Part shown: positions 1-64,000 of the stretch, in pieces | How positions within the stretch are numbered: position 1 is the first letter of the stretch | How the letters are laid out: every line of letters starts with the position of its first letter | NCBI RefSeq assembly: GCF_963921235.1 | Contig: NC_086097.1 | Coordinates: forward strand, 134,852,001-134,916,000 | Direction: 5' to 3' | DNA length: 64,000 nucleotides | From: Mobula hypostoma | Lineage: Eukaryota | Position numbers and translations under genes: made by a program | Notes under the pieces: generated by a model | Databases searched by the model: none | What the model was told of the DNA's origin: nothing | Seen by the model: the letters and a program-made list of their open reading frames with translations, nothing else

Positions 1-78
1 AGTTCATCTTCTACTCACTTAACTATTCACAGTAACAGAAATTTTGACCAGGGGTGCCCAAACTTTTGCATGCCACTG
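1..78. mobile_element. End of a Tc1/mariner-type DNA transposon
   Basis: Ends ...GGGGTGCCCAAACTTTTGCATGCCACTG followed by TA (79-80); reverse complement CAGTGGCATGCAAAAGTTTGGGCACCCC is a Tc1-like TIR. Confidence 0.65.
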
Positions 79-1489
79 TATGTCTAGTTGCATGGGTGTT
101 TTCAAGAGCCAAGACAGGTTCCAACATCAATATTCAGTATACATGTGGCAACAGGACATTGCTGACTGCATGATGTTGATTTTTTGTGCAATTACAACAA
201 CTGTGTACATAGCAACAGCCAACATAGCTTGTTAATAAATAGACTTGCATCTATCAGGAAAGATCAGAGGCCAGGGCTCTCTTCTCCATACGTGTGCAAT
301 TTGATGAAGGGTCTCTTGATTTCTAATTATACGTGTAAGTGGGCCACCTGGTCTCTGGATCCTGCTCTACCAATCAGCAAACTCATGATTAATATTTTAC
401 CAGACCACTTCCCTGTCCTTCCTCCATTTCCCTCCAGCATCCAGAAAGCAATCAACATCATCTCTGAATTAACTCCATGACTAGCACTCTACATCCCTCT
501 GGGGTAAAGCATTCCAAAGACTCACCATCCTTGTGTGAAGAAATTTATCTTCATTTTAATCCAAAATGACTTACCCCTTTGACTTTTAACTCTAGTCTTA
601 TTTCTGCAGAAACACCTATCCAATTGAGCCCTCTAAGTGTACATCCATTTCTTATTCTTCTGAATCCTATGGAGGCCTGGTCTCCAGCCATAAAAGACAC
701 CATCTCCCTTCCTAACTGCTTCTGCACATGCATGTTGGTGGGATGTTTTCAACTGTGCTGGTGAGAGGACTCTTATCTAGGGATAATATAAATATGCATC
801 TGGAGAACAGAAAACACAAAAGAAATATTTTAACTTAGTGGACATTGCCACTGCATGGATCTGTTCAGGAAAAAAAGGAATGGAAAATTGTCTTGATGAG
901 ATGGGGAAAATTTTGGATTTAGTATAAACATCACATAGGCTCAGCTGAACAGTTATTAGAGCGTAAATTTTCTGACAGCCAAATTCTAAGAGACAAGTCA
1001 AAGAGGAACGATGGCAGATAGCAGAAAAGAGGGATTACAAAAGACACAACCTGCAGTTAACATGAGACAAAGGATAATGTTTAATTGAAAGCTACCATAA
1101 TTAAAGTGGCAAATGGTAGTGGCAGACCAGAGTACCTGCATTTTTTTTGGACCCAGAAGTCGAAAACTAAGAAGTGCATAAGGGAGAAAATGAATTTTAG
1201 AAATCTTACACGTGGTACAAAACAGCAAACCCTTCTATGGGTATACAAATAAGAAGCAGTTAAAAGTAAATATGGGGCTTCGACAGAGTAAGGCTGGTGA
1301 ATTACAGGAAGGAGATGGGGACCGAGCGGCATGATGCCATGACAACAAACCTTCACTCAAAGTCACCAAAACAGAAAAGCTGGCCACTGAGTTCAGGAAG
1401 GAGGTGGTGTACATGCTTCCGTTTACATCAACAGTGCTGAGGATGAGAGCTTCAAATTCCTGGAGTGAACAGATTTATACACCCTGATT

Positions 1490-3650
1490 TGCCTCTGAGC
1501 AGGAGGTGTTTGCTATTGAGGCAAATCAGGGTAGATAAATCCCCGGGGCCTGACAAGGTGTTCCCTTGGACCCTGGAGGGAGGCAAGTGCAGAGATTGCC
1601 GGGGCCCTAGCAGAGATATTTAAAACATCCTTAGTGACAGGAGAAGTACCAGAGAACTGGAGGATAGCCAATGTTGTTCCACTGTTTAAAAAAGATTCTA
1701 AACATAAACCAGGAAATTACAGGCCAATGAGTCTGATATTATTGGAAAATGCAATTGCACACATTGTATTTTCTATGTATTACAGTATTTACTCAAATGC
1801 ACACACTGTATTCTCTACAATATTCTCTATGTAACCACTGTTAGCTTATTAGAAGGTATTCAGTATGTAGCCATGACTTTTGACCTGTTCACTATTAATT
1901 CATGAAGAAAACTAGAATGAAACCAAGTAGAAAGATAATGGTGGCAGGTAGGATGATGAAATATGTGGTAGCATGTCAATGCAAGACCAATTAAGAAATA
2001 ACTGTGGTTAAGGATGAGAAGACATATGGTCTAAAATGTAAACTAGGACATAATTAAGTTGGGGAATAAAACAATAGTGGAAAGTCGAGAGCGGATATAT
2101 TGATGATATGTAATCACAGGCCGATTGGATATGATAATGTAGCTAAGATAGGAAAATTGCTATAAAAAATGCTGTGTACAAGCCTCGACGGGCAGTCAGC
2201 TACTAGCTTTCTGATTGTCTCAACTTTGATTTGCAAATTAAAGTTTAAAATGTCTTGACGGGTTTTCTGCGTCTCCTTGTCGTTTGTGAGAAACGAGAAA
2301 CCACGACAATATCCATTGTGGTAAAGTTATTGGAAGGTATTCTAAGGGACTGGATATACAAGTATTTGGATAGACATGGACTATTTAAGGTTAGTTAACA
2401 TGGCTTCGTGCGTGGTAGTAGGTCATGCCTGACTAATGTTATGAGTTTTTCAAGGAAGTTGCCAGGAAGGTGGATAAAGACAAGGCAGCCGATGTTGTCA
2501 ACATGGATCTTAGTAAGGCATTTAACAAGCTCCCACATGGAGCTCGGTATTCAGGATGAGGTAGTAAATTGGATTAGACATTGGCCTTGTGGGAGAAGCC
2601 AGAGAGAGAGAGGTAGTAGATGGTTGCCTCTCTGATTGGAGGCCTGTGACTAATGGGGTGCTGCAGGGATCGGTACTGGGTCCTTTGTTGTTTGTCATCT
2701 ATATCAATAATCTGCATGACAATGTGGTTAACTGGATCAGCAAGTTTGCGGAAGTTACCAAGATTGAGGGTGTCGTGGACAGTGAACAAGGCTATCGTGG
2801 CTTGCAGAGGGATCTACGTCAGCTGGAAATATAGGCTGAAAATTGCAGCAGATGGAATTTAATGCAGACAAGTGTGAGATTTTGCAGTTCGGTAGGACCA
2901 ATCAGGGTAGGTCTTGCACAGTGAATGGCAGGGCACTGAGGAGTGTGGTAGAACAAAGGGATCTGGAAATATAGATCCATAATTCATTGAAAGTGGAGCA
3001 CAGGTAGGTAGAGTTATAAAGAAAGCTTTTGACATATTGGCCTTCACAAATCAATGTACTGAGTATCGAAGATGGGATGTTGTGTTGACGTTGTATAAGA
3101 CGGTGAGGCCTCATTTGAAGTATTGTATGCAGTTTTGGTCGCCTACCTACATAAGAAAGATGTAAACAAGGTTGAAAGAGTGCAGAGAAAATTTACAAGG
3201 ATGTTGTTGGGTTTGGAGGATCCAAGTTACAAGGAAAGATTGAATAGGTTAGGACTGTATTCTTTAGAACGTAGAAGATTTGATGAGAGGTATACAAAAT
3301 TATGAAGAGTATAGATAGGGTAGACGCAAGCAGACTTTTTCCACTGAGATTGGGTGGGACTACAACCACAGTCATGGGTTAAGAGTGAAAGGTGAGAAGT
3401 TTAAGGAGAATATGAGGGGAAACTTTTTCCACTCAGGGTCACGAGAGTGTGGAATAAGCTGCCAGAACATGTGGTACATGTGAGCTTGATTTCAACATTT
3501 AAGAGAAGTTTGAATAGGTACATGGATAGTAGGGATATGGAGGGATATGGTCCCGGTGTAGTTCAAAGGGAATAAGCATGTTAAATGGTTTTGGCATGGA
3601 CTAGATAGGTCGAAGGGCCTACTTCTGGGTTGGACTTCTCTATGACTCTA
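1490..3650 (+). mobile_element. Decayed CR1 LINE (ORF2 RT region to 3' end), interrupted by a solo LTR
   Basis: Fragments WRIANVVPLFKK..PGNYRP, GVLQGSVLGPLLFVIYIN, VERVQRKFTRML; 3' microsatellite-like TCTATGACTCTA. Boundaries approximate. Confidence 0.9.
1740..2308 (+). mobile_element. Solo LTR nested in CR1
   Basis: ATAT 4-bp TSD (1736-1739 / 2309-2312); termini TATTG...GACA (TG mutated to TA); TATAAAA at 2161 and ATTAAA near 2237; CR1 sequence resumes after it. Confidence 0.7.
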
Positions 3651-3659
3651 ATATCACTA

Positions 3660-4265
3660 ATAGATTGTCCTGATCAACCATGTTGCTGCCATGGCCAAAA
3701 AAGCTCCATTTCCTCAAGGGGCTAAAAGAAATTAGCATGTCCTCTTTGACCTACACCCATTTTTATCTATGCAGCACAGCTCGCTATGGCAACTGCTCTC
3801 TGCCTGTGACTGCAAGAAACTGTAGCATTGTGGACACAGCTCAACATATCACAGAAACCAGCTTCTCTCCATGGACTCTGCCTGCACTTCTTACTGCCTC
3901 ATAATCAAAGACCTCACCCATTCCAGACATTCTACCTCCTCCTCCTTTCCACTGAGCAGAAGGTACAACAGCCCAAAAGCACATTCCATGAGGCCCAAGA
4001 AAAAACTTCTAACCATACGTCCATCTAATTGGGATTATCTCTAGTCCAATATAATTGACTCTTATCTCACAATCTACTTTGTTGTGACCTTGAATCTTAT
4101 TTTCTTCTGGTACTGCACTTTCTCTGTACTGTAACACTGTACTCTACACTTTGTCATTGTTTTACCTTGCATTATCTCAATGCATTGTTGTAATAATTTG
4201 ATCTGTATGAATGGTATGCAAGTTTTTCACTGTACCTTAGTATGTGTAACAAGAATAACCAAATT
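3660..4265 (+). mobile_element. Rex1/Babar-derived 3' fragment
   Basis: Degenerate C-terminal Rex1-like coding remnants plus a 3' tail shared with other copies (42810-43140, 44875-46560). Confidence 0.6.
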
Positions 4266-4454
4266 TAATAAACAGCAAAGAAATAGCAAACACATTGACT
4301 TTTTTTAAACATCTGTCTTCACTGTGGTAAGTGCTAAGAAACCAGCGGGAGAGTCTCAAACAAGGGCCCACAACTCCAAGGGGCAGGTTACTTAAAACAG
4401 AGATACACAGAGATTTCTCTACCTCAGTCGATGGATGATAAGAATAGTTATTGA

Positions 4455-4696
4455 GATACAATGCTTAGGCCCTACTGGTCCTTCGAGCCACACCGCCCAG
4501 TAATCCCCAATTTAACTCTACCCAAGTCATGCAACAACTTACAATGAAAAATTAACCAACCAGTATGTCTTTGGACTGTGGGAGGAAACCCACACTGGGA
4601 GAACTTACAAACTCCTTACATACAGCAGCAGGAATTGAACCCAGATCACTGGTACTGTAAAGCATTGTGCTAACCACTACGCTACTATGCTGCCCC
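4455..4696 (-). mobile_element. tRNA-derived V-SINE (HE1-like)
   Basis: On minus strand: GGGGCAGCATAGTAGCGTAGTGGTTAGC (A box), GGTTCAATTCC (B box, 4631-4641), V-domain-like GGAGTTTGTAAGTTCTCC. Confidence 0.7.
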
Positions 4697-6217
4697 AAAT
4701 TGCAGTGGTGAGAGATAAATACTTGCTGGATGAACAAATAGAGGGGTATAGGGATCTGACACAGAAGAGGAGTTGAGGCCAGCCATGATCATTAAATGGA
4801 GAGTCAGGTTTGACTATCTAATCCTCCTATTTTCTTGTTCTTGTATGACAAATATATAAAGTGGATTGAAGACAAAGAAAACAGTTTGGTCTGTACTGTA
4901 TGTCAAAGATGTTATTACAGAAAAAGGTAAAGGTTTTCCACACAAAAATTTTAATTTCTTGTTTTCTCTTTACGCTGTGACTTGGGACTAAAATAAATTA
5001 TACATAATTTACAAGATAACTAATCCAGATCACAGTTGAGGTCCCCACGATTGGAAGAAAATCTCCCTTGGATATTTTGTATCAATGCACCCAGTATATA
5101 CAAGTGAGAAGCCACTACTAATTTTTCAGATGCAATGATATACAACAATATTGAAGCAAGTTACGCATCTGCTCAAGAGCACTGTTTTCCACTGAGTACA
5201 CATGCCAACAATGAAACCCTTAAAGTGGCCTGAAGTGACATTTGGCAGAATAGGTTTTGTAACTGAAGACTAAGTATTACCATATTCAGAAATCTCAATA
5301 TGGAATCTACTAAGGAATAAAGAATATTAGTTATTTGTATTTTTGATGCATGTTGTTAATGAGAGGAAATTGAATTAATGATCTGTAACTAAATAGTTTT
5401 ATGTTAGAAATAGAGAGTTACATTCAACTGAATTCAACACTGACTATTAACATTTCCTAAGACAAGCACACAAATGCAAATGAAGATACCATATGAAAGG
5501 AAGCCCATTATAGAATCCCATTGTAAATTTGTTAGATGCATACATAGGAACATACAAAAGAAAATATGATCACACCACTTGACCCCCTCAAATCTATCCT
5601 ACCATTCAGTCTGATCATGGCTGATCTGCCTCATGCTACAGTTCGATCCCAATTCCACACAGGCCTCAACTCCCCAATCTTTCAAACATTTACTTACTCT
5701 TTAAATACTTCCAGTAATCTGACCTCCATACCCCTACAGGATAGAAACTTCCAAAGGTTCACCACCCTCTATCAGAAGCAATTCACCACAGTTTTAAATG
5801 AGTGCTGTCATGACCTTTGACAGCTTCCCATTTGTGTAAAATCCTTCATATCTACTTTGGAAATATCTTGGATCCCAAGGAGGTTTTGACATAAAATCCT
5901 TTCATTCTTCTAAGTTCCAAAGAATACAAGTCTTCTTTATCACACCTTTAAAGCCATTGGTGATAGAACAATGTTCTCATCTTAGGAATTAACAAAGTAA
6001 ATAAATTCCCGACTGCTTCCAATAATAATGTATCCATTCATAAATAAGCAAGCACTTTCTAAAGTCGTATCTTGCCTCAGTACACTTATCTACTTGTCAC
6101 CAATTAGCCCAGAGTATACTCCAAAACCAATTTCACATTTGAAACCTTTCTGGTTAAAGGGATATGCACAAAGATATAGTTGTCTGCAGACAGACCAGAG
6201 AGAAATCTTTCCCTTAC

Positions 6218-6330
6218 TTTAATCTGTTGACTGATGGAACATTCCTCCATGTTGGGTGAAGCTGATCTGCATTTATCACTTGCCCTTTTTTATGTGCAAA
6301 GCCCAAGCGGCAATATACTGACACTGCATT
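6218..6330 (-). CDS. FAM91A1: FAM91A1 exon 11 (NAVSVYCRLGFAHKKGQVINADQLHPTWRNVPSVNRL-); gene continues beyond the left edge
   Basis: CCCCAG acceptor, GTAAGG donor, 113 nt. No exon-12-like sequence recognised in 1-6217. Confidence 0.96.
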
Positions 6331-7710
6331 CTGGGGAGACAAAACATTACCATCAACGTTCAAAATAACCAATTTCAGAATTATCACATAAATAAAAAGG
6401 TATTATAGGTATTTCTCCTTTCAGTAACAGCATAATTTCCTTGGTTACAGTATCAGCTACTGGAAAATAATTGAAATATCTGAAATTGCCTCTGTAGCAA
6501 GTAATGCTATGATAGCTTCTCCATGCTAGTGATACCACTATAGTTCCCCAATGATGTGAAAACAACATGACATTTTATGGGGCTGTTGTTAGAATGTGTA
6601 TTGGCTTGTAGGACTTTGGAGCACAGAGTTAACACAGAAATAGGCCCTTCAACCCAACACATCCATGTAAACCAAATTGTCTATTTGTACCAGTCCTATT
6701 TACCTGAATTTGGTCCATATCCTTTGAAGCTTGCCCTATCCATATACCTGTCTAAATGTCTTTCAAACATTGTAATTGTACCCACCTCTAGCAATTCATT
6801 ACATATACTCACAACTCTCTTTGGAAAATATTGTCCCTCAGGTCTCTCTCAAATCTTTCCCTATATTCTCTAGCTTTAGACTCCTCTACTTTAAGAAAAA
6901 AAACTATGACCTGATCTATGCCCCTCATAATTTTATGAACCTTTATCCTCCAAATTCATTTGAACCAAACCAGCATCAGCATCTCTCCCAACACAACATT
7001 CCTATTACTGAGGCAATAATTACTTTGACATTCTCAATTACTTTGAGAAGGTATGGAAATCAAATGCCCAACATTAAACTTCCAATGTACTATTCATTGC
7101 TGTTAAGGGAAGAGATTACCAAGTAGAGGAAAAATTTCAAGTGTGCTCAACACATCCTTGCAACGTGCCCATTGTCTCATGGGAATCTCTAGACATAACC
7201 ACTGACAGTGGAGAATAAGCATTTAGTGTGGAAGCAAGAAGCAGACAGGTGTCCAGCAGGACCAATGCAAACAGGAGACTATGGTGCATACTGCCAACCA
7301 GCCTAGTGTTTGAAAAAAATCTGTGCTGTCCATCAAACAGGAGAGAAAAAGAAAAGAAAAAAAAGAAACAATAAGTAAAAAAAATACATAATAGGGTAAC
7401 TTACAGTTTGAGTTGGATAACATCAAAAGATGTAATCAGTTAAATTCCTTTTTATTAAATGGCATTAAAGAATCTTTACTAGAATTTAAAAAATTCTATT
7501 TCACTGTCCATTGCATTGGGAGACGTATGCATAAATTACAAAAGGTGATGCATAAGCATCTACAGTAGTACCACACTATTTTATCAACTTTAACCTACTC
7601 TGGACAACCTAAAATATTATCAATAAAAAAATGGAACAATTCTAAAAAGATTAAAGAATCCCATTTTAAGATGCCTCATGATCAGAACCCTGATAAATAT
7701 TTCTACATAC

Positions 7711-7749
7711 CTTTACAAGGGATAGATCTATCTCCAGTACATTCGCCAA
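7711..7749 (-). CDS. FAM91A1: FAM91A1 exon 10 (LANVLEIDLSLVK)
   Basis: TTTTCCAG acceptor, GTATGT donor, 39 nt. Confidence 0.95.
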
Positions 7750-9047
7750 CTGGAAAACATTAAAAATAATTATTTTGATAGATAACAGAAAAAAAACATC
7801 AAATATAGCTCCTCAGTATGTGCAAAGATCATTTTCAATTACACTAATGGCCATCCTGGCACTCCATGACCGCTCTGCTCCCATTGTCTCCCAAAGACAA
7901 AATACTGTTTTCCCATTGCTCATGTCCACCATTCCTTCCCAGTCCGGTTACTACGTTTGTATATAGCCCTTACCTATAAATACTCAAAGAAATGAAAGTT
8001 TTCCAAATCCTTATAATTAAAAACAGGACATTTCTTACCAGCTTGAAATGTCACTATATTTCAGTATCTCTATGTAATTTGATCAGCCAATCTAGCCTGT
8101 CATGGCCCATGCAGTTTGTTTTTATAAAACTTACATTGTACATTGGCAGCTGTGTAAAAAAAAAATCTATATTCTGTTTTCTTTTTACTGCCTTGATACA
8201 CGTATAAGCCTATGTGACAAGAAAACAAAGCTTTTCACTTTATTGCTGTACTCGTGATAATAATGAGCCAATATCAATAATTTTAATTTCCTTTGGTTGG
8301 CTGTCATCCATCCAATTTATGCTAATCACTATCTATAAACCAGATATTACTTCCACACAGCACTTCCAGAACTCCACAGTAGAGCAACTACGGCCAAATC
8401 ATTATATAAATAACAGTTCATTCATTCTTGCAGTCTGTGTTTATTTTTAAAATGCAAAATTCAATAAACATATTTTAGAAACTAGATTGTAACCTTTCTT
8501 AAAAACCTTAATCTTATTTCCTTTCCTATTCTAAGATTTCAGTGAATGTTTCTTGTTTTAAATAACACAAAAAGTCAAACTATTTAAAATTTTCAAAAAA
8601 GAAACAAGAAAGAAATTGCATTTACAGTCCACCTTTTATTACTTTAAGACTTCCCCAAGTACTTTCCAGATAATGAAGCACTTTTGAATAGTTGGCATGG
8701 CTGTTAATTAAGAAATCTAGTTGTCCACTTTTCCTTACTAACTTTCACAAACACTAATGAAATCTTGCAGTGTCTGTTTTAATAAAGATCGGTGGAGTGA
8801 AGGAGAAAACTGGCAAGTACACTGGAAGCCATTGCCCTTTTTGTATTCAAATCATGCTGAGAGATTCTTTACATACACCCTCGGGAGTAGAAAGAGCTTT
8901 TATTCAACAGCTCATCTGACAGAATACTTCCACAATTCGTTACTCGCTCAGTAACAAATATCTACCTTATAAAATTCTGTTGTTGGTTATCTGTACTGGC
9001 AAAAAAAAGTACATTAAACAACATTGCTATTGTTTAAGCCTCCCTAC

Positions 9048-9154
9048 CTCTGCAACATTGGTTTGTTCATCGATAGAAACAAAAATCTTGTAGAGAAGTG
9101 TTTCAAAGTAATCACCTTGCACCCTATTCATCACAAATCCTTCCAACGGAGGAA
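9048..9154 (-). CDS. FAM91A1: FAM91A1 exon 9 ([36 protein letters not shown])
   Basis: TTTTAG acceptor, GTAGGG donor, 107 nt; highly conserved motif. Confidence 0.97.
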
Positions 9155-9614
9155 CTAAAAGAGAAAAAATATCAAATTTTCCATTTCTCAAAGCTTATTT
9201 CACTGAAAATAATAATTACAAAACTGTATGTTTCCCAAAGGAGGCATATATAATAATTTCCCTTTATTGTTGCTCTAGTTTTACAATAAACCAATCAATA
9301 GCTTTTCATTAAGTGAATGATGAACTGCAAGGAATTTTTTCTGATTATCCATGCCCAAAAACATTTATTCAACTTTCCCCTAAAAATCCCTGCAAATTTA
9401 CACATCACATTTTCTCCTCAATAGCATCCTGACTACTTTAAGTTAACATTGTTCAATCTTGTTTACGTTGATCTAATTGTCCAATGTACACTTAATAGAG
9501 GAGGCAGCAGCACCAAGGATGAATACAGGATACACATTTGAAAGTATTTGCGGTCCTGGACAGCAAGAGAAAGGGTGAATGGACAGTTGCTAAAGACTTA
9601 AGGATAAGGATGTA

Positions 9615-10065
9615 ATATGAGGCCTGGATTAAAGAAAATGTCTTCTGCAGGAAGGTTGAGCAAGCTAGGGCTGTTTTCTTTGAAGCAAAGTAGGATAAGA
9701 GGCAACTTGGTAGAGGTGTGCAAGATTATGAGAGGCATATTTAGAGTAGACACACAGTGGTTTTATCCATGGGTGGCAAAAGCCAATACCAGAGGACACC
9801 TACCTAAGGTACGTGAAGGAAAGTTTAGGAGAGAATGGCAGAGGTAGGATTTTCTACAGAGACTGGTAGGTGCCTGGAATGCACTGCTGAGGGTGGCAGT
9901 AGAAGCTGATACAATTGGGACATTTAAGAGACCTAGATAGGCACATTGATACAAGAAAAATGGAGGGCTACGGGCAATGTAGAAGGGAAAGATTTGATTG
10001 ATCATGGAGTACTCTTTATAGGCTGGACAACATCATGGGTGGTGCTGTACTGTTCTATGTTCTAT
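9615..10065 (+). mobile_element. CR1 3' fragment
   Basis: GRLSKLGLFSLKQSRIRGNLVEVCKIMRG..TRGH motif and TTCTATGTTCTAT tail. Confidence 0.8.
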
Positions 10066-10559
10066 AATTGTCCTTACACAGTGCGTGGCCATGTTGCAAA
10101 CTGACACTTGGGTTGAGCATCCACTAACAACAAGGCCAGCAGGATGGTCTGTTTACTCATCATGTTGCCAGCGAATAACAATCTTCCATTGCAACTTCTC
10201 ATGCCTATTCTAAACTCATTTTTAAAAAAACTCACCCCACTTACACCCCCTTAAAACCTACAGAACATTCTTCAGTTTGAATGAAAACCCATCAACCCAA
10301 CATTACCTCTGTAATTAGCTGAAATTCACCAACAAGTTCCTGGGCACTTGCCGATGAGTTTCACAGGACAGGAAAAGAGGCACATTTGCAAACTGTTACT
10401 TAATAGTTGATTGGCCAAAATGCTAATTAATAGCATCCAATAAAAAGAAGTTATGGTAAGGTGGAGTGGCCATTTTCAAAGATTGTCTAAGCATATCCTT
10501 TGGTGACAAGGTTTGGTAACACTAAGGTAGTTTATTCCCCCCCCCCCATATCTTTTCAG

Positions 10560-11090
10560 TCATGGCAGGTGAGCTCAGAGCTGTACCATTGTGCAATGTG
10601 GGAACTTGGAGGTTGCCAGTCACGATGATTGTGTGTGCAGAAACTGCATCCAGCTGCAGCTCCTGGCACTGGAGCTGTACATTGATTCACTTCGGGTCAT
10701 CCGCGATGCTAAGAATGTTGAGATTAATGCACCTGGTCAGTTGGCCACAATGCAGTTTAAAGCCTTAAAAAAGATAAGGAATGGGTGAACAACAGGCAGT
10801 GGAGTAGGAGGAAGGTACTGCAGGAATCCCTTGTGGTCATCTACCTCTAAAGCAGATACAACTTTGAAATACTGTTAAGGGAGTAGCCAAAACTATGGTA
10901 CTATAAGTGGCTAGGAAAAGCATGGCAAAAGTATAGCAGTAGGTGATTCCATGTAAGGGGAATAGACAGGAGCTTTAATGGCTGCAAATAGGTCTCCTGG
11001 TTGGAGTGTTGCCTCCCAGGTGCAAGGGTCAGGAATGTCTTGGAGTGGCTACAGGGTATGCTAAAAAGGGATGGTGACCACCCAGTTGTT
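10560..11090 (+). mobile_element. CR1 ORF1 remnant (Cys-rich N-terminus plus SGNH-esterase-like region)
   Basis: QCGNLEV..DDCVCRNCIQLQLL; GDS motif near 10942; CCLPGARVRNVLEWLQGMLK, typical of CR1 ORF1. Confidence 0.65.
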
Positions 11091-12565
11091 GCATTAAGAG
11101 GATCCTTTACTACAATTAATTTTACCTGCCCTATGGCACAGGACCAGATCTATGCTAGTATGTTCCCTTTTAAGTTTAGTAACATGCTGTTCTAGAAAGC
11201 TATCATGAATACATTCTATGAAGTCCTCCTCAAGAATGCCTCAACCAACTTGATTTGCTATATATGTATATATACACACACACAAATTAAAGTTCTTCAT
11301 GATAGCTTCTGTTCCATTCTTACATGCATCAAATATGCATTTATTATATGTGCCACTAATGTTACTTTTGGTCCTCTAGTTATTTCTAGTGTCATCTACC
11401 AGGGGAAACAATAAGATTTTGGTGAGTAGATTTAGGATGGAAATGAGAAGGAACTCCTCTTCTCAAATTGGTGAATCTGTGGAGTTCTCTGCCAGGGGAG
11501 CAGTAGAGGTAACTTTTTAACTATATTTAAGAGACAGTTAAGTAGATTTTTGCACAGTAGGGGAATTAAGGTTTGTGGAGCTGAAGCCACAGTGAGATCA
11601 GCCGTGACTTTATTGATAGGCAGAGTATCCAATGGGCCAAAATAAAAGGACTGCACATGAATTCCCAGTTCATCTTCAAGCAGTGTTCTGTGATCTTTCA
11701 TATCCACATAATCATTGTGATGTTGCCTCAATAAAACTGCATTTTAAGACAAATTATTTTCTACAAGTATTTCAAAAGAGTGCAACTTTTTCAGTTCTGC
11801 ACTTAAGTATGACCTTAAACTCTGAACTCCAGCACTGAAGTGAGATTTGAGTCACCTATCTTCTGATGCAAGGCAAATGAATTATGCATACATTTAAAAC
11901 AAGGACTGCTACTGTAGTATGCAAATTAAGAACCTTCATGGTTAGTAAAGTTGTCACCATATTAAGTGTTCAAATTGCCCACTGGAAAGACTTTAGTAGA
12001 AGGGATATTACCCCTAGGATCTGTTCACAGACTTCCAAACAACAATTCTAATTCACAACTACTGGGAAATTTAAAACTTGATAATCTAGTGGTAAAGATG
12101 AGTCACAGAATGATGTATTGCAGAAGGAGACCATATGGTCAATGAGTTCACCCTTTGAAAGAGTGATTCCACATACAATTCTACAAGACTTTCCAAACAT
12201 TTATCAAACTCCCTTTTGAGAGTTAATATTGAATCTTTCCCTCAGTTACACATTCTGGGTGAAAACAATTTCTTTTGCCAGCTACCTTATATATATATGG
12301 CCACAGAAGGAAGCAAACTAGTTTCTCTTTATTTACTCTACATCAAAATATCAACAATTTGAAAGGTGGAAATTTAAAGGAAAAAATTTTTTTCAGTATT
12401 TCCCCTTAATCTTTTGACTGAGGGGAATAACCCTAGTTTAAATTGTTATTAAAGTAATCTATATAAAGGGTTTGATTAATTCATAAAGCCACTTAGATCA
12501 CATGCTACTTTGTAAAGTTCACCAGAGTAGTGTTACTAAAGGCTCATTTGAAGCAAAATGCTCAC

Positions 12566-12628
12566 CTGCAATGCAGCTGTCATCAGATATTGGTACATCA
12601 AGATAAATGAAGCCTTTGTTATACAAAC
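12566..12628 (-). CDS. FAM91A1: FAM91A1 exon 8 (GLYNKGFIYLDVPISDDSCIA-)
   Basis: GCAG acceptor, GTGAGC donor, 63 nt. Confidence 0.97.
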
Positions 12629-13574
12629 CTGCAAGTAAAAAAAACAAGCTATCAATTACAGACAGCAATTGTTTGATTTATCTTGCCTCAAAAACAAATG
12701 TACAAATTTTCCAACTCAAATTCACTGGTTTTCATTTAATGGCTGTCTTTAAAAACTTCAAAACAAGTGTCTTAATACTGAGAAACAGAAATGTACCCAT
12801 CCTTTTAAGAATCTTATTAGATATAGCCAGAATAAACAGTTCTTTCCCACCATCTGTCATTGCCCCAATCTCAAAAGCTTTTCCTAATGAAGTTAATATG
12901 ACCTTTCACTATGTCCTGTTGTTTCCAACTTCAAATGATTTAGATGAAGCACAATAAAAATCAAAGAAAGGCATCATTTTATATTATGTTAGTAAATATT
13001 TACTAATAATAGCTCAAACTATTTCCTCACAGTGTTCTTGCAACCAAAGTATCAAAGACCTTTCATCAACCTAGTAATGAAAACAAGAAGATATTCAAGT
13101 AATTAGTTGGATCCCACCACCCCCCCCCCCCGTCATCCAAGGGAGTCTACAGCTGAGGACACGATTAGCCATTTCAGATCAAGAAGAAAATGTTCACTCA
13201 AACTCATTGCACATCTTCAGAATTCTACTCCAAAGGGATGGGAGACATGAGGCTAATATATTCTAGAATAAGGATGATCTGATGTTTGAATGCAAAGGAA
13301 AGCAATACACAAGGATGAAGTACAATTTAGGAAGATGGGTTACAGTGGTTTTGATGTATGTCAAAGGTGAAGGAATCACATGGCCTCCTCAAGTTTAATA
13401 AATACTCAGATCTAGGCTTTGTTACACCAATTGAGCAACCTTGCATTGGTCTTTGCTGAAATCTACCTGCCACATGTTCTGTCAACATGTAGTTAACTAA
13501 GCTATTGATCGCAAAGATAGTTTCAGGATTCAGCAAGTTTTTTTAGTAATAATATCACAAAAGAGTGTACTCAC

Positions 13575-13665
13575 CAAGAACCACATTGTGTTCCAATACT
13601 CCAACCAACTGAGGTCCTGAATCAATAATTTTATCAATACAACTCTTTTCGGGTCCAGAACAAAG
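13575..13665 (-). CDS. FAM91A1: FAM91A1 exon 7 (LCSGPEKSCIDKIIDSGPQLVGVLEHNVVL-)
   Basis: TTTTAG acceptor, GTGAGT donor, 91 nt; DKIIDSGPQL motif. Confidence 0.95.
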
Positions 13666-14483
13666 CTAAAAAAATAAGGCAATTATACTCAGTATTCAGA
13701 TGAGAATCATAAAATATGCAATTTTTAAAAAAGGCGAGCAACTTGCCAGTAAGTTGTACAAGTTGTAGGTTAGCCATATTCTTACGGCTCAGGAAACACT
13801 CTCAAACTTAAACAGATCTATCTATAATCTGAGTTCTCAGAGTTTGAAATATGCTTCAATTAACTCCTGATCAAACACTTGGTGACATTTCGATGTGTCT
13901 GATGACCTTCTGCACATCTGACCATTAAAAACTTTCCCTCAAAGCTCACAGCTTCAAATTCAAATCTCTTAATCTCAAAACTCCATCTTCAACCCAACTG
14001 CTCAGTTTTTTTCTCCTTCTTACTTTAGTACCCAATTTTGTCTTGCTAAGACATCCCACAAACACGTCTGCTGTTTCATCCTGGATTTTTTGAAAAACTT
14101 ATTTACTTCACTGCATCCATTGATGCTGACTGATTCTCAGAAGAAATGGTTGAGGCAGGTTTAGAAACACCATTTAGAAAGTAATTGGACAGGTAAGTGG
14201 ATAAGAAATGTTTATAGTGATATGGGTCAAACATCCCAATATGGGCAAATTGGACTAACTTAGAAGTGAACCTTAGTTGGCATGGACATGTTGGGCCCAA
14301 GGGCCTAATTCTGTGCTATATGACTCTATAATTCCTCCTTCACCCACACCTATTCTCATAGGCCAAAATCCCTGTGCTTTTAATTAATAGTTTTAATGAA
14401 TCTATTATCACTTCCTAGATTATGGATCTCAACTCCTCTCACCATTCAATCTCAGGATAGACCCTACACATCCAGTATATGTA

Positions 14484-14716
14484 GGGCAGCATGGTACTGT
14501 AGCAGTTAGCATAACACTATTACTATGCCAACAACACAGGCTTAATTCCCACTGCTGTCTGTAAGGAGTTTTTATGTTCCCCCATGACTGCATGGGCTTT
14601 CCTCCCATTTCCATAGATGTATGGGTTAGTAGGTTGGACACGTGGGTGTAATTGGGCAGTGCAGGCTCGTTGGGCTGGAAGGGCTAGTTACCATGCTACA
14701 TCTCTAAAACTAAAAA
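14484..14716 (+). mobile_element. V-SINE (HE1-like)
   Basis: GGGCAGCATGGT head, degenerate B box, GTCTGTAAGGAGTTT V-domain, CR1-like 3' end. Confidence 0.65.
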
Positions 14717-14885
14717 TGTCCAGTATTCCTCCATATTATACCTTAACAAAGTAACTTATCCCAGTGTTATATTGGATTTTAGTCGACATCTTGCGCTCAA
14801 CCATTAATGCAAATCAAATACATCTTGGCCACAAACTCCGCCTTTGCCATCAGCTGTTACTTTTATAAACTTAGCTTTCTCTTAC

Positions 14886-14999
14886 CTTGATATCATCCTC
14901 TGTGATGAAACCAGCCTGAACCACCCACCACGGCTCAATAGTAATCTCTACAGGCTTCACTGGTAGCAAATCCCGAGCAGTTTTCCTCCTGAAAAATTT
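14886..14999 (-). CDS. FAM91A1: FAM91A1 exon 6 (KFFRRKTARDLLPVKPVEITIEPWWVVQAGFITEDDIK)
   Basis: CAG acceptor, GTAAGA donor, 114 nt; lies inside ORF-track entry 14871..15065. Confidence 0.97.
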
Positions 15000-15608
15000 C
15001 TGTAATAATATTTCTTCAATGCAATCAGTGAATTGAACACCATTACCAAATGTCATTTTCCTCAAGCAAATTAATTATGCACATTTACACATTAAAAGTA
15101 CTGAGCTCAACATTCTGCTGAGAAGACAATTGATCCACTATGGCCTGCTATCTTTTAGACTCTTAACTTGGCACTGTAAACACAGTTTGAGGTACAGCAT
15201 TTTGCTTTAAATATCAGCTTTTGACTCCTGGATTCCTTGTGGAATCCAATAGGCCAGTGCAGACTCCCCACAACCTGCCAAGAAATCTGCCTGCTGCACC
15301 CTCCTGGGGAAAAATATTCACAGGAGATCTCATATGAAATTCTCAGGTCAGGCAACATCTCTGGATCAGCAGTTCAGATTGCTGATCACTGACCCAGCAA
15401 CCTAAACACTAGGCAAAATTTAAGTTTTGTACTGATGTGGAATGAACCCAGCACATTATGAAGAGCTCAACACTTCACTTGTACCCTGCATCTGGTCACC
15501 ATCTACTCAATAATGGGGGGGGGGGGGGGGAGGAGAAGATGGTGGGAATGGAACTTTACAGAGAATCAAAACAAACAAAAAAATCCTTCAAATTACAATG
15601 GAACTTAC

Positions 15609-15676
15609 TTTTGATGATCTACACTGATTCATGAGGTCAATATACTGGTTCCTTCCAATTCCCAGAAGCCTAAGAC
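15609..15676 (-). CDS. FAM91A1: FAM91A1 exon 5 (CLRLLGIGRNQYIDLMNQCRSSK)
   Basis: TAG acceptor, GTAAGT donor, 68 nt; conserved GIGRNQYIDLMN motif. Confidence 0.97.
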
Positions 15677-16099
15677 CTACATGAAAAGAAAATCCACATC
15701 AATTAATAGTGTTTAAAATGTTTAAAAGCACCTTCAAGATTTACCTCTGCTCTTTCTCATTTCAGCCAGGCTTTGATAAATTGTCACATGCACCAAGGTA
15801 CAATGAAAACCTTGTCGTGCATACCATTCAGATTAATTCATTTCAATGTTGAGGAAGTACATGATAAAACAATAACACAACATAGAATGTTACAGCGAGA
15901 GAAACTACAGTGCAGATAGACAATAAGGTGCAAGGTCATAAAGAGGTAGATATACTAGTTATTCAAAAGCCTAAATTTTATTAAAACAGCTGCAAAAACT
16001 GAAACAACAGGAATTCTGCAGATGCTGGAAATTCAAGCAACATACATCAAAGTTGCTGGTGAACGCAGCAGGCCAAGCAGCATCTATAGGAAGAGATGT

Positions 16100-16135
16100 A
16101 GTCGACGTTTCAGGCCGAGACCCTTCGTCAGGACT
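16100..16135 (-). ncRNA. Minimal type I hammerhead ribozyme motif (minus strand, sense to FAM91A1 pre-mRNA)
   Basis: Reverse complement is identical to the 16169-16204 motif. Confidence 0.7.
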
Positions 16136-16168
16136 AACTGAAGGAACTGAAGAAACCTTCCTTCAGTT

Positions 16169-16204
16169 AGTCCTGACGAAGGGTCTCGGCCTGAAACGTC
16201 GACT
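16169..16204 (+). ncRNA. Minimal type I hammerhead ribozyme motif (plus strand)
   Basis: AGUC-CUGACGA-AGGGUCUCGGCCU-GAAA-CGUC-GACU: helix I AGUC/GACU, CUGANGA and GAAA boxes, GUC triplet, palindromic ACGU in place of helix III. Confidence 0.7.
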
Positions 16205-17145
16205 GCACCTCTTCCTATAGATGCTGCTTGGCCTGCTGCGTTCACCAGCAACTTTGATGTATGTTGCAAAAACTGAAGTCACATTTTTGAAACCTAAATA
16301 TGCACATCTACACTAATTTTAGCATAGCAAAAGATGACTAAACACATAAGGCATTTTTTAATGCCATTTTTTTTTTAAGGCATTTTTTAACATTTTTAAG
16401 GTGACAAACAGCTTACTAAAGAACGAGGTATTAGAGAGATTCTTAAAGAGCCAGAGATATTTTGGAGGTGAATTCTTGAGCTCAAGATGTTTAAAGTACT
16501 GGAATCAACAGTGGCTCAAAGGAAATTGAGTTTGTCTGAAGCCATAATTAGGAAAGCACAAATCTTAGGTTATAAAGAGGTGTTTGCAGAATATACATTT
16601 CTGTTTGGTAATCCAATATTGACACTAATAACATAACTAATGGCATACTTTGAGTCTTTCAGTTATTTTCAAACTACGTATTTGAATATTATGGTTAAAT
16701 ATGACCAAATCCCTAGAGAGGATGGGTTTAGTCAAATTCTGAAATAGCCTCAAGAAGTTCCAAATTTTATATTTGCATAGTTACGACATTCATGTGAGTA
16801 TATGGCATAAACTGTTATTATTGTGACTGCTACAGCAGAGTGTATTCTGCAGTACTTCGATCTATCTCTCAGCACAAAGTTTTCTTTGTTTTTAAAACAA
16901 TAACTATTTCAAATAGTTATTTTTCAAAATTAGTTTTCAGTCATTGACCTCATCTTCGATTGCAGAATACTGAATACTGATTCTAGTCTTTAAAGTTTAA
17001 TTATCTAAATTCTGCTGCATGTGTTCTAACTTATACCAAGTCCCACTCTCACATTTGTTGTTTGTGAGAAGTACTCTTCTAAACTAACAGTTAAAAACAC
17101 TTGCTCTTCTAACAGATGGTTTAACTCCACCACCAAAAGACTTAC

Positions 17146-17203
17146 AATCAGCAGCTGTGAAGTTAGGTAGCGAATCATAACTTTTTTCACTGTTCATGAT
17201 ATC
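17146..17203 (-). CDS. FAM91A1: FAM91A1 exon 4 (DIMNSEKSYDSLPNFTAAD-)
   Basis: TTTTAG acceptor, GTAAGT donor, 58 nt; contains the conserved SYDSLPNFTAAD motif. Confidence 0.97.
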
Positions 17204-17519
17204 CTAAAAGGAAAAAAAAAATTACAAAATTGAGTTATGCATAGTCTCTGGTACTGCATTACAGTCCAAAACTACAGTCCTAAATTACAAATCTACTGGG
17301 AGATATCAGCTAGCTGACAAGGAATGATGCACACTGTAACTTACCAGCTTTGGACAAAATGGCCAGGTTTAAAAGTGCTTTGGTTGGTGCTCCAGAGTAT
17401 ATTTATAATCCTAAACTAATTGATTCTTCCTGCATTTAAAAACTGAAATTAACAAAGTACCACTAACAGCTTTTCATCCACCTTAACTTCAGAATTTTTT
17501 TCTATAGAGTATTGGACTC

Positions 17520-18390
17520 ATTTATTCTCTGTATACCCATGACTGTGTTGCCACCCATAGCTACAATCTGCTACCTAAATTTAGTGATGATACTACATTG
17601 ATTGGCCTAATCTTAAATAATAATGAGACAGTTTACAGAGAAGAAGTCATCACCCTGACACACTGGTGTCAAGAAAACAACCTCTCCCTCAATATCACAA
17701 AAACAAAGGAGCTGGTTGTGGACTACAGGAGGAATGGAAACAGGCTAATTCCTATTAACATCAATGGATCTGGGGTTGAGAGGGTGAACAGCTTCAAGTT
17801 CCTCCGCAACACATCACCAATGATCTCACGTGGTCTGTACACAGCAGCTGTATAGTGAAAAAGGCACAACAGCACCTCTTTCACCTCAGATGGTTGAAGT
17901 AGTTTGGTATGGGCCCCCAAATCCTAAGAACTTTCTACAGGGGCACAATTGAGAGCATCCTGGCTGGCTGCATCACTGCCTGGTATGGGAACTGTACTTC
18001 CCTTAATTGCAGGACTCTGCACAGAGTGGCATGGACAGCCCAGCACATCTGTAGATGTGAACTTCCCACTATTCAGGGCATTTTACAGGGCCCAAGGGAT
18101 CATTGAGAATCCAAGTCTCCCCAACCACAAACTGTTCCAGCTGCTACCATCTGGGAAATGGTACCACAGCATAAAAGCCAGGACCAACAGGCTCCAGGAC
18201 AGCTTCTTCCAGCAGGCATTCAGACTGATTAATTCACGCTGATACAATTGTATTTCTATGCTATATTGACAGTCCTGTCATACATACTATTTACTACAAA
18301 TTACTATAAATTGCATATTTAGACATATGTATAACGTAAAGATTTTTACTCTTCATGTACGTGAAGGATGTAGTCAATTCAATTCAACTC
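17520..18390 (+). mobile_element. Rex1/Babar LINE 3' portion
   Basis: WCQENNLSLNITKTKELVVDYRR, FYRGTIESILAGCITAWYG, LPSGKWYHSIKARTNRLQDSFF; CAATT-repeat tail. Confidence 0.85.
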
Positions 18391-18398
18391 GAAGGTAG

Positions 18399-18572
18399 GC
18401 CTGCTGAGTTCGCCAGCAACTTTTGTGTGTGTTCCTAGTCTATATGCATTTTTCTCTCAGAAAAATAGAGGGCTATGGGTAACCCTAGATAATTTCTCAG
18501 ATAAGGACATGTTTGGCACAGCTTTGTGGGCCGAAGGGCCTGTATTGTGCTGTAGGTTTTCTATGTTTCTAT
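18399..18572 (+). mobile_element. Short composite retroposon: Penelope pLTR piece plus CR1 3' end
   Basis: Flanked by GAAGGTAG direct repeats (18391-18398 / 18573-18580); ends TTCTATGTTTCTAT. Confidence 0.6.
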
Positions 18573-19018
18573 GAAGGTAGTTGATAATGAGAGAAAACAC
18601 TAATGGGGTGGGGTCACTCCACATTATAAGGTTACATATAAGGTTACATTTGCAATAACAAGCTTAGAACAAGAGTTGGGAGAAAGCTCAAATGTAGCAT
18701 AAACACAGCACAGACCAATGGTGAAATAGTCTATTTTGTGTGCTCTGAATTCTGTGCAGAACATTGGGTAATAGAGCACGGAAGAGGCACTTCAGCCTAC
18801 AGTTAGCTCTTTGCTCATGCCAATCAATTAATGCTATTTAGTTAGAAGTCTGTGCTCCAATGAATGTAAGTGCTGGAATCCTAAAGGATGCAGGCTTGCA
18901 TCACTAAAACAAACATCCACAAATTAATGAACAATGGAACCACAGATCTCAGAGTGTGCAATCTTACAGGTTAAGACTTCTGACTGACAGTTTGAAATTA
19001 TTGAATTCTTAAACTCAC

Positions 19019-19170
19019 CTCCATAATTCCTATATAATAGGAAAAAGGTGTGACCCGCAATCCTTTCACCATTATGTCAGATAAATGGTATGGATACAAC
19101 ATGAGATGTTCTCTGCTATACTTAAATAGCTCTTCATAGTATTTGCGTTCATCTTTCTTGATGCATCTAA
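19019..19170 (-). CDS. FAM91A1: FAM91A1 exon 3 (VRCIKKDERKYYEELFKYSREHLMLYPYHLSDIMVKGLRVTPFSYYIGIME)
   Basis: CAG acceptor, GTGAGT donor, 152 nt, phase compatible; translated by hand. Confidence 0.97.
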
Positions 19171-19464
19171 CTGAGGATGTGGGTAGGTTGAAATTTAAAA
19201 AAAGTCAGCAAGGCAGACAAATTAAAAGCACCACCACTTGCCTTAATATAGTTTTTTTCTTACAGATCAATACATAAAGACAACAGATATAATAATTTAA
19301 ACATGTCAAATGTTAAACACCATGCATGCTGGAAATCCAAATTGTATGAAGCAAATGCTGGGCAGGTCACACACAAGGATCTAGTTTCATGTTTCAACAC
19401 AGTGAAGTTTCAATGGTAACAACACACAAAGGTAGAGGAACACAGCAGGTCAGCTAACATAAAA

Positions 19465-20230
19465 CCACAAGTCCATAAGATAGGAACAGAATTAGGCCAT
19501 TTCGCTCATCGAGTCTGGTCCACCAGTTAATCGTGACTGACCCATTTCCCTCTCAGCCCCAATCTCCTGCTTTCTTCTCGCAACCCTTCATGTCCTGACA
19601 ACTCAAGAAACTATCAACCTCTACCTTAAATATACCCAATGACATGGCCTGTGGCAATGAATTATACAGATTCACCGCTCCCTGGCTAAAGAAATTCTTT
19701 TAGCCTGCTGAAGGGATTTGGCCCAAAATGTCGACTGTACTCTCCCCCCCTCCCCCCCCATAGATGCTGCCTGGCTTGCTGAGTTCCTCCAGCATTTTGT
19801 GTGTGCTGCTTGGATTTCCAGCATCTGCAGATATTCTCTTGTTAAAGAAGTACCTCCTCATTTCTGTTCTAAATGGAAGCCCCTCAATTCTGAGGCAGTC
19901 CTTTTGTCCAAGGCTCCCCCACCATTGGAAACGTCCTCTCCGCATCCACTCTATTGAAGCCTTTCAACATTCAATAGGTTTCTATGAGATTCTGCCTCAT
20001 TCTTCTGAATTCCAGTGAATACAGGCCCAGGGCCATCAAATACTCCTCATATTTCAAGCCATTCAATCCTGGAACCATTTTCATAAACTGTCTTTGAACC
20101 CTCTCCAATATTAGCACATCCTTTCTTAGATAAGAGGCCCAAGACTACTCACAATACTCTGCAAGGCCTCAAAAGTGCTTTATAAAGCCTCAACATTACA
20201 TCCTTGCTTTTATATTCTAGTCTTCTCAAA
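19465..20230 (-). mobile_element. CR1 3' fragment interrupted by a Penelope pLTR piece (about 19700-19835)
   Basis: CLRIEGLPFRTEMRRYFF on minus strand; insert CCTGCTGAAGGG..GCATCTGCAGA resembles the 16 kb element. Confidence 0.75.
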
Positions 20231-20424
20231 AAACATCCATGGAGGAAAATGGACAGTCAGGGTAGGAAGAGGGAAGCAGATAAGGTAAAAGCTGGCAAGT
20301 GGATCAGGTGATGGAGGCTGATAGGCAGGTGGCGGAGGTGGTAATGACACAAGACTGAAGAAGATGAGAGGGGATAATGAACCATGGCATAAAGGGGAGG
20401 TGGTGAACCAGTGATAAAGACTAA

Positions 20425-20735
20425 AGATAAAAATTAGCTTTATTTGTCACATATACATTGAAACAGACAGTGAAATACTCCATTTGCATCAAATCAGTAA
20501 GGATTGTGTGTCGTTCCCCCCCCTGCCCCCCAAGTGTCCCTTTGCTTCCAATGCCAACATAGCAAGCCCCAACTTCCAAACCATACATCTTTGGAATGTG
20601 GAAGGAAACGGAAGCACCTGGAGGAGACCCACACAGTCAAGGAGAGAATGTACAAAACTCCAGACAGAGTAGGTGAAATTGAACCCTGATCACTGGCACA
20701 GTAAAGCAATTGTGCTAACCACTACACTACCACAC
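20425..20735 (-). mobile_element. V-SINE with Rex1-like 3' tail
   Basis: Minus strand GTAGTGTAGTGGTTAGC A box, GGTTCAATTTC B box, V-domain GTGTGGGTCTCCTCCAGGTGCTTCCGTTTCC. Confidence 0.6.
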
Positions 20736-20980
20736 CCCTCAGAGGGATAGGTGTGTAGGTGAAGGGTAGATCAAGAGGACAGGAGAGGCAATGGAGATGG
20801 TGAACGTGGCTACTTAGGTTTTAAGCGACACTTGTAGGACAGAGAATTCCAGAGCTCAAACCTCAGGTAGTTGGAGACACTGGAAATCAGGATGCATAAT
20901 CCATGAGTTTATTGTGGAAATAATCTGTTGACCACATAATTTAGGACAGTTTTTACCAAACCAATTTTGCTTAAAGTAAA

Positions 20981-21814
20981 TGTAATGCCCTGGTTAAGAT
21001 TTCTATTCCCATGCTGTAGATATTTCATTTTAGCAGTTTCAGCAAAAGCAATGTATCCCGCTGGTAGAATGGTTTGGTTTTGGCTAGAGATAAGAAGCCA
21101 TGCTGCTCGACCTAGGAATGTTGCATCAGCCATTCAGGATGGCAGAATCAGGAGAAAGTTCTAGAGAGCGGGGCAGAGATACATCTGTGACAGACAGCAG
21201 TCTGGTTCGGGGTCTTTTTTGGCGGGAGCTGTGGAGAGGACAGGGGGCAAGAAGGCTGACAATGCTGGGGGAAGCAGCATCCCTGCTGCACGAAGTGCTT
21301 TGTGCAGATGAATGTCTCCAAAGAGGAAGGCCCAATACTCCCAAGAGAGAGTCCTTTTGTTTGAGATGGATTTCAAGCTAAGTTCGGAATGCAGTGTGTG
21401 CTTTCATGCAGAATGAGGGTCTGGGTAAAAGGACAACTCTAGGATAAGCTCCGACTTTATGTGCACATTTGGACTAGCTTAACTGTAATGGGCCCTTTTT
21501 CTTCTTTTTTCTTTCCTATTAACTGTTCGAGAAAGCCGGTTAGTAAATATACTTTCTTTATAATTTTGTGCAGTGTACAGTCTGTTATTTCTTGCCGACT
21601 GACGATTGTATGTAGGTAGTATTTACACAGCATTCGTTCAAATTGAGGTTTCTTTCATCAGAACATCACAACATGCCTGTTTGGTTGAACCTCAAGCCAT
21701 ACCAACCCTAGACGTACATCGTTTATGAAAGGTGGCTTTCTCACTGCCGAGTTACAGAGTAACAGAGTTGGCTAATGAGCCAAGTTTGCATATGAGCCCA
21801 GTGAAGGGGTCACA
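20981..21814 (+). mobile_element. Solo LTR (834 bp) in FAM91A1 intron 2
   Basis: TGTAA...TCACA termini, 4-bp TSD TAAA (20977-20980 / 21815-21818); orientation tentative. Confidence 0.75.
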
Positions 21815-22039
21815 TAAAGTAACCCTATAAAATGGTAAATTTAACCTTTTCATGTATTTAGACTGGGGTAAGTATGTCAAGACTGTTTCTTATTAAATAA
21901 TACATAATTCTGGAAAAGTGGGCAAGTTCTGAAAGATTTACAAATTCCCATTTGCCTTGACAGTGAGGGCTTGATACTGAAGCACATACAGTTTATAATA
22001 CTGTAGGTCAGACTTCAGTGAACTTATTGTTCTGCTTAC

Positions 22040-22124
22040 CTAAGTTAGTTCTATATCGCAGTTGATTGCGGATGCTGTAGAGCAGGACCTGTTTCTCATA
22101 CTCGCGCTGAGAGTTCCCAAGGCT
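22040..22124 (-). CDS. FAM91A1: FAM91A1 exon 2 (SLGNSQREYEKQVLLYSIRNQLRYRTNL-)
   Basis: Poly-T tract plus GCAG acceptor, GTAAGC donor, 85 nt, in frame with exon 1; matches FAM91A1. Confidence 0.97.
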
Positions 22125-23074
22125 CTGCAAAAAAAAAATTCTTAAGTAATTATCAGAGCTGATAATAGTATTAGCATGAAAAAGCAAATTCTTTAATAGC
22201 AAATCTTAAGAAATTTTTTTGCACAAATATCACCAAATAAAGAATTAATCATGTATTGGAAGCTCAATATTGACAACATAGGACTTCTTGTTCTTTCAAG
22301 TACATTGCAAGATCCTTTATTCTGTCAAAGGAAACAGATGGGGACTTGATTCAATCAATAGCATCTGAGAAAGTGACGGCGCACTGCAGATGAATCGAGG
22401 ACCTCTTCAAGAGGTGGTGCCTCAAGGAGATGACAGCCAACCCTGTCAGTGACAATGCCTGATTTTGAGTTGGAGATTAAAAACTGAATCTTCAGATGCA
22501 AGAGGCAGGATTGTTACCTACTGTTTCACAGTTAACTTTACACAATTTCCCGATGGCAAATAATTATAAGGCACTTCCTTACAGATTAAATTATGGGTCA
22601 TCTGATGCAGAATCATAACTTGATTTTGAAGATTTATGTTGCACTTTTGATCTATTCACCATACCAAAATAATCTAAGGAAAAAAGTACAGTACTGGATC
22701 AATTTGCACTTTAACCCTGATTAATGTTTTGGATTCAATTTGTATTTTAGAAATTAAATATCAAAACTAGGTTAAGACTACAGTCCTGGACTGAAGGAAT
22801 TGAGCATTTTTGGCTGGACTATCCTTCCGATAAGGTGTTAAACAAGGCCTTCAGGATGATCTGAACTGGACAAAAGATTTGTGGCATTATTTCAAAAAAA
22901 GAGCACGGAAGCCTTTCCCCTTCAGTCCCAGCCAATTTTTACCTCTTAACCAATATCATCAAAAATCAGGAACCAAGAAATACAGTAGATGGATGAAGAG
23001 CAGGCTATCAATAAACATTTTGAAGACGACCAAATTTACAACTGAATTAAACACATAAGTACCACAAAAAAATC

Positions 23075-23900
23075 AGAATCAGATTTAACATCACGAGCCT
23101 ATGTCATGAAATTTGTTAAACTTTGCGGCAAAAGTACAATGCAATACATAATAATGTAAAAAGCTGAATTACAATATATACATATCAAATAATTAAACTA
23201 AATAGTGCAAAAATAGAAATAAAAAGGTAGTGAGGTAGTGTTCATGGGTTCAGTGTCCATTCAGAAATTGGATGGCAGAGGGGAAGAAAGTGTTCTTGAA
23301 TTACTGAGTGTGTGCCTTCAGGCTCTTGTACCTTCGTCCTGATGGTAGCAATGAGAACACTGCATGACCTGAGTGATTAGAGTTCTTAATGATGGACGCC
23401 GGTTTTTTTTGAGGTATCCTGTGCAGGATACCGCCCCCCCAAAAAACCCTAATACTAGACAGTGATGTTAGCCAGTTAGAATGCTCTCCACTGTATATAT
23501 GAAGAAATTTGCAAGTGCCTTCAGTGATATTACAATTCTTCTCAAACTCCCAATGAAATACAGCCGTTGCCATGCCTTCTTCGTAGCTGCATCAATATTT
23601 TGTGTCCAGGTTAGATCCTGAGAGATACTGACACTCAGGAACTTGAAGTTGCTCACTCCTTCTGATCCCTCTATGAGGACTGGTGTGTGTTCCCTTGTCT
23701 TCCCCTTTCTGAAGTCCACAATCAGTACTTTAGTTTTACTGACGATGAGTGCAAGGTTGCTACTGCACCACTCAACTAGCTGATATATCTCATTCCTGTC
23801 TGCCCTCTCATCACCATCTGAGATTCTGCCAACAATGGTTGTATCCTCAGCAAATTTATAGATGGTATTTTAGCTGTGCCTGGTCATACAATCATGTACA
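23075..23900 (-). mobile_element. Rex1/Babar 3' fragment
   Basis: VDFRKGK..HTPVLIEG..FKFL..ISQDLTW; LLPSGRRYKSLKAHT; TCTGAT-repeat tail. Confidence 0.85.
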
Positions 23901-26849
23901 CGGTACAAGGCATTTTACAAATCAATTAACTCATACTGCAGAGGGCTCATCAACAAATCAATAAATTAAATGGAGGAAGCGCCACAGACAAAGGTATAAA
24001 TAAATGCATTGTGAAAAAGTTGAATAATTCAGTAGAACATTAAACTCAGAGAGCAGCAAATAACAAAACAAATTCACCGTGTACCAGGCATTGCTACATC
24101 CCAAAAGATTAAAGGGAAAATAAATCATAAATTAACTTAATGACACTGCAGGGACACCAACAAATAAATAAACAAATGGAATAAATTCATAACCAGTATG
24201 GCAAATCAATAAATGAAGAAGCATGCAGCAGTGAATTAGTAAATTGATAATGTACTGCAAGTAAAATGAATAAGGTAAGTCAGCAGACACAAGTATAAAA
24301 TTAACAGGTTAACAAGCAGCAGACGTCATTGTATCAATACAGGATAAGATACCAGTAGTTATTGAGAAATTGGGGACGAGGCTTGGGGTCAGAAATGTTA
24401 GAACACAAGTGTTGGAAGTTCTAGTTTACTACTCCAATGACTCAACAGGCACTTCATCAGGCTCTCCACGGTATATATGAAGAAATTGGCAAGTGCCTTC
24501 AGTGACATTACAATTCTTCTCAAACTCCCAATGAAATATAGCCGTTGCCATGCCAACGAAGCAAGGAAACACTACATTCAATTAATTTGCACTCACCTCA
24601 GAAGGCTGTGGCTTCAACCCTACCACAGGGATTTGAGCACAAAATCTCAGGATATGCTGCTGTCTGAAATGCCATTCTTTCAGACAAAATATTCGACTGA
24701 GACCCTAATTAACCCCTCAGCGCACTCCAGGTAAAGGATTCCGCAAGACTACATCACGAATGGTATTGGTAAGCCTGCCTCTAAATGGGCAAAAAGCAAG
24801 ATTCAGTAAGGAGAACTGCGATTTGCAAAGGCCGCAAGTCAAAGAAGGTGAATGAGGGGGAAAGCTCTGGATGAGAATGGACAGACATGTGTCTACCTGC
24901 TGGATAAACAACCTGACCCCCTTCGACGATTTTTGTAAAAATACATGATGAACAGTTGAGTGAAAATACCGTGTTATGCTTCGTGTGGATGGGGCAAATG
25001 GTATGGAAGTTTCTGTAGAATTTCATAAGCTTTTAGTTAAGTAGCTCCACAATACCACCTGCAAAGGAGGTCTGAAATAGGGACTACAAGATTATTTCAA
25101 TACTCAACAAAAAATACTGCTCAAAGGAGCAGCAATCATCTGACAGTTCCCTTGGCCTGCCTCTACCTGATGTCAGTTGTGACGGTGTAATAAAACACTT
25201 GTTGTTTGAGAGGCTGGAGATGTATTCTTCCTGTTCAAAAGGCAGGCTGCCATATTCTGCTCTTGCTGCCACTTGGTAAAAATGTAGCTTTAAAACTTGG
25301 CAATTTGTAAACTGAGTCCACTTCGTATTTTTGTTGGGCACCCAGACACCTTGGGTCAATGTCTCAACTGCAAGAACTGATGATTAAAGGTTCAACAAGC
25401 TCATTTACTGTTCCTACACAAAACAAAATGCTAGTTATGGACACACTTTTATTCAATCAGCTACCTAGTTTTCATTGAATTAGAAGTCTTGAAAGTACAA
25501 ACACGCAGGCCAATAAATCTTTAAAACTCTTCTTAATGACGATATCAGATAATCCAGCAGGAAACACATGAATATTTTTATTTTAAGAGCAAATTTCTTG
25601 GTATAAAAGCAAAAATTGAACTTATTTACATATGCTCAAAACATCAATCGCTTATGAAAACTGTTTAAGCAAAAATACATTGAATAAAGTTGCTAAGGAA
25701 TTTGTAATCCCACGTACCACTAAAATTGTAAGGTAGAGCCATTGCCCAAGAACTGAGAAAATACAATTTGATTGTCAATCAGGAAATAAAAGAAAACACT
25801 TATTAAAACATTATATAAGTCTGCCCCAGAGTCCACAAGTCAAAATCTGTAAGTGAACTTTTGGATTAGCTAATTGAAGCTCATGTTCACAACTACATTT
25901 TATATTAAAACCACTTTTGCTGGGAAAATATTCTAAAACTAGGGTTCAGAAATGCATTCCAGTCAATTTTCCTTGCCAAGATATTTCACGATTGTCAAGA
26001 GCTTCCTAAGGCACACAATATAGAGCAGATAAAAATCAATAATGGTTTCAGAATGCTCAGTTGTTATAGATGTTGAATTTTCAGCAATCAATGTGCACAC
26101 AACAAAGCTCTGGTAAACAATAACAAGATAATAGCCAGAAGTTTTTAAAGTGACAAGTAATCAGAGAAACCCTGCTCTTCTTTAAAATAGTTTTGTTGGA
26201 TTGGCAATAGCCACCCCAGCAGAGCAAACACAAAACTGAAAGGTCCATGAATTCATATTCTTCAAAATAACAACTGTTCTTTCTTCAAAAGAAAACAATT
26301 TCAATCATATCTGGATAAGAAGTTTGAACAATACCACAAAATACTGCATATTCCCACTAAACTTTATAATCGAACCCTGGATTATAGGTTGAAAATACAG
26401 TAGTACAAAGTACTGCACAATAATTTAGCACATAGGTACCCATATACATACAAAATAGCCACTTAAATATTTATGTTGGCAAAAATACATCACCAACACA
26501 CACAAATAAAAACATATTCAGAAGTCATGCTGTGCATTATGAAAACAGACTACACTGGAAGTACGTAGTTCCAATGAAAAACTAGTAACCTAAAACATGC
26601 ACATCATTTCCTGTTTTCCACAACCCAAGTGCAATCAATTTGAGGAACTGAGATGGGGCTGAAGGGAAGAGGCCTGTTTATGTGATGCATCTCGGACTTT
26701 CACGACTTCCACATCAGTTTCCCAGGGTAATATGCACTCAGATTTGCTTAATCTTTTATTTTAAATTCACAGTGGGACACAGATCAAACACATGTTACAC
26801 CCACTAGCTAATAAGTTTAAAAAAATGAGGTATATCACAAAACAAATAG

Positions 26850-27290
26850 TGCAGCACAGGAACAGGTTCTTTGGCCTGTGATACCTGTACCAAACACAAT
26901 GCTGAATTAAAGTCGCTCTCTCCTGCCTGCACGTGATCCATATTCATTCATTCCTTGCATGTTAATTTGCCTTGCTAATGCCCCCATTATGCTGCAGCCT
27001 CTTCCAGGCAACTACCACTATGTAAACAAACATGCCCTGGCCTACACCCTCTTACTTTACATGCACGTCCTCCAGTACTTGCTATTTCTACACTGGGAAA
27101 AAGATTCTGACCATCTATCCTATCAATGCCTCTCATAATTGTATAACTTTCTCCTGGGTCTTCCTTCAGCCTCTGATATTGCAGAGAACACAACCCAAGT
27201 TTGACCAACCTCTTGTAGTTCACATCATCTAATCCAGACATCATCGTGGGATATCTCTTCTACACCCTCTCCAAAGCCTCCAAATTCTTC
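26850..27290 (-). mobile_element. CR1 3' fragment
   Basis: RLVKLGLCSLQYQRLKED..YTIMRGIDRID on minus strand. Confidence 0.75.
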
Positions 27291-27819
27291 TTGGCCAACT
27301 AAATCAATAGCACCACTCAATTAAAAACTCCAGTACTTCTCATCCAGAAAAGCTCTGCTTTACAGCATATCTAAAGTCCTAGTTTATATTTAGTGTTTTT
27401 CCAAAAGGTACAACGTAAAAGTACTGCTGCTGCAGGCAATTTTACATAAATAGCATAATGCTGCTTGTGGTGCAAACAAAACAGTGCAAACAGAATTGGC
27501 TGGCTATTTCGTCTGAAATCCCGCTGTGCAAACACAAGTCGTTGCTCCGAAGATTTTATTGTAAACAAACGGAATCTTTATGCATGTATGAGAAGATGCC
27601 AAATAGGTGGATGGTCCATTTGACATCTTGTATATAAGTTGTCTACCTTTAGATCTTGTTCGCCACAAAAGGACAAACTGGTTATTTAAAATCTTGCCAC
27701 GAGCAGAAGGGCACACCCTGTGAGCTTCCTGTGCACCGAAACAGCCCGGCTCCTCCAGTGCATTTAAACACACTGGCTTACCCTGAGATCCTCCTATGAA
27801 CAGTTACCCCAGCCCCTCA

Positions 27820-28270
27820 CAACGCGCAGTTTCTCGTTACCCAACAATGTCAGTAGTGCATGCGCCTCCAGTGGACGGGAGGGCCGAGGAGAGTGCGAGT
27901 GGGATGTGCCTGGCGCCATGAAGATGTAGGGGCAGCCTCACCTGCCTCACGTTACCCGGCAGTTTGGCCCAGGGGTAGTTCTGGCGAATGTGAAACTCCA
28001 CGTCGATGTTCATGGCGAGCGGCCTGTCAGACTGTCACCACCGCTGGCGTCTCCTCTTCAGTCCATGGCCGGAGCTCAGCTGTAATCCAAACGGCCGTCG
28101 GAGCTCGCACTGTTTCGCACCCTCACCGGCCGACAAACACCAACGTCTCCCTCCCTGCACCTTTCGCTCACTGGTACCCCGGCGCCATAGCGGCCCACCC
28201 GGCGTGCGCATGCGCCAACCCAGACCTGGAGCGCAGACGCACTCAGATCTGGACATACTTGTAGTTTCAT
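27820..28270 (-). promoter_or_regulatory. CpG-rich FAM91A1 promoter/5' region with NRF1 motif
   Basis: Local GC and CpG enrichment in an otherwise CpG-poor window; TGCGCATGCGC (NRF1 consensus) at 28205-28215; no TATA box seen. Confidence 0.8.
27942..28013 (-). CDS. FAM91A1: FAM91A1 coding exon 1 (MNIDVEFHIRQNYPWAKLPGNVRQ)
   Basis: ATG in GCCATGA context at 28013; 72 nt; donor GTGAGG follows. The peptide is near-identical to the vertebrate FAM91A1 N-terminus as recalled (MNIDVEFHIRHNYPWNKLPANVRQ). Confidence 0.97.
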
Positions 28271-28754
28271 GGTTGTTGGCAGACCCACATAAGGTGCATT
28301 ACCGCCACCTACTGAATTGGAGTGTGGAGCAAAGAGTCACCCACAAAATACACCCCTCCAAAAGGAAAACTCAAATGACATCAAAAAAGTCTAATGCTTT
28401 ACAGAAATATACACTACTATACATTACAATGGCAGTGATATCCTACAACCTTTCCATGTTGAACTGTGTCTGTTCCAAAGATCTCAATTTAGCAATTGAA
28501 TGTTTCCTTTGCACCTCATACGAACTGCATATCTTGACAAGGGCCCTCACTACAAATGCCTGCATCATGCATACTAATTCTGACAAGGTATTATTCAACC
28601 TAATATGCAAGTGTGTAAGTATAACTTCTTCCCTCCTTTTATACACATTTTCCAGTTGCGTTCCCACCAGTTTGCTCCCTTGTTTCCTTCAACCCCAACG
28701 TGGGCAAGAACCTGTGGTGGGATTCTACCATTAAACATACCTTTACCTACTCGC

Positions 28755-29096
28755 CCCATCTCCACTTTCCACAGGGACCGCTACCTCCATGATTCCCTTG
28801 TCCACTTGTCCCTCCCTACCAATCTCCCTCCTGGCACTTACCCCTGCAAAAGCCCTATACCTACCCATTCATCTCCTCCTTCACCTCCATTCAAGTGCCC
28901 AAACAGTCCTTCCAGGTGAGGCAACACTTCAGCTGCAAATCTGCTGGGATTGCCTATTGTGTCCAGTGCTCCCAATGCAGCCTCCTCTACATCGATGAGA
29001 CCTGTCATAAATCGGGGGACCGCCTTGTCAAGCACCTCCACACCATCCACCAAAAGCGGAGCTTCCTGTTGGCCAAACACTTTAATTCCAATTCCT
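28755..29096 (+). mobile_element. Penelope-like element GIY-YIG endonuclease remnant
   Basis: PKQSFQVRQHFSCKSAGIAYCVQCSQCSLLYIDET..GDRLVKHL..LAKHFNS: GIY-YIG (IAY..YID) with a CxxC/His motif. Confidence 0.85.
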
Positions 29097-29879
29097 AGAA
29101 TTCATTCTCTTTGGACTTATGGTGCCAGAAACTTTTAAACGGTACTCTCATGCAGTGCTAGACAATGTTATGGAGAATCAGAAAGTCAGGGAGACAGAGT
29201 GTGGCTTCAGAAATGCTCCGCTGTCTCCCTACACTGGTCATATTCAACCAAGGCCAGAGCAGATTGCTGAGGAGATCCTCAGCACAAGTGGCCAATGGTC
29301 AATGATCAGGAGCAGGGACTGCAGCGAAGTCTGTAACTAAACAGCAAACTCTTCAAATATCGAGCTTCCAATGTGGAACATGGACTCATTCAGATCACAA
29401 GCATTACAGGTGGTTTGGGAGCCTCAAGCTATACAACCACCACTACAGAACTAGAAAAGTACAGAAGAGAATTACCAGAATGAGGGACTATTGTTTTCAG
29501 TGAATCAAACAACTCATTCAGTTCACACTGTCTGTGTTAGCTCTTTGAAAGATCTATCTGATTAGACTTTGTACGCCCTTTGTTTCAACTACAGGCATCC
29601 AAGTTTTGATCTTTCAAGTACTTATCCAATTTTCCTTTCAATAAATGTCACTCTACCTATGTTTTAGGGGCTTCTCAGCATAATCAGAATCAGAATCAGG
29701 CTTATGTTGTGAAGTGTATTGGCAGTAGTACATTGCACTACATAATATATGTTACAAAAGTGTGTGTATATACTATATGTTTATCTATATATACCGTATA
29801 TAAACAATTGAACAAGTTGTGCAAAATGGAGAAATGTAGTGAGGTAAAAAAAATCAAACGAAAGATAGGGTGTTAATAA

Positions 29880-30470
29880 TGGGTCGTGAGCACCTGCTCA
29901 ACACTGCCTTGATTTTGGGACTGACACTGGGTTGACACGCAGGGGATTTCAAGTGGGCAACCTCCTTCCTCTATATTTTATCAATTAGCCCACTACATCT
30001 CCAGAGGGCTGGACAATGACTTCTGGCGTCCCAGAGTCACCCTGCGTTGTGTCCTCCCACACTCTTGATGCTATCTTGGAGCCCAGGAGGGGCCTTTTCA
30101 CTTGATCCAAGGCCATTGGCTACTTCTTTCTGCTGCCTCTGATGTGGCTCTGAAGGTTTGCCATAGAGTCTGACCATGGATCCACAGCCCCTTCAGCAAT
30201 TTGTTGCTGGATGTGGCTATAAATCCCCTACAGCCCACTTCCACAGGGCAAACTTTAGTTTTCCAGCCCCGTCGCTGAGCTTCAGCTGATAGGTATGCAT
30301 AACAGAGCCTCTTGTGTTCATAGGCTTCAGCCTCTGAATTCCCCCATGGGACTGCGAGTTCCACAATGCAGACGATCTGGAATGAATTGGACCAGAGAAC
30401 CAAGACTGGCCTGAGGTTGGTGGTAGCAGTTTCTAGTGGAAGGGTGAGTTGTATCCAAGGACTCATTCCC
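29880..30470 (-). mobile_element. HERO-like non-LTR retrotransposon 3' fragment (restriction-like endonuclease domain)
   Basis: LRPVLVLWS..IVELAVPWG..EAYEHKRLCYA..GWKTKVCPVEVGCRGF resembles the RLE domain consensus LRPDxVLWS..ELTVPWE..K..Y..VEVGCRGF. Confidence 0.8.
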
Positions 30471-30471
30471 T

Positions 30472-31790
30472 ATTCAGAAATCTGATGATTGAGGGAAAGT
30501 AGGGGTTCCTGAAATGTTCAGTATGTATGCCAGGCTCCTGTACCTCCTCCTTGATGGTAGCAATAAGAAGAGGCCATGTTCTGGGTGACGAGGGTCCTTA
30601 GTGATAGATGCCACGTTTTTGAGGCATTGCCTTTTGAAGGGATCCTTGATACTGAAGAGACCTGTGCTCATGATGAAGCTGACTAAGTTTACAACTCTCT
30701 GCAGCTTATTTCAATCCTGTGCAGTAGCCCCCTCCCCACACCAGACAGTAATTCAGCCTGTTCGAATGCTACTCATGGTACAACTATAGACATTTGAGGA
30801 TCATTGGCAACATATCAAAACTCTTCAAACTCCAAATGAAATATAGTCACTGTTGTGCCTCCTTCATAACTGCATTGATATGTTGAGCCCAGGATAGATC
30901 CTCAGAGATGTTGATACCCAGGAACTTGAAACTGCTCACTCTTTCCAATTCTGATCCCTCTATGAGGACTGGTGTGTGTTACCTCGTCTTATCCTTCCTG
31001 AAGTCCACAGTCAGCTCTTTGGTCTTACTGATGTAGAGTGCAAGTTTATTGCTGCAATACCACTCAACTGGCTGATATCTCTCACTCTTGTATGCCCTCT
31101 CATCACCATCTGAAATTCTGCCAACAATAGGTGTTGAGCTCATCCGGGAGAGAAGCATCGCAGCCATTCACGATGTTAAGTTTCATTTTGTAGGAAGTAA
31201 GGACCTGCAAACTCTGCCAAAGCGGACGTGCATCCATCTCTAACCTCAATTGGAATTGCCTTTCACTCTTAAATAGCCTTATGCAGCTCTTACCAGACTT
31301 CTTGTGTAGTTCTGGATCACTGGTCATGAATGCTATCTCTCAGCAGACTTCAAATCTCCTGATTCATCCATGGCTTTTGGTTTGGGTATGTCCGGTATGT
31401 TCTCCAAGGCACACACTCATCCGCATAGGTCTTGGAGAAGTCGGTGACAATGGTGGCATATTCATTCAGATTCTAGGATGAATTCCTGAATATCGCTCAG
31501 TGTACTGACTCAAAGCAGTCCTGTAAGTGCTCCTCAGCCCCCTTGACCATACCTTCTCGGTCCTCACCACTGGTCTTTAGCTTCTGCCTATGCGCTGGTG
31601 TAGAAGTACAGCCAGGTGATTGGACTTTCCAAAGTATGGGCAAGGGATGGCATGGTAAGCTTTCCTGATGGTGGTCAGGTGTGCTGGCTCCTCTGGTTTC
31701 TCATGTAATATGTTGGTGGTGGTGTTCAGAGACTTCTTCCAGCTGACCTGGTTGAAATTCCAGCATCAAGCTCACTGCACCAAAAAAATT
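30472..31790 (-). mobile_element. Rex1/Babar fragment with internal deletion
   Basis: DARPLWQSLQ..DASLPDELN joined directly to IVGRISDGDERAY..KTKELTVDFRK and LLPSRRRYRSL. Confidence 0.8.
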
Positions 31791-31854
31791 CTCTTGATCT
31801 CTCTTCTGACCATCTTCCAGTGTCTGTCCTGTTACCACTGATCTTCCATCCCAA

Positions 31855-32180
31855 ACTGTGGATTTCAGGCAGGGGAAGTTGGGAGAACACACACACACCA
31901 TTGAGGGATCACTGGTGGAAAGGGTGAGTGGCTTCAAGCTTCTGGGAGTCAACGTTTTAGAGGATCTATCCAGGGCCCAAAATAAAATGCAGTCACAAAG
32001 AGATTCGGTATGTTACCAGAAACATTTGCAAATTTCAATAGATATACAGTGGAGAGCAAACCTAGCTCTTCGCATCACTACCTGATGTGGAGGCTCCAAT
32101 GCACAGCATTGCAAGTGGCTACAGAGGGTTGAAGACTCAACTGGCTCCATCACGGGCACATTTCTCCCCACCATTGAGGA
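31855..32180 (+). mobile_element. Rex1/Babar fragment
   Basis: VDFRQGK..IEGSLVERVSGFKLLGVNVLEDLS. Confidence 0.7.
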
Positions 32181-32574
32181 GCAAACATAAGGGTGATAAA
32201 AAGTTAATTGAAGTTAGTGAATTATACAGAATTCAAAAAGAACAATTTTCCAGTCCACGTGTTTTCATTTATACTCCGTGTGAGCTTCTTGTCACCCTCC
32301 CTTCATCCAGCACTACCCACGTATTAGAAAAGGCTTTGTGAAAAGTTCTGTGATTTTATTTTGCAGGTGCATGTCATGGAAATCATTAGTTGGTGCAACT
32401 GTGAACTGGTACTGAGTGTTTAGGACTGATAGGGGGAATTGACATTATGAAATAGATAACAAAGCTGGCACATGTAAGGCAAACAGTCCTGGTCCTTGTG
32501 TGTATTGCTAGAAATCAATAAATTCTTTCACTTCATTACATATTTACTAATGCTCACACGATCGAAATATAGAA

Positions 32575-33606
32575 CAAAGAACATAGAATGGAACAACAAA
32601 GGAACAGGCCTTTCAGCCCGCAGTGATGTTCTACAACAATTAAATTAATAATCAAACGGCCAACTAAACTAATCTCTTGTGCCTGCACAATGTCCGTATT
32701 CTCCCATTTTCCTCACATTTATGTGCCTAACTAAACGTCTCTTAAAGATCTCTGATGTTTCTGTACTACCACCACCCCAGGCACCCACTACTCTGTGTGT
32801 AAAAAACTTACTCCTCACATCTCCTTTGAAATGACCCCCTCTCACCTTAATACATGCCCTCCGGTATGAGACATTTCAACTCTGGAAAAAAGATATTGTT
32901 TGTCTACCCTATCTTTGCCTCTCGTCTTATAAACCTCCAGATCTCCCCTCAGCCTCCGCCACTCCAGAGAAAGCAACACAAATGTGTCCAACCTCTTGTT
33001 ACAGCATATGCCTGCTAGTCCAGGCAATATCCTGGTAAACCTCTTCAGCACCCTCTCCAAAGCCTCAATATCCTTCCTTTACTGGGGTGACAAAAACTGT
33101 ATGCAATACTCTGGAGGTGGTGCAACTAGAGTTTTATAAACCTGCAACATAACTTCCTGGTTTTTGAACTCAGTGTCTTGACCAGTAGAGACAAACATGC
33201 CATATGTCTTCTTAACCACCTGATCAACCTATGTAGCAAGTTGCTATGAACTTAGATCCCAAGATCACTCTGCTCATCAGTATTGTAAAGGATCTTGCCC
33301 ATAACAGTGTATTGTCCCTCTACATTTGACCTACCAAGAGAAACACTTCATATTTGGCTAGATAAAACTCCATCTGCCATTTTCCCTGCCCATATCTGCA
33401 ACTGATCGACATCTTGTTGTATTCTTTGCCAGCCTTCTACACTATCCACAGCACAACCAATCTTTGTATCATCTGCAAACTTACTAACCTACCCATCTGC
33501 ATTTCAATCCAGGTCATTTATATATATCACCAACAGCAGAGGTTGCAGTACAGATCCCTGCAGAACACCACTAATCATAGACCTTCAGCCAGAATAAGTC
33601 CCTTCA
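32575..33606 (-). mobile_element. CR1 3' fragment; a short continuation appears at about 34864-34882 after a nested Rex1
   Basis: LERVLKRFTRILPGL..LEWRRLRGDLEVYK; KFADD region at about 33470. Confidence 0.8.
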
Positions 33607-34863
33607 AGGATGTAATCCCGGCTACCTTAGACCAGCACCAATTTGCCTACAAGGCAAATGTATCAACTGAAGATGCCGTTTCATCACCCTTCATACTGTC
33701 TTGGAACACCTGGAGCACGAAGACACCATCGTCAGGTTGTTTTTCATTAATTACAGCTCAGCCTTTAATACCGTACTGCCCAACAAGCTGACTGTCAAGC
33801 TCCACAATCAAGGTCTTGGCACATCAACCTGTAATTGGATCTTGGACTTCCTCACTAACAATCATACCCAGACAGTGAAACGAGGCAAGTGCACATCAAC
33901 CAGCTCCCCCGGCCCCCCAACCCTGAACACCGGTGCCCCACAGGGGTGTGTTCTGAGCCCACTTCTCCACCCTCTCGTCACCTATGACTGCACTCTTGCT
34001 CATGCTACAAACTCAATCATCAAATTTGCCGATGACACAACTGTGATTAGCCTAATCTCAGACAATAACGAATCTGCCTATAGGCAGGAGGTGTTGAAAC
34101 TGTCCAGTTGGTGCAGGAACTACAACCTATCATTCACAATCAAGATGACAAAAGAAATGATCATTGATTTCAGGAGGGCAAGGTCCTGAACAAGCTCCAC
34201 TGTTCATTAATGGAGATGTTGTGGAAAGGCTCTCCAGTTTCAAGTTTTTGGGGATGAACATCACTGAGGAGCTCTCCTGGTCTGTCAATACAACCTCGAT
34301 GGTAGGGAAGGTACAACAATGACTATACTATCCAAGGGGCTTAAGGAAAGCTAATCTGCCCCAAAAACTGCTGGCCAACTTTTGTTGATGTGTGGTAGTG
34401 AGCATACAGACATACCGAATGACAGTGTGGTACTCTAGCTGCAGCAAGACAGATCACAAAACACTCCAATGGGTGATTAGGATGGCTCAGCACATCGATG
34501 GGGCTCAACTACCAGATTTGGAAACAATCTACAACTCTCAATGCCTACAGCATCATTAAGACCCATCCCGTCCCATCCCAGACACTGCTCAATCTTCTGC
34601 TATCTGGTAGGAGATATAGAAACATCTTAAGAATGAAAAACAGCTTCTTCCTGAGAGCCGCTGTGTAGCTGGATATGCTACACCCCGACTTAACAATGGC
34701 CTTTGAGTGCTATGGATGATCATAGTCACTTGTTGCATGTAAATATGGGATGTTTTAAAAATTTTCCGTACCACGTTCATTGTAGATATATGTAAAGCGC
34801 GGACAGGAGTAGCACCGCAATCTCATTGTCTTGAGCAATGACAATACATTTCCATTCTATTCT
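33607..34863 (+). mobile_element. Rex1/Babar LINE (RT to 3' end) nested in CR1
   Basis: QFAYKAN.STEDA, FINYSSAFNT, GAPQGCVLSPLL, KFADDTT, KTKEMIIDFRR-like motifs; ATTCT-repeat tail. Confidence 0.9.
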
Positions 34864-36134
34864 ACCCTCTGTCTTCTATGGCTTCTACAGATATATTAAG
34901 ATCAAAAAGATAGCAAGAATCTCAAGATAGCAAAGGTTCATTTATTATCAAAGCACGTATCTGTATATAACTCTGAAATCTGTCTTCTCCAGATAACCAC
35001 AAAACAAAGAAAGAACATGAAAGTCATTCAGCGAGAAACATCAAACCCAACCCCTCCCTCCCCTGCACAAAATGGAACAGGGACATCGACCCCCCCCCCC
35101 AAAACAATCCCTCCCCTGCACAAAAAAGCTAAGAGCACAACAGAACATCAACTCCCAAGCACCCTCCCCTCGCTTAACAAAATTGAAAAGGAATGGGCAG
35201 CAAAAAACACAAAATATAAAAACCATAAGTCTGAAAAAGTCTACGGTCCATAATTGCAGAACCATGATACCATCCTCCAAAATAAAACCATTCGAGAATC
35301 TAGTAATTCTTGAAAAATCATTACTAATACCTCTACATCTCTTCAGCCTCCTCTTTCCGAACTCTGGGGTGTACACCATCTGGTCCAGGTGACTTATCTA
35401 CTTTCAGACCTTTCAGTTTTCCAAGAACCTTCTCTCTAGTTATGGTAACTTCACACACTGCATGACCCCTGACACCTGGAACTTCCACCATACTGCTAGC
35501 GTCTTCCAAAGTAAAGGCTGAGGCAAACTACTTACTCAGTTCATCTGCCATTTCGTTGTCACCCATTACTAACTCTCCAACATCATTTTCCAACGGTCTG
35601 ATATCCACTCTTGCCTCTCTTTCACACTTTATATATCTGAAGAAATACCACTGAGATCGTTCGAAGGAAAGGGACACCATACACGGCAGGGAGGCCTACT
35701 CACCTGCCACAGTGAGCTAAACAGCGATAGACTGCTCACAGATTCCTTCTCTGGCAGCAATCAAAAGGAAGACAGTGAACCCTCACTCGCCTTCCGCATT
35801 CACCTCAATGTCTCAATCTTCCTCGATACTTTAATCAGCAATTAGTCGACGCTTTAACCAGTGAAATGGAGCTGAACATTGGATTGTGCCCTGTCTCAAA
35901 GTTTCTTCGCACTGAGGCTGTCCAAGTACACGATCGCTTCCTGGAATCTTCTCAGAGACAGCAAAGTGCTGGATCACTCTCTAACGAACTCTAATCTGTA
36001 AATCACAGGCTCTAACATTCTCAGAAATACATCTAAGGTGAAAAACAGACATAAAATAGACATTTTCGTGAGCTATCTGGAAAATGTTGGCCGAGGGAGC
36101 ATTGTACGGCTGATGCCATTTTGATCTGGTTCCC

Positions 36135-38336
36135 TGGAAAATCAGAGTGGTAATCAATGTGTGGAACTGAAGAAGACAGGGGAGATCTTAAATAGGTTTT
36201 TTGGATCTGTATTAGTTCGGGAGACAGGCACAGAGTCTATAGAAGTGAGGCAAAGCAACATTGCCTTCAGGGACCTTAGACAGATTACAGAGGAGGAGGT
36301 TTTTGCTGTCTTGAGGCTAATTAGGGAGGAAAATGCCCCAAGCTTTACAAGGTCTTTCCTTGGACTCTGTAAGAGGGTAGTACAGAAATTGTAGGGGCCA
36401 TAGCAGAGATATTTAAAACATCCTTGGCCATGAATGAGGTGCTGGAGGGTTGGAAGATAGCTAATATTGTTCCTTTGTTTAATAAAGGCTCTAAGAATAA
36501 GCCAGGAAATTATAGGTCTGTGAGTCTGACATCAGTCGTGGGAAAGTGAATGAAAGGTATTCTAACGGATCAGATATATATGTGTTTAGATAGACAGAGA
36601 CTGATTAGGTATGGTCAACATGACTTTGTATGTGGTAGGTCGTGTCGAACCAATCTTATACAGTTTTCAAGTAAGTTACGAGGAAAGTTGATGATGGCAA
36701 GGCAGTGGATGTTGTCTACATAGACTTTAGCAAGGCCTTTGACAAAGTCCTGCTTGGGTGGTTGGTCAAGAAAATTCAGTCACTTGGCATTCAAGTTGAA
36801 TTAGTAAATTGGATTAGACATTGGCTTCATGGGAGAAGTCAGAGGGTGGTTGTAGATATTTGCTCCTCGGACTGAAGGCCTGTGATTAGTGGTGTGATAC
36901 AGGGATCAATGCAGGGTCCATTGTTATTTGTCATCTATATCAACAATTTGAATGATAATGTGGTAAATTTGCAGATAACACGAAGATTGGGGATATAGTG
37001 GACAGTGAGGACGACTATCAAAGCTTGTGGCAGGATCTGGACCAGCTGGAACAATGGGTTGCAAAACGGCAGATAGAATTTAACGCTGACAAGTGTGAAG
37101 TGTTGTACTTTCCATAATTCCTTCAACGTGGCATCACAGGTAGATAGTCATAAAGAAAGCTTTTGGCACATTGGCTTTCATAAATCAATGTTTTGAATAC
37201 AGGAGTTGGGATTAGGGTTGCCAACTTTCTCACTCCCAAATAAGGGACAAAAGTAGCATTCAAATACAGGACACTTGTGTTTACCCCGAGAAAGATTACC
37301 ATGAACATGAAGCCTTGCGCAGGCACCTGTGTGCACATACATGACGTGCGCATGCGTGTATGTGCCGATTTTTTTTCTACAAATCGGTTTTGGCGATTCT
37401 GTTCAATGAAACTACACTGTACATACATTATTTCTACTTTATATTGGCTGTGTATTTATCATCTCATCCCTGCTTTTACTATATGTTAGTGTTATTTTAG
37501 GTTTTATGTGTTATTTGGTATGATTTGGTAGGTTATTTTTTGGGTCTGGGAACACTCAAAAATTTTCCCATATAAATTAATGGTAATTGCTTCTTCACTT
37601 TACACCATTTCGGCACAAAAGGTTTCATAGGAACGCTCCACCTTAGCGGGGGAAATACGGGACAAGGGCGGTCCTGTATGGGACAAACCAATTTAGCCCA
37701 ATATACAGGATATCCCAGCTAATACGGGACAGTCGGCAACCCTAGTTGGGATGTTCTGTTGAAATTGCATAAGACGCTGGTGAGGCCTAATTTGGAATAT
37801 TGTGTCCGGTTTTGATCACCTACCTACTGGAAAGATGTACAGCAAAATGAGATTGAAAACGTGCAGGTAAGATTTACAAAGATGTTTCTGGGACTGGAGG
37901 ACCTGAGATACTGGGAAAGGTCGAAAAGGTTTGGACTTTATTCCCTGGAACATAGAAGATTGAGGGCAGATTTGATAGAGGTACACAAAGTTATGAGGGG
38001 TATAGAGAGGGTCAATGCAAGCAGGCTTTCCCACTGAGGTTCGGTGAGACTACAACTAGAGGTCATTGAGGTTATTGGTTAAGGGTGAAATGTGAAACGT
38101 TTAAGGGGTACATCTTCACTCAGGGGTGGTGAGAATATGGAATGAGCTTCCAGCTCAATTGGTGGTTGTGGGTTTGATTTCAACATTTAAGAGTAATTTG
38201 GATAGGTACTTGGAAGGGAGGGGTATGGAGGGCTATGGTCCGGGTGCAGGTTGATGGGACTAAGCAGACTAATGGTTTGGCATGGACTAGATGGACCAAA
38301 GGGCCTGTGTCTCTTCTGTAGTGTAAATGACTCTAT
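36135..38336 (+). mobile_element. Decayed CR1 LINE interrupted by a hAT MITE
   Basis: GEILNRFFGSV..ITEEEV, DFSKAFDKV region and CR1 3' end; same subfamily look as 1490-3650. Confidence 0.85.
37213..37744. mobile_element. Non-autonomous hAT transposon (MITE), 532 bp
   Basis: TIRs TAGGGTTGCCAACT / AGTCGGCAACCCTA; exact 8-bp TSD GTTGGGAT (37205-37212 / 37745-37752); subterminal GGGACA repeats. Confidence 0.92.
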
Positions 38337-38399
38337 AACAATAGTACTTCCTAAATCAAAAACTTCCAGATATGCTGAAAATTGCGATCTTCTGCTTGG

Positions 38400-40090
38400 G
38401 CCTTGAGCTCCCAGTGGAGCACAGGCTATCCATGACCTCCCATCTCCATCCTCCTTGCCAGTTTCTCAAGCAAGGACTAGGAGTGTCCCCATCATCTAAT
38501 TTCAGCCTCAACGTCTCTCCTCCATGTGCCCTTTGGACATCCCTTCTTTCTCTTTCCTTGGGGATTGCATTTTAATGCTGACCTGGTGATGTTGTTGGTT
38601 GATGTTCTCAAGGTGTGGCCAATCCACCTCCATTTCTGTTTGCATATTTGTATCTCTATGGATTCCTGGTTGGTGTTTTCCCACAGTGTCTGATTGGTTT
38701 ATTGATCCTGGCTTTGACACCTTCTGCTTGGGATGCAAGAGTGTTGATGTACTCTCTCCTGTTCCTCTTGGTCTTTCTCTTCGCTTCCTTGTGCACTCTG
38801 TCAAATTCTCTCTGTGTCCCTGCTTTCTCGATCTTATTTCTGTTTCTATTGCATTTTTCTTTTAGTCTTCTCCTCTTGTTGATTGTTTCCATTATTCCTG
38901 GTGTAATCCACTCTTTATACTCAAATGTCCTTTTGTCCAGCACTTCCTCACAAGTTTTGTTTATTCCCTCTTTGACAGCAGTCCATTTGTCTTCGATATC
39001 AAGGTCCTCAAGTGCCTGGAACCTGAGCAAGATCTCTGAGCTGTTTCTTTGTCTGTCAGGTAGCTCATACTTACTTCAGTTGCTGATTGGGTGGTGTACA
39101 GCTTCTTTTTAGCTTCATCTGTACTTTGGTGATCAGTAGATGGTGGTCTGACCCTGCATCTGCACCAGGTTTCACTCTTACATCATGCAGTAATCTTTCA
39201 GATGCATACATCATTGTTCTGGTTCTCTGTTACCTTGTCTGTTAACATCCACGTTGCCTTGTGTATTTGCCTGTGTGGGAATAAGCTTGCTCTAATGAAT
39301 AGCTTGAAGTTTACACAGGTTTCAGCAAATTGTTTCCCATTTTCATTCATTTCTCCGAGACCACAATTCGCCATTGCCTGTTTGTATCCTGCATTATCCC
39401 TGCCTATTTTGGCATTAAAATCTCCCATGACAATGGTCAGGTCTTTTCCCTTTCTTCAGCTGATGACTCCACTCAGAGTGTTGTAGAACTCATCTCTGTC
39501 TTCTTCATTAGCATTGTTTGTTGATGCATAACATTGAAATACTTGAGCTATTGTCTTCTTATGCTTGTTTTTAAAGATGATTCTGGAGCTGATGGCTTCC
39601 CATGTGATCATGGCTCTACGTGCTTCTGGTGTCATCATGAAGACTACACCCTCTGTATGTGGTGCATCATTGCTCTGATGGCTTGAGTAGATGATACTTA
39701 TCCAGTCTGTCAGTCGAGTCTCTCCAGATGATGTTCATCTTGTCTCACTCAGTCCAAGAATGGACAGTTTGTAACTTTTCATCTTGTTTGCTACAATGGT
39801 GGATTTTCCTGCCTGGTACAAGGTTCTCACATTCCAGATATCCAAGCTAGATATGGGCTTTGGTGATCAAAGAGTTGTCAACCATGCAGGATCCTGATGA
39901 CTTTACCTGCACTGCATCATGTGCTCACTCAAAGATGAGCCTCTTCTCACAAAGTCAATGGTATGGTTGGAGTTCGTCCATCTTTCTGTGATTCACTGTA
40001 TCCACTGTACATGGGATTGGCCTATACAGCTTCACCAGAGCCCTGTTGGCCAGCCTTATGCGTTTCCACCTCTCACGTTGGAGATGTAGG
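38400..40090 (-). mobile_element. RTE-clade LINE, internally deleted (endonuclease plus C-terminus, no RT)
   Basis: WNVRT near 39830, VFQCYAST, MGDFNAKIG..GLGEMNENG..FPHRQIHKATW, then WRWIGHTLR..NPQGKR C-terminal motif near 38620-38540. Confidence 0.8.
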
Positions 40091-40159
40091 GTTGGACTTT
40101 GAGAGGTGAAGATTGCTCTTTATTTCTTTATTTTCTGATAAAAGGAAGACAGATATTAA

Positions 40160-40296
40160 ACGCAAGAGATTCTGCAGATGTTGGAAATTGCAAGCAACGC
40201 ACACAAAATGCTGGAGGAACTCAGCAGGTTAGGCAGCATATGGCTGGAAATGAATAAGCAGTTAATAATTTGAGCCAAGACCCTTCATCAGGACCT
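40160..40296 (-). mobile_element. Penelope pLTR fragment with degenerate hammerhead
   Basis: GATTCTGCAGATGTTGGAAA..CACACAAAATGCTGGAGGAACTCAGCAGG..GACCCTTCATCAGGAC, similar to 16004-16146. Confidence 0.75.
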
Positions 40297-41065
40297 GATC
40301 AGGACAGGACAACTCTCACAAATAGCAAAGGGTTAATAACCAAAAATAAAAAATAGCTTAAGTGACATGGGGTGAGGGATAAATGTTGGCCAGGGCACAA
40401 CGGATAACTCACTGCTGTTTTTTGGCAAAGTGTTGAATACCACCAGAGAGAGTGCATGGGAATGTGGTTTATAGTCTGATCCAAAAGACACTGCATCACT
40501 CCCTCTATATCAGTCTGCACCATGTGAACCTTCTCATATTCAGTTGCTTTGACTGCTCAGAGCTTATTCTGGACTTTTGGTGTTTTATGGTGAAGTTTTC
40601 TTTGATATTAATATTTTCATTCCATCTTACCTTTGAGAAATACTTTGCACAGCCTTTTTTCCTTGCAGTGTTGCTTTAGGGTACTGCTGCAAATTAGTAA
40701 TTTACGATCTTTAGCTGATCTTTAACTATTTTGAAACTTGATAAACTTTGTTCTTTTTCAACACCATTCCCACAGAATACAAAGTGCATTTCAGAAAGCT
40801 CATGTTTTGCAAGAAAATGTTTTAATTATTTACCAGGAAATCTCTGCCAGCATGAATCACAAATGGGGAATGAGCTTGCCTGACTCAGCTGAGGGATTCA
40901 CTTATTAGGAAAGATTGAACTGGCCAGGGCACTTTCTCTAGGCTGGTAAACTGATGTGGTAGAGGTCTTTAAAATTATTGTAGGGGTTGATATTGTGAAC
41001 ATAGACAGAAGGTTTCATCTCCTTGCAACAAAGTAGGCTACTCTACCCATTGGATTCCAACAGAC

Positions 41066-41765
41066 CGTAGCCCCCCATGGCCAGCCTCAGGGTCGCCCGG
41101 CTCGCTGTCGTCTAGGGAAACAGCCCTCGGCCCCGCCAAACTGGGGAATCAGTTTGTGTGGATGCTGTGTGATGTACCCCACCCCACCCAAATAACAGAC
41201 AATACACCAGATACGATTAAGTGATTTACAGTTTATAAATATTACTGGAACTATATAATTAATAGAGAATGAAATATAAAAGGAAAATAAAAGGCACCAC
41301 ACTTATCAAAGTTCAGTCTCTTCGTGCACAAACAGTTGGAGCTCAGGACCCCTCTGCTTCACCCTGCAACCCCTCGGATCACCTCGACCGGCCACCTGGG
41401 ACCAACAACGGTGGATGACCAGACGCTCCACACAAGTCCGTCTCTGTCTCCTCTCCTCACCAAACGCCTCACTCAGGGTCCAACCCTGTTAGCAGACTCA
41501 CAGCACTTGGTCCATCCTCTGTCTCTCTCTCCCGCCTTCTGCCCCAAAACCCCGCGCATACAATATCTTACAGGCAAACCAAAAACATAACAACTATTCC
41601 CATTGGTTCATTCGTCCTCTTATCAATAGATAATCCAAAACAAACTACTAGCGGGAGGACTTTCTCAGCAGTTAACATAACAAAGAAGCCCTATCAATTA
41701 TAACATAACAAAGAAGCCATTTTAATTAGACTACGCAGTGACATAAAAAAAAGAAACCCCTTACA
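41066..41765 (-). mobile_element. Probable solo LTR
   Basis: Minus strand starts TGTAAGGGG and ends GGGGGGCTACG; CpG-richer than flanks; internal short duplication TAACATAACAAAGAAGCC; no TSD found. Confidence 0.5.
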
Positions 41766-43479
41766 ATCTCATCAATTCCTCTTCCACTTTCCATATTCCC
41801 CCCACCCCTGCATCTCACGTGCCCCATGAACACCCTTTTGATATTTTTTGACACTTAGCTACATTAAGGGTAATTTTCATTGGAAATTGAACTAATCAGC
41901 ACATTTTTGGGATGTAGGTGTAGAGCAGCAAAAGTGAGGTTAAGTATCCCTTCAGGCAGCGGTGGAGCATTCTGCAGGCTAAGGAGAGATACTGGAAACC
42001 ACAAAACAAAAAAGCACAGGGAATGGAGGTCATGTAATTGAAGCCTTGTCAGCACCCGTGTGATTATTTGGCTGAGACAGCTTTGAATTCCACTGTAAAC
42101 AATCCCGCCACAAACCACCCAGAGAACAGAGTAAGCAAATGGGGATGCTTTGGGAACTGACATCTTGTGAAAGTGGCAGTCTGATCAAAGTGCAGATGGT
42201 CTGATAATTAAAGAACCAATAGAATCTAGAAGAAAGCCAAACAGTCACAGGGAAACATGAGGACTCCACTGTGGGGCTGTGACGTAGCATAGTTCAAAGT
42301 TCACCAGCAGTTCTTAAAGACATAAAATATGAGGTAGTCACTAATATATCCAAAAGGGAACTTGGTGGAAACTTCTTTAGCTAAAGAGTGGTGAATGTGG
42401 AACTCCGTGAGTGGTTGAGTTGAACAGTAGATGTGGATCTAAAGAGAATTAGATAAACGTATGAGGGAAAGGGCAAGATGAAGAAGGATGGGAGAAAACT
42501 TATAAGGAGCAGAGTAGTTAGGTTGATAGGTTGTTTCTGTGTTGCTCATTCTATGTAATTCTACATGAGAGAATGCTTGGGTCATTCCACTGACAATGCT
42601 CCATCCACTTCTATGCTTATTTTAATAAGTTAATGTTCTGTTTTTTTTTACCATGTACCTGATTACTTGCCTTATGTTTAGATTCCAAAATGCTCAATTT
42701 AATGCCAAAATTTAAAATGTGCTCTGCACCCTTTTTTTGGCATTAAAATAGCAATGCGGGTCACTCTGGCACTATCTCTGCCTTCCTTCTGCAGGTGCTC
42801 AGTACTTAGAACCTGCCCATCAGCCTGAAGGCACAAAAGTCTGAGAGCGTGAACCACCAATTCAAGGACAGTTTCTATCCCATTGCTCTCAGGCTTTGAA
42901 CAGACCTCTCATATGCTAAGGAATGAACGTTTAAACTGTTGATCTCAGTCTATCTTGACATGGCCCTTGCACTTTATTTGTTTACCTGCACTGCACTTTC
43001 TCTGTAACTGTGACACTATATTCTGCAATCTGTTTTCTTATTACCTTGATGTAATTATGCTTGCACTAATCTGTCTAGATTGCATACAAAGCAAAAGTTT
43101 TTTACTGTATCTTGGTAATGTGACAGTAATAAGCCAATACCGATCATCATCTTCTCAAACTGGTTCTGCCATTTAGAAAATTCCTCATTAATATGCTGCA
43201 TATTTACAACTCTTTTAAATTTGATTTCCTATAGGTGCATTGTTCTGCAAGAGGTAAACTGTCACCGATCATTTCTTTCTACATCATGCTTAAACAGGGC
43301 ATCATCAGGTATACAGTATAATCTTAAAGTAAATCAGATAAGAAATCTCATAACATTCATAAAATAATTAAGCCAGGTAGGACACAGAAATACAATTGAT
43401 ATTCATAGTTTTCATCACAGTATGGAGAATTACAGTTCTTCCCCAAAATGTAACAAGATATTGAGGTAGCATGAAGAGC

Positions 43480-43715
43480 ACTTGATTGGTTACATCACCA
43501 TTTGGCATGGAGGCATTAATGCAAAGGAGCATAAGAAGCTTCAAGACTGGTCGTAGACTCAGCCGCTCCATTACAGGTACAAACCTCTCCATCATCGAGG
43601 ACATTTCCCAAAGGTGCTGTCTCAAGAGGGCAGCATCCATCATTAAGCACTCTCACCAGGAGTTACATGTCCTTTCATCAAGCAGAAAGTACAAGAGCCT
43701 GAACACCCACACTCA
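43480..43715 (+). mobile_element. Rex1/Babar 3' fragment
   Basis: SITGTNLSIIEDISQRCCLKRAASIIK..SSRKYKSLNTHT. Confidence 0.65.
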
Positions 43716-44445
43716 AAAATATGGATATGGAACAATCTTTTCTCCAAGACTGGCAAGTCCAAAACTAGGAGGCATAGGTTTAGAGTGAGAGGAGAAAGAT
43801 TTTAAAAGGACCTGAGGGGCAACATTTGCACACAGAAGGTGGTGAGAAACCAGAGGTTGAGGCAGATACAATACTATCACTGAAGAAACCCTTATACAGG
43901 TACATGAAAATTTGCAATTATTAAATGCTATTTTGGAGAAAGCTAAAGGACTTATTCCTGTTATCTGAGGCAATATTGATTCCTTTTTCAACATCATTGA
44001 AACCTTCACTTTCTGATCGAGAATTAACTGTACACAATTTTGTTGCACGGTTTCCTATGTTACAATGCTTCATTGGCTGTAAAGCACTCTAGGATATCCT
44101 GCAATTGCAAAGGATGCTCCAGAAGTACAAGACATTCTCTTGTGGGTTGTCACTTGAGTGGCCAATGTGCAGCTGCATTTTATTACTTCTGGGCTGGTAT
44201 CCAAACCTCCTTCACCTTAGGCAGCTTGGACTCAAGAGTTATTGGTAGTGCAATTAATGAATCTGCCTTTAATACAAGGGTTGGCTGTTTCACTGTTAAG
44301 GAATGCAAGATTAAAGGAGTGGTGATTCTGAATTTTAGTTGATTGCTTCTTCTCTTAGATACACATTCACATTTCCAATATCTGTAATGCTCTACTTTAA
44401 AAGGATCTGGAAACACATACAACTACAATCAGGTAAGGATCATAT

Positions 44446-44875
44446 ACATTCAGTGGCCACTCAATGTATTTTCATGGTCTTCTGCTGCTGTCGCCCATCC
44501 GCTTCAAGGTTCGGTGTGTTGTGAATTCAGAGATGCTCTTTCTGCACAAGACTGTTCTAACATGTTATTACTTGAGTTACTGTCACTGTCCCATTAGCTT
44601 GAACCAGTCTGGCTATTCTCCGCTGGACTCTCTCATTAACAACAACTTTTTGCCGAAAGAACTGCCGCTCTCTGGATGTTTTTTGTTTTTCACACCATTC
44701 TCTGTAAATCGCAGAGACTGTTGTGTGTGAAAATCCCAGCAGATCAGCAGTTTCTGAGATACTCAAACCATCCGTCTGGCACCAACAATCATTCCACGGA
44801 CAAAGTCACTTAGATCACATTTCTTCCCCATTCTGATGTTTGGTCTGAACAATAACTGAACAACAACCTCTTGAC
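44446..44875 (-). mobile_element. Tc1-like transposon remnant (transposase HTH N-terminus)
   Basis: LSISETADLLGFSHTTVSAIYREWCEKQKTS..NERVQRRIARLVQAN; TIR-like TACATTCAGTGGCCAC at 44446. Confidence 0.8.
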
Positions 44876-45228
44876 CTCCTGAAATTTGGCATGCTCCTTT
44901 TGACCCTCACTAATTTTTAACTGATGCACCGTAGAAAGCGTCCTATCCAGATGTATCATGGCAACTGCTCTGCCCAAGGTCCCAAGAAACTACAGAGTGT
45001 GGACACAACTCAGCACATCTTGGAAACAAGCCTCCGTTCCATGGACTCTGTCTACATTTCACATGATCTCAGTAAAACAGGCAATACATTCAAAGACCCA
45101 CTCCACTCCAGGCATTCCTTCTTCTCCCTCCTCCAACCAGGCAGAAGATACAAAACCCTAGAAGCACATATCACCAGCGAAAGCTTCTATCCCACTGCTA
45201 AAATACTATTTAACAGTCCCCAAGTATG

Positions 45229-46325
45229 TGGATAGAGAATTGGTTGGCAGACAGGAAGCAAAGAGTGGGAATAAACGGGACCTTTTCAGAATGGCAGGCA
45301 GTGACTAGTGGGGTACTGCAAGGCTCAGTGCTGGGACCCCAGTTGTTTACAATATATATTAATGACTTAGATGTAGGAATTAAATGCAGCATCTCCAAGT
45401 TTGCGGATGACACAAAGCTGGGCGGCAGTGTTAGCTGTGAGGAGGATGCTAAGAGGATGGCAGGGTGACTTGGATAGGTTAGGTGAGTGGGCAAATTCAT
45501 GGCAGATGCAATTTAATGTGGATAACTAAGATTATCCACTTTGGTGGCAAAAACAGGAAAACAGATTATTATCTGAATGGTGGCCGATTAGGAAAAGGGG
45601 AGGTGCAACGAGACCTGGGTGTCATTATACACCAGTCATTGAAAGTGGGCATGCAGGTACAGCAGGCGGTGAAAAAGGCAAATGGTATGCTGGCATTTAT
45701 AGCAAGAGGATTTGAGTACAGGAGCAGGGAGGTACTACTGCAGTTGTACAAGGCCTTGGTGAGACCACACCTGGAGTATTGTGTGCAGTTTTGGTCCCCT
45801 AATCTGAGGAAAGACATCCTTGCCATAGAGGGAGTACAAAGAAGGTTCACCAGATTGATTCCTGGGATGGCAGGACTTTCATATGATGAAAGACTGGATT
45901 GACTAGGCTTATACTTGTTGGAATTTAGAAGATTGAGGGGGGATCTGATTGAAACGTATAAAATCCTAAAGGGATTGGACAGGCTAGATGCAGGAAGATT
46001 GTTCCCGATGTTGGGGAAGTCCAGAACGAGGGGTCACAGTTTGAGGATAAAGGGGAAGCCTTTTAGGACCGAGATTAGGAAAAACTTCTTCACACAGAGA
46101 GTGGCGAATCTGTGGAATTCTCTGTCACAGGAAACAGTTGAGGCCAGTCCATTGGTTATATTTAAGAGGGAGTTAGAGATGGCCCTTGTAGCTAAAGGGA
46201 TCGGGAGTATGGAGAGAAGGCTGGTACAGGGTTCTGAGTTGGATGATCAGCCATGATCATACTGAATGGCGGTGCAGGCTCAAAGGGCCGAATGGCCTAC
46301 TCCTGCACCCATTTTCTATGTTTCT
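45229..46325 (+). mobile_element. Young 5'-truncated CR1 LINE inserted into a Rex1-derived tail
   Basis: Near-intact RT C-terminus (GVLQGSVLGPQLFTIYINDLD, KFADDTKL, LVRPHLEYCVQFWSP, RRLRGDLIETYKI); 7-bp TSD AAGTATG (45222-45228 / 46326-46332). Confidence 0.92.
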
Positions 46326-46589
46326 AAGTATGATAAGATAGACTCTTGACCTCACAATCTACCTCATACCTCTTATTATCTGCCTGAATTGCACTTTCTC
46401 TGTTACTGTATCACTTCATTGTGCAGTCTGTTTATGTTTTGCCTTGTAGAACCTCAATGCACTGTTGTAATGAATTGATCTGTATGGATTGCATGCAAAG
46501 TAAATTTTTTCACCATACCTTGCAACATCTAATAATAATTAACCAATTTACCATTTACCAATGGAGCAATTTTGCACAAGACTGTCACT

Positions 46590-47135
46590 CACTTATTGCG
46601 GATTGCTCCGTGGGCATTTAGGGCAGCAATGAAGGTTCTCCATCTCTGTATGTCCTTTGCCATCTTCCCTATAGTGCCCCAATGTGTTTCAGTATCCTCA
46701 TTCCTGCCTCTACGGTATGGCGCCAAGTTATCTTTGGTCCGCTGCATTTCCTCTGCACTTCAGGGGTCCAATGAAGTGCTGTCTTGATGACGGCATTGGC
46801 CTCTCTTCTCATCACATGCCTACTCCATCTCCAATGGTTCCTCATGATGATTGTGGCCACGTCCCCTTGATGACACTGAGGGAGTAAGGCGTGGTTGGAG
46901 ATCCTTCTTGGCCAGGTTGGAGTCTCATGGTATGGAATGATTGGCAAGGTCACTCTCTGTCATGTGCCAGCAATCTGACCTGTACAGGAGTGTGGACAGA
47001 ACACAGCTCTGGAACAGTTTAGTATAAAACCGTTTCACCAATTGCTGCCTTGAGTCTGCCAGACCTTGTCCATCTGCTTTCATTGACGCCCAGTATATGT
47101 AGGTTGTAACGACGCTTTTCTGCAGATATTTGTTC
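46590..47135 (-). mobile_element. RTE-derived non-autonomous fragment
   Basis: WRWSRHVMRREANAVIKTALHWTPE..GPKITWRHTVE C-terminus, preceded by endonuclease N-terminal remnant (RYNLHILGVNESRW). Confidence 0.7.
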
Positions 47136-47839
47136 TCAGTTACAAATCATTTACATGGTTTGTAAATTCCAAAATTGTTATCAAACAGCAATTGATACTA
47201 AGACTGAGATTGAAATTGATTTGCGAAGTTAGGGATTCCTAGGGTACAAGTTTCTGAAGGTAGAAATGGAGATGATTGAATTCAGGATTAGAAATAGAGG
47301 AACAACGTGCATTATAGAATCTGTGGGGAACGTGAGGAGTGCTGGGTCTGTGGAACAAGTTGTCAGCGGAAGTGGTGGATGCAGGCTCGATTTCAACATT
47401 TAAGGGAACTTTGGATAGGTACATGAATGGGAGGGGTGTGGAGGACTATGGTCTTAGTGCAGGTCGATGGGTCTAGGTAGAATAATAGTTTGGCATGGAC
47501 TGGATAGGGTGAAGGATCTCTTTCTGTGCTGTAGTTCTCCATGACTCTATGACTCTAATTGGAAGAGATGACAGAGATAAGGATGATTAAGACAATGGAG
47601 GTGTTTGAAAATGAGCTGTTTCAAAATTGAAGCTTTGCTGGACCTAACAAATACGGATCACCAAGCACAGGGTGACAAATCATGCAGATATCGATGATAA
47701 CAACCCAGGTAATAATTTTCTTGCTTGATGAATGAAGCAATGCTTTACTTATCTTTTGAAACTGACGTGAATAACCTGAACTCTGCTTCTATTTGCCTAC
47801 GCATCTTGAAGCCAAGTTAACATGTCAGGTATTATGTGA

Positions 47840-47992
47840 AACTTTTTTTTTATCACTGGACTCCATCCCCTGTACAGCAAAGGCACACCCAGTCATTGGA
47901 AAGGTTGGTTTTATTGCAGATTATATAAAAATCGCACCACAAATTTCTCATAGCTCACTGAGCTGCAGAAGGTAGACAGAGACAGAAGTGAA
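47840..47992 (+). promoter_or_regulatory. ANXA13 TATA promoter and 5' UTR
   Basis: TATATAAAA at 47922-47930; reverse CCAAT (ATTGG) at 47895-47899; TTTATTGC (CDX-type) at 47910-47917; reverse GATA TTATCA at 47850-47855. Confidence 0.7.
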
Positions 47993-48007
47993 ATGGGGAA
48001 TACTCAC
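47993..48007 (+). CDS. ANXA13: Annexin A13 coding exon 1 (MGNTH)
   Basis: GAAATGGGGAATACTCAC|GTAAGT: 15 coding nt then a consensus donor. Matches the short MGNRH-type first coding exon of ANXA13; TATA box about 70 nt upstream. Confidence 0.85.
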
Positions 48008-48542
48008 GTAAGTAAATATACATCCGGCCTTAGACAAAACCTATTGGAACGGGCACTATGTCTGAATTTCCCGATTCTGAGATTTGCTCAAGTGTTTGTC
48101 TCCTGTAAGCCATTTAAATCAAGTTGGAAACTTCATGAAGTATTCCAAAAAGATTGTTAAAGGTTTTATTGATTATCATTGATGCTTGGCCTCTTCATGT
48201 TTTTCATGAGTCCTATGTTTTAGCCAGCTGTTAGGGGAGTGGATGAGTGTGGTGGTATCACAAAACACTTTGCAGCCAATGAGACTGGATAGGATTTTTA
48301 AGGCAAACTTGCATGTTACTTTGCTGTTGTTCCTTTCCGTGCCTTGTGGCACATCAGGCGGCACCCTTGGCATTTTGTCTGTTTTTTATGAGGCCACGTT
48401 GCTAGCTCGACACTCAACCCAGCGCGGATGGAAAGCGTGCAAGGAGACAGCTAGATCTGAACTCAGGAGCACTTGCCTTGAAGTCTGGCACTGATACCAC
48501 TACACCACTGGCTGACTTGTTTTGCTATGAACAACCCAGCAT

Positions 48543-48995
48543 AGGCGGCACACTGGCCGACGTAGTAGAGCTACAGCCTTGCAGTGTCAGACTCCGAGGT
48601 TCGATACCAACCACTGCTGATGTCTGCATGGAGTTTGCACATTCTCCCCGTGACCACCTGGGTTTTCTGTGGGTGACAAGCAAAATTGCTCTTTGGAGGG
48701 GATTGTGCCTGACTTGCTGAGTTCCTCCAGCATTTTGTGTGTGTTGCTCAGGATTTCCAGCATCTTGTGGTTATGATTTTCTATGGGTGATCTGGTTTTC
48801 TTCTAGATCTCAAAAACATGAAGGTGAGCAGTTAATCGGCCACTGTAAATTGCTCTGAGTGTGTAGATGAGTGATATATCTGGAGGGAGGTGATGAGAAC
48901 GTGGGGAGATTAAAAAATCCATTAAAGGTGAAATTGGTTCAAATAGGTGGTTGGTAGTCAGCACTGATTTAATGGGCCAAAGGGCCTGTTTTATG
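48543..48995 (+). mobile_element. V-SINE interrupted by a Penelope pLTR piece (about 48705-48765)
   Basis: tRNA-like head with GGTTCGATACC B box, V-domain GTCTGCATGGAGTTTGCACATTCTCCCCGTGACC, CR1-like tail GGGCCAAAGGGCCTGT. Confidence 0.65.
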
Positions 48996-50679
48996 AATGA
49001 AAAGTTCTTTTGAAAAATTAACTGCAGTATTGTGGAAAACATGGAAATCAAAAATTTTTACTCAACAAGCTCCCACAAAAATCAATGCTATGACAATCAG
49101 ATTAATGGCCTCGGGATGTTGACTGAGTAATAAATGTTTCCCTCTAATGAACACCATTGATGACTTCATTTCTTTGAAAATGTGGAATTATTGGCATCTA
49201 CTTGAAGAGGGCAAAAGGTCCTCAATTTCCCGCCACTGTAAGTTCTCTGCATGACAGTGTGGGTTTCCTCCAGGAGCTCCAGTTTCTTCCCACAGTGCAA
49301 AGATGTACCGATTGATAGGTTAATTGGTCATTGTAAATTGTCCTGTGATTAGGCTAGGCTTAAATCGGGGTTGTTGGGGGGCACAGGTCAAAGTGCCACA
49401 ACGGTCTATTCCATGCTGCATCGCAATAAAAATATAATTAAATAATCTCAAGTGAAATGTGGTCACTCTGACAATGTAAATCCCCTTCATTAATGCACTG
49501 GATTGTTAACTCAGTAGGTTATGGATCGAGACTTCAAAATGATTCAAAAGCAAAAGCACTGACTGGTGAATCACCATCAATGCGTAAAAATGAACAAGTT
49601 AAATATTATCTCGGAATGACTCAACAGCACTTGGATGTCCTGAGTTAATATATCTCTTCATGGTTCGATATCCAAATTTCCATTTTCAAAGATGTTTTCA
49701 TTCCTTCAAAGGATGCCATTTTTTTTCATTTGCAGCCAGGATTCAATTGCTCGTCCCCACCTGAACCTTGAGAAGAGAGTGGTGAGCAGCTTTTATGAAG
49801 CACCGCAGTCCTGGAGGTGTGGGTATACCCACAATGCTGTGAAGGAGTCCATTTCAGGATTCCGAGCCAGCGACAGTGAAGGAACAGTGATACATTTCCA
49901 AGTCAAGGTGGTGTTCAACTTCCAGACAAGGGCTGTTTCACGCTTTTGCTTCTCTTGTGTTTCGAGCTAGTAGAGGTCAGGGTTTGGAAGGTGATGGATG
50001 AGGCATCTTGTTGATTTGCTGCAGTGCATCCTGTAGATGAAGATGACACTATTAATTCCCACCATCATCTCCCTGGTGACCCTGTTCCCCTCATATCAAC
50101 GCATCTCCCCACAGCTGATAATAAGAGTCAGCCCAGCAAAGAGCATCCATACCGACACCATTTGATGTGCCCCTGGCTGGACACAGCCCACACATGATCT
50201 TCCAGGAAGACCTGAGCTATGGTCACAACCCCAGATGAATGCCAGGTGTAGCCTCATTCACGTTGGAGCCAGCACCAGGAGATCTTGGAGGTCACCACAC
50301 TCATACTTCTGGGTGCTGCCAAAGCCTTGGTCACCAAGGGGAGCAGGAGCATGGGTGACGGGGAGGAGAGAGATGAAACACTAAATCATTTGTTTACTGT
50401 GTCTTTAACAACAATAATTTGTTTTTACAAAGCACTGAAGTGAGTAATCCGTTTGTAGATAAGGCAGCTGAAACAAAACTATTTTCATCAGTGATAAGCA
50501 GATTTACAGATTACTTAACATTAGTAAAACGATAAACTTTAATGAGATAAAGTATAGAATGCTGATAGGGCTGCTTGATGGCTCATTCGGAAGGGGTGTG
50601 CCTCCAGGAAAGTTTGGGAAAGATTGAATGGAGAAGCTGGTGCAAGAGGTTTTGGTTGTGGATATTTATACCATAACTT

Positions 50680-51580
50680 CAATGTTCACAGTAAATATAT
50701 TATCGTATATATATGTCACTATATACAACCCTGAGATTCATTTTCTTGTGGGAATACTCAATAAATCTATGGAATAATAATCATAACAGAATCAGTTGAA
50801 GACCAACCAACTAGGACATTCAAGCAGAGTGCAGAAGACAAGAAACTGTGCCAATTCAAAAAGAAGAAATGATAATAATAAATAAATAAGCAATAAATAT
50901 CCAGGGCATATGAAGAGTCCTTGAAAGTGAGTCCATTAGTTGTGGGAACATTCAATGATGGGGCAAGTGAAGCTGAGTGAAGTTGTCCCCTTTGGTTTAA
51001 GAGTCTAATGGTTGAGGAGTAGTATCTGTTCCTGAACCTGGTGGTGTGAGTCCTGAGGCTCTTGTACCTTCTTCCTGATGGCAGCAGTGGAAAGAGAACA
51101 TGTCCTGGGTGGTGGGGATGCCTGATGATGGATGCTGCTTCCTTGTGACAGTGTTTCATGTAGATGTGCTCAGTGGTGGGGAGGACTTTGCCTGTGACGG
51201 ACTGCTCTGCATCCACTACTTTTTGTAGGATTTTCCATTCAAAGGCATTGGTGTTTCCATACCAGGCTGTGATGCAGCCAGTCAGTGTACTCTCCACTAC
51301 ATATCTATAGGTTCGTCAAAGTTTTAGAAGTCATGTCACGTCTTCGCAAACTCCTAAGGAAGTGGAGGCACTGCCATGCTTTCCTCATAATCGCACTTAG
51401 GTGCTGGGCCCAGGACACAGGTTCTCCGAAGTAATAACATCGAGGCACTTAAAGTTGCTGACCCTCTCCACCTCCGGTCCTCTGATGAGGATTGGCTCAT
51501 GGACCTCCAGTTTCTTTCTCTCGATGTCAATAATCGGCTCCTTGGTCTTGCTGACACAGAATAAGAGGTTGTTGTTGATG
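50680..51580 (-). mobile_element. Rex1/Babar 3' fragment
   Basis: VESTLTGCITAWYGN..HPGHVLFPLLPSGRRYKSLRTHTTRFRNRYY. Confidence 0.85.
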
Positions 51581-52904
51581 GACTACAGAACCCCAAAGCC
51601 ACCCCTACTCCCCTCCCCGCCACGCACAAGCAGCAGCAAAGCATTGACTCTCTCCCTCTCCAGTTAATTCAGCAAAAAGGAGCAGCACCCTCTACCCACC
51701 AAGCAAGCAATAGCAAAGTCCCCAAGAGACACCATGACCTGCAGTACAAGACTAATCGTTCAGCTGACAATTCGACATACCACAGGCTCTCTCTCTCCCC
51801 CTAATAAAGGGGCAGAGAGGTATCACTCAGTGGAGGGTGAGATATTGACAAAACAACTCGCTGACTTATAGCTTTGAAGTCTGCCGCGTTGTGTTTTTCC
51901 CCCCCGAGTGCTCTGACTTGAGAATCAGCAACAAACTCTCCCCATCAACAAGAGAGAGAAAGGGTGATCCAGGTACAGAGCCCTCCAATGTCCTGTTCTG
52001 TTTTCTCCTGCGACACCTCATTCAGCAGCACCGGCATAGAATCGGCTCATCCCCAGGGCTGCGAATCCTCAGAACCCCGAGGGCACGCTCGTCTTCTAGG
52101 CTGCGCTCTTGGGATACCGGCCAGAGAGCTCCTGTTCTCATTTTTCTCTCTCCTATTCTCTTTCAGCAGTTCATGATAGTTGAGTACTCAGTCTTACACC
52201 CTAGAAAAGGAGGATATGCAACAATAAATGCTCTAGTTAAATGCCAGGAATAGACTGAGATGAAGTAATAACTTTCAACAATTGGATTCTTGACCTGAAT
52301 TCCAGCAGGCCATGTACTGAAAGAAGATTCACCCCTACCATATTATCAGCTAATAAAGTAACTTGTGGTATCTGAGTCAACAAAATCTGATTAGTGTGTT
52401 AGACACTGCACGGTACAAAAGCATAAAGCAAGCTTTACAACCAAATTACAGAAAAGCTCTCACAGAAGTGTTTACCAAACAGCATGAGCATTCTGGTGCA
52501 ACAAAAATGAGTTGTCCAGGTTGCTTGTGATCAGTGGTTGTGAACCCATGGACCTTTTCCAGAATGTAACGCGTCCTTGGCATTTTTTTTTTGATGACAC
52601 CCATGTAGTCTTGTTTAAACTTGGACGTCCAGTCACGTAACAACGTCTGCACTGTGTATAATCTGTGCTGTATAAAAAGATGTTATGCACGGTAGAAGAT
52701 GCAAGAGATCATTTACAAGGATGTTGATGAAAGGAGGTGTCCAGGATGTAAAGTTAGGCCACAAGTGGGCAACCAGATTATAATGCCTCCTCCCGTTCCT
52801 ATGCTTGTTAAGGAGTAATGAGCCTGTAGAACTTCTCCCCGGTTACGAGAGTATAAAGATATGCTACTGTATGGTGGTATGGAGGTTAAGTTACTGTACT
52901 AGTC

Positions 52905-53765
52905 CATAAGACAATGGAGCAGAATTAGGCCATTCAGCCCATCAAACCTTCTCAGCCATTTTCCCTCTCAACCCCATTCTCCAGCCTTCTGCCTGTAACC
53001 TTGCAGCCACCCTTACAATTAGAAACCTATCAACCTCCACTTTAAATATACCCAATGACTTGGCCTCCACAGCCATCTGTGGCATTGAATTCCACAGATT
53101 CACCAGCCTCTGGCAAGAGAAATTCACCACACCTCTGTTCTAAAGGGATAAATTTATATTCTGAGGCTCTGCCCTCTGGTCCTAGACTCACCAGCTATTG
53201 AAAACACCCTCTCTATATCTACTCTGGGCCTTTCAATATTTAATAGGTTTCAATGAGATCCCTCCTTATTCTTATAAACAAAAGCCAAGTATAGGACCAG
53301 AGCCATCAAATACTCCTCATATGTTAACCCTTTCATTTTCAGGATCATTCTCATAAACTTCCTCTGGACCCTCTCTAATGTCAGCACATTCTTTCTTAGA
53401 TAAAGGGTCCAAAACTGCTCACAATACTCCAAGTGTAGTTTGACCAATGCCTGATAAAGCCTCATCATTAGATTGTTGCTGTTATATTCCAGTCCTGTCA
53501 AAAGGAATACTGATGTTGCATTTGCCTTCCTCACTACCGCAGGGTAACCTGCCAGGAATCGCTAAGTACCTTTGCACCTCCATTTTCTGAATCAACTCCC
53601 TGTTTAGAAAATAGCCTATCCCTTTATTTCTTCTACCGAACTGCAGCTCCAAACTCTTCCCTACACCGAATTCTATCTGCCACTTCTTCGCCCGTTCTCC
53701 TAATCTGTCCAAGTTCTTCTGCAGACTCTCTACATCCTTAAAGCTGCCTGCCCCTTCGCTTATCT
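52905..53765 (-). mobile_element. CR1 3' fragment
   Basis: LDRLGERAKKWQIEF, LYQALVKLHLEYCEQFW, RLVNLWNSMPQ. Confidence 0.85.
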
Positions 53766-54294
53766 TTGATCAAATCCACCATGGGAGCTGTGGAAGTTTA
53801 AATTCAAGTAATTAAGTAAACATGGGATCTAAAATAAAGCTGATCTGAGCCAGTTTCAATGATAACCATGAAATTTTGCTGTGAAAACCGAGGAGGAAAC
53901 CTGTTTCCTCAACAGATTTGGCCTCTGTGTGACTGCAAATTCACCAAAGTAGTTTTCCCTTAGCTGCCTCCAGAAATGCATATTAAATACACAGGTGTCG
54001 GCATCTCACAAAGATATATATCTAAAAAAAAACTAAGAGCTATTTATGATTAGAAGATTCTTATGACAGATATAAGGGGGATACTTTATCTTGTGGAGAA
54101 ACTTATTCACTATTAAGATGAAAAACAACCCTTTCCTCCTAAGTAGGTGGAGACAAAAGTAAAGCCTGCTTCCAGAGAGAGCATTTACAAGGATAAAAGC
54201 ATGAGAGAGGTTGTAATCCATCTGTCTGCTTCCCTGAGTGATGTTTAAATGCTGGATAATCAGACATAATGTGTAGAGTTAGCTCAACCACTTC

Positions 54295-54715
54295 AGAATC
54301 AAAACCCAAACCAAGTTTATTATCACTGACATATGTGACATGAAATTCGTAGCTTTGCAGCAGAAGTACATTACAAAGACAGAATTATCATAAATTACAG
54401 AAGTAAATAAATAATGTTAAACAAAAGGAATAAGAAGATAGTGTTCATGGATTTAAGGACATTCAGAAATCTGATGGTGGAGGGGAAGGAGCTTTCCCTG
54501 AATCTCTGAGTGTGGGTCTTCAGGCTCCTGTATCTTCTCCCCCAATGATAATATTGAGAAAAGGGCATGTTCCGGATGCTGCTGCATTCTTGAGACACCA
54601 ACTCCTGAAAATGTCCTTCGTGGTGGGGAGGGTCATGCCCGAGATGGAGCTGGCTGAGTTGATAACTCTCTGTGGCCTCTTGTGATCCTATGAAATGGAA
54701 CCTCCTTCCACACCA
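54295..54715 (-). mobile_element. Rex1/Babar 3' fragment
   Basis: GRRYRSLKTHTQRFRESSFPSTIRFLN plus tail. Confidence 0.75.
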
Positions 54716-55564
54716 CATGGTCTGATGAATGAGACATTGTGTTCCCTTTTATGCAATTTTGTGCACCAATAAGGGTTACAGTATGATAAGTACAAAGGAA
54801 TATAATTAAGCTGACTTATATTGTTCTCATTTATCCTTGCAATATGCTGATAGGGTGCAACGGAATTTGATTGGGAGGGAGGAAATTTGTATAGGATTGA
54901 GCTTGTGATTTAATAAGAACATGAACCTAAATGGACCTTAAGCAGGAACAAAAAGAATCATAGAGTGTTGGTGCTTTTTAGCTGATTGGTCTTACCACCC
55001 ACCTCGGAAAACACAAAGTGAAATGGAAGCAAGTCATTCTCCAACCCAAGAGACTGCCTAAGAAGTCAAAGACATCTCTTGGTCCAATAGGGACTTGGAG
55101 GGATTAGGAAGATTAAACCAAGCCAGAATTTGACTGAAAGGAGACGGGAGAGAGTGTTCCAAGTTTTTTCTTTGTTGGGATAAGATTTTGAATGATTTGT
55201 AGTCATTAGTCATCTTTGATCCTCAGCTGTTGAAGTATGCATTTACATTATGATGTACAATTCTTTACATCTGTAGGGGACAACAACAAATTATACTTAA
55301 CGTAGCAAACCAACCCAAGATACTTCTTGTAGTGGGCTTCTCGGGTATTAAATTAAAACCCAATCCAAACCTATCCTGACCATGACCTTTGTTCTCTTCA
55401 TTCCTCCTGCTCTCTGCAAATTAATCACATTAATTTTCAGAGCTAACAAAAGTCTTAAAAACTGATAAAACTCTACTTCTTGCTCCAGAAATGCTGCCTG
55501 ACAGTCCAGTAATGCCCATTTTTATTGCAGATTTTCATCGTCCACATTTTCTTGCTTTCCAGTC

Positions 55565-55800
55565 ATAGCTAACCCAAACCTAGCATGACTATGGGCAATC
55601 TCAATCCAGCTTTGACCGACCACAGCCAATCCAAATCCAACCAGACCATGACTAATCTGAACTCTACCTAAGTGAGGCCAAACCAAATACAACCTTAGCC
55701 TACCAAGGCCAATCAGAACCCAACACAACTATGGCCAATTTGAAACTAGTTTGGCCATGTCCAATCTGAAGCTGATGACCACATCAAGCCGAACCCAATT
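55565..55800. repeat. Degenerate ~25-30 bp tandem repeat
   Basis: Recurring GGCCAAT(C)..AACC..ACCAT-like units; the pattern resumes at about 56245-56310. Confidence 0.45.
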
Positions 55801-55804
55801 TCAG

Positions 55805-56245
55805 TCAAAAGACAAACTATTGGAGTAACTCACTGTGTCAGGCTGCATCTGTAGAGGGAAAGAGGCTGTCAATGTTTTGGGTTGAGACCTTTCATCGGGA
55901 CTGAAACAATTGAGGGTAAATAGCCATTATAGAAATGTGAGGCTATCTCCTCTCTCCTCTTTACTCCTTCAGTCTAGATCATTCAAATTCATTGCTTTCA
56001 TGTTCATATATATACAGTATAACTACCCAATGAAAATTTGCTTTTTGCAGCAGTAGCACAGCATATTCTAAGATGAAGACACACATAAGTTAACATAAAC
56101 TTAATTAACATAAATTATATGAAAGATCTCGACCCAAAATCTCAACAGTCCATTTCCCTCCCCAGTTGCCCTCTGAGCAGTTGAGTTCCTCCAGCAACTC
56201 TCTTTTTTGTTTCAAATTTCAGCATCTGAAGTTTCTCGTGTCTCC
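55805..56245. mobile_element. Old inverted Penelope pLTR pair with a later insertion (about 55980-56118)
   Basis: Left arm ..GAGACCTTTCATCGGGACTG; right arm GAAAGATCTCGACCCAAAA..GAGTTCCTCCAGCA..CAGCATCTGAAG, in opposite orientations. Confidence 0.6.
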
Positions 56246-56910
56246 AAGGCCAACCAAAACTAACCATGGCAAATCCCTCCCACCTTAACTACAGTCAATC
56301 CAAAGTTGACCCAAGCTCAAGGACATAATTTTTAGCACACCCAACCTGATCACCACACTAAACATAGCAATCTGTTTTTCATGTGAAGTCATCCCAACAA
56401 AGTCAGAGATAATATGGAAAAGACTCACAATTGCTGAATTTTATTGATAAAGTACTGGGCCATTTATACCAATTCAACTTACGTCCTGTTAGAATATACT
56501 ATATACCCTGCCCAACCTGAATCTAACACATGTAGTTGAATCCTGCTTGGCTCACGTTGGGCCTGGTGGTTCAGCTCTACTTTCTGGTACCACCAGTTTA
56601 ACACATTAAGAAAATGAGGCCAGTGGGCCAGAAGCTTAACAGAAGAACCCTGCGAATTTTACCTCCCAGACAGTATCAATAAATGAGCCACCACCTTACA
56701 CATTTACAGCATGGAAACAAGCCTTTCAGTCTGTCCTGCTGCCTATGTGGCCAGAGGCAGCACTGCTTCTGAGGTGGAACCAAATAGGAGTGGATTAGGA
56801 TTCTGGGAAAGCTTTGGATAAATGAGTGTAGTTCCCTATCCCTTTCTCATCGTTATCATATAAACCCTGGTGCACTTAAGGACGTCATTAACTGATGTTT
56901 TACTTTGCAG

Positions 56911-56986
56911 ACAAGTGCTCAATACCACGTGCACTTCAGCGAAGAAGAAGATGCCAAGAGGATCAGAAAGGCATGCAAAGGAGTAG
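56911..56986 (+). CDS. ANXA13: Annexin A13 exon 2 (TSAQYHVHFSEEEDAKRIRKACKGV-G)
   Basis: Branch-like ACTGAT, TTTTACTTTGCAG acceptor, GTATGC donor, 76 nt, phase 0 start joins exon 1. DAKRIRKACKGVG is the start of annexin repeat 1 (ANXA13 DAKKLNKACKGMG as recalled). ANXA13 neighbours FAM91A1 in human. Confidence 0.88.
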
Positions 56987-58459
56987 GTATGCTGGGGTTG
57001 TTGGGTGGCCAAAGAATTGGGGGGGGGGCGGTGTTTGTGGGGAGGTGGTGTGAGGGGTCATATGAGAGGAAAGACTACAGGGAAATAAGTGGACAAGCAT
57101 GATTGATGTGATTGCTCTGAGACCCAACATGACTGAAAGGGGCAAATAGCCATCGTCTAAGGAAGTATGACAATATGACATTTATAGAGATGGCATTCCT
57201 TGATATCAGGACTTCCCAAAGTATTTTACAGTTCAAAAAATTTAAAGTGTTTTTTAAAAAATTTATTTCCTTCTTACATCTTATCAGTCTGCCTACCTTG
57301 GGCTTTAACACCACAGAGCTGCCTGTGGACACCGCGGTCCTGTCTCTGACAAATTACAAACAGGCCACACTAGTGTATTACCTGAAGGAATGTGAATTGA
57401 CTTTGGTTCTGTGTTTTCCACTACCAGGAGGTTCAGGAACCAAAATTGACAGAGGAGGCAAAGGAATATATTTGTGAATTTGCAGCCGTTTTGACCAGAG
57501 GATGGTCAGTATATGGAATGAACTGTTCGAGAAAGTGGTTGAGGAAGGCACATTGACAATCTTTAAAAGGTACCTGGACAGGTACATGGATTGGAAAAGT
57601 TTAGAGGGAATGGGCCAAACCTGGGCAAATGAGATTATCTTAAATGGTAATCTTGGTCAGCATGAACTAGTCAGGCTGAAGGGCCCATTTCCATTCTATT
57701 TGATTCTATGACTTGATGACTATTAAATAGAGGCTAACAGAGTGACTCTGAGACACTCTTCCTCAGCTTGTGTCCTAAGACAACAAGCAGTGGTGTGCTT
57801 CAAACCCAGCTGGACATGATAAAGGATACTCAATAACAGTTCCTGACTGACAATAACACACATACTCTGTAGCCATCGGATGGCACCAACCATATCCAGT
57901 ATGTATCGTTAGGTTGCCTAAGACTTTTGGACAGTACTTTAGTAATTTTATGTATTGCATTGAATTGCTGCAGCAAAAAAAAACAAATTTCGTGACATGT
58001 GTGTGTGCTGATGAACCTGATTCTGATATGGGTCTCTATTATATACTGAGAGTGGGAAGGGGGACCCATGCCAACCACGAGGACAACCTATATTAATCCC
58101 ATTACCTCACCATTGGCCCAGCCCCTCTAGTAATTTCCTATCCAAGTATCCATCGAAATGCAAGAGTATTTGCTCCTTTGTTTGTCTTTCTGATCCTTTT
58201 GGCAACTTCCTACTCTCAGAAGTGCACTTAGTACCGAGCATTTGTCCAAAAATCAAAACATCAGTGACTAAGTTTTATAAGTACACCACACTTAAATGTC
58301 CAGAGCCATGCTGCCAGAGTCCTAATTCGCCCATGTCTGGTCCACCTCAGTAGCAGTGCTGCCTCTGGGCATATAGGGTACATAGGTACAATAAGAAGCA
58401 CACAAATGATGGGCTGAACAGCCTGCTTCCACTACAGCAAACCACTCCAGAGGACGTAG

Positions 58460-58840
58460 TGGAAACAGGCCGTTCAGCCCATCATTTGCATGCTGCTCAT
58501 TGATGTTCATCATTGCCTTACTCCTCAGACCTCCTTCAAATTTCTCCCCTCTGATCTTAAACCTATGTCCTCTTGTTCTAGACCCCTCTGCTCTGGGAAA
58601 AGACTTTACCCATCTGTCCTATCCATGTGCCTCATAGTTTTGTAAACCTGATGAGGTTATCCCTCGACCCCCTACATTTCAGTGAGTAAAAGCCCTGCCT
58701 ATCCAATCTCTCCTTACAACTTTAGCCCTCCATCCCAGGCTACAGCCTGGTGAATCTCTTCTGCACTCTCTCTAACACGACCATATCCTTCCTGTGCTGA
58801 TCAGAACTGTACACAATACTGTAGCTGCAATCCAACCAAT
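58460..58840 (-). mobile_element. CR1 3' fragment
   Basis: Reverse-complement CR1 3' UTR and ORF2 end (ACAGGCCGTTCAGCCCA..; CTCTTCTGCACTCTCTC). Confidence 0.7.
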
Positions 58841-59879
58841 TTATTGGTATTGGTTTATTATTGTTACATGTACTGAGATACAGTGGAAAAACTTCACATG
58901 CCATCAATACAGATCATTCCAAAATTTCAGTTCTTTGAAGTAGTATAAGAGAAAGACATTAACAGAACGCAGAATATGGTGTTACAGTTACAAAGAAAAT
59001 GTAGAGCTGCTGACTAATAAAATGCAAGAACAATGGCAAAGAAAAGCAGGATCAAAAGTTCATCTTTAACATAAAAGAAGTCCATTCAAGAGCCTTATAA
59101 CAGCAGGATAGAAGCTGTCCTTGAGCCTGGTAGTGTGTTTTCAAGCTTTTTTATCTTCTGCTAGGGAACTTCCAGTTTAAGATGGAGCTACTGAAGATGG
59201 CAACAGCTTAATAATGGTTCAAAAAGCAAGAAGTACAACTAAATGCTTTATTCATAATACCTTTTCAGTGTTCCAGCTGTTCTAGCTGCTACCATCTGGG
59301 AATCGGTACCGCAGCATAAACAGGTTCCAGGATATCTTCTTCTACCAGGCCATCAGACTGATTAATTCACACTGATACAATTGTATTTCTATATTATATT
59401 GACTATCCTGTTGTACATATTATTTATTACAAATTACTGTAAATTGCACATTGCACATTTAGACAAGTTTAGACAAAGACATAACATAAAAGATTTTTAA
59501 TCCTTATGTATATGAAGGGTGTAAGTAATAAAGTCATTTTAATGCAATTTTTCTGTGGAAAATAGTGATAAACGATCACTGCAAACAATGAAGAGATGAG
59601 AGAAGGCAAGGCTGACTCGAGGGTCGAAACGTGCGATGCAATATTGGAGCGAGGTCGAGATGGACTTGAATGTGCGAAGCGGAAGAATTTAGGAGGAGCC
59701 CATCCACCTAAACTGCGAGTGAGGTTTGATCAACCTAAGGGCAGGGCCGATTTGGAAAGACCGGGTACGGGCTGGAAAGTGGCGGCGCGGTACAGGCCCA
59801 GAGAATACCGGGTCTTAGAGCATGGAATGACCCATGTTTGGACAATTTAAACACCAGGCCAGATGAATTGAACCTCCAA

Positions 59880-60285
59880 GAGGACCACAACCTTGTCAAA
59901 GTGTTTGGGGGCTTGCCTACCCCAGTGACCCAGAAAGCTGTGTTGGCTGGAGTCAGGGCTTTATGCTTTGGCTCTTGGTGGGGTCACCCAGGCCAAACAG
60001 GTCAAAGGGTAGAGGGCAGACTAAGAGTGGTTCACCAGAAATCTAGGTTCGGGGGTTCAGCTCAGGGCTAACACCCCTGACAAGTAAAACAAAATTGTTA
60101 CAGAAACAGCGATGAAGAATCCCTCTACATCTGAGTGCGATAGAATTCCTGTGTCTCCGCCTGGAAGTTGCATGACTGACAGCAGTGGAGATTGAGCAAC
60201 CGACACAATGAAGGAAGCCCTGAATTATGCCAGAGATGGAGGACCTTCATTACTGCCGTAAATGCCAGCAGCGTAATGGGCAGTG
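59880..60285 (+). mobile_element. Bipartite RTE-derived element (5' UTR joined to 3' tail)
   Basis: RTE/Expander-type 5' motif CCTTGTC..GGGGGCTTGC..GACCCAGAAAGCT..GGGTCACCCAGGCCAAACAGGTC, followed within about 250 nt by RTE 3' end AGAGATGGAGGACCTTCATTACTGCC, which matches the minus-strand end near 46620-46650. Confidence 0.6.
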
Positions 60286-60714
60286 GAGAGAGATGGATTG
60301 AAAAGGCAGGGTGTTGGGACCAGAGGCAAGTGTCAGGCTGGTTCTTCTCGCTGCTCCACAATATTTACTCTGCTCTTCGCTGCACTGAGGCTGAGGCTGA
60401 GGCCTACTCAGGCTGCAAGCTCCACTGTGTGATGAACTGAGGCTGAGGGTGTCGGCCTGCTCCAGGCTGCTCCAGCTTCATGTCTATGGACTCACTTTCA
60501 TTCTGAATGCTTGCTTTTATTGTTAACATGATTTGTGTTTTTTTCTCTCTCACTGCGTATTGGATGTTTGTTGGTCTCTTTTTAATGGGTTCTTTTGGGT
60601 TTATTGTTTCGTGGCTGCCTGTAAGGAGACGATAATTTATACATTGTTTGGTAATAATGGTGCTTTGAACTTTGAACCTTGAACTTTGATTAGGTTGGCT
60701 GCTTTCCACTGGGT

Positions 60715-61010
60715 CTTTTCCTCAGGGTTGGGAAATCAAGAACCTGAGGGTATGGGTTTAAGGTGAGAGGACAGAGATTTAAAAGGAACTTGAGAGCAAC
60801 GTTTTCACCCAGTGAGTGGTCAGTATATGGAATGAGCTGCCAGAAGATGTAGTCGAGGTCGGTACATTAACAATATTTGGACAGAGACATGGATAGGAAA
60901 GGTTTAGAAGGATATGGGCTAATTGCGGGCAAGTGGGACTAACTTCAGTGGGACTCTTGGTCAGCATGGACCGGTTGGGCTGAAGGCCCTTTTCCGTGCT
61001 CTGTGACTGT
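60715..61010 (+). mobile_element. CR1 3' end
   Basis: GGTTTAAGGTGAGAGG..TGGAATGAGCTGCC..GGGCTGAAGGCCC. Confidence 0.7.
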
Positions 61011-61039
61011 GTCTCCAAAGTTATTGCTGAATCTGCTTC

Positions 61040-61950
61040 TTTTAAGCAACACATTCTGCATCACAGCAAACTGCCGCTTTAAAAATATTGAGGCAGATTT
61101 CCACCTTCTTCTTGTGCACAGGTATAACTGAAGCCTGCTTGAAGCAGGTGGGTACCTCAGACTGCCAAAGCAGGAGGTTAAAGGTCTCAGTGAACATTCC
61201 AGCCAGTTGATCTGCATGGTTCTTTCATACTCGACCAGGTGCCCCATCTGGGCCAATGCTCTCAGTGGGTTCACCCTCTGAAGCATGCTCTCACATTGGC
61301 CTCAGAGACTGAAATCACAGGGTCATCGGGTAGTGTGGAAGCTCGTGAGTGTTCTGTCAAAGCAAGCATAGAAGACATTGAGCTCAACTGGGAGCGAGGC
61401 CTTGTTATCACCTATGTCACTTGGTGATTCAAGTTTGGTTCAGAATTGTCTCTTTGCATGTGAGATGGCTTTCTGGAGATCATACCTGGACCTCTTGTAT
61501 CTTAGTTGTTGGCCAGACCTGAATGCCACTGATCTGGCTCTCAGCAGATTATGGAACTCATGGTCCATCCAGGGCTTCTGGTTGGAGAGGGCTCTGAATG
61601 ATTTTGTGGGGAAACACTTGTCTACTACAGTTTTTATAACGTCTATGACAACTGTGGTACGTTCAGTCAGATCTTCTGATGAGTCCTTGAACATGCCCCA
61701 GTCCACCGACTTGAAGCAATGCTTCAGACATTCCTTTGCCTCCCATGACCACCTCTTTGTTGTCCTAATCTCTGCAGCCTCTGCCTGGATCAGGTAGGAG
61801 GTCAGCCAAGTGATGCGATGTCCCAAAATGCGGTCCAGGCATGTAATTGTTGGCATTTCTAATCATAGTACAGCAGTGATCGAGTGTATTAGAATCCCCG
61901 GTGCTGCAAGTTATTTGCTGATGATAACTGGGTCGAGATTTTTTCAAACA
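61040..61950 (-). mobile_element. Rex1/Babar fragment (endonuclease end, linker, RT start)
   Basis: TCSTGDSNTLDHCCT, WSWEAKECLKHCFKSVDWGMF, NQKPWMD, RYDLQKAISHAKRQF. Confidence 0.8.
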
Positions 61951-61957
61951 AGCCTGA

Positions 61958-63690
61958 TTGAATTGAATTCATTTCTTACATCCTTCACATATATGAGGAG
62001 TAAAAATCTTTACGTTACGTCTCCATCTGAATGTGCAATGTGCAATTTATAGTAATTTGTAATAAACAGTATGTACAACAGCACAGTCAATATAACATAG
62101 CAATACAATTGTGTCAGCATGAATGAATCAGTCTGATGGCCTGGTGGAAGAAGCTGTCCCGGAGCCTGTTGGTCCCGGCTTTTATGCTGCAGTAACGTTT
62201 CCCGGATGGTAGCAGCTGGACTCAGGTCCCCAATGATCCCTCGGGCCCTTTTTATACACCTGTCTTTGTAAATGTCCTGAATAGTGGGAAGTTCACATCT
62301 ACAAATGTGCTGGGCTGTCCGCACCACTCTCTGCAGAGTCCTGCAATTCAGGGAAGTACAGTTCCCGTAACCAGGCAGTGATGCAGCCAGTCAGGATGCT
62401 CTCAATTGTGTTCCTGTAGAAAGTTCTTTGGATTTGGAGACTCATGCCAAACTTCTTCAACTGTCTGAGGTGAAACAGCGCTGTTGTGTTTTTTTCACCA
62501 CACAGCCGGCATATACAGACCACGTGAGATCCTCAGTGATGCATATGCCGAGGAACTTAAAGCTGTTCATCCTCTTAACCCCAGATCTGTTGATGTCAAT
62601 AGGGGTTAGCCCTTCTCTATTCCTCCTGTAGTCCCCAAACAGCTCCTATGTTTTTGCAACATTGAAGGAGAGGTTGTTTTCTTGGCACCATTTCATCAGG
62701 GTGATGACTTCTCCTCTGTAAGCTGTCTCGTTATTATTTGAGATAAAGCCAATTAATGTAATATCATCAGCAAATTTAATTAGCAGATTGGAGCTGTGGG
62801 TGGTGACGCAGTCATAGGTACACAGAGTAAGGGAGGGGCTTAGTACACAGCCCTGAGGGGCACCTGTATTGAAGGTCAGAGGGGCAGAGATGAGGGACCC
62901 CAGTCTTACCTCCTGTCAGCGATCTGATAGGAAGTCCAAGATCCTGCTGCAGAGGGCAATGTGAAGGCTGAGGTCTCTGAGCCTCTTGTCAAGTCTGGAG
63001 GGAATTATGGTGTTGAATGCTGAACTGTAGTCCAAGAACAGCATTCTCACATAAGCATCCTTCTTCTCCAGGTGTGTAGGGACAGTGTGTAGAGCTGTGG
63101 TTATTGTGTCATCTGTCGATCGGTTGTGACGGTAGGCGAATTGTAGGGGTGGGTGGTAGCAAGCTGCAGATGTAGTCCTTGACCAGCCTCTCAAAGCATT
63201 TGCTTATTATTGAGGTGATTGTGACAGGACACCAATCGTTCAGACATGTTAGCTTGGTCTTTTTAGGTACAAAACAATGGTGGATGTTTTGAAGCAGGAG
63301 GGCACTCTGCACTGGGAGAGGGAGAGATTAAAAATGTCTGTAAACACACCTGCCAGTTGTGCCGTGCACATCCTGAGTACCTGCCCTGGAATGCTGTCCA
63401 GTCCTGCAGCCTTGCGACTGTCCACTCATTGGAAACACCTGCGTACTTCAGCCTCAGAGATGACCAATGTGCTCTCCTCGGGGGTTCAGTGTTGGCGACA
63501 TTGAACCGAGCGTAAGAAAGATTTAGCTCATCTGGGAGAGAGGCAGCGATGTTGGCAGCACCACTGCACTTAGCTTTGAAGTCTGCGATGGTGTGCAGAC
63601 CTTGCCATAAGCTGTGTGTGTTTTTGGTGAAAAGTTGTGTCTGGATCTTCTCCCTGTATTGTCGTTTCACTGCCTTGATGACCTTGAGTT
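61958..63690 (-). mobile_element. Rex1/Babar LINE, 5'-truncated, RT to 3' tail
   Basis: [73 protein letters not shown]; same subfamily as 17520-18390. Confidence 0.9.
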
Positions 63691-64000
63691 AAAAATTTTG
63701 CATTATATTATTCTTGTGAAGAACCTTGAGGCATCTTCTTGCATCCGGGGTGTTTCTTAAAAAGGTTGTTGATGTTGAATACTCAGCTCTCTTTCTTTCT
63801 CTTGTGTGAACATATAATCACACATTTCAGTTAGGACTAGACCACTGGGTCTCTTGATCCAACTCTTCCATGTAATATAATCATGGATGATTTGATTATA
63901 ACCTTGTTGTCATGGTAACCTCATGGTTACCTCAAGGTAACCTTTCGCACCCTTTCTTGTCAATATTCCATTTATTTCTGCCTCAAAATGATCCAAAGAC

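Follow-up and report, generated by a model that had tools for sequence, protein, structure and literature searches.

Penelope-like elements (PLEs) of metazoans carry minimal type I hammerhead ribozymes in their pLTRs, with a short helix I, an extra base after A9, a palindromic 15.2–16.2 and no helix III (Cervera and De la Pena, 2014, PMC4209133). In the accessible part of that report a single minimal motif gives no detectable cleavage and dimers give low cleavage, and dual motifs lying 100–700 bp apart on opposite strands are already known from these elements. The insertion units of endonuclease-positive PLEs are described as head-to-head inverted repeats with a target-site duplication and a one-sided tail of 30–40 bp (Arkhipova et al., 2013, PMC3846280; Craig et al., 2021, PMC8557442). 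Junction palindromes with an inverted pLTR and one tail also appear there, and for the inverted pLTRs the available sections of both papers favour self-priming or endonuclease resolution. For PAc, a Poseidon element of Anolis, the portion of Frangieh et al. (2024, PMC11167929) at hand describes a protein that cuts and extends both target strands, starting at two positions that delimit the tail, together with a hammerhead near the ORF start. On these accounts the inverted pLTR, the one-sided tail and hammerheads on opposite strands are all already published.

The window analysed here, the whole stretch of 64 kb, holds an insert at 15991–16277 that combines these features. The two hammerhead motifs in opposite orientation are confirmed as real: the 36-nt cores lie at plus 16169–16204 and minus 16135–16100, where the initial annotation had placed them, are identical letter for letter and stand 33 nt apart, and the cuts it had predicted agree with the present reading of the motif. 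The features of the locus, in the direction of transcription of the host gene, are as follows.

17146–17203, minus strand: fourth coding exon of FAM91A1 (58 nt), on the upstream side of the host intron (AG/GT boundaries, continuous frame)
16265–16277, no strand: target-site duplication, right copy, its first 3 nt common to the arm end
16158–16267, plus strand: tailless pLTR arm, antisense to FAM91A1 and first transcribed in the pre-mRNA (98% identical to the pLTRs of a full-length copy)
16169–16204, plus strand: core of a minimal type I hammerhead in antisense to the gene; a cut is predicted after 16200 (motif match)
16147–16157, no strand: hairpin centre, an 11-nt loop in which about 10 nt nearly repeat the start of the adjacent arm
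16100–16135, minus strand: core of a minimal type I hammerhead in the sense of the pre-mRNA; a cut is predicted after 16104 (motif match)
16037–16146, minus strand: tail-bearing pLTR arm, sense to FAM91A1 (96–97% identical to the pLTRs of a full-length copy)
16004–16036, minus strand: one-sided 33-nt tail of the pLTR, coding early codons of the element ORF (positions 111–143 of the arm in full-length copies)
15991–16003, no strand: target-site duplication, left copy, 13 bp (identical to 16265–16277; single copy in organism B)
15609–15676, minus strand: fifth coding exon of FAM91A1 (68 nt), on the downstream side of the host intron (Pfam FAM91_N, E=8.4e-09)

The exon boundaries bear out the assignment to intron 4 of FAM91A1, counted from the exon with the ATG. 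The gene lies on the minus strand and the intron runs from 17145 to 15677, with the insert about 870 nt from the donor and about 310 nt from the acceptor, and the minus core is in the sense of the pre-mRNA, as had been proposed. Three exons match Pfam FAM91_N, while the 24-aa first exon gave no match in the Pfam search; from the FAM91_N family we take the gene to be FAM91A1. The two arms, 110 bp each, are 98% complementary and disagree at two places, 16096/16208 and 16099/16205. Folding of the entire insert gives −234 kcal/mol, where 200 shuffles give −80.9 (z −31). The near-copy of about 10 nt at the hairpin centre looks like a templated insertion. At 16085 on the minus strand, within the sense arm, a pyrimidine run followed by AG resembles a 3′ splice site, which the predicted hairpin would bury. 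A different high-copy repeat with very high contig depth lies at about 15744–15951, immediately left of the insertion.

Each core is built of a 4-bp helix I, CUGACGA, a 13-nt helix II region, GAAA, a C and the GUC triplet, so that the features of a minimal type I hammerhead are present: the CUGANGA and GAAA boxes, an NUH triplet, a helix I of 4–5 bp, helix II, the extra base after A9 and a palindromic remnant of helix III. Helix I can take a fifth pair, U-A in the minus copy and U-G in the plus copy. The G10.1–C11.1 pair is absent, the core-side pair of helix II being G-U at the window, as it is at 134 of 156 sampled sites (G-C at 21). In the features listed above the motif matches the min-HHR, whose helix II, as given in the available text of PMC4209133, begins with G-C; the window helix II has 4 bp and begins with G-U, and the window cores are far closer together than the published dual motifs. 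A loose hammerhead regular expression found one other match with three of four pairs in the 64-kb window. The covariance-model search suggested in the initial annotation lent no support, with no hammerhead family among the 10 Rfam matches at E≤10 between 14000 and 19000; sub-threshold matches to miRNA-like hairpins were rejected as artefacts of the palindrome. Nor did the conservation and covariation check give support: within the genome none of nine pairs changes on both sides in 28 sequences (chosen from 56 distinct ones plus the two window copies), and the score was 0.098 against 0.116 for shuffled data, a comparison of low power in one young family in which the invariance of the boxes is uninformative because the search pattern required them.

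The parent element is an endonuclease-positive PLE, with pLTR, ORF, tail and target duplication all in place. Counted as exact letter patterns, the core has 32,886 copies in the genome of 3.48 Gb and a looser form 127,594, against none for the backwards-pattern control of either; the figure for the looser form lies far above those of 4,000 in coelacanth and 9,000 in Xenopus in the accessible part of PMC4209133, obtained by different search methods. Upstream of many cores lies coding sequence for GIY-YIG and RT. A search with the N-terminal part of the element ORF gave 150 listed places, 15 of which hold an open frame of 1043 codons. Eight regions were fetched, seven with the 1043-codon frame and the eighth with shorter frames; all seven carry the repeat on both sides as partial tandem pLTRs, the upstream core being whole in six. 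The full unit measures about 3.5 kb. At one locus, L100, a single ORF of 1042 aa encodes RT and, at its C terminus, a GIY-YIG endonuclease, with the motifs DKG, YIDD, GIY-YIG and a CCHH-like motif; its Pfam scores fall below the curated cut-offs, both for RVT_1 (E=3.4e-05, 24.1 against 29.6) and for GIY-YIG (E=0.0011, 19.7 against 22.6). Residues 909–917 form a CX4CX2C linker that fits the CX2-5CxxC motif between RT and EN, which in the available text of Craig et al. (2021, PMC8557442) marks both the Neptune and the Nematis clades. By this linker and the C-terminal GIY-YIG endonuclease the element appears Neptune-like, although Nematis shares the linker; Neptune and Poseidon are widespread across vertebrates (preprint).

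The element ORF starts at arm position 104 in full-length copies, and its ATG stands at 16043–16041 (minus) in the window insert. The position of the hammerhead near the ORF start and the two preferred 3′ ends bounding the tail are shared with PAc, which belongs to a different clade and whose ORF, in the part of PMC11167929 available, starts inside the ribozyme rather than, as here, about 60 nt after the cut site. Like the published PLE units the window insert has head-to-head inverted repeats, a target duplication and a tail on one arm, over the first ORF codons; unlike them, as far as the accessible text of PMC3846280 and PMC8557442 goes, it has no ORF. The locus was rightly described as a pLTR insertion of Penelope type bearing cores of the minimal type I hammerhead, but the idea of an intact mobile cassette is not supported: the insert is the 5′-truncated end of the 3.5-kb unit. 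Older relatives lie elsewhere in the window, namely a Penelope ORF fragment at 28719–29090, 71% identical to the young family and some 700 nt upstream of the start codon of FAM91A1, and pLTR relatives of 82–85% identity at 18398–18436, 19757–19843 and 40169–40239, the two intronic ones being antisense to FAM91A1.

Comparison with a relative (organism B) dates the insertion. One organism B contig aligns to the window from 16265 on, and its 30 shown unaligned letters are those of window 15961–15990; organism B thus has an empty site with a single 13-mer, in a flank that differs from the window at 15 of about 1,040 letters (about 1.4%). Organism B alone is informative on this point, two other data sets (X10 and X11) covering 67 nt of the flank and none of it, respectively. 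Because this site is empty, the insert is recent in its lineage, but it is not among the youngest twins. Its arms diverge by 2.4%, at the median of 2.2% for 44 twins, of which 10 have identical arms, so that the earlier description of the insertion as fresh holds for the lineage and calls for caution within the family.

The window locus is not special, being one of about two thousand equivalent hairpins. Head-to-head twin cores occur at 631 loci with spacers of 0–19 nt, 853 with 20–50 nt and 440 with 51–81 nt, 1,924 together, a lower bound counted on exact 17-nt motifs with spacers up to 81 nt. Per nucleotide of spacer the three bins hold 31.6, 27.5 and 14.2 loci, with no sharp pile-up of turning points up to 81 nt. 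Among the first 100 exact cores listed, eight pairs no more than 1 kb apart stand head to head, and none stands tail to tail. For closer analysis 49 of the 853 twins with 20–50-nt spacers were taken, the first listed on contig C1 with exact motifs, a non-random sample that includes the window and leaves out C1:111312808, which has the same matched text as L056 and looks like a duplicate. None of these twins has two tails, 43 have one and six have none, against 9.4 two-tailed twins expected if the arms were independent (P ~3e-5); tailed and tailless ends are both common, 14 of 30 sampled exact cores carrying the tail. Of the 31 twins long enough to be scored, 23 have arms that match at each of the six polymorphic positions, compared with a mean of 3.3 and a maximum of 11 in 10,000 shuffles. 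The tail arm reaches further upstream in 15 of the 43 one-tailed twins, the tailless arm in 16, and the two are equal in 12. Tailless ends fall at positions 92–101, as in single copies.

The centres of the 49 twins comprise 27 insertions, 18 cases of microhomology and four blunt joins. Exact target duplications flank 26 of the 49 (the L106 row of the table of junctions and target duplications was disregarded as an artefact due to an empty reference); these are not microsatellites, and 22 are of 12–15 bp, compared with 8–10 bp in the rotifer in the accessible sections of PMC3846280 and PMC8557442. Overlaps at the junctions, 1.15 and 0.96 nt, lie slightly above the 0.38 nt expected by chance. 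The copies at L006, L013, L014, L025 and L028 start no more than a few bases away from the opening letter of helix I. L085 (611–1528) holds two same-strand units of 460 bp, each with a core and 90% alike, a retrozyme-like tandem in which dimer cleavage in cis is possible. At L080 (2425–2484 and 4447–4477) an inverted copy has a 29-nt tail joined directly to RT coding sequence and overlaps the end of the other arm by 31 nt, an arrangement resembling a template jump beyond the second primer.

The window insert is most probably a dead, 5′-truncated, head-to-head end repeat of this abundant PLE, formed with both cut target ends likely priming on one RNA and carrying hammerheads predicted to be inactive. 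How the twins arise is a more tentative matter. Since the polymorphic positions agree in so many twins, the arms either come from one template or have been homogenised, and we infer from tails, reach and variants, together with the two-strand extension reported in vitro, that twin priming on one RNA is the simplest reading. Rather tentatively, with odds a little short of even, the hairpins can be taken as a record of such priming, in which both strands of a 12–15-nt staggered cut prime one RNA at the two start sites bounding the tail and the rear enzyme displaces the front one or jumps past it. At the window the element endonuclease would have cut the two target strands 13 nt apart; one target 3′ end would have primed at the tail start and the other about 33 nt upstream on the same element RNA, and both cDNAs would have stopped 11–12 nt beyond helix I before a short templated insertion joined them. 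The antisense arm, which is made first in the pre-mRNA, would zip the sense core into a duplex of 110 bp. A limited literature search, covering titles and the starts of abstracts, found no paper on twin priming by Penelope. The possible, though less probable, alternative is an inert by-product of fold-back, in which a cDNA primes itself, or an antisense template does (as proposed in the available text of PMC3846280), and the asymmetry of the tail comes from endonuclease resolution of an intermediate (suggested in that of PMC8557442). Fold-back too accounts for variants common to both arms, as gene conversion could, and among the centres there are perfect palindromes and others with short snap-back copies (L071, L075, L050). 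A simple fold-back from a tail-primed cDNA, however, requires the tail arm to be at least as long as the other, and it is the tailless arm that reaches further in 16 of 43 twins, although the record of which arm was longer could be obscured by deletions arising afterwards at the centre. The tail arms of L009 and L014 are missing some or all of the core region that the other arm has, in L080 the tail runs straight into upstream ORF sequence, and the ends of tailless arms are positions that single copies also use; all of these speak against fold-back. It is very unlikely that this short palindrome is a mobile, non-autonomous unit in its own right, resembling a MITE or retrozyme and copied whole. 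Three twin pairs at different sites have identical centres (L050/L051, L058/L060, L046/L065), which may be hot spots of joining or whole-palindrome copying, but these recurrent centres sit at short self-complementary words and the other 43 of the 49 all differ, the centre of the window twin being unique within the sample. Moreover, a non-LTR retrozyme, according to the part of bioRxiv 10.64898/2026.07.22.740005 available, needs at least two consecutive same-strand units with complete hammerheads, and the window has no tandem same-strand cores, its cores lying on opposite strands. Least likely of all, and very improbable, is a fold-back artefact of assembly or sequencing: palindromes can be read artefacts, and among the assembled read contigs none bridges the left junction or the whole insert, but the exact 13-bp duplication has its matching empty site, the right junction is crossed without differences by contigs of two runs from one sample (organism A), the arms differ at two places and similar centre joints occur in independent contig sets.

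Twin priming or fold-back would leave an inert hairpin; a very unlikely further reading gives it a function, the sense hammerhead cleaving FAM91A1 pre-mRNA when freed by editing of the duplex, by the element protein or by a partner transcript in trans, with the mirror arm as a damper. The boxes of the core are intact, partner RNAs could be supplied by tens of thousands of copies, and protein-assisted cleavage is published for the anole PLE; the same report, in the text available, finds no RNA-seq ends at that element's cut site (PMC11167929). Energetics argue against this reading. In a folding model with the antisense arm transcribed first, the sense core is paired to the mirror arm at P≥0.997 as soon as it emerges, which upholds, as a prediction, the sequestration proposed in the initial annotation; the hammerhead helices form at P<1e-19 with the mirror arm and at ≤0.08 without it, and the active dimer reaches −12.1 kcal/mol against −30.9 for the best alternative, in models that omit the tertiary contacts of the core. 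Because no same-strand partner is present for dimer cleavage, the sense core would be idle even without the mirror arm. The site is also absent from organism B and hence not conserved: like the amniote intronic hammerheads such as that of RECK, the window motif is a type I hammerhead sense to a host intron, but those are conserved across species in the accessible text of PMC6155905, whereas this one is of the minimal kind, is missing from a close relative and pairs with a mirror copy. The empty orthologous site speaks against a domesticated intronic hammerhead. The window hammerheads are thus likely, on the modelling, to be inactive passengers, and sequestration by the mirror arm probably silences something already silent. 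The notion of a special self-silencing arrangement of the host intron is not supported, since the layout recurs at at least 1,924 places and is already published, and it is weakened further because a minimal hammerhead on its own should be inactive even if the mirror arm were missing; the apparent self-silencing is a by-product and not a device. The likeliest real effect on the host is predicted to be a dsRNA hairpin open to A-to-I editing.

The window locus itself matters little, being recent, not conserved and likely inert. What it represents is of wider interest. If true, twin priming would account in a single step for the head-to-head polarity of these hairpins, for a tail that is strictly on one side and for the variants their arms share, and would replace the model of antisense self-priming. 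The twin family constitutes a large natural data set on the inverted ends and one-sided tails of Penelope elements, and the approximately 127,000 hammerhead-like cores of this genome allow one to ask whether selection removes sense-strand copies from introns.
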